The translations under genes and the position numbers were made by a program. 64,000 bases of DNA from Blastocystis sp. Blastoise (taxonomy: Eukaryota; Protista; Bigyra: Opalinata): positions 1,178,001 to 1,242,000 of the forward strand of contig JBBPEB010000034.1 of the NCBI GenBank assembly GCA_039096225.1, given 5' to 3'. Below, in pieces: positions 1 to 64,000 of this stretch. Every line of letters begins with the position of its first letter. Within the stretch, counting starts at the first letter, position 1. The notes under the pieces were generated by a model. That model saw only the letters and a list, made by a program, of their open reading frames with translations, did no database searches and had not been told where the DNA came from.

Positions 1-1
1 T

Positions 2-157
2 GATAATGATAATAGTGATAATGATAATGAAAATAGTGATAATGATAATAGTGATAATAGTGATAATAATAATATGGATAATAGTGATAATGATAATATA
101 GATAATAATTTTATAGATGAAGATCTTGAGGATGATCCTAATGACATAGATGTATAA
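2..157 (+). CDS. 3' end of a gene entering the window; Asp/Asn/Ser-rich low-complexity tail ending DEDLEDDPNDIDV*
   Basis: Open frame from base 2 (GAT AAT GAT AAT AGT...) to TAA at 155-157. Confidence 0.6.
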   Translation, partial: DNDNSDNDNENSDNDNSDNSDNNNMDNSDNDNIDNNFIDEDLEDDPNDIDV

Positions 158-726
158 AAGGAGTAAAATAATATAATAAAAAAATTTCAATAAATATGTT
201 TTTCTTTATTGTAGTTGTGTTTTTTACTTTATATAAGCATTTTTTGTTTTATTATTATTTAAATAAATACTAAAAATAATCTAAAAAATCATTGAATCTA
301 TTTCTAAATTTATCTATACTCATTCTAAACCAAATATTTCACATTTATAACAAAATACCCTCTAAATGTATTTTTTATCATTAAAGAATATTAAAAGATT
401 ATTTATCTCATATCACTTTCATCAATAAACATTAAATATTCACATTTAAGAAACACCATACCCATAATTCCCATTCCATTTCTTTTAATAATCTTATAAT
501 ATTCCTTATACCCATCTATAATCTCTAAAATTACCAAATAATCACAATAAAACCTAATTATTCTTCTAATAACAACAAATCTAAGCCTTCTTTTTCATCT
601 CAATTCAACCACTTTCACTCATTTTTTCATTCCCTCACTACCGTTTTTCATCGGCTTTTCCCATCATCAGTTTTTCCTGATTTTCTATTTAAAAAAATCA
701 ATTTTTAATTATCTTTAAACAAAGCA

Positions 727-2085
727 ATGAATTACTTTATCTTCATTTTCTTTATTATACTCTCTTCAGCTGCTTGTCCTAAGTATTATTATACTCCTTC
801 TGGACAAGAGTCTTGTGTCTATTGCAACGGTGTTGTGTCTACTGGTGAAAATAACGAATCTCTATGTACTCCTTGTGCTGATGGATCTTTTGCTTATCAT
901 GGTGTATGTGTTTCTGCTACAGAAACTTGTCCTAATGGAATTCCTTATGGTCAAACTTATGAAACGGAGACTGGTTGTGGTACTGGTTATTTCGGTATTA
1001 CGACTGCTTCTTGTATTCAAGTTAATAATGAATGGGTTGATTCTACAGAATATACAAATGGTTGTTTTGGTAATTCTCCTTTAAATAATGGATATCCTTT
1101 AGGTAAATCTGCTGTAAATATGCAATTAGAAATATCTGGCGTAGATCCTAGTGCATTCAATACTGAAGCTAAATTGAATATTGTATATTCTGTATTAAAT
1201 GCTTTTCCTTTTGCTATTGCTGATATTCAAATTGGTGGTATTATTAGTGTGAATGCGATTGGTGAAGAGCCTAAAGTTCGTATTTACCTTCGTATTGTGA
1301 CTATGCAAACTTATTATTATATATTCCAGAATTTAGTAACTATAGGAAATGTATATACAACTCCAAGTCAAGATATTACACATTATTTAAGAACTAATGG
1401 TAAATTATATTTCCATCAAGAAATACAAGCTAGTATAGTATATTGTGATTATATACAAGAACAAATAACTTGTGACGCTCCTACTGATTTACCTGAAGAA
1501 TATATTTCTAAAGATTTATTTATTTTAGATGATATCTTATATTATAGTTGTTCTAATTATAATGATGTTGAAAACATAGGATTTGCTACGCGAAAATGCT
1601 CAATTTCTGATAATACTGCTTTATTTACTTCTTTAGAATATTCGAATTGTTATCCTAAATATCCTGCTATTGATTCTGATGTTGAATATATTGATTTTAA
1701 AGTTATATTAAATAAAATACCTTTAGTCTATATAAATTGTAATATTACTTCAGAATTATATCCTTTATTTGTTGAAATAGCAGGTACAAAATTAAATGAT
1801 ATGTTTATCTATGGATTTAGACCTCATCAAACGGAACAATATTCTACTTCTACTGAAATGAGTATTCGTTATGTAGTTAAAAAGGATGAAATGCATTTAT
1901 ATGAAACAACAAAAACGATTAAAGAAGTATTAGTAAATCAATTAACTCTTGAAGAATTCAAACCTCTTATTCAAACGATTCGTGAAAAATTCAATTATTT
2001 AGATCCTAGTCGATTCCATGAATTTATGGTCGTTGAAATAAGCGATTTTACTGTAAATGGCATTCCTTTAGAAACTGAAAATTAA
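727..2085 (+). CDS. Secreted/surface Cys-rich protein, 452 aa, single exon
   Basis: Hydrophobic signal peptide (MNYFIFIFFIILSSA). Furin-like CxxC module CVYCNG...LCTPCADG...GVC...TCP, also present in the 50452-56601 protein. Confidence 0.85.
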   Translation: MNYFIFIFFIILSSAACPKYYYTPSGQESCVYCNGVVSTGENNESLCTPCADGSFAYHGVCVSATETCPNGIPYGQTYETETGCGTGYFGITTASCIQVNNEWVDSTEYTNGCFGNSPLNNGYPLGKSAVNMQLEISGVDPSAFNTEAKLNIVYSVLNAFPFAIADIQIGGIISVNAIGEEPKVRIYLRIVTMQTYYYIFQNLVTIGNVYTTPSQDITHYLRTNGKLYFHQEIQASIVYCDYIQEQITCDAPTDLPEEYISKDLFILDDILYYSCSNYNDVENIGFATRKCSISDNTALFTSLEYSNCYPKYPAIDSDVEYIDFKVILNKIPLVYINCNITSELYPLFVEIAGTKLNDMFIYGFRPHQTEQYSTSTEMSIRYVVKKDEMHLYETTKTIKEVLVNQLTLEEFKPLIQTIREKFNYLDPSRFHEFMVVEISDFTVNGIPLETEN

Positions 2086-2479
2086 AAAAGTGTTTTATTT
2101 TTTAAAATTATTCTTGTTTCTTTTATAATTCTTGTTTTGTTTTGTATGACGATTATTAATATATATATATTAATAAACAATATAGCATATTTAAACTTGA
2201 AGATAGCTTATTACAAAAAAAAAATCAAATATAAAAATAAAAAGAATACATAACAAAAAAGAATGGTTTACAATAAGTAAAACAGAATAATTCAAAGGTT
2301 TATATATGTATATATAAATAATAACATAAAAAAAGTGAGTATAAATTAAATAATAATAGAAATATTACATGGAAAAGTAGTGTGAGAAAGAGAATTAGAG
2401 TAAAAAGAAAATTATATTATATTATATTATATATATATATATAAGAAAATGATAATGAAATAATAAAAATATGTTATTT

Positions 2480-4356
2480 TCATTGTCTGCCAAATACTTC
2501 AATTTCCTTTACACTAAATGGGTTTGGTAAATAGTTTTTTTCAGTGTTAACAAATAAGGAGCTTCCAATAGTAGAAGGAATATCAAAAGAATCATATCGA
2601 TCAATAAATATCCAACAAGTTTTATCAGCATTACTAGAATCACCTATATAAAAACTATAATTATCTGTTTTATAGCATCCGCCAAGAACTGGACCACGAT
2701 TTACACTATGATGGAGAACACGTGCACCTCCGGAACACAAATAATGAGAGGGAGGAAGATTATAAGGGTTTTTTAATGTAAATATAAATGAATCTGGGTC
2801 AACAGATTTATAAGATTCTAAAGAAAAGTATTATAAGTATTTTAATTATTATAATAGTTGTATTGTTAATAGAATTATAGTAATTGTAATATATATATAT
2901 ATACTTCCATCTGTAGGTGATGTCCAAGAACGATTGACATATGCTCCTAATATATATACATCATTTGTATCAGGAATAGGAGAAGACACAATTGTTAGTG
3001 TTTCTCCTTTTAAATCGCAATGACGATGAAATGAGCGACTACTATATCCATCTTGACTACCTCTATATAAACAATAGTAGTATATAGATATAGAATAATA
3101 AAACTAAAAAATAATCGATTTATTATATATTATAATAAATAAATAAATAAATAAATAAATAAAAAAATAAATAAATAAATAAATAAATAAATAAAATAAT
3201 AATAAAAAAAAAGAAATAAAAAAATAATAATAATAAATAATAAAAAAAAAAAATAAAAAAAACAATAATAAAAAAAAAACAATACCTATATAATAATTTC
3301 CATCGTTTATCTTGTCCAACCCATTTCGATAGATATGCAGAATATTCATCAGTAATTAAAGTACTTTCAGGGAATATAGAATTATAACGAACAATAGAAT
3401 TCCACATTTTATCAGTAAATTGAATATTAAATGTATAAAATTCATTTCGTATTGCTTCTACATGTTGAGTATCATTTTCTTTTATATATATATAACCTTT
3501 TAAAATATATTCATTTATATAATTAAAATAATAATAAGGATTAATTAATTGTAAATGATTTGTATATAAATTTATACGCAAATCTTCAGGTATTTCCTTT
3601 GAAAAAATAGAATAATATAAATGTCTATTTTTTAAATCTTCTTTTCTTATTGTATATACACCATCACCGATTTCTATTTGCTTTATATCTAATTGCCAAC
3701 GTCTTTGAATTTCAGTCTGAATATCAAAATCAATTAAATTTGTAGGTGTAGGAAGTTTATAAAATTGAAGATCAGCATATAGTTGAAGACGTTTTGAATA
3801 ATTTAATGTATTCACATCTATCTTCTTTGTAGACATATATTCATCTATATATGAAAATAATTCTGCACTATGATTTATAAATAAAGGACCCATTGATTTA
3901 TCTTGAGTATTATTCATATATAACTCAGTAAATAAAGAAGTAGGATAACAATCTAAGATATTCTTCTTAAGATAACGCACTTCTATATCATTTTCAAATA
4001 TAAAAGGTATTAAAATTGGTGTTAATGATTTGGATATCATCGGATACAACATAATATTTGATAGAACAAAGAAAATAAAAGCATTAAAGACTATATATCT
4101 TCGATATTGAACAATTAAATCATAAAAAGAATGACTGGTCTCAGGTAGAACTATTGTTTTAAGCTCTTTTGACTTTTTATTCTGTTGAATATTATTCTTC
4201 TTGATAGATTCAGAAACATTTTTCTGTTTAGAGTTGCTTAGCTCATCATTTCGAATTTCAGAATTAACAGAATTACGTTTTTCTATATAAAAAGAATTAA
4301 ATATAGAATAGAATAATATGAAATCATAAAAAAATACTCCTTTGCGAATTCTGCAT
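2480..4356 (-). CDS. BTB/POZ-like + TLDc domain protein, multi-exon
   Basis: ATG at 4356. BTB-like segment (LFINHSAELFSYIDEYM...LYADLQFYKLP). Spliced TLDc motifs WKLLY/RGSQDGYSASSFHRHCD, GETLTIV, SFIFTLKNP, GPVLGG, FSVKEIEVF. Introns near 4284-4337, 3064-3286 and 2819-2903. Confidence 0.85.
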
Positions 4357-5601
4357 CTTATCTAATCTTAAAAAAATAAAAAGTTCATGAATACTACAAC
4401 CCAAGAAAAACCATCAAGAGTCCAGCGAAATTCTTTTTTTTTCAAGAAATATTTGTTTTGTAAAATTGTATTTTAGTAGAATTAATCTATAAATTGATCT
4501 ATTGATATGTTCTAATGAATGAAAAGTATATAGATTATAAGGTATATCTGTTTAAGATTCAAATTCTAGAATATTTAGTTAATTGAGTTTCAAATGTGTA
4601 ATGTTTGATATGAGTTGTTAGCCAATTTTATCTTTTTTAAAAAATATATAACGAGATTTATGAATGCCATCTGAATTACACTTATGGATATCTATGATTG
4701 TATTCGAATTGTCAAATGAATATGGGGATAGATGCTTTTTCATATTGTATAGGACTCGAGTATATTATTTAAGAGTCTATGATATGATCGCATGACGAAA
4801 TTATTGGGATATGAGATACGTTTTCATAGATTAATAGATTTATTTTTTTTGATTAACTTTTATATGTTTTTAAAATATGAATGATATTCAATGAAACATA
4901 AATTATATTTTATGTGTAAAATAATATAAAGTGAGTTTTGTAGTACATAAAAAGCAATTTTTATGCATTCATGAAGTGTTTCTAATAATTGATTGTTTCT
5001 TTTTACAATAAAACTAAAAAACTAATATTTATTATGTTCTCAAGTGAAATAGAGATAAATTCCTGACACAAATTGAGTTGCTATTATATGTAATATACTG
5101 ATAAAAAACGGTAATTAATTAATTTATAAAACAATTTATAATGAAAATGATCATAAGGTGATCTAATTTATCAATAAACATATATAGTACTTGACGAACA
5201 CCATATTTTTATGGTTTTAACAGGTTGACATGGAATCTAGATTATTAAGTTTTGGATAAATCCCCAAGAGTATATTTTTTGAGGTCGATAAAACTTGTTC
5301 AACAGATTTCTATTAAATGCTGCACATGAAGGAATACAGATCCAAATAATTGAATGAACCAAGTATTATTTTTCTGAAAAGATTCTTAAAATGATTATTC
5401 AATTCAATTTCACGTTTTTTACGAGTATTATTCCCATAGTTTTTGTCTGAATAATCCTGAAAATGTGTGATTACAATGAAACATTTGTAACATACTTGAA
5501 CTTGTAAAAAGTAATAGTATATTCACGTTACTACAATTTTTCTAAAAGTATATTTGTGTAAGAGAGTGTTTTGTTACTTGCTGAATTGTATTAATAGATA
5601 A

Positions 5602-7362
5602 ATGATGGATAAAATGATATGGTTCATGTATGGTGTGGTGATTATTGTTGCATTTTCAGTTAAATGGAATACCAACGTATGTATAACATATATTATATTT
5701 TATCTAGATAATATTTAGTATAAAATATCCAAAAAGGTGATGCAAATTAAATCTTATCAAAAGTTTAATGAGAGTATTTCGTCTTCATCATGGGATATTG
5801 ATGCTATAATTACAAAGCATGATCTTCTTGATATTGAGAATAAAGGAAATCAACAGAATTATACGTTGATCATTCAAGTAGATACTTTGTTGAATGAGAC
5901 TCTTCAATATGTTGATCATAATTTATGGGAATATATGAATATTGCAAAATATATTATTGTGAATGAGAAATTGAATTCTGAATTATCTGTGAACTCTATT
6001 GATCCTAGTTTTTCATTTCCATTTATTGTACGTCAAAATTTTGATATATATGATCATATATCATTTGCTTATGGTATATTCTTTCCAAGTGTATATTTAT
6101 TTTACTTTGATATGCGAATAATGAAAGGTATAGATCGAAATGAATTCGATAGAATTATTAGAGAAAGTCTTCAATTAATATACCAACAAAATACATCATT
6201 TACTTTATGTTATAATAATATGAATAATAATATGAATAATAATAATATGAATAATAATAATAATGTAAATAATAATATAAATAATTATAATAATAATAAT
6301 AATAATAATATATATGGATGCTATATTGGAAAACAAAGTATTGTTCGTAAATATTTATTGAATACTAATATGAATAGAAATAGTGAGAATTTCTTGTCAT
6401 TTCTTGCAAGAGATTATGATGCTAAACATATGAATTATTCTTTATATTATACAAAGAAAATTCAATATAATTATCAAATACCTCTTGGAAATACTATTCA
6501 GTTCAATAATGCTTGTGAAATTCCTATTAATAAAGATTATTCTGTTACTATTGGAACATATGCTCGTAATTATATACAAATGAGTTTAGAAATGATTCAA
6601 AAACAAACTCTAAAACCAAAATATATAGTTATATATCAAAATATGGATTATGTTCATTTTATTAATTATACTCAATATTGTCCTTCTATTCCTATATTTC
6701 ATATTTGGTGTACTAATTGGAATAGTATATATTTTGGTCGTTATTTAACTTCTATTTTATATGAAACAAGTATCAATATTATGTTAGATGATGACTTCTT
6801 CTTTAATGATCCAAATACATTTCAAGATGTTATTTCACAAAGTATTCAATCTAATGATATTTATGGTCTTGCTTCTTATAGATTACATGATTATTATACT
6901 CCTTTCTTTGTGAAAGAAGAAACAAATATGACTAAACGTGTGGATCATATTGGCGTTTTAACCGTGTTTCATGGGTATCATGTAAAAAATATGTTTAAAT
7001 TTCCGATTTTAACATATAGATATTCTGAAGATATGTATTTATCTTTATCGAATAATATAATTTGTGGATCTTTGTCTTATAAATTAAATATCAATAATGT
7101 CACTGATAATAATGAAGATGAACTACAATCATCAAAAACATTAAAATCAAATACAGAATTATATGTATTAAATAATATTACTCATACATTACCTTTTGGC
7201 TATTATAATCATGCTAAACCATATGGTGTATATAATTTCTTTATAGATCTTGGATATAAACCTTATTATTATGAATATTACCGATTTAGACCTTATTTTC
7301 ATCCACCTATCCTGTGTAATATTACACAATTACCTGATTCATGCTCTTTCTTTCCAGAATAA
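5602..7362 (+). CDS. Putative type II membrane glycosyltransferase (GT-A fold) with poly-Asn insert
   Basis: First exon MMDKMIWFMYGVVIIVAF (signal anchor), short intron about 5676-5707, then a 541-aa ORF. It contains YSVTIGTYARN, QKQTLKPKYIVI, YFGRY and a DxD-like IMLDDDFFF motif. Confidence 0.65.
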
Positions 7363-8783
7363 AATAGCATCTATCTTTTATTTTATTATAATATAATTTA
7401 TTAAATATATTAAATATATATATTTATTCTTTGTTTTTTTATTATTTTTTTTTATAATATATACACTTTCTTTTTCTTTTATAATTAATTTTTTAATGAT
7501 TTTTAATAAGTATTTGAGTTTTCTTATTTCGTGTTTTCCCCTTTTTTATATAAATATTGTTTTTATTTTTAAAAATATGATTCTTTTTATTGCTTATAAT
7601 AACTTTGTATAAAGTTTTTTAATAACTTTTTGTTATGTTTTCTTCTAAATTATAGTAATAATAAGTTATTTATTGTAAACTATAATAAAATATAATAAAC
7701 AGTATACTTGAAAGTATTAAAGAAAAATATTATTAAACTTAATTAACTCATTCAATAATTAGGATTTTGAATACTTGTTATTTCAATATAATTACTTTTT
7801 GAAAGAATTAAAAAAAATGTTATTAATATATATATAGGTATTAGTGCTATGAATAAAAGATTTTTGAAAAAAAATTAGTTTTTTGCTACTTATATATATC
7901 TATTTAAAGAAAAAATATAAGTTCAAAAATTTTTATTGTTTACTCTAATAAGATTCTAAACTTTTATTATAATTTATTTCTATTTATTATATGTAAGACA
8001 CATATATACTCTTTAGTTCATTATTTATTGGAAAATTTTTCATTTTTTATTTTTTCTTGGGTCTCCTTTGTTACTAAAATGCTATCAATGAATATAAAAA
8101 TAAATTAAATATAGTTTTTCGCTATTATATAGATTTTGTTAGTATATGTAATTTTTGTAATTATAACAATCATTCTTATTAAGATGGTTATTTGGAGGCA
8201 TTGAAGCTTCTTTTACGTTCTAAATCTATCGTAAGGTTGCTTATAACGTGAAACAACATATATATTTTAAAAAATAAACTTTTGTTTAAAACGAATTTCG
8301 TTGTTTATGCATTCATTTTCAGTTAATCTATAAATCAAATTGTAAGACAAATTTTTCTATTATCTTCTAAACACATAACATATATTTTCAATACATTTTC
8401 AATATTTTATTTTTTCATTAGAGTCAACTGCACAATAAATAAGTAATGTTTTTTGTATCTTTTATTAAAAAAAATATTAGAATAATATAAATCTATTTAA
8501 TGATCTTATAAACTTGTCAAATAAGTAGAAAGGAATGAACTATTAAATAAAATATATTATTTTTTTTTGTTTCTAACATACTATGAAATCGAAGAAACAA
8601 GTTCTACAACTTCTTCTTTTGAACGGAGGCTCCTCAATACATGAACTGGAAATAACTGCGATTTCTATTGGCGATTTCTATTTGCCTTCACTTCAAAATC
8701 TTCAGTTTCTTATAGTACTTCGCCAAAAATATTATTATTGTTTCATCTGTTTTTCTTTTTTAAATTTATATTTATTTAAAACA

Positions 8784-11700
8784 ATGATCATGATTTTTCT
8801 AAGTCTTTTATTTTATTTTGCCATTGTTCTTGCACAAACAAGTATTTATTTCTCTTTATTATTCTTCTAATCGTCAACATGAGTTGTTTATTATACATAA
8901 TTCTTTAATATAGACTGTGGGAATGATATTTATGATAATTATATATTGGTGACTCTTGAAGTGACTGGTAATCTTATTGGTTTTCCATCTGATGATGAAA
9001 CTGTTAAAATTACGCCATTATATTATGATCCGTTTAACAGTAATGTCTTTCCATATAATTCAATATGTGGAATGCCTGTTAATCAAGATGAAGAGTTTAC
9101 GACTGGAACATGCCCACAAAACTTCATTTATAGTGCTTTAGAAATTAAAACGAATAAAGCTACAGTAAATTTATGTTTACTTACTGATTCACAAGGTGGA
9201 GGTATACATTATAATTATCAATTTCAAAGTGAAAGTTCTGTTGTGAGAGGTTTCTGTGTGAAAGTTAAAAATACTTTAAATAATCATTATTATACTGGTG
9301 TATGTTATCAAAGTGCTGCTAAAAATACTCAATCCTTTGGTATTAGTGAACTACCAGACAACAAAATTTATACTCCTTCTATTAATAGAATTACAGACAC
9401 TATTTTCGTTGATGCTTTTAATGCTGCTGAAATAAGACCTGAAATTGCTCTTATATTAAATCATGATACTCTAATTGATGCTGGAGCTTATGGAAATTAT
9501 TTAACACAATTAACTTTTGAAGGTGAAACAACTATTGGATTGCAATTCAAAAACGATGATTATATTTTCTCTGGTCAAGTAATATCTTCAAATTTTGACA
9601 CAACTACTTCTTTTACTATTCGAACTGGTCCTGAAGATGAGCCTAAAAAGATTGTTAATATTAAAAAATTCGATTGTTCTACTTCTGGTGAATATCCTGT
9701 TCTTGTAACTCGAGTTCATAATGGTAATACAAATAGTGAAGTTTTTAGTTTAAAGAATTCTCAAGGTGAATTAATAGGAGATACTATTAATGTTAATGAT
9801 GACTCTCCTACTAGTTGGGGTCCTATTCTAAAGAATTCTGGTTCTACTATTAAAGGTCTTATTGCTGAATATGCTGTTTGTTTACCTAAAGATGATTATA
9901 CTTTAGAAATGTATGTTCTTAGTCGTAACAATATGCGTTTATCTATTTCTTGGACTTCTGATTCTTATGTTACTTTCTCTACTTTATCTGAACAACATAG
10001 TGATGAAATTAAGTATACTGGCTATATTGTAGGTGATTTCGCTTTCACTTCTTCTACAGGTAGTACTTCTAATATTCTTACTATTCATCTTGGTCCTGTA
10101 GAATGTGCTAATAATCAAAGAGTTGTTGTTTTTGATAAATTAGCTACTACTAATGGTGGTACTGAAGGTTTTGAAGTTTTTAAACGTAATTCTATTACTG
10201 GTGAATATCCTGAAGAACCTATTACTCAATATTATGGTTTAGCCAATTTCCTTGGTGGTCGTTTTGATCCTTATTTCAGAGTTTTCTTATGTTTAGATAA
10301 ATCTACGTATCGTATTCGTCTGAGAAATAAACAAAGAGTCAATGTTGCTTGTACTGCTTGGTCTACTACTTCTTCTGTTGAACAAATTACGTATACTAAA
10401 CTTGATGGAAGTAAAGTAATAAAACAAACTCATCCTTCTATGTTTAAATCAAGTATATTAACAGGAAATACTTATTATGGTGGTGATTTCCAATTAGATA
10501 CTTCTCTTGAAGGTGAATATTATTCTGTTCTTAATAATCCTTTAGATAATGAAGATCATAGGAATGATATTATATCTAATAATGATTGCCATTTTGATTT
10601 TGAATTATATGTTACACAAAGTGTTTCTTTTGATATTTATGATTCTCTTACTTTATTAGAGAATACTCAAATAATTACTCAATTTATTGGTGATCAAACT
10701 GAATTAAAACTTAGTTGTGAACAAGAAAATAATATATGTATTGGTATTACTGGATATACTATAACTTGTTCTTCTTCTAATGATTTCTCAACTACTTTTG
10801 ATTGTTCTAATTATGGTATTAGTATTCCTACTATTATTGATGATCTTACTAATGTAAAATTATCAGGAACTTATTTAAGTGATGCTCCTACTATGATATA
10901 TATTAAGTTTATTCCTACTATAACTGAAGTTAATAAATATATTCTTACTACTAAATATCTAGCAGTTGATTTAGTTCGTAGAGGTCCTTGTCTTAATGTT
11001 ATTGCAAATCAAGATGAAGATTTCAGTATTTTCTTTTATGATAATCAAGTAAGTGATATTATTTGTTATGATGGAAATGTAGAATTAACTAAAAATCAAG
11101 AAATAGACTCTCAATATACTGTTAGTCTAGAAAAACAATATTTTAAATTTCATTTTTCTGTTTCTACTTATACTCAATTTAATTGTAATATTGGTGAATA
11201 TGTATATAATATGAATATAAGACCTACTTGTGGTAAACAATATAATATTCCTACTCTTGCTTCTCTTACACCTGAAATTACTACTTATGAAGAAATTTGT
11301 GATGATATTACAGATACTACTTCTGAAAGTTATTGTGCTTATAATTCTATACTTAAACGTGCTTCTCTTGTAAAGATTGATTCTGTTTGTCATAGAAATA
11401 GATTTGAAGGCAATGATATTAAATCTGTTATTCCTGGTCATTCTTATACAAAAGTAGTATTTAATATAGTTGATAGAACTGATACTATTCAATATAATAT
11501 AGTTCCTTCTTCTTTCTGGTTTAAAGAACAAATCTTATTTGCTATCACTGAAGTTTCTACTATTCCTATTCAAGATATATATATCACTAAAATAGAATTT
11601 ATAGATGATTCTAGTGATTTTAGTAATCTTCTTGAAATAATAGTAGATACTCAATATGATTCTGCAAGTGATGTTCAATTTTTGTTCTTTGAAACTACTT

Positions 11701-12491
11701 TTATGGATGCTCTTAATAATAAACTACTTGAAACAACACATTATTTCTGGAGTATTTATAAATTAGATGTTATTGAAGCATTTTCTAAATCTACTCCTAA
11801 TGTATGTTATCCTATTACAGATACATCTGTTGATTATTCTTATTATGAAAATGCTGATGATACTCAAGTAAAAATCAATACTATTCCTTCTATTACTTAT
11901 CCTATAACTATACTTTATTATTATGGTTATTCTGCATTTACTGCTGTTTCTGGGACTCTATTTGATGGTGCTATAACTCGTTATTGTAAGACCAAATATT
12001 ATGAAGCTATATTTAAGAATTATACTACAACTTCTTATGTTCAATATTTCCCTACAACTATTAATAAATGGTCTGATGTTCATCTTAAAATTGTTATTGA
12101 AAATATGGATCCTAGAGGAGCTAATATGAATGTTCGTTATGCTTTAGCTCGTGTTTTTACTCGACTCATTGGACATACGGAATCTTATGATGCTAATAAA
12201 GTCTTAGAATATTTTGATGTTAATATATTTATGATTCAAGGTGAACAACCTGATGAAACTCAAGATCAAGTCTTTAAAAATACTGCTTTCTATACCGAAC
12301 TTCGTTTCAGAAATAATGAACAAAAAAATATATTCCTTGAATTATTTAAAAATAGAGTTCTTGAAACTTATAATGTTGAAGGAAATATTAAAGAAAAATT
12401 CTCAGAAGGTTTATTAAAGTTTTTAAAAGATAATGTTGGAAAGAAATTTAAAATTGATTATAAAAATGTTAATATTTATATTCTTCACTAA
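8784..12491 (+). CDS. Large secreted beta-rich surface protein (~1200 aa)
   Basis: Signal-peptide exon MIMIFLSLLFYFAIVLAQT, intron about 8842-8913, then a 1181-aa ORF. The C-terminal modules resemble those of 727-2085. Confidence 0.8.
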
Positions 12492-13105
12492 ATTATTGTT
12501 GATATTATTTTATTATTTATATACAGTTATTATTTTTAGAATTCTTATTTATTATTTTATGTAAATTTAGTATTTATTATAATGTTTATTAAAATCAGTT
12601 ATAACAATAGATTGTTTTGTTCTCTAGGTTATAAAATATATATAATTTATGATTTTTATACAATAATAGTGACATAAATAGATTGGATATTTTAAGGAAA
12701 AGAAAAACTTTTTTGGAAATATATTTTTTTTATGTTACTTGAGTTATGTGGAGTTTGTATATAGGTAATAAACTATATATAGTTGTAATTGTTTTTTTTA
12801 AAGAAAATATAGATTATATTTATAAGAATCTTAATGATTATTATTGGTGTATTTATAAAAAAATGGCAATTAAACATGATATTAAACAAATAGATTAAAT
12901 ATTGAATGAAAATAAAATAAAAAGATGGAAATGAAATAAATAAAAAATATAGTATTTCCACAAGACAATAAAAAAATTAAAGTCATATAAATTGAAGTAA
13001 TTATTTTAAAATAGATTTTTATTTACATAAGAAGAAATATATATAAAAAAGAACATAAACATGCTAATAAACGATAGAAAGTTATATATAATATATATTA
13101 TATGA

Positions 13106-15127
13106 TTATTCGAGACTATTCACATATAAAGGTCCTTCATAAGTGGATAATCGTGAATATATTTCGTCGGCAGAAGGTCTTTTCTCGGGATCATATTGGC
13201 AACAATCCTGAAATAGAGTATATAAAACTATATATATATATATAATGATGCGATATATTTTCAAATTAAATATATATATACTATTATTAAGTTTAGGTTT
13301 GAATGGAATAACATATTGAGGATCCATTTTTTTATTTGACTATATATAAGTAAAACAATATTGTGAAATAAAACGATAATAAAGATAAAATAGCATACCT
13401 GTCTTGAAAACATTTCAAATGCAATATCTATTCCCGTCAGTATATAATAACCTACTAATCCTAATGAATATATATCACATTTATTAGTAATAGGTATAGA
13501 ATCTCCAAATAATTCAGGAGCAGCACTATAAATATAATAATAAAAATAATAATTAACATAATAATTACTTACTATTCACGTGTACCACAATGAGTAATAT
13601 CTTTATCTTTGATTGGATCAATAACACGTGCAAGTTCAAAACCAATTAATATAGGATTATCTTCTATTTCCATTAAAATATTACTAGGCTATATAAATGC
13701 ATTACATATGGATAATTATAATAAATAAAATATTGAATAAAATAATAAATAAATATTGAATAAAATAATAAATAAAATAATAAATAAATATATATATACT
13801 TTGATATCTCTATGAACGATATTCTTCTCATGACAAGCAGCAACAGCAGAAACTAATTTCATAAAAATTGAACAAAAAGAAGTTGTATATTTCTCAATAC
13901 TCTCACTATATATATATATGTAGATTAAATTATATATATATTTATACGTTCTTAATTGTATAAATTTAAACAAATCTCCTCCAGAAACATATTTCGTAAC
14001 TATTTGGTATTTATCATCCATTTTTGTTAAGCCATACATCTATATACATATTTATATAGAAATCTATCTATATTATATATATACTTTAATTATATTTGGA
14101 TGATTTAATTGGTTAAGAACCTCTATTTCTCTTTTTAGATATTTAATATCCATAGGAGTTCTTTGATTAAGTTTTTTAACACATACGATTTCTCCTTTAT
14201 AAGTACTATAAATATAAATATAACTATAAATATATATTTAATACTATTTATAGAAACTTCCAAATATTCCATAATCTATTTTATCTACAAATGTCAAGTC
14301 CGATTTATCTATTATTGGTACTATATATAGTTATATAAGAATAGAGAAATATTTTAAAAATAGATAGAAGACAATTATATATAGATATATTATATATATA
14401 CCGTTGTCTGGAATATCAAAGCCAGATTCTTCATTTAACTTGGCAGCAGCATCTTCTTCTGAACTATATATATATTATATACATAAAATAAATTATATAT
14501 AACATATATACACAAATATTTTGTGTTCTTTAACTAAACTGACAAGATAATCGCATAAATCAATAAAAGTCATTGGCTATAATAATAGTAAATAATTATA
14601 TATTCATGGAATAAAATATATATATAAAACATACGGGTGAAAACATTCTAATTTTTTCTTCACATAAATATCCATATTCATCAAGAGAACCATTGAATAA
14701 ATTAAACACAAAAGAATCTATTTTAAAATAACATTCTAAAGTAAAACTATTTATTTACCATTTTTCATGATGTGGACAACGGGAGCCGTTCGTGGATATG
14801 ATTGTTGCATTAATGTTAGAGTCAACTCGAAACTACTGGGCTGATTATCAGCAACAGGAACTTCTAGTCTCAGACATACAACGTTTTCATCACCTTCCAC
14901 TATATAGAGAATTAAAAAATGATCGAATGATAATGAATCATACTTATTGATGAGCGTAAAACCTTGAATTTGTTGTTCTCAACAGCTTCTTTGAGTTGAT
15001 TAACAAGACCATATTTCTTATTTTAATTATATGTGTAATTATTAAAAAAATATACTTTATTATATTTAAAGGTTTCTAACAATTTCGATGCCTCAGCATA
15101 TTCTTGACTGTGTTCAATGTTTTCCAT
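13106..15127 (-). CDS. Protein kinase-like (probable pseudokinase) with N-terminal UEV/UBC-like domain, more than 10 exons
   Basis: Spliced exons give VCVKKL, REIEVLNQLNHPNII, VSGGDL, HRDIKPSNIL, CGT..YAAPE, CDIYSLG and DPEKRPSA. The DFG position reads GFE. The N-terminal SFELTLTLMQQSYPRTAPVVHI resembles a UEV/E2 fold. Confidence 0.85.
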
Positions 15128-16845
15128 GGCGTATAATACTTTTTTAAAATTATTAACAAATAAATAAAAAATGATTTATACTCTGAGTTTTTTTTTTCTG
15201 TTGATTTGATACAAAAAAAAAACTAGCTTTGAAATACTAGAAATTTTACAAGAATTTCAAATTTTCTCTGTTTATGATAATAAACATTTATTTAGTATAG
15301 GATTTATAATAAAGATGAATATCAGTAATATAATAGGGTTTCTGGAAAACAAAATAATGAATTTTTTGTTAAATTTTAGTTGATGATATATAAGTGTTTC
15401 TTCTATTTCAATGGTAATATGACTGAAATGATAATAATCGAGTGATACAATAAATGGCTATAACTCAAAACACGATATTTTGTAGATGAGAGTCGTCATG
15501 TGTTTCACATGTGCCTTTGATTCTTGGCTAACAAGTCTCATTAGTTCTGAACGAGCTTTTATAATGACTTAAATTAGTCAAATTCTTCATAAAAAAATCA
15601 TAAAAGTTGTAATTGAGTTTATTTTCTTTATTCTATCCATTCATGAATGATTCAATGTTATTTTACAAAGATATATAATTCTAATTTCTTCTGGCTAACT
15701 TTATTTTAATTATTAATAATAACTAGAAATATTTTATTGATAGCAATATTATTAACAAGAAAAATACTGTCTCTTTAAATGAATATTACTAGAGTTTTTG
15801 ATTTTTTATTAAAAAACATCATTCATTTTATATATATACTATTATTATGTGTAAATGAATGTAATAGAAATGAAAGCATATATATATTAGTGTAAAGTTT
15901 TTTTGGATATAATAAACATTTACATATATGTAATATATAGATTATTTTATATTTGTAACATTAATACTAGTTTATTACGATTGCTATTTAAAGGTTTTGA
16001 CTATTCAGATTTATTTACTAGATTGATTTATATTATATATTTAACTATATATTTGATTGAAATCTAGTTTAGGACAATCATACGATGAATTACTATATAT
16101 ATATATTTTTCATACAAACTACTATTTTATATGCTTTCTCTGGACTATTTTTATGCTTGCAATAACTGTTATAATAATAGGAGACATAATTTTTCAAGTC
16201 TGTGATGTATTATTTATATTTATATAATATTAAGTTTATCATAACTACTTTATAAAGCTAATAAAATTTTAGTCATTTTTGACCTTTTAGAACATATTAT
16301 TAACAAAATCAGTTATTTTTCTCAAGTATTTCTCTTAAAATACAAAAACGTCTTATAATGATTTATTACTGAAGAATAAAGGTCAAAAATTGTTAACTAA
16401 TATATACTTTGAATAGATTTTATTATTGATTATCGATTTAATTCTTTTTGTTACATAATATATATTATAAAAAAATGTATTCCAATATTATAGAAAAATA
16501 AATAATTAGAATATGTTCTTCTGAAAGCATAGACTAGTAAATATTGAAAAAATGATATAGAAAGTATATAGAATAAAAAGTTGTATATTAATGAGATATT
16601 TGAGTATAATTATTGTATAATCGTATAAAGAAATATTGGCAAAAAATAAAACATAGAGTTTAAAGAAAAAATAGAAATAATTTTTCTACACAATAAATAA
16701 TAAAAAAATTATTAAATGAGAAAAGCAATAGTGACATAGAAGAATAAAAGAAGAAGAATATAAGAATGTAGTAGACTAGATAAAGGAGAAAAAGATAAGA
16801 ATGACTAAAAGTAATTTTCTAACAACTTTTGTCATAGTATGTAAT

Positions 16846-19800
16846 CTATTCTTGTTTATATTCACTAATATTTGTATTATTAACATTTATTTGATTAATA
16901 TCATTCTGAGTATCTTTTTGATTGCTATTTAGATTATTAGACTCTTTGTCTTGCGTATTTGATCGATTATTGTAGTGATTATAAGAAGGATTCATATTTC
17001 TCTTGTATCCATTATTCGTAGTAGAGTAATTCTTATTGCTTTTGAAGTTTTTATTCTCTCTCGCATGATTTTGATAATTATTTTGACTATGATAATTATT
17101 TTGATTATGATAATTATTTTGATTATTATAATTATTTTGATTATGATAATCATTTTGATTATGATAATCATTTTGATTATGATAATCATTTTGATTATGA
17201 TAATTATTTTGATTATGATAATTATTTTGATTATGATAATTATTTTGATTATTATCTCTATTACTATTACTCATATATTGATTAGTATCAAGATTATTAT
17301 CAATATTTTGGTTAACATTATTATTCATAATATTATCTATATTTTGATTCATTTTATTATTGAATTGATTATTATTTTTGCGACTATTATAGCATCTCTG
17401 ACCACGACAATTATTTGTGTCTCTATTAGTATTTCTACGATAATCTCTATTAGTATTTCCATCACTTGTGTTACTATTATTATATGATCTATCATGTGAA
17501 TTCTTGATATTATATTCTCTATTACGTGTATTACATTTATCATATGATCTATCATGTGAATTCTTTTTATTATCTCTTCTATCACTTCTATAATTATTAT
17601 TATTATCTTTTGTAACATTACTATTATCTTTATTATTATCTTTATTATCATTATTATCGAAATTAATAATTTCATTATTTAAATCACTATGATGATCATC
17701 GTTATTGTTATTTATATCACAACTATTTTCAGTAATATTAGTAACTTGAATAGAATTATTTTCATTAGTATTAATAACTAGAATAGAATTATTTTCTTTA
17801 TTTTCTTTATTTTCTTTATTTTCTTTATTTTCTTTATTTTCTTTGTTTTCTTTATTTTCTTTATTTTCTTTATTTTCAGTTTCATCTTCTGAATCTTCTT
17901 CTAGAGGATGAGGTATATCTAAATAATTCCATTCATGTATATTCTCTGTCATATAACTTTCTATTGTAGAATACCATTCATTAAATGGACTCAAATCTTC
18001 TGGTTCACTATATATAATAATAATAAATAATAATAAATATATATACCTATATTTAATACTACCATCAGATAATTCCAAATAATTATATAGAAATACAGAA
18101 AAACAAAGAGGCTATATATATTATAAAAAACATTATATATATAAATTTTAATAAAAAAAAAAGTCATATACTTTGATATCATTAAAGAATCGACCACAAA
18201 AAACAAAAATTGCATGTAGTATACAATAAATACACTAAAAATAATAAATAATTAATGAATGATTACATATACATAATATTCTTCTTTTATAGCCAAAAGA
18301 TTTGAAATATTCTTTATTTTTTTAATTTCTAGATATAAATAAATAATACAACATAGATTATATAAAGTAATATATATAATAGAAAATAAAATATGTATCT
18401 ATATATACCGAATCTTTTCATATGAGTATGTTTGACAAAATGTGCATAAGCCAAAGAACGTAATATCTTTTTATCATAATTTGTATTATAACGACAATAT
18501 AATCTATATATATGTATATTATAAAAATATAAATACAAAAAAAGTATATATATACAGTATAGTAAGAGGTATTAAAACTGGAAAATCCCCGTGAATATCT
18601 ATATTCTCATATATATTAGGTAGATTATAGATTTCACATAGATCTTTAAGTATATCTCTATCACTCTTATTATTCACTAGATCCAATAAAATATCCAGTG
18701 ACTTGAATATACTATATAAATGAGAAAATTATATAAATATAAATTTTCAGTTATTTTATTGTTAGGATGAAGGATATATTAAAAGAAATATATATATATA
18801 TATAGTATGATAAAAATGATATGATTATTTTTATCTCTCTGTATATATAAAAGATATACTAGTTTCCAGTTCCACGTGCAGGAATATCATAATGATGAAG
18901 CAAATAACGATAACGAAGACAAAGCCTTACGTCTCCCTATTATTATGTTTTTATAGTATAAATAGTACATAAACGATATATATATATATATATATATACA
19001 TAATATTTATCTTTTGGAAGACGTTCAAGATCAAAACAAAAATGAGAAAGTTTTTCTGTGTATATATATAAATTAAAAAAAAATATATATATTTCTACAT
19101 AAATTAAAAATAAATGACAAAAAATGATTGTAATATACAAATAAATTGTATTAATAATATATAACTATTTATATATACCAATTGATTGTTTTGTAGGTAG
19201 TTGTGGAATCATTATACCTTGAGAATTCATTAATAAAGACCATGGAAAATAATTATTCATATTTTGAAAGTCCATAATCATCTTTGAGAATTCTATATAT
19301 ATATATATATATATAGAATTTAATAAATATTGATTGTTTATAGTTTAAATAATAAATTAGAGTTGTTATTTTTTAAATAACTGTTTTTTAATTATAGAAT
19401 TCATGAATAATTAATTTCAATTTATATATATATAATATATATATATATACTTTCATCAGACATATATGTCTTCAGTGTCTTTTGAAAGTCCTCGTTAGAG
19501 AGACTTTCAGGAGTACTTTGTCCGTACATATCATACGGATAATTATAAGATATATTAGCATCATATATAAATGAACTCTCCATAATCTAATAAGAATCAA
19601 ATTATATATGGAAACAAATTATATATATATATAAAGATAGCAATAAATTCTAGAAATATAAATTGAATTTATTTTTTTTTTATAAATTTAAAAATAATAA
19701 TAATAATAATATAACATATATATACATCTTTAACTCTTTCATTTAAATCAGCTTCTTCAATTCCTTCATATATTTCTTTAATAATATTGTGTATATTTCC

Positions 19801-20408
19801 ATTATTTTTATTAATTACATCTATAATGCTTTGTATACTCATACTTTCTATAGTATAACGTAAATTGTAAAAAATAATAGTAAATGTAATATATTTATAA
19901 AAATAATAAATAATAATAAATACTAGGTTCCCAGTCAAAAGCAACAGAATCACATCCCGCTAAAATACCGAAAAGGGGGAAATACTCAATAGGAAGATTT
20001 AGACATTTCGAAACTATTTCTGGAGAATAAACATATCGATCATTAAAGAACATCGCTAGAGATATATATACAATAATAATAACATAATAATAATAACAAT
20101 AATAATAATAACAATAATAATTATTTGACAAATATCATTACATAATAATAATCTAACAAATAAAATAACATAATAATAACCTAATAATATTCAAAATACA
20201 AAAATTGAGTCCAGCATTATAAAATGCACTTAAATCTTTATACCATACTAATCCTTTGATATCATATAAAAAGAAATCAGAATCATTACTTAATACATAA
20301 CAATTATGATCTTTCGCATAGTGAGCAGTTCCTCTAAAATATATTATAATATTAAAACTCAAAAAGAACATAAAAAAAAAGAAGAAAATATGATTATAAA
20401 TAAATTCA

Positions 20409-20495
<87 letters not shown>

Positions 20496-21030
20496 TCTCC
20501 ATCTCCGACAACTCGAATCATTTCACAATTAATATTATTCTCTTTTATATATGCTCTTAAACAACTTATAAAGGCAAATCTTCCTGAAGTAGGCTTTATA
20601 TTTATATTTTATATATATTTATATATATATACATTAAGTACACAAAGATTAGTTGTTTCACCTTCTTCAATATCTTTATAATATTCTATGATATTATCAA
20701 TTTGATTTTTTCTTCTACTCATGATAGTTTTAACTTTTTGACATCTTACCATTCCATCAAAAATGAAACAAACTGGATTCATCTTATATTTCTTGAACTT
20801 ATAAAACAGTATATCAATAATATTATATAAAACAAAAGGGCAAATATCATATTCAACTGGTAATCGCTTTGTAAGATCAAAAAGAATATTAGTACCATCG
20901 ACTACTATGTCTATTTCTTCATCAGTATCACTACAAGAAATGTTATGAGGGTGACTTTTTATATAAAATACACAGCTGATGGAAAATGATTGTTATATGT
21001 TGTAAAACCTTTCAATCCACTTATTCCCAT
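16846..21030 (-). CDS. PIN-domain XPG-like protein (Asteroid/FAM120 type) with Asn/Gln-rich C-terminus, multi-exon
   Basis: MGISGL start, IVVDGTN, FIFDG, R-rich helix, VLSNDSDFFLY and LFGILAGCD are the hallmark FEN/XPG-like PIN motifs. Confidence 0.8.
17070..17250 (-). repeat. Coding 18-bp tandem repeat (NQNNYH / NQNDYH)n
   Basis: About 10 copies visible in the DNA and in the translation. Confidence 0.9.
17792..17876 (-). repeat. Coding 9-bp tandem repeat (ENK)n
   Basis: (ttttcttta)n on the + strand. Confidence 0.9.
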
Positions 21031-21824
21031 GATAGGAAAATATTGATTTAAACAAGAATAACTAATATATAAATCAGGAAAGTATTTAATTTTTACTTAA
21101 ATAATACTTTTAAATGTTCTGTTTTGATTAAAAAAACTCCTTCAGTAACTTGTTGAAATTCTCAAATTTCCACGGAAAAATCAAGTTAGATACTTGGGTA
21201 GAGAAAAAGTTGCTATTTCATTTTACGATTATTTGGCGTTTTTTTTATAACCAGAAATATGACGTTTTAAAATACCATCAATAGGCGAAATGAAACACGA
21301 TTATTTGTACATTTTCTTGATCAGTTAAAAAATAATGAAAAACAATAGCAACTTTTCGTATTTTGAATCAGTTTAGGGTAAATACTTAATAAGAATTTAT
21401 ATACATATTTACATATATATATGATAAATTCTAAAGATAATAAGAAAATCTGTGATTCAAATGAGTAAATAATATTGATTGAATTATAATAAAAATAAGA
21501 AATATTCTTGTATATTTTATAAAAAATGACTTATTGTCGCAAAATAATTACGGTAAATTTTTAAAAATCTTGTTTCCACATATTTATATATTTCATTAAT
21601 TACAAGTTAACAAAGATATTTAGTAAAATTTTATTAGTATGTATGTGTTTTCTATACATTTCCGTACTTAAATAGAGTGCAATTTTTAAAAAATAGCCTA
21701 GATTATAAATAAATATTATAATTACATTAATAATATATTACTATAGACTAATAATATTGCTATATATTGTGTTACATCCAAACTCAAAGAGTCTAAAGTT
21801 TAAAATAAAACAGATCTTCAAGAA

Positions 21825-24719
<2,895 letters not shown>

Positions 24720-24768
24720 ATTAAAAAGGGTATGATCATACAATAAGATTTTAGCTAATAATAATTAA

Positions 24769-24852
24769 TTCTCTTCTAACTGAGGGTGTAATAATTTTGA
24801 TTTCTTTTTCTAAATTTATATTTTTAAGTGAATATTTATATACTTTTTTTTA
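24769..24852 (-). repeat. Inner segment of the hAT right TIR
   Basis: Reverse complement of 22122-22205. Confidence 0.95.
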
Positions 24853-26295
24853 GAGGCATTGTTAGAAATACCCAAAAAAACCATAATTATTTTAACCTGC
24901 CCAAAAAAAAATCGAATTGTTAGAAATACCCAAAATCTTTCAAAATTTTTGTTAAAATACCCAAAATTTTTACAAAATTGGTAGAAATACCCAACTGTTT
25001 ATTTTAGACTCTAAACGATTGGTGGTTTGAAAACACAAATTCTTCATAGCCAATTAAAATTCTTTTTATTTCTTTTGTCATTATTAGAAAAAATATACTC
25101 AAGAATATATTTATATTTTCTTTATTAAAGCTTACATAAAAATTTTGTAGTAATTAAAACATAAGAAATATTTTAATAGATTATTATAATAATTTAGAAA
25201 AGTAGTTATTTAATTTAAGATAAGCATTTTTATTTACAAATTAAATATAATTATGTCAAATTTTTAAATTAAGGATAGTATAAATACTTCAGGCACTTAT
25301 ATCGATTGATTAGTGTCATTTATAGTGTAATAATATATTGTATTGCTCTCGAATAAAGCTTTTAAAAACTACAATGTAATTTTTCATGATTTTTCATTTA
25401 TTAATCACTATAAAAATGAAATTTGTTGTCCAGAATCACAAAAATATACTTTATTTTAATTTTGACATATTTAGACAATTAAAGCTTTAATTACTGCATA
25501 TTTAACAACAAAGATATCTGTAAATCAATATTAGATTCATGTAGACTATTTTTATGTTATAATTTGGTAACTGATTCAGTTCAGCCACAACAAGAAGTGG
25601 AAATATGTTTTTGTTTGATTAAGGTGAACTATCATAAGTTTAAACATAGTGAATAAATAACAAAATTTGAGACTGTAAAAACATATGGAGTCAAAATTAT
25701 GTATGTAAAAAGTTTCAACTAGAAAATGTAGTTTTACTATATATGTAAAAGCTAGGGTATCGAATAAAAAAACAAAAAACCCCAAAAAAGAAGACTTGTT
25801 TACAGATGTTTCATTTCAAATTACCCGTTTATGTTCCATTTCCAAGGTGATGATGTTTCTGGATGGGTAGTCAAAAGATATTGTTGTCACGACTCTTCTG
25901 AGCAAACTTAAATAAATAAATTATATTCTTATATTAACATATTTATAGAAATGCAATCGTTTGTATATATTATATATCAAATGAAACAAAAAGCAAAAAA
26001 TAGATTATAAGTTGTTAAAAAATGTTAAAAATAAATTAAATGATTTAAAAGATAATACTAAACAATATATAGTGCTAAAAGAAAGAATAAAAGAAAACAA
26101 ATTAGACATATCATATGAACTATTAATATTTTTAATCAAGAATATATATATATGTATTACATGATTCTACATAAATATATTAATATATTAGATTTTCTAT
26201 TTTATACACAATATTTAATATATATAAATTTATATATATATGTATACATGTATACTATTCAATACATATGTATATCTATTCTATATACATATACA

Positions 26296-26361
<66 letters not shown>

Positions 26362-26619
26362 CATTCTATACATATGCTATTTATATCTATATATAGAATT
26401 CTAATATATCCGATTAAGTATATATATATGTTCAATATATATATAATATATGTTTTTCTATATATGTTATTCTTCATACTAATAAAAGTAACATATATAC
26501 ACAATTCTATTTATTGTTTTATATATCAATATATATATAATTCAATATATCAAATATTGTGTATAGCGTTTTAAAAAATGAGAATTCAACTTCAATTGAA
26601 TGAAAAAAACGATTCTTAG

Positions 26620-29600
26620 AATAATAGGAATAGGAAAATTATAATAAGAAGTGGTAGTAATATACGTAGATGAAGAATGATAATAGAAGCTGATAAAAAA
26701 AGTAGCAGCAGAAATAAAATGAGAAAGAGAAAAAGTAGAAGTAGAAGGACAAGGAGATATAGAAGAAGAAGAACAAGGACAAGGAAAAGGACAAGAATAA
26801 GACGAGTGAGAAGGAGAAGGAGAAGGACAAGGAGAAGAAGAAGAAGAAGAAGAAGAATAAGACGAGGGACAAGGACAAGGACAAGGACAAGAAGAAGAAG
26901 AATGACAAGGATAAGGACAAGAAGAAGGACAAGAAGAAGGACAAGGACAAGGACAAGGACAAGGACAATGAAAATGGCAAGAATAAGAATAAAAAGGATA
27001 AGGACAAGGACAAGGACAAAAAGAAGAAAGACAGGAGAAGAAGAAGGAGAAGAAGAAGAACAAGGAGAAGGAGAAATATAAGGATAAGAACATGAAAGAG
27101 AAAGATAAGCACGAGAAGAAGAAGAAAAAGAAGAAAGAGAAGAAAATAAGAATAAACCAAGAATAAGCATAATAAGAAAAACATCAGTAGAAGGTAGGAA
27201 TAAGTAGAATGAGAATGATTAGAAGTAGAAGTATAAGGATAATATAAGAAAAAGCAGACGGAGAAGGGAAAATATGTGGATGTAGAAGAAGAAAATGAGA
27301 ATAAAAGTGGAAGAAGAAGAGAATAAAAAGATAATAGGAAGGAGAAGGATAATAAGAGAATAAGAATGGCAAAGTGAAGGAGGGAAAAAAGAAAGAGAAG
27401 AAGAAAAATTATAAGAAGAAGACAAGAAGGAAAAAGAGAATAGAAGGAGAGGAACAAAATATGAATAAGAAGGAGAATAGGAAGGAGAAGGATAAGAAGG
27501 GGAAGAGGAAAAGAATGACAAAGAGAAGGAGGAGAAGGAAGAAAGAACAAGAAAAAGACGAATGGAAAAAGGAAAGAGAAGAGAAGAATAGCAAAGAGAA
27601 AGAGAAGTAGAAGTAGAAGTAGAAGAGGGAGAAGAAGGAGAAGTAGAAGAGGGAGGAGAAGGAGAAGGAGAAGGAGAAGGAGAAGGAAAAAGAAAAAGAA
27701 AAGGAAAAGGAGAAGGAGAATAAGAAGGAGAAGGAGAAGGAGAATGACAAGAATAAGAAGGAGAAGGAGAATGAAAAGGAGAAGGAGAAGGAGAAGGAGA
27801 AGGAGAAGGAGAAGGAGAAGGAGAAGGAGAAGGAGAAGGAGAATGACAAGAATAATAAGGAAACGGAGAATGAGAAAGAAAAAAAGAAAGAGAAAGAGAA
27901 AGAGAAGGAGAAGGAGAAGGAGAAGGAGAAGGAAAAAGAAAAAGAAAAGGAAAAGGAGGATAAGTAGAAGGAGAATGACAAAGACAAGGAGAATGAAAAG
28001 GAGAAGGAGAAGAAGGAGAAGGATAATAATAAGAAGAAGAAGGAGAAGGAGAAGGAGAATGACAAAGACAAGGAGAATGAAAAGGAGAAGAAGAAGAAGG
28101 AGAAGGATAATAATAATAAGAAGAAGGAGAAGGAGAAGGAGAACAAAAGGAAGAAGTAGAAGTAGAAGTAGAAGTAGAAGTATAAGGACAAGAATAAGAA
28201 TGACAAGGACAAGGACAAAGACAAGAAGAAGAAGAATGACAAGGAGAAGGACAAGAATAAGAATAAAAATAAGAAGGATAAGAAGAGAAGGATTAGGACA
28301 AGAATAAGAAGGATAAGGACAAGGACAAGAAGAAGAATGACAAGGACAAGGACAAAAAGAAAGACAAGGATAAGAAGAAGACGAAGGACAAGATGAAGGG
28401 CAAGAAGAAGAGCAAGAGGAAGAAGAAGAAAGAGAAGTAGAAGGACAATGACAATGACAATGACAATGATAATGACAATGGCAAGAAGAAGAAGTAAAAT
28501 AAGAAGAATAAGAAGAATAAGGATAAGAAGAAGTAGAAGGAGAAGGAGCAGGACAAGATAATGGACAAGAAAAAGAAGAAAAAGAAAAAGAAGAAAGAGA
28601 AGAAAATAAAAATAAACCAAGAATAAACATAATAAGAAAAACATCAGTAGAAGATAAGAATAAGTAGAATGAGAATGATTAGAAGTAGAAGTAGAAGTAT
28701 AAGGATAATATAAGAAAAAGAAGACGGAGAAGGGATAATATGTGGGTATAGAAGAAGAAATATGAGAATAAAAGTGGAAAAAGAAGAGACTCAAAAGAGA
28801 ATAGAAGGAGAGGAGCAACATATGAATAAGAAGGAGAATAGGAAAGAGAAAGAGAAGAAAGAGAAGAAGAAGGAGAAGGATAAGAAGATAAGAATGACTA
28901 AGAGAATGAGGAGAGGAAAGAGAAGAACGAGAAAAAATGAAGGAAAAAAAAAAGAGAAGAAGAAGAAGGAAAAGTGAAATTATAAAGCGAAGAAGAAACA
29001 GAAATAGAAAGAAAATGATAAGAAGAAGAAGAAGAAGAAGAAGACAGAGAAGAATATATGGAGCAGGAAGAGAATAAAAAGAGGGAGAAGGAGAGGAGCA
29101 AAGTATAAATAAGAAGGATAATAGGAAAGATAAGAAGGATAAGAAGGATAAGAAGGATAAGAAGGACAAGAAGGACAAGAAGGAGGAGGAGAAGAAGAAA
29201 AATTATAGGAAGAAGGATAAGAAGGAAAAAGAAAAGTAGGTTTTAAAAGAGGAAAGAGAAAGAGAAGGACAAGAAGGAAAAAAAGAGGAGAAGAAGAAAA
29301 ATTATAAGAAGAAGGATAAGAAGGACAAAGAGGATGAGGAGAAGAAAGAGAATAAAGAGAAGAAAAAGAATAAAGAGAAGAAAGAGAATAAAGAGAAAGA
29401 AAAGAAACAGACGAAGGAGAAGGACAAGAAGAAGGATAAGAAGAAGGACAAGAAGAAGGACAAGAAGAAGAAGAAGAAGAAGGATAAGAAGGAGAGGAAG
29501 GAATGCCAAGAAGAACAAGAGCAAGAACAAGAAGAAGAAGAAGAAGAAGAAGGATGAGAAGCAGAGGAAGGAGTGTCAAGAAGAAGAAGAACAAGAAGAA

Positions 29601-30860
29601 CAAGAAGAAGAAGAAGAATAAGAAAGAGAAGAAAAACAAGAAGAAGGATAAAGAAAAGTAAAAGTATAAATAGAAGGAGAATATAGAAAAGGAGATAGAG
29701 ATGAAGACAAAAAAGTAGACGTAGAAGGAGAAAAATAAATAAATAAAAGTATAGTAGTAGAAACAGAAGTATAAATAGAAGTATTAGGAATAAGAAAATG
29801 AGAATCATTAGAAGAAGAAAAATGAGAAGAAGAATGAGAAGAAGAATAAAAATAAGAATAAGAATAAGAAAAAGTGAAAAAGAAGAAGAAGAATGAGAAA
29901 TTGAATATAGAAAAAAGAAGAAGAAGATGAAAGAGAAAGATAATAGCAAGGAGAAGTATAAGTACAAGAAGACTGAGAAGAATAAAAAGTAGTAGAAGCA
30001 AAAGCACGAGTACGAGTAGGAGTAAAAGCAGAACTACAAGTAGATATATAAGCAGAAATATAAGTAGAATAATAAGAAGTATTATCAGTAGTAGTGTAGC
30101 TGTAGAAATAGAAGAAAAAATAAAAGAGTAGTAGTAGTAGAAGAAATATAAGTAGAAGTACAAGTAGGAATAGAAGAATGAAGGAAAGAAGGAAAGAAGG
30201 AAGAAGCTAAAGGAGAAGAATTGCAAGGAGAATAAGGAAAAAAAAAAAGGAACAAAATGGAATGGAAATGATAACGAGAGAAAAAAGAAAAGAAGAAGAA
30301 AAACAATAAGAATAAGAAGATGTAGAAGGATAATAAAAGAAGAAAAAACAATAATAATGAGAACAAGAAGTAAATCTATAATGAGAAGGAGAAGTGGAAA
30401 GGAAGTATAGTAGAGAAGAAGAATAATGAAAAGTAAAATAAGATGTAAAGGTGAAAGAAGCATAAGAAGAAGTAAAGTAGAAGAAAAAGAAGAATCATGA
30501 AAGGATAAGAAGAATGAAGAATAATGAAAAGGATAGGGATAAGAAGTATAATGAGAAGGACGAAGAAGTAATAGTAGAATTTGTGAAGAGGTAATAGTAA
30601 AGAAAAGAAAAATTAATATCTATACATAAAAGAAGAAAAACTAGAGTAAGATGTACAGTAGAATTATGAATGAAGAATGAAGAATAAAGAATAAAGAATT
30701 AAGATTAAGAATGAAGAATGAAGAATGAAGAATGAAGAATGAAGAATGAAGAATAAAGAATGAAGAATGAAGAATGAAGAATAAAGAATGAAGAATGAAG
30801 AATGAAGAATGAAGAATGAAGAATAAAGAATGAAGAATGAAGAATGAAGAATGAAGAATT
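26620..30860 (+). repeat. Purine-rich low-complexity tract (GAA, GGAGAA, GGACAA, AGTAGA units)
   Basis: About 4.2 kb dominated by A/G on the + strand. Confidence 0.95.
30668..30858 (+). repeat. 7-bp satellite (GAATGAA/GAATAAA)n
   Basis: Directly visible tandem array. Confidence 0.9.
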
Positions 30861-30994
30861 AATACCAATAAAACTAAAGAATATATAATATTATAAAAAT
30901 AGAATAATAATAATATTATAAAGACAAAAAATAACATATATATTATTAATAGTCAGTTAAAACAAACTAAATATATTATTAAATACATATATAC

Positions 30995-31467
30995 CTTAAT
31001 AAAGACTTGAATCATTGCAATCTGATTCCCAGGTTGTGCTTCAGTTTGATTGGTTTTACTAAAGAAATAAATACGTAGAATAAATTAAATAGATAAAAGT
31101 ATATATATATTAAAGAAACAACTAGATAGAAAAGTAGGAGCTAATTCAATTATAAAAATAATAATACTAATGAAAACAAAATAAATATGTTATGTGAATG
31201 ATAAAAACATACTAATAGCATAGAAATAAAACAGATATAGCAAAGAATAAACAAAATGAGAAAATGTAAAATAATTATATACCTTAGATTCATTAGTATT
31301 GTTTACCAAGACCTTTAGAGTTGATTTGAAACCATATGAAGCTTGTTCTGAATATCTAAACAATACGCAACCAATTGATCAACTGATTACTATATAAAAC
31401 AAAATATTTGAAGAGAGTAAACTATATAATATATATATTTATGACTAGAAAACATACGTAGATCCAT
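30995..31467 (-). pseudogene. Decayed multi-exon gene remnant, pointing left
   Basis: ATGGATCTAC|gtatg...tatag| exon structure with an in-frame TGA (MDLLIS*SIGCVLFRYSEQ...). Further exon-like island at 30995-31058. Confidence 0.45.
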
Positions 31468-31857
31468 TTTATATGTTTATAATGACAATATATGAAATAA
31501 ATCAATATTTGAATCTCAAGAAATAATCATTCTGAGGATGGAAACAGGGATAAATCAGTCTAAATAGCGGAAGCAACCTCTTTGATAAAAACTTTTTTGT
31601 GATTCAGTGAACAAGTTTTAAAAATAATTTCTAGAGATTCAAAGTATGGGATAAAAAGTCTTTTTTGATATGGTCCCTATTCTTAAAGTTTTTTAGAATT
31701 ACTTCAATCCGTGAAAATCTTATTCAGCATCAGCTTAAATGAACTGCTGAAAGAGTATATTTTTTAAATATTATTATATGGATTATTTAATTATTTAGAA
31801 GGTTATTTTATACTTTATATTTATATTATATTTTTATATGTATATTATTATAGATTA

Positions 31858-32305
31858 GGAATGAAATGAGCACAGATAATGGACCAATTGGTGATTCGTT
31901 TATTCTGGTATATGTTAATTTTATCTAATATTATTCATATAGGCTGAAGAGACTAGTTTGAAGAGCCTGTAAACGTTAGAAATTCATATTGGAAGAAGTT
32001 CCATTTGTCAACATTTCTTCACTGGAAGTCTTGATCAAATATGTTTAAGTGGTATGTTATTTTATATATATTTATCTATCTTATAATTATATAGTGAAGA
32101 GTTTGAATCAAAACAAAATGAATTACATTTTTCAGAAGATGTTGATATATTGGATGTTTTTTAAATTTATTCAACCTTGTTATTGTCTTTTAAGTTTATA
32201 ACTATATTATTTATAATGTATATTATCTACATATATATAGAAATGGTGAATGATTATCTATTTGAGTTCTTTTCTTTTCTTATTCAGCACCATCATTGAG
32301 TACTT

Positions 32306-32343
<38 letters not shown>

Positions 32344-32430
32344 TAATTATTATATCTTCTATAGATACAAGCAGAAAATAAATGATGATTATGTATCACA
32401 ATTCTAAAAATAATATAAATCAGTTAAAAG
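31858..32430 (+). pseudogene. Decayed multi-exon gene remnant, pointing right
   Basis: Exon-like islands bounded by tag|...|gtat with stops. They dissolve into (TA)n-rich DNA up to about 35100. Confidence 0.45.
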
Positions 32431-33026
32431 TATATATTTATTTTATTTTATTTATTGTTAGCTAAATATAATAATTTATAATTGTTTAATATATGTATAT
32501 TATATATGTATATATTATTTATTATCGTTTTTATTCTATTATATATATATATATAATATTATTCTTCATTTATTATTATATATAGATGAGATAATAATTA
32601 ATTCGACTATCTCCTCATTATACACACATTGTATATATATATCTACATATATTCTAATAATTTTTGTATATATTATTGTATTAATATATATATATATATA
32701 TATAATATTATTGATTATACTATATGAACACTATCTTCTTATCAATACAATTAATATTTATATATATTTTTATCAATATATGCATATTTCCTATTAACTT
32801 TTTTTATAATCTATTTAAAAATTTTGTATATAACATTTTATTACTATTATATATTCACTATTTGTTCTTATAATATATTATTTAATATGTTATATATATA
32901 TATATATATATATAGTACTATCACATTTATTATAAGTCTATTTCTCCTTAATCGATATTACTACATAATTTATATAATAAGATGTATATATATTCTTTTC
33001 TTTTCTGTTATTCTTTTTATTCTTTT

Positions 33027-33066
<40 letters not shown>

Positions 33067-34495
33067 ATTACTTTTTTTATTTATTCATTATTTATATATA
33101 AATAGTTATTGTGGTATACAAGATTAGTGGCTATTATGTATCTATATTATTCCGTATAAATTTTATTAACATATACATATATTTATATTTATATATATAT
33201 ATATGTATAGTATTCTATTCTGAGTTATGTACATCATTTTTTATTATATATAAATAAGGTATATAGTTTTATATATATTTTTATATTAAATTATAATCCC
33301 CTCTAGATAATTTATTTTATTGTTTTATAATTCATATAATTATTATTATTATTAATATTTATTATATATTCATCCTATATGTATAAATATATTTAATAAC
33401 TATCACATTATATGTGTTTATTTTTATTTATTTAGTTTTATAAGTTATATATATATATATATATATACTTAGAGATATATGTATATAAATTATTATTATG
33501 TATTATTTATTTTTATTATATTATTACCATAATATGTCTATTTGCTTACATATGTATATATAGTTGTTTTATTTCATATTCAAACGTTGCTTTAGTGAAC
33601 AAATATATATATTTATATATGATATTATAGAATTATTTTGTATTCATTATATATATATATATATTATGCATTAATTTTTACATGTTTGTTATACTTAATA
33701 TATATATATATATGTAATTATTTTATATCTATATATATACATATATATATATAGATATCATTGATATTAATATTCAAAGTATATATATATAAACATATAT
33801 AGACTTATATATAGTATTTTATATGTATTCATATTATAATATATTATGTATAGTTTAATAGTTATATGTAAGTCATCCTTTTATGTTTCTTATGAATTTA
33901 TATAAATATAGTTCTTTAATTCTGAATATGTATATATTATTATATATATCATCTTATTCTATATATATATATATATTATGTATTTTTTATTTAATATAAA
34001 AGATAATATTTTGTGTATTTAATATTTTATATCAATTATTCTTCTATTTAACTCTTTTATATCATTTATCTTTCTACAACTTTATTATTTATTATCTTTT
34101 TTAAATACCATATACCTTATAATTTATTATACGTACATAAAGTAATAGTCATAGCGCTTCTTTATGTATGTTTTATTCAATTATGTTAGTATATGTATTG
34201 TGGTATATATGTATATTAATTGTCGTTTATTTATATATCGTTTTGTATTTATTTTGAAATAAAGATTATATACATATAGTTATTATGTATATATATATAT
34301 ATATATATATATAACATTATTGATGTGAGCAATTTATTTTTCGTAATATATATTAAGTCTACTTCTCTTATATATAAATATATCTAATAATTTACTATAT
34401 GTTTTCCAACTTTATATATATATATATGTATTTACTATTTTCTATTATTATTATATATATATTGCTAATGAAATTAAGATATTGTCCAGGTAAGA

Positions 34496-34526
<31 letters not shown>

Positions 34527-35068
34527 TTGTTTTTATTCTTATAAGTATTATGTTCTTATATTATATTTAGATATGTTTTTTTCTTTTTGTTATTTTTTTT
34601 TAATTATACTGTAAATATAAATACATAACTTTCTACTCTGCTTATTACTTCTTTTATAGTATATATCTATATTTCTTTCTATAAATATGTCATTCATCTA
34701 TATGCTATTATATATATTTTAGAATCCAAGCTCCTAATAGAAACTACTATAATTAATGATGATACAACCTTTTTGGTATATACATATTTATACTATTATT
34801 AGTTTTTTATAACTTATTATGTAATATTTTATTAATATTTTAACCAAATTTATTTATATATTATTATTCATTTTCTTTATTCTCTAACTATTTATAGAAC
34901 ATATCCTTAGCTTGTCTCCTATGTATATATGGCTTTAAATATATATATATATATATTATATTCTCTTTTTATATCTCTGATACATTATACTTATCACATA
35001 TTAATAGTTATCTTTTATTATAAGGTTTTTATTATATAGATTATTATTAATAGGTATAATGGAGTATT

Positions 35069-35100
<32 letters not shown>

Positions 35101-35175
35101 TATAATTATATAATTATATTTTGGGTTTTTGTCTGTTAAACATATATACATGGTTATATTCAAATAATTAATATT

Positions 35176-35243
35176 CCTTAGACTGAATATGGTTAGTAAC
35201 AATCATTAATAGATTGTTATCAGGTTCAATTCCTGATCTAGGG
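35176..35243 (+). ncRNA. tRNA-like cloverleaf, copy 1
   Basis: CCTTAGA/TCTAGGG stem; CTGA-ATATGG-TTAG arm; TAACAATC-ATTAATA-GATTGTTA arm; TCAGG-TTCAATT-CCTGA T-arm. Confidence 0.7.
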
Positions 35244-36256
35244 TCATATATTATATTTTTTATAAAAAAATTTAAATATTTTTCTCTATAGATATTCTCA
35301 TTCATTAGAACCAGTATGAAAGGGTATATTGAGTTTCATGTAATTGAATAAACTCTATACATCGTTAGTCGCTCTTCTATATTGTTTTTAAATACCTTTA
35401 CTTAAAACCAAACACATTCACAATTACATTCGCCTATAATTTTCTATTCAATAATTTATTTTGTTAATCATTCTTCTAATCAATTCTACACACAAATAAA
35501 AAATAAATATTCATCAATAACACCTTGAAGTCTATAAACACGCAATGCATTCTTTGTCTATACTCTTAAAAAGCATTTCTACTGTTTATATTAACATGAT
35601 TGACACAAATAATCTATTCTAACATTTATAAACTACTTTCAAAACTTTTAAAGAACCTTGACAAATCTACATTACCTAGAAAACTATTATAATTAACTTT
35701 AGTTTATATAGGTCATAATTAAATTCAAATTACTAATAGAAAATTAAAATAACGACATTCTAACTCAATATATCAACTAGAAAAATCAATTGTGTTTGTA
35801 ACTTCTCTAAAATTGAATTAATTAGTGAAATATGTATTTAAATTAATGTTGAATTTAAATTCAAACACACACAAACTCACCTTTTCTGACAGTTCTACAC
35901 ATTTAGGCAATCTAGTGACTATCATATAATCGACTAATTTTTGTTGTCTTCATCAAGTCTAGTGATTTCCTCATGACCATAACCATTAATTTCATTTTAT
36001 GTAACACTCTATAAATAATTAATCAATTAACTAATTTTATTTACATAAATACATACTCCATCAACAACAAGAAGACATCATGAGTAAGAATAACGGTTTA
36101 AAGTATTTAAATAAAATAATAAATAATAAAAAATAGAAATATTAAGATTTCAATAAAATTTAATAAGTTAATTTATAGTGAAGTTTCAATAATCATATAA
36201 AAAATATGATTAATTTCGTTTTTGTATGTTTTAAGTATATATTTATCTATATATAG

Positions 36257-36638
36257 GCCCTAGGAGTATAGTAGAGTACCTTCCAGTCTCCATTGGCAGA
36301 TTGATCTGTTGTGCTATGTTCTCTTTCTCTATGGTGAGCTTGTCTGAGTGGTGTAAAGTGGTTGAGCTAGATGGTCTGCTATTGTATTGTGGTTTAAATG
36401 GGATGATGTGACGTCACCATACAAAACTATTTCTTTAGGCTTTCTCACTGAGTAGCAATTGATCGGTTATATTAACTGAGCGTGGCTTGATACTTTCAAA
36501 AAAAAAATTACTTAATTGGATAAATAGATTGGTCTTAAATTACAGAGAAGCATGGATCTCTTCACTTAATCACTACCTATACAACTCAAATGCTTATAAT
36601 TAGAGTTAGTTTGTATTAGTCATATTCAGATTCTAGAT
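36257..36638 (+). pseudogene. GC-richer exon-like remnant with stops and frameshifts
   Basis: Bounded by atatag| and |gtatat. Composition differs from the surroundings. No long open frame. Confidence 0.4.
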
Positions 36639-36921
36639 GTATATATTTTCTGTATTTATTTTCTTTATAATTATAATTATAATATTATATAGTATTTATA
36701 TAAGCTATTATATAGTTATTAAGCCTAGTTCTTGTTCTTCTTGTCACTAACTTCTTGGTTTTTCTTATTTATGTATATATATATATATATATAATTGACT
36801 TCTTTTATTTTGCTTATATATTATTATTTTCTTTATTATTAAGAATAAATTTTGTTCATATTTATTATTAGTTTAATTCAATATATGTATAGACTTATTT
36901 CTATTCTTCTCTTTTTTTATT

Positions 36922-36961
<40 letters not shown>

Positions 36962-36999
36962 TATATAGGCAAAACTTTTATATATTTGTTTTTTTTCAT

Positions 37000-39430
37000 T
37001 CTTATTTTCTCCTCTTGTCCTGAATTGGCCTTGTTCTCCTCTTCTCTCTTCCATTCATCTACTCTTCTAGTTTTTACTCAATTTTATTCTTATGCTCTTA
37101 TGTTATATAGAACAGTTATTGTTTTTCTTAATATTACTTTATAGTATGTTTTATTTCATGTTCTTCTATTCTATATTCTAGTTTTTCCTTCACTTTCTTC
37201 TTTCCTCCATTAATTATTACTGGTTCTTCTTCTCCTATCATTACATACTCTCTTCATTTCAATCTCTTTATCATGATCATCTTCTTTTTCATTTCCTTCT
37301 ACTTTTCCTTTTCCTATTCTTCTTCTCCATTTCCTTCTATATTATTACTTCTTTTTCTCATCTTCTTCCAATTATACTTTCTTTATTTCTTATTCATTTT
37401 AATTATTCATCTACACGTTCTTTCTTTATTACTTCTTCTTCTATATATCCTTATTCTCTGTCCCTTTGTTCATTCCCTTCTCGTTCTTCTTCATCTATTT
37501 ATCCTTCTTCTATTTATCCTTCTTCTATTTATTTTAATTCTGAATCACCTTCTTTCTCTCTCCTTCTGTTTCTTCTTCTTCTATTTGATCTTATTTTTCT
37601 TCTTCTCTTCTTCTTCTCTTTCTATACATTCTTCTTCTATATATTCTTTATCTCCTATCTTCTTCATCTGTATTTTCTCTTCTATTTATCCTTATTCTTA
37701 TTCTACATTTTCTCCATATCATTCTCCTCCTATATCTTCTATACCTCCTTTATCTCCTTATTCTTCGTCTATGTCTTCTATTCTTCTTCATCTTTTTTCT
37801 TCTTCTATATATGTATTCTACTTATTCTTCTCTATCATCGTTTATATATCTTTCTTCTATATTTTCTGCATCTACTTCTTCTTCTATATCTTCTATTTAT
37901 CATTATTTTCCAACATATTTTTCTATTGTACTTCTTCTTTTCTCTTCCTTCTCCTTCTTTTCTATATCTTCTGTTTATCTTATTCTTCGTCTATATATAA
38001 TTATTCTCTTTATTCTTCTTCTTTATATATATATTCTTCTTTTTCGATATATTCTTTTTTTTCTTTTCGCTCTTTTCCTTGTTCTCCTTCTCAATCTCCT
38101 TCTCTTCATTGATATCCTTCTTCTTCTTCTATTCATCTTTTTCTCCTTCTCCTTCTTCTTCTTCTCCTTCTCCTTCTTCTTCTTCTTCTTCTTCTACTTC
38201 TCCTTCTCCTTCTTCTTCTTCTTCTTCTTCTTCTTCTATTCATCTTCTTCTCCTCCTCTGTCTCCTTCTCCTTCTTCTTCTATTCATCATCATCATCATC
38301 ATCATCTTCTTCTTCTTCTTCTTCTTCTTCTTCTTCTCCTATTCATATTTCTTCTTCTTCTTCTTCTTCTTCTTCTTCTTCTTCTTCTCTTTCTTCTTCT
38401 TCTTCTATTCATCTTTCTTCTTCTATTCATATTTCTTCTTCTTCTTCATTTAATCCTTTTCTCCTCCTCTGTTTTCTTCTTCTTCTATTCATCTTCATCT
38501 CCTTCTCCTTTTCCTTCTATTCATCATCTTCTTCTTCTCTTTCTCCTTCTACTTCTTCTTCTCTTTCTCTTTCTTCTTCTTCTTCTTCTTCTTCTATTCA
38601 TCATCATCATCATCTTCTTCTTCTATTCATCTTTCTTCTTGTTCTTCATTTAATCCTTCTTCTTCTTCATTTAATGCTTCTTCTCCTCCTCTGTCTTCTT
38701 CTTCTATTTATCCTTCTTCTCTTTCTATTCTCCTATATATCCTTTATCTCCTGTTTTTCCTTCTCAATCTCCTTCTCTATATCTCTTTCTTTTTATCCTT
38801 TTTCCACTTTTTCTATATTTTTTGCTTCTTATCTTTCTATATCTTCTCTATATCATTCCTCTCCTTCTTCTTCAGCATCTTCTTTTTATATCTTATAATT
38901 GTTTCCTCTTTATATTATTCTCATTTTATTCCATTTCATCTATTTTTTTTTATCTAATTATTTTCAATATTTATTATACAGAATATCATTTATATTTAAT
39001 GTTTTTCACTTTCATTATCTTTTCCATATACATTATAGTCTTATTTGCTTTTCCTACATCTTCACTTGTTCTTCTTATGTGTATTCTCCTCATATTTTTA
39101 TTTCTTTTCTAATAGATTTTCCTTTATAGTTCTTCTAACTCTTCTCTACCTTCTTTCTTCTTTTTCTCTTCTACATGATTTTCTATTCTTCATCTTTCTT
39201 TTTTCTTTTTTATCTTCTTATCTTATTATCTATATGTGCTTCCTCTTCCTCTAATTCTTCTTTATACATATAAATTCTTTTCGCTCTTTATCCTTCTAAT
39301 CAATTCCTTCTTCTTCTCATTTAATTAATATTATTCTTCTTCTTAATTTATTTTCTCTTATTCTTCTTATTCTTGTCTTTAATTTTTTTCTATACACAGT
39401 TCCTGTCTTTTATTATCTTTTATATCTATA
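37000..39430 (+). repeat. Pyrimidine-rich low-complexity tract (TTC, TTCTCC, CAT units)
   Basis: About 2.4 kb dominated by T/C on the + strand, the compositional complement of 26620-30860. Confidence 0.95.
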
Positions 39431-39665
39431 TATCTATTTTCTCTTCATATTTTAATTATTTCTATCTGTTATACTAATTAATCTAATATTTATTTTTTAT
39501 TAATAAAAAGATTTTCCAATTTTTATTTCTTATTTATACTTATTATTTCATTAATTTATATACTACTTATTTATATATTTATTTTATATATTTTAATTTA
39601 TATATATATATATATATATATTGGATATTATGTATTTTAATATTATTATCATTATTATTATTACT

Positions 39666-39731
39666 CTTATGCTCTAGAAGGTGAGAGGCTATCATAATTA
39701 GATAGCAATCAGGTTCAACTCCTGACATAAG
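39666..39731 (+). ncRNA. tRNA-like cloverleaf, copy 2
   Basis: CTTATG/CATAAG; CTCT-AGAAGGTG-AGAG; GCTATC-ATAATTA-GATAGC; TCAGG-TTCAACT-CCTGA. Confidence 0.7.
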
Positions 39732-41034
39732 TCATTCCTTATATATATATATATATATTTTTATTTAATAAAAGTTTTAATTATATGTTCTTTTTACACT
39801 TATGAATGCATTTATTAAATTATTTATAGCTCTTCATCCTTCAAAACTTCATAGTTTCTGAAATGAGTTGTAATCTGTTTTATTCTCAACAGTGTATCGT
39901 ATTCAAAATATGTTAGAATTGAGTTAAATGCAGTTTTAAAACTTAGATTCATTTTTTATTTTCAAAATATACTCAAATACAGAGTCTATTTAGCAATCAT
40001 TAATACTTTAGCAACTGTAGTTTATTATTTTAAACTGAATTCTGGTCAGTATGCTCAACATAAGCAACCAAACACAACACATACACATTCATGATTTTTA
40101 AACAACATTTTCCATTTCGACATTTACTTGATCCATTATAAAACTATCTGTCCTTTTGATATAGTATCGAGAAACTAATATCATATACCAAACAAAACTT
40201 GTTAACTTGAATCTCGTCATCTATTAAATACTTTTCTTAATCAATTCACAGTTCATACTCTTAAAACAGTTATTTGAGATTAATATTTATATGTTTGTCT
40301 TTAAACAATGTAACTATGACATTGTAATAGTATATATGAAAATATAAAGAATCAACAAATCTGTTAATTATCAAAAAATAAGTTCTATTTTCTAAAAACA
40401 TCTTTATAATATTTATAAACTCATATACTATAAATACATAGATCTTATATAAAGTATTCATTGAGTAAATTAATTTGTCAGTAAATTAAAAGTATGTTAT
40501 ATAACGTAATTCTATGTTATCTTTTTAATGAAGTTTATTTCATAGCTGTTTATGGCTTATTTGTCTATCAAACTTATTTTTTAAAACAATTACAGACAAT
40601 TATGTTATGATCCTTGTCTATATTGTTATTCTATTGAATTAATAGTATAAATACAAGTTATATAACAAAATAAATGTATATATTGATTAAAATAAGGAAT
40701 GAATATAAATAAATAAAAATAGATAAAATTGCCAAAAAGCAAATTCTTAGAATTATATAGTACAATAAACGAACTTCTAATAGAAACTTAAAAATCGATT
40801 GATTGGATCAAATTGTCAAATCCTAACGTCATAATATGAATTATTCTTTTAATTTTTTATTAATTTAAATTCTAGAAATACATCTAATAAACACGGTTAT
40901 TATATAAATTAATACGATTGGACAATGAAATCAAAATGTTAACAGATATTTTTGGGTATTTCTACCAAATCATACAAAAAATTGGGTATGTATACAAATC
41001 AATAGGGAAATCTGGGTATTTCTAACATTTTTCC

Positions 41035-41255
41035 TTTTTTTTATCACAGAATATTTATTTTTATTAATTTTAGAACCTTGTTTTGCATCTAAATATTATA
41101 AAAATAAAATTTAAAACTCTAAAAAAAAATAATTTTATTACTTTCTTTAGTTTTTGGACCTGGCTTTATTTTTGGAGGTCTTCCAGGTTTCCTATGTTTT
41201 TTTGAATTTTTTGAAACTTTGAAACTTGTAGATTCCTGAGAATTTATTGATTCTA
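41035..41255 (-). repeat. Middle segment of the hAT right TIR
   Basis: Reverse complement of about 21910-22130. Confidence 0.95.
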
Positions 41256-41849
41256 CAAGATTGATTGTTAAACATCATTACTATATATATGAGAATAGGC
41301 AAAAAAATTCCCATTGGTCAGTTTTTGGAAAATGCATTTGATTGGCTAAGGTATACTATAGTTTGTAGCCTCAACTCCTCTAAACTTACGGGGAGTTAAC
41401 TTTTGGTTGAAACACAGTTCAATACGATATAACGTGTAGTTTTGCAACATATATTTGGATAAGCGATATTGTTTATAATTAAAAAGTTATTAATAAAAGA
41501 ACAGAAAATATGATTTTTGAGTCGTTTTTGATTGGCTCTTTGGGATGACCCCGATAAAAATTGTTGACCAGACAATTGGAAAATAAACATGGGGTAAACT
41601 TGATTTTTTCTCAATCCCACAATATACGTTATCCGTGTTTATTCTTTATATTTATCTATTTTTTAATACTTTTTCATATTGAACACGTGAGGCCTTAACG
41701 GTCAAATTTAGATTCTCAATTTGACATCATATTCTGATTCAGGAGGTCAAAAAACCTAGGTGTACCAATTTTGAGCTCCTGAGGACGATTTTTGAGTGAT
41801 CGATATTTTCTTCGATCTTCTTATAATTGACTAATATTGTAGTATTGTA

Positions 41850-43330
41850 ATCAATGGATCCTCAAACTACTATAGTTAAAACAAAGTTTTAAAATAACGA
41901 GTTTGAGTGTCACAATTTTGAAAAGTGTGAATTAAGTGGTCTTAGAGTAAGAGATTCAATATAATGACTTTTAATTAGTAAACTAGACTTATAACTCTAT
42001 ACTATGTTAAAAGAAGAGTCAAAATTATGAAGGTCAAAGTGTATGAGCAAATGACAAAATGTGTCTTAAAAAGTAAAAGGGTTTCTATATGTGTTTAGAA
42101 TCATATATTAAGTTTATTTTATGAATAAGAGCTTTAAATAAATAGTTTAAGGTTGTCAAATTTAAAAGAATGTGTAAAACATAGTCTTAGACTATGAATA
42201 AAAAATTTAGAGATATTAATTAGTATACAGCTGTAGTAGCTCTACAACATATCAAAAGTACAGTTAAAATAATTTTTAGAGAGTGGATGTGTGAAGGGTT
42301 GTGACTATTATTTAAAATTTATTTTTACTTCAGTTTATGTTAAATCGTGAATTTCGTGCACTGTAGAAAAATTGAGTCAAAAAATCAACTCTAAGGGTCA
42401 TAAATTTAAAAAAATGTAAAAATGAGTGACTTAGAGGACGAGATTCAATATTTGAGTGTTTATTCATTAAACTAGAGTGTATGAGCTATATTATGTTAAA
42501 AGGAGGGACAAAAATATTTTGATCAAAGTGTATGACCAAATGGTAAAGTGTCTTTAATAAGTCTAAAGTGTTGACTAATGTGCTCATATTGTCATATAAA
42601 GTCTACTATGTAAATATTAGCTTTTAAAAATATGTTTAAGCCTTTCAATTAGTAAAAATATGTTCAAAGTAAGTGATAAAATGAGAATTTTAAGAAACGA
42701 GATATTATTTAGTATATACTAAGACACGCTCTATAACATATCAAAAATATAGCAAAATCTATTTTTAGAGAGTGGATGTGTAAAGGGTTGTGAGAGTTAT
42801 TGAAAAAATATTTTTCACTCAGTTTATCCAAAATGACGTTTTTGGAACACTGTAGAAAAATTAACTTCAGAAATCAACTCTAAGGGTCTTAATTTTTAAA
42901 AATGTGAAAATGATTGACTTAGAGGACGAGATTCAAAATTCCCTCTCACTTTCATATAACTAGACCACACACTCTATATTATGTCAAAAGGAGGGAAGAA
43001 AATATTTTGGTCGAAGTAAATGAGCAAATGCAAAAGGTTTATAAAATGTCTTAAAGTGATGACCAATGTGTAGCTATGGTCATATTAAGTAAAGTGTGTA
43101 AATATTAGCATTTAAAAATGAGTTTAAGTGTCTTAACTTTTCATAATGTGTCAAGAAGGGTCTTTAAGAAAGAGATTCAAAACATTTGCTTTTATTTAAT
43201 AAATTGTATAATAAACTCTATACTATATCAAAAGACTGACGGAAATTATTCTGATACAGTGGATCTTGAATGGGTAAAGTCTCTTTAAAAGTTACTATTT
43301 TGAGTTATTTATGTTAAAATCATTATTTGA
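41850..43330 (+). repeat. Tandem array inside the Helitron: ~244-bp monomers arranged as ~489-bp dimers (about 3 dimers)
   Basis: GACTTAGAGGACGAGATTCAA near 42428 and 42917, with a variant near 41940. AGAGTGGATGTG near 42280 and 42768. A CTATA(C/T)TAT(G/A)T(T/C)AAAAG-like motif recurs about every 244 bp from 41998 to 43217. Confidence 0.8.
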
Positions 43331-43703
43331 GACGAATATAAAAATATTAACTTTTTAAATAATGTTTTAGTTGTCAAAGTGACAATGAATGTTGACTTTG
43401 TTATACTAAAAACTTCAAAATTCTTTTAAGAAGTATTAAAATGAGTTAAAATTATTTTATTACGTTTATTTAAATGAATTTTATGAATTAAAAATTACTC
43501 AAGAGTACTTCACATTATGACTCATTTCTAAAGTTATTGACTTTAAAAACTCAAAGAATGTTTTAAACAGTTGTTTAATTATTACTAAATATAAAATATA
43601 TTTAAAAAATAAATTGTTGTGAAAAAATTGACTTAGAAAGTGATTTTAATTAAAAAATAATTTTTTCTCTTTTTTAATTTCTTATTTAAAAAGTCTAAAA
43701 TAA

Positions 43704-43771
43704 TCTTATATCAGGAATTGAACCTGATTACAATCATAAAATAATTGTAACTCTCCATATAGAGTATAAGA
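43704..43771 (-). ncRNA. tRNA-like cloverleaf, copy 3 (inside the Helitron)
   Basis: Minus strand: TCTTATA/TATAAGA; CTCT-ATATGG-AGAG; TTACAATT-ATTTTAT-GATTGTAA; TCAGG-TTCAATT-CCTGA. Confidence 0.7.
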
Positions 43772-43984
43772 AATTAATATTTAATAAATAATAAATAATA
43801 TATATAATATATAATATATAATATATAATATATAATAAATGACTCATATTAAAAACTATATATATATAATATATAAGATAAAAGATAATAAATATTTTTT
43901 ATATACTCTTTATGCAGCCGCGGTCCGGGGCCGTTAGGCACTGGACCTGCGGCGTGACCCTAGTATTTTATAATAATAATATAC

Positions 43985-44703
43985 CTATTTCATTCAATTT
44001 TATCGAAGGGCCTCTTAATTTGTAAACCTTTCGGGGAGGTGAAACTAAGTTATTTGAAGAATTATAATTCATTTCTTGAAGATCTGTTTTATTTTAAACT
44101 TTAGACTCTTTGAGTTTGGATGTAACACAATATATAGCAATATTATTAGTCTATAGTAATATATTATTAATGTAATTATAGTATTTATTTATAATCTAGG
44201 CTATTTTTTAAAAATTGCACTCTATTTAAGTACGGAAATGTATAGAAAACACATACATACTAATAAAATTTTACTAAATATCTTTGTTAACTTGTAATTA
44301 ATGAAATATATAAATATGTGGAAACAAGATTTTTAAAAATTTACCGTAATTATTTTGCGACAATAAGTCATTTTTTATAAAATATACAAGAATATTTCTT
44401 ATTTTTATTATAATTCAATCAATATTATTTACTCATTTGAATCACAGATTTTCTTATTATCTTTAGAATTTATCATATATATATGTAAATATGTATATAA
44501 ATTCTTATTAAGTATTTACCCTAAACTGATTCAAAATACGAAAAGTTGCTATTGTTTTTCATTATTTTTTAACTGATCAAGAAAATGTACAAATAATCGT
44601 GTTTCATTTCGCCTATTGATGGTATTTTAAAACGTCATATTTCTGGTTATAAAAAAAACGCCAAATAATCGTAAAATGAAATAGCAACTTTTTCTCTACC
44701 CAA
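43985..44703 (-). repeat. Outer segment of the hAT right TIR
   Basis: Near-perfect reverse complement of 21194-21912. One substitution noticed near 44181. Confidence 0.95.
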
Positions 44704-44980
44704 TTAGATACAGAAAAATAATTTTTCCATAAAAAATCTTTAAGTAATGCGTATTAAAAAAAAAAATGAATAATTGTGAAAATATTGATTTTGTAAGACA
44801 ATTATTATTATTTCTCGTGATTATTATTCTTTAGATTTCAAGAAATCGTTTTTCTTTTAAAAAATTATATTTTTGTGAATTCTTCCAATTTAAAAAAAGG
44901 TTGAAATTTTTATACTATTCTACATTATGATAAGAATGATCTTAATCTAATTATTGTAAAATTATAGTCAAATTGAGGTA

Positions 44981-46779
44981 ATGTCAGCTACAAAAATTCA
45001 ATTAACTGAAGATAAATGTATGTGAATTTGGTTATAAACAATTTATATGCTTTTAGATTTGTTTACGTTTCAAGATGAGACGCAATTATGGATTTCTAGG
45101 GAATTTATAGAGAAATATCCTCAATTACCATTTTTTGATATTATTATACATTCTGAGAAATATGAGGATGATAGCTATTATATAGATATACATTCTTCTG
45201 CTATGGAGAAAGTGATTTTTTTCTTGATGAAAGAAAATAAAGATATTTCTTCGTTAAATCTGAGAGATAGTTATGATATATATAGAACACTTTATGAATA
45301 TTCAGTTATCATAGATAAAGAAATTCAGAGTGATTTATTATTTCATGTAAAAGAATTATTTCTTGTTTATTTAAGAGAACATGGTTTTAATGTATATGAA
45401 TATTCTGGTAATGATATAGAATTATGTATTCCTATGGAGTTATTTAGTTCAGATAGTAAAAGAATATATATAAAAGGTAATTATTTAGTATTATGTATAT
45501 ATATATAATATATATATATATAGGATTGTTTACACCTCAAAGAAAAGAAGAGTTACTATATTATTCACTTCTTTATAAAATGATGAATATTACTGAAGTT
45601 AATATTAAATGTAAATATATGTTTATTATATTATAGTTAATAGAAACTTATAGATTCATATAACTCAAATATTCCATTAGAATATATATGTCCATCATGT
45701 ATTCAAGATATGTTTCCTTCAATAGAATATTTAAAAATAGCAGGTATATATATATAACTATGATAATAATTATATAACTACAAATAGTAATTACAAAATA
45801 TCGAAAGAGTGATGTGCTATTAAATCCAAATAGTGATGAATATATAATGGAATATATTCATCAATTCTATCGTTTTGACTATGAAATGACTATTCCTGAA
45901 GAATACGATTATTATACAGAATCCGAAATGAATGAATATAATAAGATTTCTTCTTTTGATGTTCATAATAAATATTATTCACATAAATTGATTGAACTCT
46001 ATAATCAAAGAAAAGAAAAGAATCAGTTACCTAAATTATATAAAGATATAGTTATTGACGCTATAGATACAGATGATTATTCATATATAGAAATGAATCA
46101 AGAAACTGATGACAGAATAATTGAAGATACGTGTATGATTGTATATGATGGTATATATGTATTTTTTATATTTAGAGAATCTCTTCTCATTATATATAGA
46201 TAAAACAAGCAATAAAGAATTTTGGTACATATTTATTTTTTATATGAATTATAATATTTTTTTTTTCAAATATGTATTAAATAGTATTTGTGAGATATTT
46301 TCAGAATGTGCGATGTATCAATTATTACGTCTTTTTTCATATTATTCTATTTCAGAAATTGAGATATCTACATGTAAATAAATATATAAATATTCATATT
46401 AATTTATATTAGATAATTTTGTACGTTATGATGCCATAATAGCTATAAAAGCATTGGAAGAAGGTGTTTTCGATTCTTCAACTATATTAAATATTGGATA
46501 GATTAAAGAATTGACTGATATCATTGATAATAATCTATTTAATAAAATAATGGCAACTCATGTATTTCCTAATGTTACTGAACTTTTATATGATGAATAT
46601 ATTGGTATATATATATATTCTATATGTAGATTCTATATATATTCTATATGTATATTCTATATATATTCTATATATATATTCTATGTATATTCTATATATA
46701 TTGAAAATTTTTATTTAAACGTAATAAACAAAGAGTGTTTTCCAAAATTACATATTATAAATTATAAGAAGGAAAAATG

Positions 46780-46817
<38 letters not shown>

Positions 46818-48787
46818 TTATTTTTGTATTATAGATGAAGATAGTTCTGCATTTTTGTTTCCCATTGAATTAATATCAATAATTGATACTATATATATAA
46901 ATAACATATTTTCAAATAAGAAGAAAGAAATTGTTGAGCGATTACAAGATATAGCTTTAAACTATTCTATTCATATTTATGGAATTGGTATAGATAGAAT
47001 TAAATATTTTTTAATATAAAAATATTATATATTAAATTATATACAAAATATATTCAGGATACTCTAATCTTATATAAATAAAATTGTGTATTAGAAGAAA
47101 ATTATATAAATAATATTATATATATAGATGCTATACTAAATGATTTTTCAAATTTGAAAGAATTATTGGAGAAAAAGCTGGTTTCCTTTAATAAACTTTT
47201 CAGTATCTTAGTTATATTTATTAAAAAAATTATTTATTTCTGTTTCTTTTTATAAAGTTGATTTTTCTGATTCTATGAATTTGCCTATGTTGAATTATTT
47301 GAAAAGTATTAAAAATCAAAATATTAAGTTTGTAAACATTATATTTGATGGTATTTATACTTAACATATAGATAATAAAATGTTATAATACATATTCACA
47401 TTGATTTATAGAGAAGAAAGAAAAAAGTGGGAATTCAAGTAATTCAAATATATTAAATATAAAACACGCTGTTGAGAAATTATTGAATAGTAATTTATTA
47501 CAGAATCTAGAAGAATGTGAAGTCTCGTGTATGTTATTATATATATATCTATATATGTAACTTGTATTATTATGATATATATAGTTAAAAATGATATTAG
47601 TATGGAAGAGTTGAAATGGATTGCAAGTTTATTTAATGATAATACATTTATTCATATAAATGAATTAAAAATTTCTTGTATATATTGTTTAATTATGTTT
47701 TAAAATTTATATAGTACCTTATATTACTGATGATATACGATCTGGCCGTTTTGTTCTATATGAAAGTATTATCAAAAACATAATTCCTAAGGCTTCAATT
47801 ATTCAGTTAAAAGGTAATTATATTGTATTATATAATTAAAATATTTATTAAAACTTATGAAATAATTCACTTATATATAGGTAACATAAATGCTATAAAC
47901 CAATTTATTTATAATGGTTATTTCCATAATACAAAAAAATTAAATATATGTATATTATATAATGTAAATGTATTAAAAAACTTATTTAATAATATCTATA
48001 ATTCTAGCTATTTATGACAGAGTTAATGATACTTTCTTTGAATTATATAATAAAGATAATTTTCAAAACTTAATACATATCGAATTTAGTATCTATTCAA
48101 ATAATAAAATATATTTTAGTCAGTTATGATATATATATATACATATTATATATGTCATATATTTATTTACTTTACTATCAATTCTTTATTACTCTAGAAA
48201 TCGATGGAAAAAAACAGTTGATGTCTGCTATTCAACATTTATTCGTATTAAAAAAAATAAATACATTACCGTCATCAACTATAATTTTATTAATAGGTAT
48301 TCCAATAAAAATAGATATATTTCTTTTTTATATTAATTATATATTACATATAGATACAGATAACTACAAAAATGGATTTATTTATAATCATTATAATTCT
48401 ATTTTCAGATACAAATATGATACAAATTCATTTGTAGATACTATTGTAATAACACGTGGTATATATATGTTACTTACTATTAACTATAAGTATATAGGTA
48501 ACGTATTGTGTAAAAATGAATTAAAAATGTTACTTGATTGTATTGACAATCATCAAATTACTAATTTGAAACACCTAAAATTATATATCGATGATGCTGA
48601 ATTACTAGTTAAAATTATGAATTCAATTAAAACTGGAAAAATTCCTAAATTGAAAGAATGCAGTTTTGAATTAAGTAATGATATATCTGAAAAAATAAAT
48701 GTATTAAAAAAACAATTAGATGAATCAGCTTTTATTCAGGACAATTGTGTTTATTATAGATTGATTAAATTAGGTATATTTCATTAA
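44981..48787 (+). pseudogene. Multi-exon lineage-specific protein (BTB-like N-terminus, LRR-like C-terminal repeats) with an in-frame TAG
   Basis: ATG at 44981 and many GT-AG introns. Motifs FTFQDETQLWI, YYID, FPKLHII, IPKLKE. One exon reads EEGVFDSSTILNIG*IKELTDII, with TAG at 46499-46501. Confidence 0.6.
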
Positions 48788-48937
48788 GAATTGTCTTTGA
48801 TTTGTTTCTTTTGAATATAATATATCTATTTTATTGGGTTATATATATATATTGTAAATTTATTATTAATTATTATATTTGTCATGATTGTTTTCTTTTT
48901 CATATTGTCTAGATCGTTTTGTAATAATAATAATAAT

Positions 48938-48983
<46 letters not shown>

Positions 48984-50451
48984 CTCTGAATTCTTCAATA
49001 TTGTTTTCAGAATATATTAATATTATTATTATTATATTGTTATCATAATATATCCTTTTTTATCTCTCCAATATCAATTCATTATATTGAATCAATTCTT
49101 TGATATTATTTTTATTGATATTTATATATAATACTATTAACTCTATTATTTATGTTATATATAGATTCTTCATGGCGTTATCAAAACGATTAGTTATCTA
49201 AATAAATATTTAAGAGTATAACTTCTATTATTACAGAATAAAATTGTGGTAAACACTATTTATCTACAATTATTAAGAAAAAATATTATACATATTTTGA
49301 TTATTATAATTTAATGAATGTATAGACTGATCATTTCTAGACATTATTGATATTTATCTATAGTATATTATTCACACGAATTAATAGACAATTAAACAAC
49401 ATATTTGCTATAATTAATGATTTATGATGTTTTATTAGCATAAGAGTTATATAGTTTTTTTGTACATACTTCTTAAGTTGTCTTAGGTACTATATTGTTG
49501 ACATTAGTTTAAAATCAATTATAGAATAAGTAACGACTAAATTCTATGATAATAATGGACACTTATTTTCATGGTGGCCATCTTGTATATTATGTTGAAA
49601 ATTTTTCATAATGACAGAAATTCAAGAAATAAAAACTATTACTTTTATTGATTCATGTCTAAAAAAGCAAAAAAAAAAACAATACTGAGTTAAATGTCGA
49701 ACAATGACAAAGGATTGATAATTATATAGAAAAGAATATATATATATGTATTAAAAGAAGCTATAAAATGATGAAAAAAATATAAGAATTATATGAGTAA
49801 AAGATTTGATAAAATTGTTTTTTATGAATAACAGAAGATATATCAAGAACGAAAACAGAAAGATATATCTATAGTATTTAGAGAATAAGTAAAATTAAAT
49901 ATTGTATGACGATAATAATATAATTAATGATATAATGTTTCTATATGTATATAAATAATAAGAATAATAATAGGTATTAATTTGAAAAAATATGTATGAT
50001 ATATAGGTAATATGGATATAGTTACAAAATATATAAATAATAAAGAAATATCATCATAAATAATGAATAAAAACTTGTTGTGTATATAGTAGAATAAAAA
50101 TGTGTTTCAAATAAAACATATAACGAAGGAGAATTAATATATATAAAGAAGTAGATGAACAGTTATTAGTAAGTATATGTAAAAGAGTATATAAAAATGT
50201 ATTAAAGCAATTTTTATTATTTATTAAATACAAAAAAACTTATTATATACAGGCAACATAATATATATATTAAAATAATATCTATATGTGAGTTAAAAAA
50301 CAAATATATGAAATAAAAAAAATATGAAAATATCACAGTGAATCAAAACATATGTAAAAAATAAATAATGAAATGATTTAAAGAAGGTTTACTATAATCG
50401 TTATATTTATAGGGAGATAATACTTCAACTAATCATAGTATTCTATTATAT

Positions 50452-51325
50452 TTAGTGGTACACAATTTTAGCTAAAGTATAACTAAAAGGAATTATTTTC
50501 TTCAATTGTTTTTTTAATACATCTTCATCAAAATAACTGGAAAGTGTTGCGCTTTTAACTAAAACTTCATTTGGTAAATTTAAAATAAAAACTAAAACTG
50601 ATTCACTACCATTTGAACCTACAACAGCGTTATTTAATAGAGAGATGGGAATTTTACTAGATATCAAAATAGATCTATATATAGATATAAATATATTCGG
50701 TTGAATCATTTTTTGTGGGGAGCCATCAAAATAAATTTCTAATGATTTTATATTTCTATCTGGTAGTTTTACTGTTCTTAGAGGAACTATAACATAACTT
50801 AATTGAACTTGTTTACAGAAATATGTTGCACTATAGATATTTTGATCACGTTCAACTGTATATGTAGCATAATTATTAAATGGTATATCTTCATTATGAT
50901 TATCAGAATAGAGACAATATTCTTTATCAGCATATAAAGTAGCATGACTATTAAGAAGATAAGAAGAAGAACTGAATGGAGTATTATAATAAGTAATAAT
51001 GGTATTTATAAATAATTGTTTTTTAGAAGAGGAATAGATAGAATAGAAATCTCTATTTGAACCATAATAAACATGAAGAAGAAGAGAATCAATAGTCTAT
51101 ATATTAAATAAAAGTGAATAATAAATACTTATATACATTATAATCATTTAAATAATTTGTAGTAAGAAAAAGATCTGTGAGTTGATACGAAAAAATATTC
51201 ACAAATATTCTGGCTAAAAATACTAATAAAGAATAAATATCATCAATTGGTATCGCTAATTGCATGAAATAATCTAATGATTCTAAAGCTTTTCCAGGAA
51301 TAGAAACAGGCCGAGGATCTATAGA

Positions 51326-51399
<74 letters not shown>

Positions 51400-51432
51400 T
51401 AATTAATTATATATTTATATATATATATAATT

Positions 51433-51493
<61 letters not shown>

Positions 51494-54400
51494 TATACAA
51501 CAAAGATCTTGATGAATATCATTAGACCAAGTAGGTTTAGATATGTAATCACAAAATACTTTATAATAACCATATTGATTCTCATTTGTACAATTAACAG
51601 CAGCATTCTTCAATATATCAGTTTCAGGATATAAATAGGAATCAATAGTACTGGCAGGACAAGTCGCACCACTAGGATAACATTTATTATTATATACAAA
51701 TTCATTGTTATTACAAGGAGTACATAAATAATTATTACCATTTAATGAAATTACATAACCATTTATACATTCTATACATTCATTACCATTATAATAAGTA
51801 GTACCAGTACAAGGAGTAGAACTAAATATACATTCACTAGTATCAACTTCTTCCCATTCACTTTTAATACTACACAATCTATATACTTTACCTGCATATC
51901 CCTGAGGACAAGGAAGAGAAGCAGTAGAATCAGAGTTAGTTTCTGGCCAATTATTATCAGCTAAACATGGTATATCCGTAACTGTAATAGAGATTTGATA
52001 TAAGTCAACAATAGTGCCTTCATTATTTGTATAAGAGAGAGTATAAGTAGTTTTAGGAGATTCATTAATAGGTGTACCATATAGTTTTTGAGTTACAGAA
52101 TCTATAATAATACCTTCAGGAAGAGAAGGAGAACTTGTAATAACTGTATCAACAGCATCTATTGTATAATATTGTTCATAGAAATCATCCTTTTTAATAA
52201 TAATATCTGTTTCTTCAAAATATAATTTAGAAGGATTTATTTTTATACATGTTGGATCACCTTCAATTGCTTGTGATCCATATCCTATACATAAACGTTT
52301 TGCATCACTGGAATATCCTTTAGGACAAATCTTAGAAGAGTATATACCAAATCTAGCTGCAGACCATTCATTACTTATACAACCAGGAATATCATTAACG
52401 TAATATTGTAGTTCATTTAGAATAGTAACACTTTCACTTTCAGATAAACTTGGATCTGTTCCACATTTTGTAATTATCATACGATATGAATTATAACATT
52501 TATTTAAATATAAGTCTTGATTATAAATCGTATTCATAATTATTCCATCCATTGTAGAAAGTTCATCCCATTGTGCACCATTATTATAAGTTCCCTCTAT
52601 AACAATAGACTCAGGACTATAGGATACACTCATATCATGTCTATAATATAGATGAAGCTGATTTACATCTACACATATTTCATCATTATATGTATAAGTG
52701 AATATAGTATTTGAACATTTATTAAGTACTTTTGTGTATGTATCATCATTGAAATCATATAGATTATTTAATGGATATTCAGGAACTACATTACCGTTAA
52801 CAGACCATGAACCTTCTATTGATAAATTATTTTTTTCAATAATACTTATTTTTATAGAAAGTCCGCTATTGGGTTGAATAATATTATTATATCTATGTAT
52901 TTCAATAGCAATAATATTATCACCTATAAGACATATATTAGGATCAATAAAAGCACTAATAACAGATCTAAATGATTTATATTCAGTATATCCATCAGTA
53001 GCTAACGTGTTGTATTCTATATTATCACCATCATTCATATTTACTCTTCTTACTTCATAACCATTTATATATATAATCATACCAGCATAGGTAGATACAG
53101 TTATATCGAATACACGAGACAATTCCATGAATACTTCAATGTTATAATGTATTCTATAATATTGAGTAATACTGCTATTAGGAACATCAGGAAGAGAAGA
53201 AGAAGAAGGAACAGTTGACCATAGATTATCATTAAATAAACTTGTAGTCCAATGTTTAGGAGGAGTATTATTATCATAAGAATAAACAATACGCATCTTG
53301 GATGCATCAACATATTGAGTGAAATATAAATCTATCTGATGAGATGGATAACATTTAGTGTAATAATTATTATTGACATATATATGTGATACTGAATTAA
53401 AATCTCCATAATAAATATACATAAATATATAGTATAAAGATGGAGATAGACATAAATTATATTCTTCTAAATTTTTTTTATATAGATGATAAATCCTTTT
53501 AGATAGCACAAATGTAGTACTATCTCTTATGTCTATGCTATAAAAAGTTTTCTCTTCGCATTCAACTTGAATGCTAACAAAATTATAAGGAAATTGACAT
53601 AATTGAATGGAAATAGTTAATATATATTCATATGGGGTATTAAATACAGACGTAGCGTGTATAGTATAATCAGTATTACCATTTTCTCCATGAATAATAC
53701 CATATATAGAACCAGTAGTAGTATCAAATGTTAGCCCATCAGGAAGAGAAGGAGTTATAGTAAAATCATGATAGTATTCCGAATTAGTGAATGATATAGA
53801 TAGAGTAGTATTATCATAAGCATAATAAGGATTAGAAAAGGGAACTAATGATGGTAATATATCAGAAGTAATATCATCGACGAATAATTCAATTTCAGAT
53901 ATAGTATAATCATTCTTAGCTTTATTAATTATATTATTCATTAATGTAAATTCTAATTGATTGATTCCTGTGGTGACATCTGACAAGAAGAAACATTTTC
54001 TTCTTGGATCATTACTTGATGTAAATGCATCCGCTACAACTGAGTGTTCATGACGATAACCATTTATATCTATAGATTCTACTTTCCATGATGTTAAAGC
54101 AAATTCAAAATTATTACTAGGATAAGTTATACAATATCTATTTATATATTTATATCCATCTTTAGTTGCTATTGAAATTATAGGGCTTGATTTATCTCCG
54201 TTACCTACAATACTTATAAATGATTTAATGTTCAAGTCTAGAAAAGAATCATCATTAGAGAAAATAAAATAGTTAGATAATGTAACATCAAAATCACCAT
54301 AAACTGGAAGACTAGTATCTACAGCCATTATAAGAGAAGCATCAAAAGATATATCAATAGTATTTTGTTTATCATATAGTAATACAGAAATAGTAATAGT

Positions 54401-56601
54401 ATCTTGATTGTCAAATAGGGAGAGACGACCTGTTGCTGTTTGTTCTATTATAGTAGAGGAATCTGTCGAATCTAAATAGCCATCTTTAAATCTATGTGTT
54501 GAGAGCTCATGATTATTTATATAAATCTTTGTATTCGATACTGTTTTATAGTTTAATATAAAATACTTTTGATTAACAATAGAAGGAGTATGAATAGTTT
54601 TACGGAATACAAAATACTGATTAATACCACTAGGAAAAATAATAGTACCACCTATAATAGTAAACCAACTAGAATCATCTGCAGAAGATCCATACCATTC
54701 TGTAGGTAAAGAATCATAAGTATTATATTTCCATTCAGATCTCATTAACATAGAATAATTAGTATTAACATAATATGTTTCATGAGACTTAGAAATAGTT
54801 CTCATTCTAGTTACAGGAATAGATGTATCACTAAGATCATCTATAATATATACTGTCATCATTGATCTATTAGACCACACACCATTAATTTCTATAAGTA
54901 GTTCAAAAGACCAAGTACCTACAGGACCATAATAATCATAATTTTTCTTTGTATTATCATTTTGAATTAAAGTATCTATTTCATTTCCATCTTCTGATTT
55001 AATAACAACTTTTTCATAAGAAGCATAATAGAATGTAATTCTATTAACACGAATATGTGCACAATTTATAGGATTACATAAAATTTTAAGATTAAATTTA
55101 TAAGTATCTGAAAAACTAGCATCATCACCATAATTATAAGATAGAGTATATTCAGCAGATTTAACTTCTTTAGGAGTACCAGAAAGAATACCATTAGAAG
55201 ATATAGTTAAACCAATAGGTAAATCAGGAGATAGAACACAATTCGATAATATAGGAGATACTATAGTAGAGAAATCAATAGATTGATTATCTTCAAAGAG
55301 TATCATAGTATATTCATTTGTATCCAATAATCTTCGAGAGGTATATATAGAAAGGGTATCAATAGAATCTATATTATATATATTATTAATTAATTATTAT
55401 TTATATATACCTTTAGGATTTGTAATATAGGTGAGAGCATCAAAAGAAGAAAGAAGTTCAAGATGATCTTCTTTAGTATGTAATTCAATAGCTATTTTTA
55501 ATGTAGTAAGAGACACAGAGGAACCAAGTAATTCTTTAGAAACTATAATACTATATATATTATAGAGTAATGTTAACATTATATATACTGTTTATATGCA
55601 GGAGTATCTACAAGAGACTGAGAAGGAGTATTTTCATTGATTTTAGAAGATCTATATATAAATATGTGTTTATTAAATATTATAAAAATAAATATACTCA
55701 GGTAATAAATAAGTATACACTTGAATTCCATTAACATAAACAATGAATCCACTTTGACTTTGAATAGATAATTGAAGAACAGCAAACGAGTTATCTACAG
55801 TTATATCCTTTCTAAAATAAACACTAGAACCAGCATTCTTGATTTCTTTATTGTTATAGTCTTCACCAAATTCTTTTATCTTTTTTTCCTTCCAAGAAGC
55901 AGCATCAACCTTTGTAGAATATCTCCAATTCATTCTTGAATCAACAAGAGAAGATACTATATAATAATATATATTAGATTAGCAAATACAAAAAAATATA
56001 AATAAATATTAAAATATATATTTATAATTAAAAGTATAGAAATATATAATATACATATAAAAAAGTTAAACAAAAAATAATTTATACCTATAAAAAAGTT
56101 AAAAAAAAAATACATACAGTTTAACTTGATCACTTTCTTTTCATTACCATCTTTACTCAGATTTGTTCTCACAAGAATAATTTCGTTATAAGTCAGTGTT
56201 ATAAGGGATCCATCAGCCCATGTAGGAGAGTTCCTATAAAAAAACAATGAAATCAACAATTTCATGGATATACTTTGACATCAATTCTAGATTATAATCA
56301 GTATATCCATCGATACAAACTTTATAATCAGCAACTGTATCTTGAGAAGCATCAGATTCATCATTAAAAACAAGTGTGTTTCTTAAATTAGCAGAATCAC
56401 CAGAATAAAGTTGAACGATTTCACCAGCATTCTTTGCATAATAACGCTTGACAATGATTTCATGTTCATCAGAAGAGCAAGCCTGAACATCTAAAATGAT
56501 ATATTAAAACAGTTGAATGAAACATTTTAAAGTATTGCGAAATAAAAAGACATACATAATAGTGTGAACACAAAGAAAACTATGAATTGAAGTATAATCA
56601 T
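50452..56601 (-). CDS. Very large secreted surface protein with putative-Ig (He_PIG-like) repeats, galactose-binding/discoidin-like domains, HRM-like and furin-like Cys modules
   Basis: Signal exon MIILQFIVFFVFTLL starting at 56601. Repeats LPIGLTISSNGILSGTP, LPDGLTFDTTTGSIYG, LPEGIIIDSVTQKLYGTP. HRM-like WPET...LPCPQGYAGKVYRLC. Frame continues across introns near 51320-51498 and 51098-51137 to TAA at 50452. Confidence 0.85.
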
Positions 56602-57509
56602 AATATAAACAAAATTTTTTATAGATAAAATGGAATGAAAATAAAAAAATATTTTTAGTGAAACATCGTGATATACGAAGAATCTCCGAAAAGGAGAAAA
56701 ATGACATTTAAAAATTTCATATTGGAGAAAAGACAACAATTTCGACGGAGATAATTGGCTTATATCAAGATATAAGCATTTTATTGGCTTATTGTTCGCT
56801 ATTTATGATAGCGTCAACTCAGAATTTTTATTTTTCTGAATTATGAGTAATCATGATTATAATAGATATTCAGGTGATTTGTCTTCTTTGTTTTTGGAAA
56901 ATAAATTAGTAAATCATCATGACAACTTTTCTTTTGATTGTATTATAGCTGAGACAATTTTTTCGTGATTCTCTATGACACAGGATGGCTTTTTTAATTA
57001 ACTTATTTAATTGGCTTATTTTATTGAATTGTCAAATAGTTTTCTGAAGAAAAATGAGCTTCCAAAAAGTGGCATAAAGAATGATTATTTATAAAAAGAA
57101 AAGAAAAATGAATTTTTAGTAAATATTTCTTTTCAATTTTTATTTATTTATTTGATATGAGCTTATTGAATTGATATTTAGTTAATAGAGTGCTTTTCTA
57201 ACAGAGTAGAGTTGCATTTTATGTTTGTTTTCTTAGCATTAGTTGTTTGGAAATGCTGACTTATTTTCAACTAAAAGTGTCAAAAGGTATTTATTAGGCT
57301 TTATAGGATGATAATATAGAGAAAATAACTTATTTTTTGATGTTTATAAAATAGTGATTTCTTTTTTCAAATAGTCACTTTTTGTTATTCAAAGTTTTTA
57401 TATTAAAAAAAAAAAACAAAAATTGAAATTGGATTTCTTCTTTACTTTTTATTATAAACTTGATGTATGATTTTTTATATTTGATTTCAATACATTATGT
57501 TTTATTTAG

Positions 57510-57810
57510 GTTCAATGTCCTCCTTCTAAATATGTTTTTTTTTATATTTTATTTTACTTAGTTTTTTTTATCTATTTAGGAATCAGGCTTTTAAAGATGA
57601 GGAAACTCCTCCCATTTTGAAATCGCGTTATGTGTTCTCAAAGATTATTTAGCTTGGTTAAAAATACTTTCAGTATATAATTACTTTTTAAATTAGTTAT
57701 ATTTATTTGATTCATTTTATAGTATGAAGTAACTTACGGTTCTTCAAAGGAAATCCTTTATTTTCTGTGTCAGTTTAGATGAATATTTTTATTTAGTATA
57801 TTATAATTAC

Positions 57811-57849
<39 letters not shown>

Positions 57850-58320
57850 TTATTTTTATATTTATTTATTATAGTATTTGACATTTTTTTATTATATATT
57901 TTTAAATAATATTTTTATTATTAAATTTTTTATGCTGATAAATTTTATATATAGATATACGATTAAAAGACTATAATTGAATTTGAAACATTTATATATT
58001 TAGATTGATTTTTCTCTGTCATTTTATATATAAAAATATAGATGAGTATATATTTATTATTATTATATTTATTATATTTATTGTATCATTTATATATATT
58101 TATATAGACATAATATAATAGATATATATACATCCTTTCACTTTCTTCCCTTCTATTATATATCACCTTTCTGTTTATATCCTTCTTTCATTTTATATAT
58201 ATATCAATTATTAAGAGTATATCGTAAAGAAGCATTAGTATTTATTATTGATATAATAGAATATATTATGAAAGAATATTTAAGTGTTTTTTATGAACGT
58301 ATAAAGAAAGGATAATATTA
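57510..58320 (+). pseudogene. Possible decayed gene remnant
   Basis: Short exon-like islands with tttag| and |gtat boundaries but with stops. Confidence 0.25.
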
Positions 58321-58382
58321 TTAGTATACTTATCAATGAAAATAAGTTAATTATAAAAATTATTCAAACTTTATAAAAGATG

Positions 58383-58384
<2 letters not shown>

Positions 58385-58472
<88 letters not shown>
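58385..58472. repeat. (TA)n microsatellite (similar arrays at 20413-20491, 26301-26359, 48942-48981)
   Basis: Directly visible. Confidence 0.95.
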
Positions 58473-58474
<2 letters not shown>

Positions 58475-60039
58475 ATTAGTATTATATATGTTAAATAGAC
58501 TTATTTGACTGAATATATATATTCAATCAATTATAATAACTTCTTTCAAAAAAATCATTATTATATAATTTTTTATATGATTTATTATCTTCATTCTATT
58601 CTACTTTTTCTATTCTAATTAATATATCAAAAGAAATAGCCTATATAAAAGTGATATATTTTATAGTAACTACTCTTCTTCCTTATTCTATTACTATACA
58701 TATATTATGAATTTACAGAATATATACATATTTTTCGTGTATTAATAATATTATTCTTTATTTAAAATAATTATGTGTTTTGTTCAAAATAGATTTATAT
58801 TAAATTTTATATAAATAAATGTCATTACTAAATATTATAATAATTAAATAATGTTTTAATACTACCTATTACTTTTGATATATTTTTCAGCATAAAAATT
58901 TAAATTATTTTTAATATTTATTTAAATCATTTATAGTAACTTATTTCTACTCTAATAAATATAGAAAAATAAAATTAGTTATTTTTTAAAAGAATGTACT
59001 AATTAGATAAACATAAAGCAATATAAGCTATTATATTTTATGAATTACTATTTTTGAATCAATTATATCATACTAATATATCAATAGAATCAATATATAA
59101 GTGCAATTAAGACTTTATTCTCTAAAACTCTTAAAATTTATTTTGTTAATAATCTTTAAATGTTATTAATAAAAATAAAAGCTTATAAGTTGTTTAAAGT
59201 ATTATTAATAGACTTTTGTTTAGTAAAGACTTTTTAGCATAAAAAAAGAGAAAAACGGATATTTTTATCTATCCCCTAGATTTAAACAAAGTTTTATAAA
59301 AATTTTATATATAAATAGAAAGATGACTCTTTTTACAATTCTCAATCTTCATATAATATATATATTTTAGATGTTTAATAAAATATATTTTTATTATTTT
59401 ATGCATATAATAGTATATAAATTTCTTTATATCATCCAAATAATAAACAAATGAATAAAATTATGAATTAGGTATATATATATATATTCTATTACTTATT
59501 CTGTAGGTATATTATATTATTATTTACTTAAATAATCAAAAACCAATAGTGTTGAAAAGTATTGTTATTACTAATTACATTCTAGCAATTGAAATATGAT
59601 ATCAAGTTTAACTCATGTCCTTTACAATAGCTCTCTTAGAGGGTATATACATACATTTTTTTTATTCTTTACATTCTGAGTCTATCTTTATAAATAGGTA
59701 TTAAAAGATTCAGTGCTGTTATCGAATATCAATATGTATCTAGACTACTTGATTAACAACTTAAACATTTTCATTTCTATAACTTAGTTTGCTTTTTTTC
59801 TATTCTTTATTATTTTCTTTTAATACTTGAATAATAATTAAATTGTTTCATTTTAAATATGTATCATTGGCTGATATAAAAGAAAATAGCATTTTCATTG
59901 GGTCATTCTTTAAAGATGTTTTTATTTTCTTATGAATTTTCCAAATATATTGTTGTCTTTCCTAATACTTATAAATAAGCTGAAAATTTTCTGATTCCGT
60001 CTGATGTTAAAACCTCTCTTTATATAGTCTTTATATAGA

Positions 60040-63000
60040 AACCTGACTCATAGTGGTAGGAAGTATTTCAATATAGGGTTTATCTTCAAAGGATGTAGAA
60101 ATAGTAATAGTATATAGATCTCGATAAGAAGAAAGATGAAGAGGAGAATCTATTAGAAACTATATAAATATTAATTAATTATATATTATTATATATACAT
60201 GAATATGATTATTATTGAGAGTATAAGAATAGAGAAGAGGAGGAGAAGAAGTTAAATTGAATTGTTGATTTATAGGAATAGGACTATATATATAATAATA
60301 TTAATAAAAAAAATAAATATACATTTCATTATTATGAATATCTTTAACAATAACATCTAATTCTCTTCTTATTTCAGGTACAAATCCCATACTGAATGTT
60401 CCTGAATAGGTTGATGATAAAGAATACTTTAAACATGTGAATGTAGTAATTGTCACTGATGTATCCAATATAGGCATATTATTATATAATAATATAAACG
60501 TATAATTACGAGCAGTAGGAAGATGAGGTATAGTTGTATATAGATTAAAGAAAATAATAGTATTTAATTATTATTATTAATATATATATATATATAAAAG
60601 GATATTTATAAGTACCAGGTGATGTAGTTTCAACTATATACATGATTCCATCATAATAATCTTCATCTATATTGATCCTATATATATATATTTATATAAT
60701 AATAATAGGATACCATTTAAGATTAGATTGTTGACTCGTAATAATATGTTGATTTTCATCAAATATTTGAAATGAAAAGAATGGATCAGTTTCTAAATTG
60801 ACATTTAATATCGATGATACATGAAATTTAAGAGGAGACGTTAATCTATACAGATATTGAAAATAATAAAAAAAATATATATACATGAATAGAGAATAAG
60901 GAAGAGAAGATAGAGTAATAGGAATATCTTTAGAGAATAGACTATCCTGCTTATTTTGAAAGAATAGACGTATATATAAATAAGGATATTCTGATTCAGT
61001 AAGACCAATAATAGAAGACATTTCAACAATATAATGAATATGAATACTATAAAATAAATAATAAATAATAATATATATTAAATATATACGTATTATTGAG
61101 TATATGTTTATCTACAGTAAAAGGAGTATCTTCTAAAGTATCAGCTCGTCGAATATCTATATCAATATATTCTCCTTCATGATTATATATAGAAAAAGAA
61201 GGATCTTCTTTTGAATATCCACCTTCTTCAATATAATATGTAGCATTCAATGAATTAAAATATTCATCCTATTATAAATATATAATAATAAATATAATAA
61301 ATAAATACTTTTAAATTCATATAGATATCTCCACAAATAGAAATATTAGTAGAATCACAATAAGAAACAAATTCAATTCCAGTCCCATGAATATCAGTAT
61401 GAACAATATAAAGAGTACCAGGAACAACAGCTATTATAGATAATATATATATTATAAATATTAATATATTTACTTAGATAAGAATCATAGATATTTCCAG
61501 AAACTAATGTAATCAATGAAATCTTATGGAATCCTGATACTTTAGCAGGTATAGAACATGTACTAAGAAGACTTATTGAATCTGGATTCATAACATCATA
61601 ATAAGTATTTCGATCTATATAAAATTAAATTAAAATTATATATATATTATATATATACCTTCTACATAACTATAATCACATATTTTATATACACTTTGTA
61701 AATTAATTACTGAATTATTATATCTATAAATAATATATATATGAATAATAAAATAATTACATATCAAAGAATTTGATGTTTATAGGAATAATATCACCAG
61801 CAGTATAAAGAGAATCATGAGTTACTTGAATTGTAGATGTACTATATATATATATATAAGAGAATAATAATAAATAACATACATTTCAGTAGAAGGTATA
61901 GTAGTGATATTCCATTCTAAAGAGGACCAAATATTATCTTCAGATAAACAATCTATTTTCACAGTGATATTTCTAACTTTTGAAGGTAATTGAATAAATG
62001 TATAAAGAGGACAAATAGAAGTATATTGATATTCTTGTGTATATATATCAAGAGAAGGAGATGTTGAAAATGAATAAAAGGATTTCTGAGTATACTATAT
62101 ATAATAATATTATTATTAAATAAATAAATATATATATATACTTCTCCATCACCTTTAATATACACTTTATATTTATCTCTTCGATTATCTAAACAATATC
62201 CATCATCATATATATCTCTTGTATATATATACATATACGTTAATGTACCTGCAAAACTAATAGGACTGTAAAAAGTAGAATTAAGAAATATATATAATAT
62301 TATTATTGAGAGAATATAATATAAAATAAAATAAAAAGATATATAGATTTCAGTTTTCGAACAATCATTAGGACTAATTCTACTTTGAATAGTACAATAT
62401 ATATAAGAATTAATTGTATCAATATCTTCTTCTTCTTCTTTATTGAGAAGACGTACATATAAATGACCATTAGAAATCTCACGAAAGAAACGAATGGATA
62501 ATGTATATTGTGAAGTAGAATCCATAGTGATTCTATAACTAAAGAATTGATCGGATTCCCCTGGGAATAAAGGAATATCAAATCCTTCTGAAGATGTTAC
62601 ATATACTTTTATTATAAAATTATTCTGATTCACTAAATTATAATAACGATCTCTTACTACTAATGTAAACTATATATATTATTTTTATTATTATTATTAT
62701 TATATATATACATCAACACTTCTATATAAAGGAATAATTGAATAGATAGTAGAGATAGAAGAGTAGAGATAAGAAGGAACATCACTATATACTGATAATT
62801 GGAATGGAGTATTAATCACAGATAAACCATTCACACTATAGAAATATATTATTATAGATTTATATATATATATATACATCCATCTAAAATAAACAGATTC
62901 TGAAGTATAAGAAACAAATTGATATATTAATTTTTCATGTAATGGATCTATATATATAACAATAATAATAAATATATAAATACCTTCTTTTGAAGTAAAG

Positions 63001-64000
63001 AAATACGACTGATCTGTATTTAATAGAATTGTTCCTGTAAATAATGTTGTAGGAACTGTATTATTATATTCATCACGAAAATATATTTCAAAATCATCTA
63101 TATATATATATATATATATTATTAAATAAATAAAATAATAAATAAATATATACGAATAACACCAACAGTAGTAGTTCTATTTGGTGGTATAAAAATAGTA
63201 TTAGAAGGAAGAAGAGAACCATGAGTTACTGTCCATGCAGATAAAAATGGAGAATAATGAATAGGAATACCATCTACTGTTATATAAATATCATATATAG
63301 CTACATAGATAGCTTTTAAATATAAATAAAGAGAAGAAGAAGAAAGATAGGAGAAGGTATATGTAGGAAGAGATGGAACTATATATATATATAGAATAAT
63401 AAATAATATAATAATATAAATACCCTTTCGATCACTAATAAAAGTGACTTTAATTCGTTGTTCGAGATCGATATCTATAGGTATTTGTCCACATCGACTA
63501 TTAAGGAATAATTGAAGTGGATATATAGATCCTGCAGTACTCGTGAAGAAGAGAGGATATTCAGAAGTAGTAATAGTAGTAGAAGTTAAAGGAATCGTTG
63601 ATACTGTAGGAGATATCAATTGGATACCCTATTCAATATAATTATATTATTATTATAATTATTATATACTTTTTCGGGTGAAATAATTTCTAAATAATAT
63701 CCTGATGATAAATGAGAGACAGAATCCTATATATATAATAATAATAATGATTATATATAGAATGATACAAGATTGATATTGAGAGTATGTTTATTCGAGA
63801 GATAGAGATGAAGTTGATTATATCTGGAGATCAATTGTAGAGTTAATTGTCCATTATTATAGAAGGAATAGGATACTGAAGTGATTATAGAAGGAGATTT
63901 AATGGTAGCAGGAGTATCACCAGGTAAATATACTTGAAGAACTATATATTTATTATTATTAATATTATTATATATATATACTATTTTCATTAAAGAAGAA
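60040..64000 (-). CDS. Intron-dense gene for a filamin/Ig-like repeat protein; 5' part beyond the window, 3' end uncertain
   Basis: Many exons with RDxYxN-type motifs (EIYFRDEYNN, LVVRDRYYN, IYTRDIYDD) and IYITVDGIPIHYSPF, typical of filamin-type repeats. Confidence 0.65.

Follow-up and report, generated by a model that had tools for sequence, protein, structure and literature searches.

The closest structural match to the elements described here is found in mascRNA and menRNA, which have no linker residues and a longer anticodon-like stem, and whose elbow of D-loop GG and T-loop is read by RNase P and RNase Z (PMC11693755). Among lncRNAs, only MALAT1 and NEAT1 are reported to undergo 3' maturation by the tRNA machinery (PMC12941219). 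The tRNA-like RNA of Arabidopsis GUT15 needs an upstream Pol II promoter; it is non-decoding and is freed from a non-coding transcript made by Pol II, and is not an autonomous Pol III gene (PMC6152437). Here we compare these systems with a cloverleaf family of about 250–300 copies, carried on DNA transposons of a tortoise-gut stramenopile protist. In tRNA-Pyl and mitochondrial tRNA-Ser(UCN), a shortened connector is compensated by a longer anticodon stem. Mitochondrial tRNA punctuation uses the tRNA fold as a cut signal, and self-cleaving ribozymes associated with retrozymes and LINEs set the ends of mobile-element transcripts.

The window, a stretch of 64 kb, contained three cloverleaves: copy 1, type C, at 35176–35243 on the plus strand (87 bits); copy 2, type B', at 39665–39732 on the plus strand (80 bits); and copy 3, type A, at 43704–43771 on the minus strand (87 bits). 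They lie where the earlier note had placed them, copy 2 being 39666–39731 when only its six paired acceptor bases are counted. The stem pairs it listed (CCTTAGA/TCTAGGG, CTTATG/CATAAG and TCTTATA/TATAAGA; AACAATC/GATTGTT, GCTATC/GATAGC and TACAAT/ATTGTA) were correct, and so was the folding strand. The four-arm cloverleaf was the MFE structure of copies 1, 2 and 3 (z −3.1, −2.6 and −3.3). In copies 1 and 3 the reverse strand folded less well, in copy 2 it formed a rod, and the D-loop GG and the T-loop TTCAAYT came in tRNA order on no strand but those named above. Copy 1 has a 7-bp acceptor, zero linker, a 4-bp D stem, a GG loop, an 8-bp anticodon-like stem and a T-arm with the B-box. The T-arm 17-mer had three exact matches in the window, with 0.27 expected even at three mismatches.

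Genome-wide, this 17-mer occurred 243 times, and zero times in the control; a looser core gave 315 occurrences, true tRNAs among them. The B-box GGTTCAAHTCC was present in all copies. The T-arm had been called nearly invariant, which we also saw, but its invariance in the alignment is partly an ascertainment artefact, because the copies were gathered using the T-arm pattern. The family fold consists of a 7-bp acceptor, no linker, a D-loop with GG, an 8-bp arm and the T-arm. Across 15–21 parsed variants the connector was zero, the variable region 0–1 nt and the anticodon-like stem 7–9 bp, with a loop of 5–7 nt and unconstrained sequence. A pattern scan of metagenomes returned six contigs with no more than 28 bits (vs 76–93 for true members), all of them clusters of prokaryotic or phage tRNAs; viral contigs yielded none, and a search for encoding contigs was likewise empty. 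A word search of sequencing runs gave 12% of the words in one run only, the type of that run being uncertain.

The stems covary. On a spanning tree of 15 variants there were 24 two-sided stem changes, above both the mean (10.5) and the maximum (21 in 200,000) of the null, and pairing was retained in 18 of them. Two-sided changes affected 13 of the 24 pairs in the alignment, where 94% of the cells were paired. Covariation extended over the acceptor, D and anticodon-like stems, which argues for selection on an RNA-like fold and not on a DNA box alone. Between copy 1 and its L044 counterpart, the element was 94% identical and the flanks 78–86%; one change in the element was compensatory, and two others preserved pairing. 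Judged from these comparisons, the cloverleaf is kept intact by selection. The earlier note had proposed a non-decoding structure under selection on mobile DNA, and both this tree-aware test and the Helitron association described below support it.

The cloverleaf is not a decoding tRNA. It has neither the U8–N9 connector, the variable loop and the 5-bp anticodon stem of decoding tRNAs, nor their 7-nt loop with a conserved anticodon and purine 37; position 37 was often a pyrimidine. The zero connector and the free sequence of the 5–7 nt loops bear out the previous judgement that decoding is unlikely. A tRNA gene (ordinary or decayed) or a SINE head that hitch-hikes in transposons would fit the canonical T-arm and the ARAGORN calls, which labelled copy 2 tRNA-Ile(AAT) and B' copies tRNA-Ile or tRNA-Val. 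However, the apparent anticodon flipped between close paralogues (AAT to AAC, an Ile to Val call), and decay should break pairs rather than compensate. The genome tRNA set was canonical, and none of the 63 RF00005 matches scored was a family copy. Scanning the region against Rfam at three scales turned up nothing credible, neither tRNA nor mascRNA, and a 200-nt query around the element still gave no tRNA match. An origin of this kind is thus largely refuted already, and we consider it scarcely credible. The B-box in mobile DNA is common to tRNA-derived SINE heads and tDNA/ETC barriers, which, to our knowledge, do not keep a covarying cloverleaf. Neither a poly(A) tail nor a TSD surrounds the cloverleaf itself, in contrast to SINEs, and it moves as cargo of Helitrons and MULEs.

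With mascRNA and menRNA (PMC11693755) the family shares a linker-less four-way junction, a 7-bp acceptor, a D stem from position 8, the D-loop GG, and a long anticodon-like stem into a canonical T-arm, with an unusable anticodon. Those RNAs are 57–58 nt long and come from single-copy vertebrate loci, whereas the present elements are AU-rich, 68 nt long with an 8-bp arm, and spread in their ~250–300 copies over stramenopile DNA transposons. They also lack the upstream triple helix of MALAT1 type: no such motif was found, and on inspection the 45 nt upstream of all types had no A-rich tract at the cut site. A genome search with RF01684 reached 26.9 bits at best (gathering threshold 42.5) with no family copy among the weak matches, and a local RF01684 cmscan gave no match. 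We consider convergence more likely than descent.

This comparison amends the parallel drawn in the earlier note with mitochondrial tRNAs. Canonical RF00005 tRNAs, tRNA-Pyl and mammalian mitochondrial tRNA-Ser(UCN) do share the acceptor, T-arm and elbow bases, but retain a connector of 1 nt, a variable loop and an anticodon loop fixed at 7 nt, where the family has a connector of zero and a loop free in size and sequence. GUT15 is intronic and a single locus; the present elements are transposon-borne, and a consistent host intron was not found. A GUT15-like release from introns was considered and not adopted (acceptors lay downstream of several types, with inconsistent donors).

Copy 3 is carried by a non-autonomous 2.7-kb Helitron (41275–43963, plus strand), which contains a 488-bp internal tandem repeat. 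It has a 5' TC, a 3' GC-rich hairpin ending in CTAG (CTRR) and an A|T insertion site without TSD, and Rep/Hel genes are present in the genome. The terminal hairpin with CTAG (43915–43963, plus strand) had 106 genome copies. Copy 3 is antisense and starts 192 nt inside the CTAG end, close to the ~190 nt given before. The association with Helitron 3' ends held beyond this element: at 44 of the 47 ends checked (contigs 1–13, tallied by hand from coordinate lists) a cloverleaf lay within 750 nt, in all cases antisense and 170 to 750 nt away. At least one Rep/Hel-linked 3' end had none (C4:1533814). Relatives of the 2.7-kb Helitron, 6.5–6.9 kb long, carried two cloverleaves (A and B) 4.2–4.3 kb apart, the second ~2 kb from the 5' end. 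In at least five Rep/Hel-encoding Helitrons, a cloverleaf was found on the opposite strand, ~6 kb upstream of Rep, a position consistent with a divergent transcript ending there.

Copies 1 and 2 are carried by a 16.2-kb Mutator-like element (MULE; 24853–41034, plus strand) with G-terminal imperfect TIRs and a 9-bp TSD, copy 2 sitting 1.3 kb in from its right end. The attribution of the cloverleaves to a Helitron lineage therefore stands for copy 3 and for the tight association, but copies 1 and 2 now belong to a Mutator-like family of 17 copies. The left end was found in all 17 and both ends were paired in 16; seven of the 17 carry a PF10551 transposase, the window MULE being a shorter member without transposase domain. 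An empty site was found, with a single 9-mer. Downstream of copy 2, the stretch 39733–40630 (plus strand) showed remote homology to the Helitron internal repeat beyond copy 3 (z 6.9–8.2 against type-A downstream regions), so the flanks, previously described as poorly conserved, are so only in part. Copy 2 probably came in with old, captured Helitron DNA; Helitron termini were not recognisable in the MULE family. An origin of the entire MULE cassette from copy 1 to copy 2 as an old Helitron A–B cassette found no support outside the copy 2 flank, where the matches were of low complexity only.

Upstream of copy 2, a putatively transcribed unit (36235–39664, plus strand) comprises an exon-like relic and then a C/T-rich tract with a pyrimidine fraction of 0.67–0.92, the strand skew ending at the cloverleaf. 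A 20-kb Rfam scan gave no match upstream of copy 2. In Helitrons and the MULE alike, the pyrimidine fraction of the cloverleaf strand dropped from 0.8–0.9 to 0.5–0.6 on passing a B or B' copy. B-type copies end pyrimidine-rich, putatively transcribed tracts. Splice-site-like signals upstream of type B, on the cloverleaf strand, were conserved across Helitron subfamilies, and the exon-like pieces had frame-breaking indels (predicted spliced units were read exon by exon). With respect to a mascRNA-like position at the 3' end of a long transcript, skew and splice-like signals thus stop at B/B', and nothing similar was seen for type A, which has 170–750 nt of element sequence upstream and no strand skew. 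Under a cut-signal model, type A would therefore require host read-through. A large minus-strand pyrimidine field in the MULE (~26500–31000) had no cloverleaf at its end. A sigma-70 promoter scan stayed at chance level, that model not being applicable here.

From the roles proposed in the earlier note (RNA processing, TFIIIC barrier, second-strand priming), RNA processing fits best. Our best reading, which we give an even chance, is that the cloverleaf is a putative RNase P/Z cut signal terminating transposon transcripts. It would be a cis-acting mimic of the tRNA elbow, working like mascRNA/menRNA. As part of a longer Pol II transcript that starts in the transposon or enters it as host read-through, it would form a linker-less L-shape in which the D-loop GG touches the T-loop. 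Host RNase P would then cleave the 5' border and RNase Z the 3' border. The upstream RNA would be ended without the normal poly(A) route, and the downstream end would be left unprotected, so that at fixed points transcription would cease or the RNA would be removed. In Helitrons, type B would halt the divergent antisense transcript ahead of the 5' part, and type A the incoming antisense read-through at the 3' end; in the MULE, transcripts would be halted before the right TIR. Retrozyme and LINE ribozymes cleave themselves; here the cutting would be left to host RNase P/Z, and the elements that carry the fold are DNA transposons without RNA intermediate. More tentatively, and with a chance somewhat short of even, a convergent mascRNA-like module may recruit host RNase P/Z to cut own and incoming transcripts, as a portable RNA-level insulator passed between superfamilies and selected. 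If true, antisense and read-through RNA would be kept from transposase genes and termini. The missing triple helix, type A without skew and the unmarked MULE field at 26500–31000 count against the cut-signal model. As for host RNase P, RF00009 gave no match in an uninformative search, and PRORP reached an E-value of only 0.009.

The main alternative, though a rather unlikely one, is an autonomous Pol III gene, in which an internal B-box and a degenerate A-box are preceded by a TATA-rich tract. Processed in the manner of a tRNA, its short precursor would yield a small RNA that does not decode and acts in trans, e.g., as a decoy of factors that bind tRNAs or take part in silencing, with local Pol III occupancy as a side benefit. 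Since maturation of a Pol III RNA also needs the whole cloverleaf, this would explain the covariation equally well, and would account for type A, which has no upstream unit. The B-box is perfect, the A-box matched 5–7 of 8 positions across types (7/8 in B and B'), (TA)n tracts lie upstream, and types B, C, D and E, as well as part of A, have a T5 run 1–12 nt downstream, where the background rate of such a run within 15 nt is 9%. These boxes and runs are also compatible with Pol III, and so weigh against the cut-signal reading. However, the A-box guanine G10 was substituted in every type, and four type-A subtypes, several of them young, and type F had no T4 run within 65–144 nt, so that a Pol III terminator does not seem to be obligatory. 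The skew ending at B/B' and the fixed orientation against the Helitron would be unexplained, and a trans-acting RNA would need neither two copies per element nor retention in non-autonomous elements.

A DNA-level TFIIIC/B-box barrier or insulator, shielding the cargo from heterochromatin and with the cloverleaf as a leftover of a tRNA ancestor, is improbable. The conserved B-box and the cloverleaf pairs flanking ~4.2 kb of cargo in Helitrons and MULE alike speak for it, but TFIIIC binding requires the boxes only. A barrier alone, as the earlier note had also offered, leaves unexplained the 18 two-sided changes that keep acceptor and anticodon-like stems paired, as well as the strict orientation. 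Helitrons pass through ssDNA intermediates, and the fixed place near 44 of 47 3' ends could reflect an ssDNA structure for rolling-circle transposition (priming, pausing or Rep recognition). This is more improbable still: the end distance is variable, the Rep/Hel-linked end C4:1533814 has no cloverleaf, and such a structure would have no use for the GG and T-loop bases specific to tRNAs. Second-strand priming, suggested previously, also does not explain the intact retention in a cut-and-paste MULE family (copy 1 and L044) or the Helitron copy ~2 kb from the 5' end.

A natural stramenopile family of hundreds of covarying mimics without a linker would establish this fold as a minimal answer to recognition by RNase P/Z, reached by convergence, and would be a ready mutational series on elbow requirements. 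If the cut-signal reading is true, DNA transposons, without RNA intermediate, could manage their own transcripts via host tRNA enzymes. A Pol III origin would still imply a selected non-decoding small RNA common to Helitrons and MULEs, and our literature searches found none described. As context, both the MULE and the 2.7-kb Helitron are nested inside an outer long-TIR hAT-like element (21191–44706; weak PF05699 match).

Copies 1 (35176–35243, plus strand), 2 (39665–39732, plus strand) and 3 (43704–43771, minus strand) of the cloverleaf were all present where the earlier note had placed them, in a window on contig 26 of the assembly (33.3 Mb, 34 contigs, G + C content ~22%, introns short and AT-rich). 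The T-arm 17-mer common to the family occurred 243 times without mismatch in the genome, its reversed control not once. A 13-nt core had 315 matches, some of them true tRNAs, against one for its control. These counts indicate therefore a family of roughly 250–300 copies. Among the fetched loci seven types were told apart: A (copy 3), B, B' (copy 2), C (copy 1), D, E and F, the last three with one example each. With a covariance model of 21 variants, copies 1–3 scored 80–87 bits, and no further real member was found in the window. No relatives were found in the metagenome or viral collections searched. Judged from its sequences, the family is real and under selection. It is apparently undescribed before; a literature search turned up no element of this kind reported from Helitrons or Mutator-like elements (MULEs).

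The minimum-energy structure of each of the three copies was the proposed four-arm cloverleaf (z-scores −2.6 to −3.3). All types shared one parse: a 7 bp acceptor, zero connector, a 4 bp D stem, a D loop of 5–6 nt with GG at its end, an anticodon-like arm (stem up to 8 bp, loop 5–7 nt) and a 5 bp T stem that carries a TTCAAHT loop and stacks on the 3' strand of the acceptor. Positions 7 and 62 of the 68-nt element covaried, and thus the acceptor is continuous with the D stem. Paired cells made up 94% of the family alignment, compared to about 42% in slid controls, and two-sided changes occurred in 13 of the 24 pairs, in the acceptor, D and anticodon-like stems. Because raw covariation counts are inflated by related copies, changes were counted on a minimum spanning tree that joined 15 variants. 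The compensatory change was borne out, with 24 two-sided changes (18 leaving the pair intact), where the null gave a mean of 10.5 and at most 21 in 200,000 draws. The constancy of the T-arm is in part a sampling artefact, since copies were gathered by that pattern. Conservation was higher in the elements than in the DNA around them: two type-A copies were 93% identical in the element and 72% in the flanks, and between MULE subfamilies type C had 94% identity, against 78–86% in its flanks. In the alignment of variants (A1), the two pairs at the tip of the anticodon-like stem (columns 28–29/37–38) and the first two D-stem pairs (columns 8–9/20–21) were near-invariant in sequence in all types, a hint of tertiary contacts or of recognition by a protein in addition to RNase P/Z.

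As the earlier note had expected, these are not decoding tRNAs. A canonical set of tRNAs was present in the genome, and none of the 63 RF00005 matches scored was a family copy. Rfam gave no tRNA match for a family element, even with a 200-nt query. The only copies that ARAGORN called were of type B', and it assigned one to Ile but a close paralogue to Val; the anticodon-like loop was free in length and sequence. The word tRNA is absent from the main text of the Blastocystis sp. Rus-B paper (PMC12129017).

Copy 3 is carried by a 2.7 kb non-autonomous Helitron (41275–43963), which has TC at its 5' end and a hairpin followed by CTAG at its 3' end and sits at an A|T site. The Helitron terminal motif occurred 106 times in the genome. 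The suspected co-location with Helitron 3' ends was confirmed by a hand tally over contigs 1–13, in which 44 of 47 ends had a cloverleaf or its T-arm at ≤750 nt, antisense in 44 of 44. Relatives of 6.5–6.9 kb had two antisense cloverleaves, one of type A close to the 3' end and one of type B ~2–2.4 kb in from the 5' end. At least five Rep/Hel-encoding Helitrons had a cloverleaf or T-arm ~6 kb upstream of the Rep domain, on the opposite strand; in the three such loci examined this was type B, continuing into the Helitron 5' region.

Non-autonomous cloverleaf Helitrons (L047:1–1761, and in loci L033 and L037) had frequently inserted within long ORFs belonging to other transposons, among them the PIF1 helicase gene of a Helitron. 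The Helitron cargo at L034:3830–5040 (minus strand) had ~10 short repeated exons of 48–72 nt with regular introns and no reading frame open throughout, and reads either as the decayed remains of a gene for a repeat protein or as a non-coding RNA that is spliced. In the minus-strand cargo of the 6.6 kb Helitron of L047, alignment showed the first intron of a many-exon unit to be precisely absent in one copy, through either intron loss or deletion between short repeats.

Carriage by mobile DNA, as previously claimed, held for all three copies, the Helitron carrier only for copy 3. The carrier of copies 1 and 2 is a MULE (24853–41034) with imperfect TIRs and a 9-bp target duplication, which an empty site in the window confirmed. 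Its family had 17 left and 16 right ends and spanned 15.7–23.8 kb, with a PF10551 MULE transposase encoded in seven copies, on the cloverleaf strand. B' was found 1.30–1.35 kb inside 15 of the 16 right ends, oriented outward. Since the DNA downstream of copy 2 showed remote homology to the internal repeat of the Helitron (z 6.9–8.2), copy 2 probably came into the MULE with old Helitron DNA and was kept intact while its flanks decayed. A Helitron origin was not demonstrable for the copy 1 flank (z at most 4.7) or, by sequence comparison, for the DNA between copies 1 and 2. A 4.5 kb purine-rich field in the MULE (26500–31000), pyrimidine-rich on the minus strand, mirrored the field before copy 2 and had no cloverleaf at its end. 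A hAT-like element (21191–24852 and 41035–44706) had TIRs of ~0.9–1 kb and transposase introns inflated by (TAT)n; the Helitron with copy 3 is inserted in a short stretch of its right TIR that has no counterpart in the left. At loci L008 and L012, types D and E lay 1.3–1.4 kb from a common CAGGGTTCGCCA motif resembling a hAT-type terminus, which suggests additional transposon carriers.

On the cloverleaf strand, the pyrimidine fraction fell from 0.8–0.9 upstream of B and B' to 0.5–0.6 downstream, in both transposon classes; C and F showed a slight drop and A none. Donor- and acceptor-like signals upstream of type B, on the same strand, were conserved across ~80%-identical Helitron subfamilies. 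Putative spliced models upstream of the cloverleaf were assessed exon by exon, and the exon-like pieces upstream of type B had frame-breaking indels across subfamilies. A many-exon unit on the other strand was directed away from the same intergenic stretch as this upstream unit. From this arrangement we infer a divergent promoter and a predicted antisense non-coding transcript ending at the type-B cloverleaf.

The tRNA-like 3' elements of MALAT1 and NEAT1, mascRNA and menRNA, have zero linker residues between acceptor and D stem, a D stem from position 8 and a longer anticodon-like stem; their elbow, made of two D-loop guanines and the T-loop, is recognised by RNase P and RNase Z, and they are not aminoacylated (PMC11693755). 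MALAT1 and NEAT1 were described as the sole lncRNAs matured by the tRNA machinery (PMC12941219), and GUT15 (PMC6152437) is a plant parallel to the Blastocystis cloverleaf. The latter agrees with mascRNA/menRNA in the absent linker, D-stem start, long anticodon-like stem and elbow, but membership in the mascRNA family is ruled out: it does not reach RF01684, has no triple-helix motif upstream, and is also unlike in sequence and size. By analogy, it probably works like mascRNA. Given the agreement in fold, the favoured explanation, to which we give an even chance, is a cis-acting cut signal within longer transcripts. RNase P and RNase Z would recognise the elbow in the longer RNA and cut at the borders of the fold, and the missing triple helix makes it more likely that cleavage would end and clear the RNA than stabilise it. 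In the fixed antisense orientation found in Helitrons, type B would stop antisense RNA from inside the element, and type A antisense RNA arriving from the host flank.

The main rival reading makes the element a small-RNA gene transcribed autonomously by Pol III. In its favour, the B-box is perfect, the A-box matches at 5–7 of 8 positions and T-runs follow soon after most types. However, the A-box G10 is lost in every type, and no T4 was present within 65 nt of type F or of four subtypes of type A; we hold such a gene to be possible but rather doubtful. The cut-signal and Pol III models are not mutually exclusive across types. Covariation and the retention pattern would be left unexplained by a barrier acting only as DNA, which we consider improbable, and also by an ssDNA replication signal, to which we give very little credence.

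An atypical element resembling a tRNA adjoined tRNA-Met in phage-like or bacterial tRNA clusters from metagenomes (L051:391–466, L052:11117–11192, L053:654–729, L054:1655–1730 and L055:3040–3115). It had an acceptor and a T-arm, with an odd D/anticodon region, and ARAGORN made no call on it. As a candidate member of the Blastocystis family it was rejected as unrelated (at most 27 bits). Two contigs of genome G000 (C9 and C12) had dense tRNA clusters, with spacing mirrored between both, which are probably the mitochondrion-related organelle genome, present twice.

Follow-up and report, generated by a model that had tools for sequence, protein, structure and literature searches.

The two arms of a hAT-like transposon in Blastocystis sp. 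Blastoise differ by a single intron of the transposase gene, a 43-nt GT..AG segment that is present in the right arm only and is exactly absent from the left arm at 21912/21913 (positions refer to the window, the whole stretch of 64,000 nucleotides that was analysed). As judged from sequence comparison, this segment (intron 1) is a real, ancestral spliceosomal intron, and the arm difference is a clean, polarised case of a known process, precise intron loss. The loss in the left arm is very probably real. The best explanation as a whole, to which we give an even chance, is that the left arm lost intron 1 by way of a spliced-transcript template and that the arms are homogenised by gene conversion.

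The transposon extends over 21194-44703, is bounded by the 8-bp target duplication TTAGATAC and measured approximately 4.6 kb before two nested insertions, a Helitron and a MULE-like element (Table 1). Each terminal inverted repeat (TIR), or arm, is about 1 kb in length and comprises the promoter and exons 1-3 of the transposase gene, with the left repeat leading into the full gene. Once both insertions had been removed, the arms aligned over 1,012 nt and differed by one substitution (21716 T/C) and the 43-nt segment. The preliminary description had reported that the segment was missing exactly from the left TIR and that the next two introns were kept in both arms. The arm alignment bore out both statements, the second being visible only after the MULE-like insertion that splits the right arm had been recognised.

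Table 1. Features of the hAT-like transposon and its nested insertions, in window coordinates
Feature	Position	Strand	Remarks
Target-site duplication, left copy	21186..21193	.	Same 8 nt, TTAGATAC, beside both outer TIR ends
Left TIR, 1,012 nt	21194..22205	+	Promoter region, exon 1, intron 2, exon 2, intron 3 and start of main exon; without intron 1
Transposase exon 1, left arm, 199 nt continuous	21825..22023	+	Intron-less junction 21912/21913 = CDS nt 88/89, phase 1
Intron 2, 53 nt	22024..22076	+	In both arms (right: 41089-41141); frame from sequence and C3 comparison
Intron 3, 34 nt	22131..22164	+	In both arms (right: 24810-24843)
Main transposase exon(s) to stop codon	22165..24719	+	Two long trinucleotide-repeat tracts; weak match to hAT C-terminal dimerisation region
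Right TIR inner piece (= left 22123-22205)	24769..24851	-	Separated from remainder of arm by MULE-like insertion
Putative MULE-like insertion in right TIR, ~16.2 kb	24852..41034	.	T8 target duplicated at 24844-24851 and 41035-41042; based on ends and arm restoration
Right TIR middle piece	41043..41252	-	Exon 1b (41142-41252), intron 2 (41089-41141), exon 2
Intron 1 3' half, 22 nt	41253..41274	-	TTTAAC branch-like motif, ..TGTAG acceptor; unique in genome
Non-autonomous Helitron, 2,689 nt	41275..43963	+	Inside intron 1, antisense to gene; 5' TC, 3' CTAG, 3' hairpin, A/T target
Intron 1 5' half, 21 nt	43964..43984	-	Begins with GTATAT donor
Right TIR outer piece	43985..44703	-	Includes exon 1a (43985-44072)
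Target-site duplication, right copy	44704..44711	.	TTAGATAC

Read on the minus strand, the right arm has GAAATAG followed by gtatatt... (21 nt, 43984-43964), the Helitron, and 22 nt (41274-41253) ending in cttgtag before AATCAATA; the left arm reads GAAATAG directly followed by AATCAATA. The segment has an A+T content of 84% and follows CDS nucleotide 88, in phase 1. Because TAG is shared by the exon end and the intron end, as the preliminary description had already pointed out, the gap has four equivalent placements, one of which is GT..AG (gtatat...tgtag), and this donor type was also found in a sample of approximately 20 local introns. If left unspliced, the segment introduces an in-frame stop five codons in and the right-arm ORF ends after 34 residues, and the left arm is open for 66 exon-1 codons. 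An exon-by-exon comparison of the spliced gene models showed exon 1 to be unchanged by the absence of the intron (a single piece of 199 nt in the left arm, and pieces of 88 + 111 nt both in the right arm and in the paralogous element C3). The Helitron within intron 1 is one of at least 40 copies that share ends and differ in their flanks, and it has the 5' TC, the 3' CTRR with a nearby hairpin, and the A/T insertion without target duplication that are expected of Helitrons.

Intron 1 was also found among the paralogs of the element. In both arms of C3 (55% amino acid identity), nucleotide 88 is likewise followed by an intron, of 44/45 nt and in the same phase, and the exon pieces are identical in size to those of the window element. 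The paralogs C24/C28 have a 41-nt phase-1 intron located 19 residues past a shared SPPR motif, a distance equal to that in the window element. In the paralog C16, exon 1 is continuous in both arms (199 nt) and intron 2 is retained. The intron is carried by three of the four paralog lineages in addition to the sister (right) arm, and the agreement in codon and phase indicates that the left arm lost intron 1. While the order of the window element, C3, C16 and C24/C28 within this five-member clade was not resolved in the paralog tree, intron 1 would be placed in the ancestor of the window element under every topology, by parsimony across three intron-bearing lineages. The chance that a random 43-nt indel would both have GT..AG ends and fall on the same nucleotide as a paralog intron is roughly 1e-4 to 1e-5, as estimated from base composition. 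The preliminary description had left it undecided whether a spliceosomal intron had been lost or gained and had proposed scoring each arm of the family copies; the conserved position and phase support the intron and point to a loss, and the scoring gave C3 with the intron in both arms and C16 without it in both. Arms are 97.9-99.9% identical within each element, and the elements are 25-60% different from one another. For a second hAT-like family, one of high copy number, 11 copies were aligned and no clear GT..AG difference emerged, unrelated flanks having dominated that alignment.

Given that the loss is real, a spliced transposase transcript is probably what served as the template. The transcript would be copied into cDNA by one of the intact reverse transcriptases of the genome or, in an alternative form, the spliced RNA itself would act during break repair, and this copy would then serve as a short-tract repair or recombination template that removes intron 1 exactly from the left arm. 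Arm-to-arm gene conversion, which is suggested by the much higher identity of arms within elements than between them, would keep the arms of these elements alike, so the present arm difference would be a transient heterozygosity between arms, with C16, intron-less in both, as the likely end state. The reverse-transcriptase source that such a model requires is present, as the PF00078 profile identified 20 loci above the cut-off, at least 18 of them with intact frames of 2,400-2,800 aa. The usual signatures of the model, a 3' bias and the joint loss of neighbouring introns, are absent, since the 5'-most intron was lost and introns 2 and 3 were kept, intron 2 only 111 nt downstream of the lost intron, and likewise in C16.

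Intron loss mediated by mRNA and reverse transcriptase has been inferred in yeast, fungi and Dictyostelium (PMC4683709; PMC3652778). The window case resembles these in the exact removal without exon change, the reverse-transcriptase source in the genome and an intron-less copy that leads into the full gene, but differs in that the 5'-most intron is gone and its neighbour kept, so that the converted tract would need to have been very short, the template only partly spliced, or the repair templated directly by RNA. RNA-templated repair of double-strand breaks is known from engineered systems in yeast and in human cells (PMC12065846; PMC11390984) and would give exact intron removal near a break in a transcribed gene, with no long cDNA needed. 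At the present locus, a break and RNA templating are conjectural.

The main rival to a spliced-transcript template is a real loss by genomic deletion, in which microhomology-mediated end joining at the two TAGs closed a break in or near the left-arm intron. The preliminary description had named this route and cDNA conversion as the two candidates. This is an unlikely explanation, though one of some weight: the 3 nt of shared TAG allow four equivalent deletion placements, the intron was small (43 nt), 5'-most and lost singly with its neighbours kept, and long inverted repeats are prone to breaks. The traits match the pattern of microhomology-mediated intron loss reported for Caenorhabditis and Drosophila (van Schendel and Tijsterman 2013; PMC3698931) as well as the double-strand-break repair view (PMC3020277). 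The TAG homology is, however, splice-site consensus, and it does not discriminate since TAG/TAG is also found at the C3 intron, which was retained. Unlike the microhomology cases, other exact intron differences in this genome lack junction microhomology; it is zero for three of the four exact GT..AG differences between near-identical Era copies, whose boundaries therefore came from splicing and not from end joining, so that a splicing-informed route operates in the genome. An exact deletion is also a small fraction of the possible break outcomes unless selected. A different objection is that the true left arm has the intron and that a polisher deleted it by using spliced RNA-derived reads, which can align with a 40-60-nt deletion. 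Such reads would map to the left arm only, as the right-arm intron holds the Helitron, and the exact differences found in the genome are all in short introns (37-62 nt) and are scattered reciprocally between near-identical copies, with a prefoldin intron of approximately 190 nt retained in each of its two copies. A single public run (X1) was found to include the locus and may be RNA, and its contigs, which are of uncertain kind, cover 20600-22740 only from 22176 onward, skipping the arms and with them the left-arm junction; a branch of these contigs at 22205/22206 reproduces the junction at the inner piece of the right TIR. A search for contigs encoding the 73-aa left-arm ORF found none on record, and a metagenome scan with the 28-nt end of exon 1a gave no match. 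Against an artefact, intron 3 (34 nt) is equally removable and maps uniquely to the left arm, yet was retained, and in Era both introns flanking a micro-exon of approximately 36 nt are absent, which would be hard for a deletion-tolerant aligner. In C16 the two arms, 97.9% identical to each other, both lack the intron, and small indels between duplicates in non-coding AT-rich DNA are few, as fits an accurate DNA-based assembly. Polishing of assemblies with RNA reads is in any case unusual, and an artefact is considered improbable.

The remaining two readings concern the Helitron. In one, both arms had once carried the Helitron in intron 1 through arm conversion, before the Helitron-laden intron was cleared from the expressed left copy by a cDNA-mediated event. 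Arm-to-arm conversion does seem to operate in this hAT-like family, and removal of a 2.7-kb intron, far above the local range of 34-62 nt, would restore expression. This scenario nevertheless needs two extra steps, and the MULE-like insertion of the same right arm was not copied to the left, which suggests that large heterologies escape conversion. The left arm has no trace of a Helitron, and the proposal in the preliminary description that the loss had perhaps rid the expressed copy of a Helitron-laden intron consequently found no support; we regard the scenario as very improbable. In the other, the 43 nt are not ancestral and represent either an intron gain in the right arm or filler or target DNA that arrived with the Helitron. 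The first 21 nt of the segment also open intron 1 of an unrelated prefoldin gene, but this half is of low complexity and no more frequent than the reversed control (15 and 13 matches, respectively), the 22-nt half has no other occurrence in the genome, and C3 and C24/C28 have the intron at the same codon and phase. Helitron homology ends exactly at 41275/43963 in 12 + 12 other copies with different, unrelated flanks in each. Filler DNA as the source of the 43 nt was excluded on these fixed ends and differing flanks, and the circumstance named in the preliminary description as fatal to an intron, flanks that match a donor Helitron locus, did not apply, as no other Helitron copy has these flanks. 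An introner-type gain was likewise rejected, the 62-nt prefoldin intron being unique in the genome and the shared 21-mer occurring at control frequency. The chance that the 43 nt are not ancestral is judged to be close to negligible.

The assignment of the host element to hAT was based on several features. The 8-bp target-site duplication of the superfamily was found in the window element and in C3 (ATCGAATT), and the C-terminal dimerisation profile PF05699 scored 23.3 bits in C3 against a cut-off of 21.4, with the window copy below the cut-off at 15.8. A search for an RNase-H-like DDE core in the middle part of the transposase gave no Pfam or PDB sequence match other than a faint match to DUF659, the C-terminus of C3 had only spurious leucine-rich matches among PDB sequences, and a homologous-protein search with the N-terminal region of the transposase gave no matches. 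The TIRs of hAT elements are normally 10-25 bp, and those of the window element and C3 are 1,012 and 1,082 nt, respectively. The window element is like the classical hAT elements Ac, hobo and Hermes in its 8-bp target duplication, C-terminal dimerisation region and BED-like Cys/His N-terminus, and is unlike them in having TIRs of approximately 1 kb that include two or three of the transposase introns along with three exons. Long TIRs with promoters inside them are known from the DNA transposons MuDR and related MULEs (PMC3310237), and the window element shares with MuDR the location of the promoter in the TIR. The window element documents a hAT lineage in which 1-kb TIRs hold the element's own promoter and first exons and in which the arms probably evolve in concert.

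Exact GT..AG differences were not confined to the transposon. Nine were found in approximately 12 kb of near-identical pairs, namely one between the hAT arms, three in prefoldin, four in Era and one in SDHA, and junction microhomology is lacking in three of the nine. We tentatively suggest, at somewhat less than an even chance, a genome-wide regime in which pervasive gene conversion keeps duplicates near-identical and short introns are erased singly by a transcript-templated, splicing-informed process. Under such a regime, backgrounds that are 98-100% identical would come to show intron patterns that are mosaic and reciprocal, both in gene pairs and in transposon arms.

The window case is comparable to within-species intron presence/absence polymorphisms in that two states of one intron occur on nearly identical backgrounds and the same intron was lost independently in a related lineage (C16). 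It is unlike them in that both states are found within a single DNA molecule, one in each arm of the same transposon, rather than in alleles or species, and it is set apart by its polarisation as a loss through paralogous elements. The route by which introns are removed is still debated between cDNA recombination, RNA-templated repair and end joining, and most evidence for intron loss is comparative and old, so that the original junctions are blurred. With both states on one molecule that otherwise differs by one base per thousand, and with the ancestral state given by paralogs, the junction described here is unusually clean for tests of mechanism. If the other cases are borne out by raw reads, the set would be large enough to test the effects of microhomology, position and expression directly, and if the proposed regime is true, the genome would offer a natural test bed both for the way in which introns disappear and for the question whether conversion propagates such losses or undoes them.

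The transposon was taken to be a single element because its two outer ends share the same 8-nt flank, TTAGATAC. A simple repeat search gives a terminal inverted repeat (TIR) of 941 nt, while the real length is 1,012 nt because a 16.2-kb insertion splits the right TIR. Excising this insertion joined 24769-24851 to 41043 onward, after which the two arms could be matched as far as 22205 in the left arm. An independent view of this inner right-arm junction came from a contig of a separate sequencing run (X1, kind uncertain and possibly RNA), which departs from the left arm at 22205|22206 to continue with the sequence present at 24769 and lower positions. An X1 contig also reaches at least 22740 and 467 nt past it. 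Long in-frame (TAT)n-type trinucleotide tracts of the transposase ORF (22758-22976 and 23657-24170) would encode poly-Tyr and poly-Ile/Leu runs. The nested Helitron has ends exactly common to more than 40 genome copies, with flanks that were all different in the 24 copies inspected.

Features of the transposon and its right-arm insertions, in window positions
Feature	Position	Description
Target duplication, 8 bp	21186-21193 and 44704-44711	TTAGATAC, flanks both outer ends
hAT-like element	21194-44703	
Inverted repeat	21191-21912	pairs with 44706-43985
Inverted repeat	21910-22131	pairs with 41255-41034
Internal ORF	22215-24719	Cys/His N-terminus, weak hAT dimerisation match
MULE-like insertion (putative), 16.2 kb	24852-41034	duplicated T8 run at flanks, TGTTAGAAATACCC-type ends (ends inspected)
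Helitron	41275-43963	5' TC, 3' CTAG, hairpin 11 nt before end, between A and T
43-nt segment (minus strand)	43984-43964 and 41274-41253	gtatatt...cttgtag on gene strand

The family is hAT-like, as indicated by the ORF features in the window together with a paralog on contig C3 that has a hAT dimerisation domain above the Pfam cut-off and its own 8-bp duplication, ATCGAATT, although the TIRs are about 1 kb where about 20 bp would be expected of hAT elements.

Once both insertions were removed, the right arm equalled the left over 1,012 nt except at 21716 (T/C), the sole substitution, and for an additional 43 nt, located after CDS nt 88 in phase 1, which if left unspliced bring a frame stop five codons on. 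The left arm is uninterrupted across 21912|21913. Since exon and intron both end in TAG, four placements of the gap are equivalent, one of them being GT..AG. Intron 2 (53 nt) and intron 3 (34 nt) were retained by both arms, as the preliminary description, made from the sequence alone, had stated, and its observation of a 43-nt difference between the arms was borne out. The window is AT-rich (G+C of about 22%) and belongs to a eukaryotic assembly of 33.3 Mb in 34 contigs, where introns of the genes inspected here were 34-62 nt long with a GTAWWT start. Two genes for ribosomal protein L3 (C3:1632298-1633389 and C2:230369-231451) each fit the Pfam model in a single unbroken frame, so that the part covered by the match is free of introns.

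The window element is single-copy at high identity in the genome, and its four closer paralogs were compared as spliced gene models, one exon at a time. The C3 paralog (55% amino acid identity) has the same layout, with 1,082-nt TIRs containing exon 1 and, in both arms, a 44/45-nt GT..AG intron after nt 88 in phase 1, giving exon pieces of 88 and 111 nt equal to those of the window right arm. Paralogs on C24 and C28 (41%) carry a 41-nt phase-1 intron 19 residues past a common SPPR motif, a spacing as in the window, while in the C16 paralog (43%) exon 1 runs through 199 nt without a break in both arms (97.9% alike), and intron 2 is kept. The tree inside the paralog clade gives no resolved branching order, and any topology places the intron in the ancestor of the window element, so that these comparisons support a loss of intron 1 from the left arm and an independent loss in C16. 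What had been described as an exact loss or gain is thus supported as an exact intron loss with a direction, polarised by the C3, C24 and C28 introns.

Each arm of the inverted repeat that contains the C16 paralog (L010 and L058, C16:1497000-1513400) measures at least 4.65 kb, well beyond the 1 kb seen in the window and C3 elements, and the two arms are 97.9% identical with 97 gapped positions; a hAT-type tip motif was not found in the stretch examined, which stops short of the outer ends. The C24 (L014/L056) and C28 (L015/L057) copies are near-identical, with about 700 nt identical upstream, and no long TIR was found within 10 kb of them. As C28 also carries a second copy of a prefoldin gene of C8, some of this contig may represent a haplotig or segmental duplication.

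Helitron filler had been named as a reading that would overturn an intron. The intron halves were not traced to flanks of a Helitron donor: the 22-nt half occurs only once genome-wide, and for the 21-nt half joined to exon sequence the two near matches both proved to be intron 1 of the unrelated duplicated prefoldin gene. The bare 21-mer has 15 matches versus 13 for its reversed control, so this likeness is attributed to low-complexity chance and filler is excluded. Introner-type insertion was likewise ruled out for the intron differences because the 62-nt prefoldin intron occurs nowhere else in the genome.

Similar differences were found between other duplicates. The prefoldin copies (L054, C28:49200-53300, minus; L055, C8:627800-631900) share about 98.6% identity along 4.1 kb and show three exact, frame-preserving GT..AG intron differences: one intron of 57 nt is confined to C8 and two, of 62 and 45 nt, to C28, with introns of 41 and about 190 nt retained in both. 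Era-like GTPase copies (L070, C14:1191500-1195500; L071, C14:1230200-1234200, reverse; 98-99.7% identical) have four exact, reciprocal phase-0 differences (introns of 37, 44 and 39 nt belong to one copy and a 48-nt intron to the other), two of the introns bordering a micro-exon of about 36 nt; a 43-nt upstream difference was rejected as an intron, being a tandem-repeat unit. The inverted SDHA copies (L068, C18:585500-589500, reverse; L069, C18:601000-605000; 99-100% identical) differ by one 55-nt GT..AG intron and by 45 nt within the conserved GNM-HADDW motif, stop-free, a multiple of three and lacking an AG end in any placement, to be read either as an intron of non-canonical type or as a microsatellite inserted into coding sequence. 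Junction microhomology was zero in three of the four Era differences, and since exact boundaries without microhomology cannot arise by end joining, these point to a process using spliced RNA.

Given a real loss, the left arm probably lost its intron over a short tract templated on a spliced transposase transcript. This is favoured by the zero-microhomology cases and by a supply of reverse transcriptase: at least 18 PF00078 loci have uninterrupted frames of 2,400-2,800 aa (e.g. C23:75618-76424, C4:2419696-2420514 and pairs on C10, C13, C14 and C29), several forming pairs with a spacing of about 8.6 kb, suggestive of intact and recently active retroelements. The case nevertheless departs from the signatures of the reverse-transcriptase model (compare PMC4683709), as it was the 5'-most intron that went, with its neighbour 111 nt away retained. 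End joining, again given a real loss, is a weaker but serious candidate for the hAT arm, where the TAG microhomology, small intron and single loss fit microhomology-mediated loss (PMC3698931), although the C3 intron has the same TAG/TAG and is retained. An artefact, in which polishing with spliced RNA-derived reads stripped one member of a pair of similar copies of its short introns, would affect only the left arm, since the Helitron occupies the right-arm intron; it is improbable given that the left arm still holds intron 3, an Era copy lacks both introns bordering the micro-exon, intron 1 is missing from both C16 arms, and small indels are few in non-coding DNA between duplicates.

Between elements of this family the difference is 25-60%, whereas arms inside each element are 97.9-99.9% identical. 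Because TIRs are not made anew during cut-and-paste transposition, conversion between arms would be the simplest reading of their concerted evolution. Under such conversion the near-identity of the arms gives no date for the intron loss, and the mixed intron state of the window would be transient, with C16 showing the state in which neither arm has the intron. Exact intron loss is already a known kind of event, and the window case is a good specimen of it rather than a new phenomenon, since it combines the two arms of one transposon, a recurrent loss in a paralog and a cluster of similar cases in the same genome.
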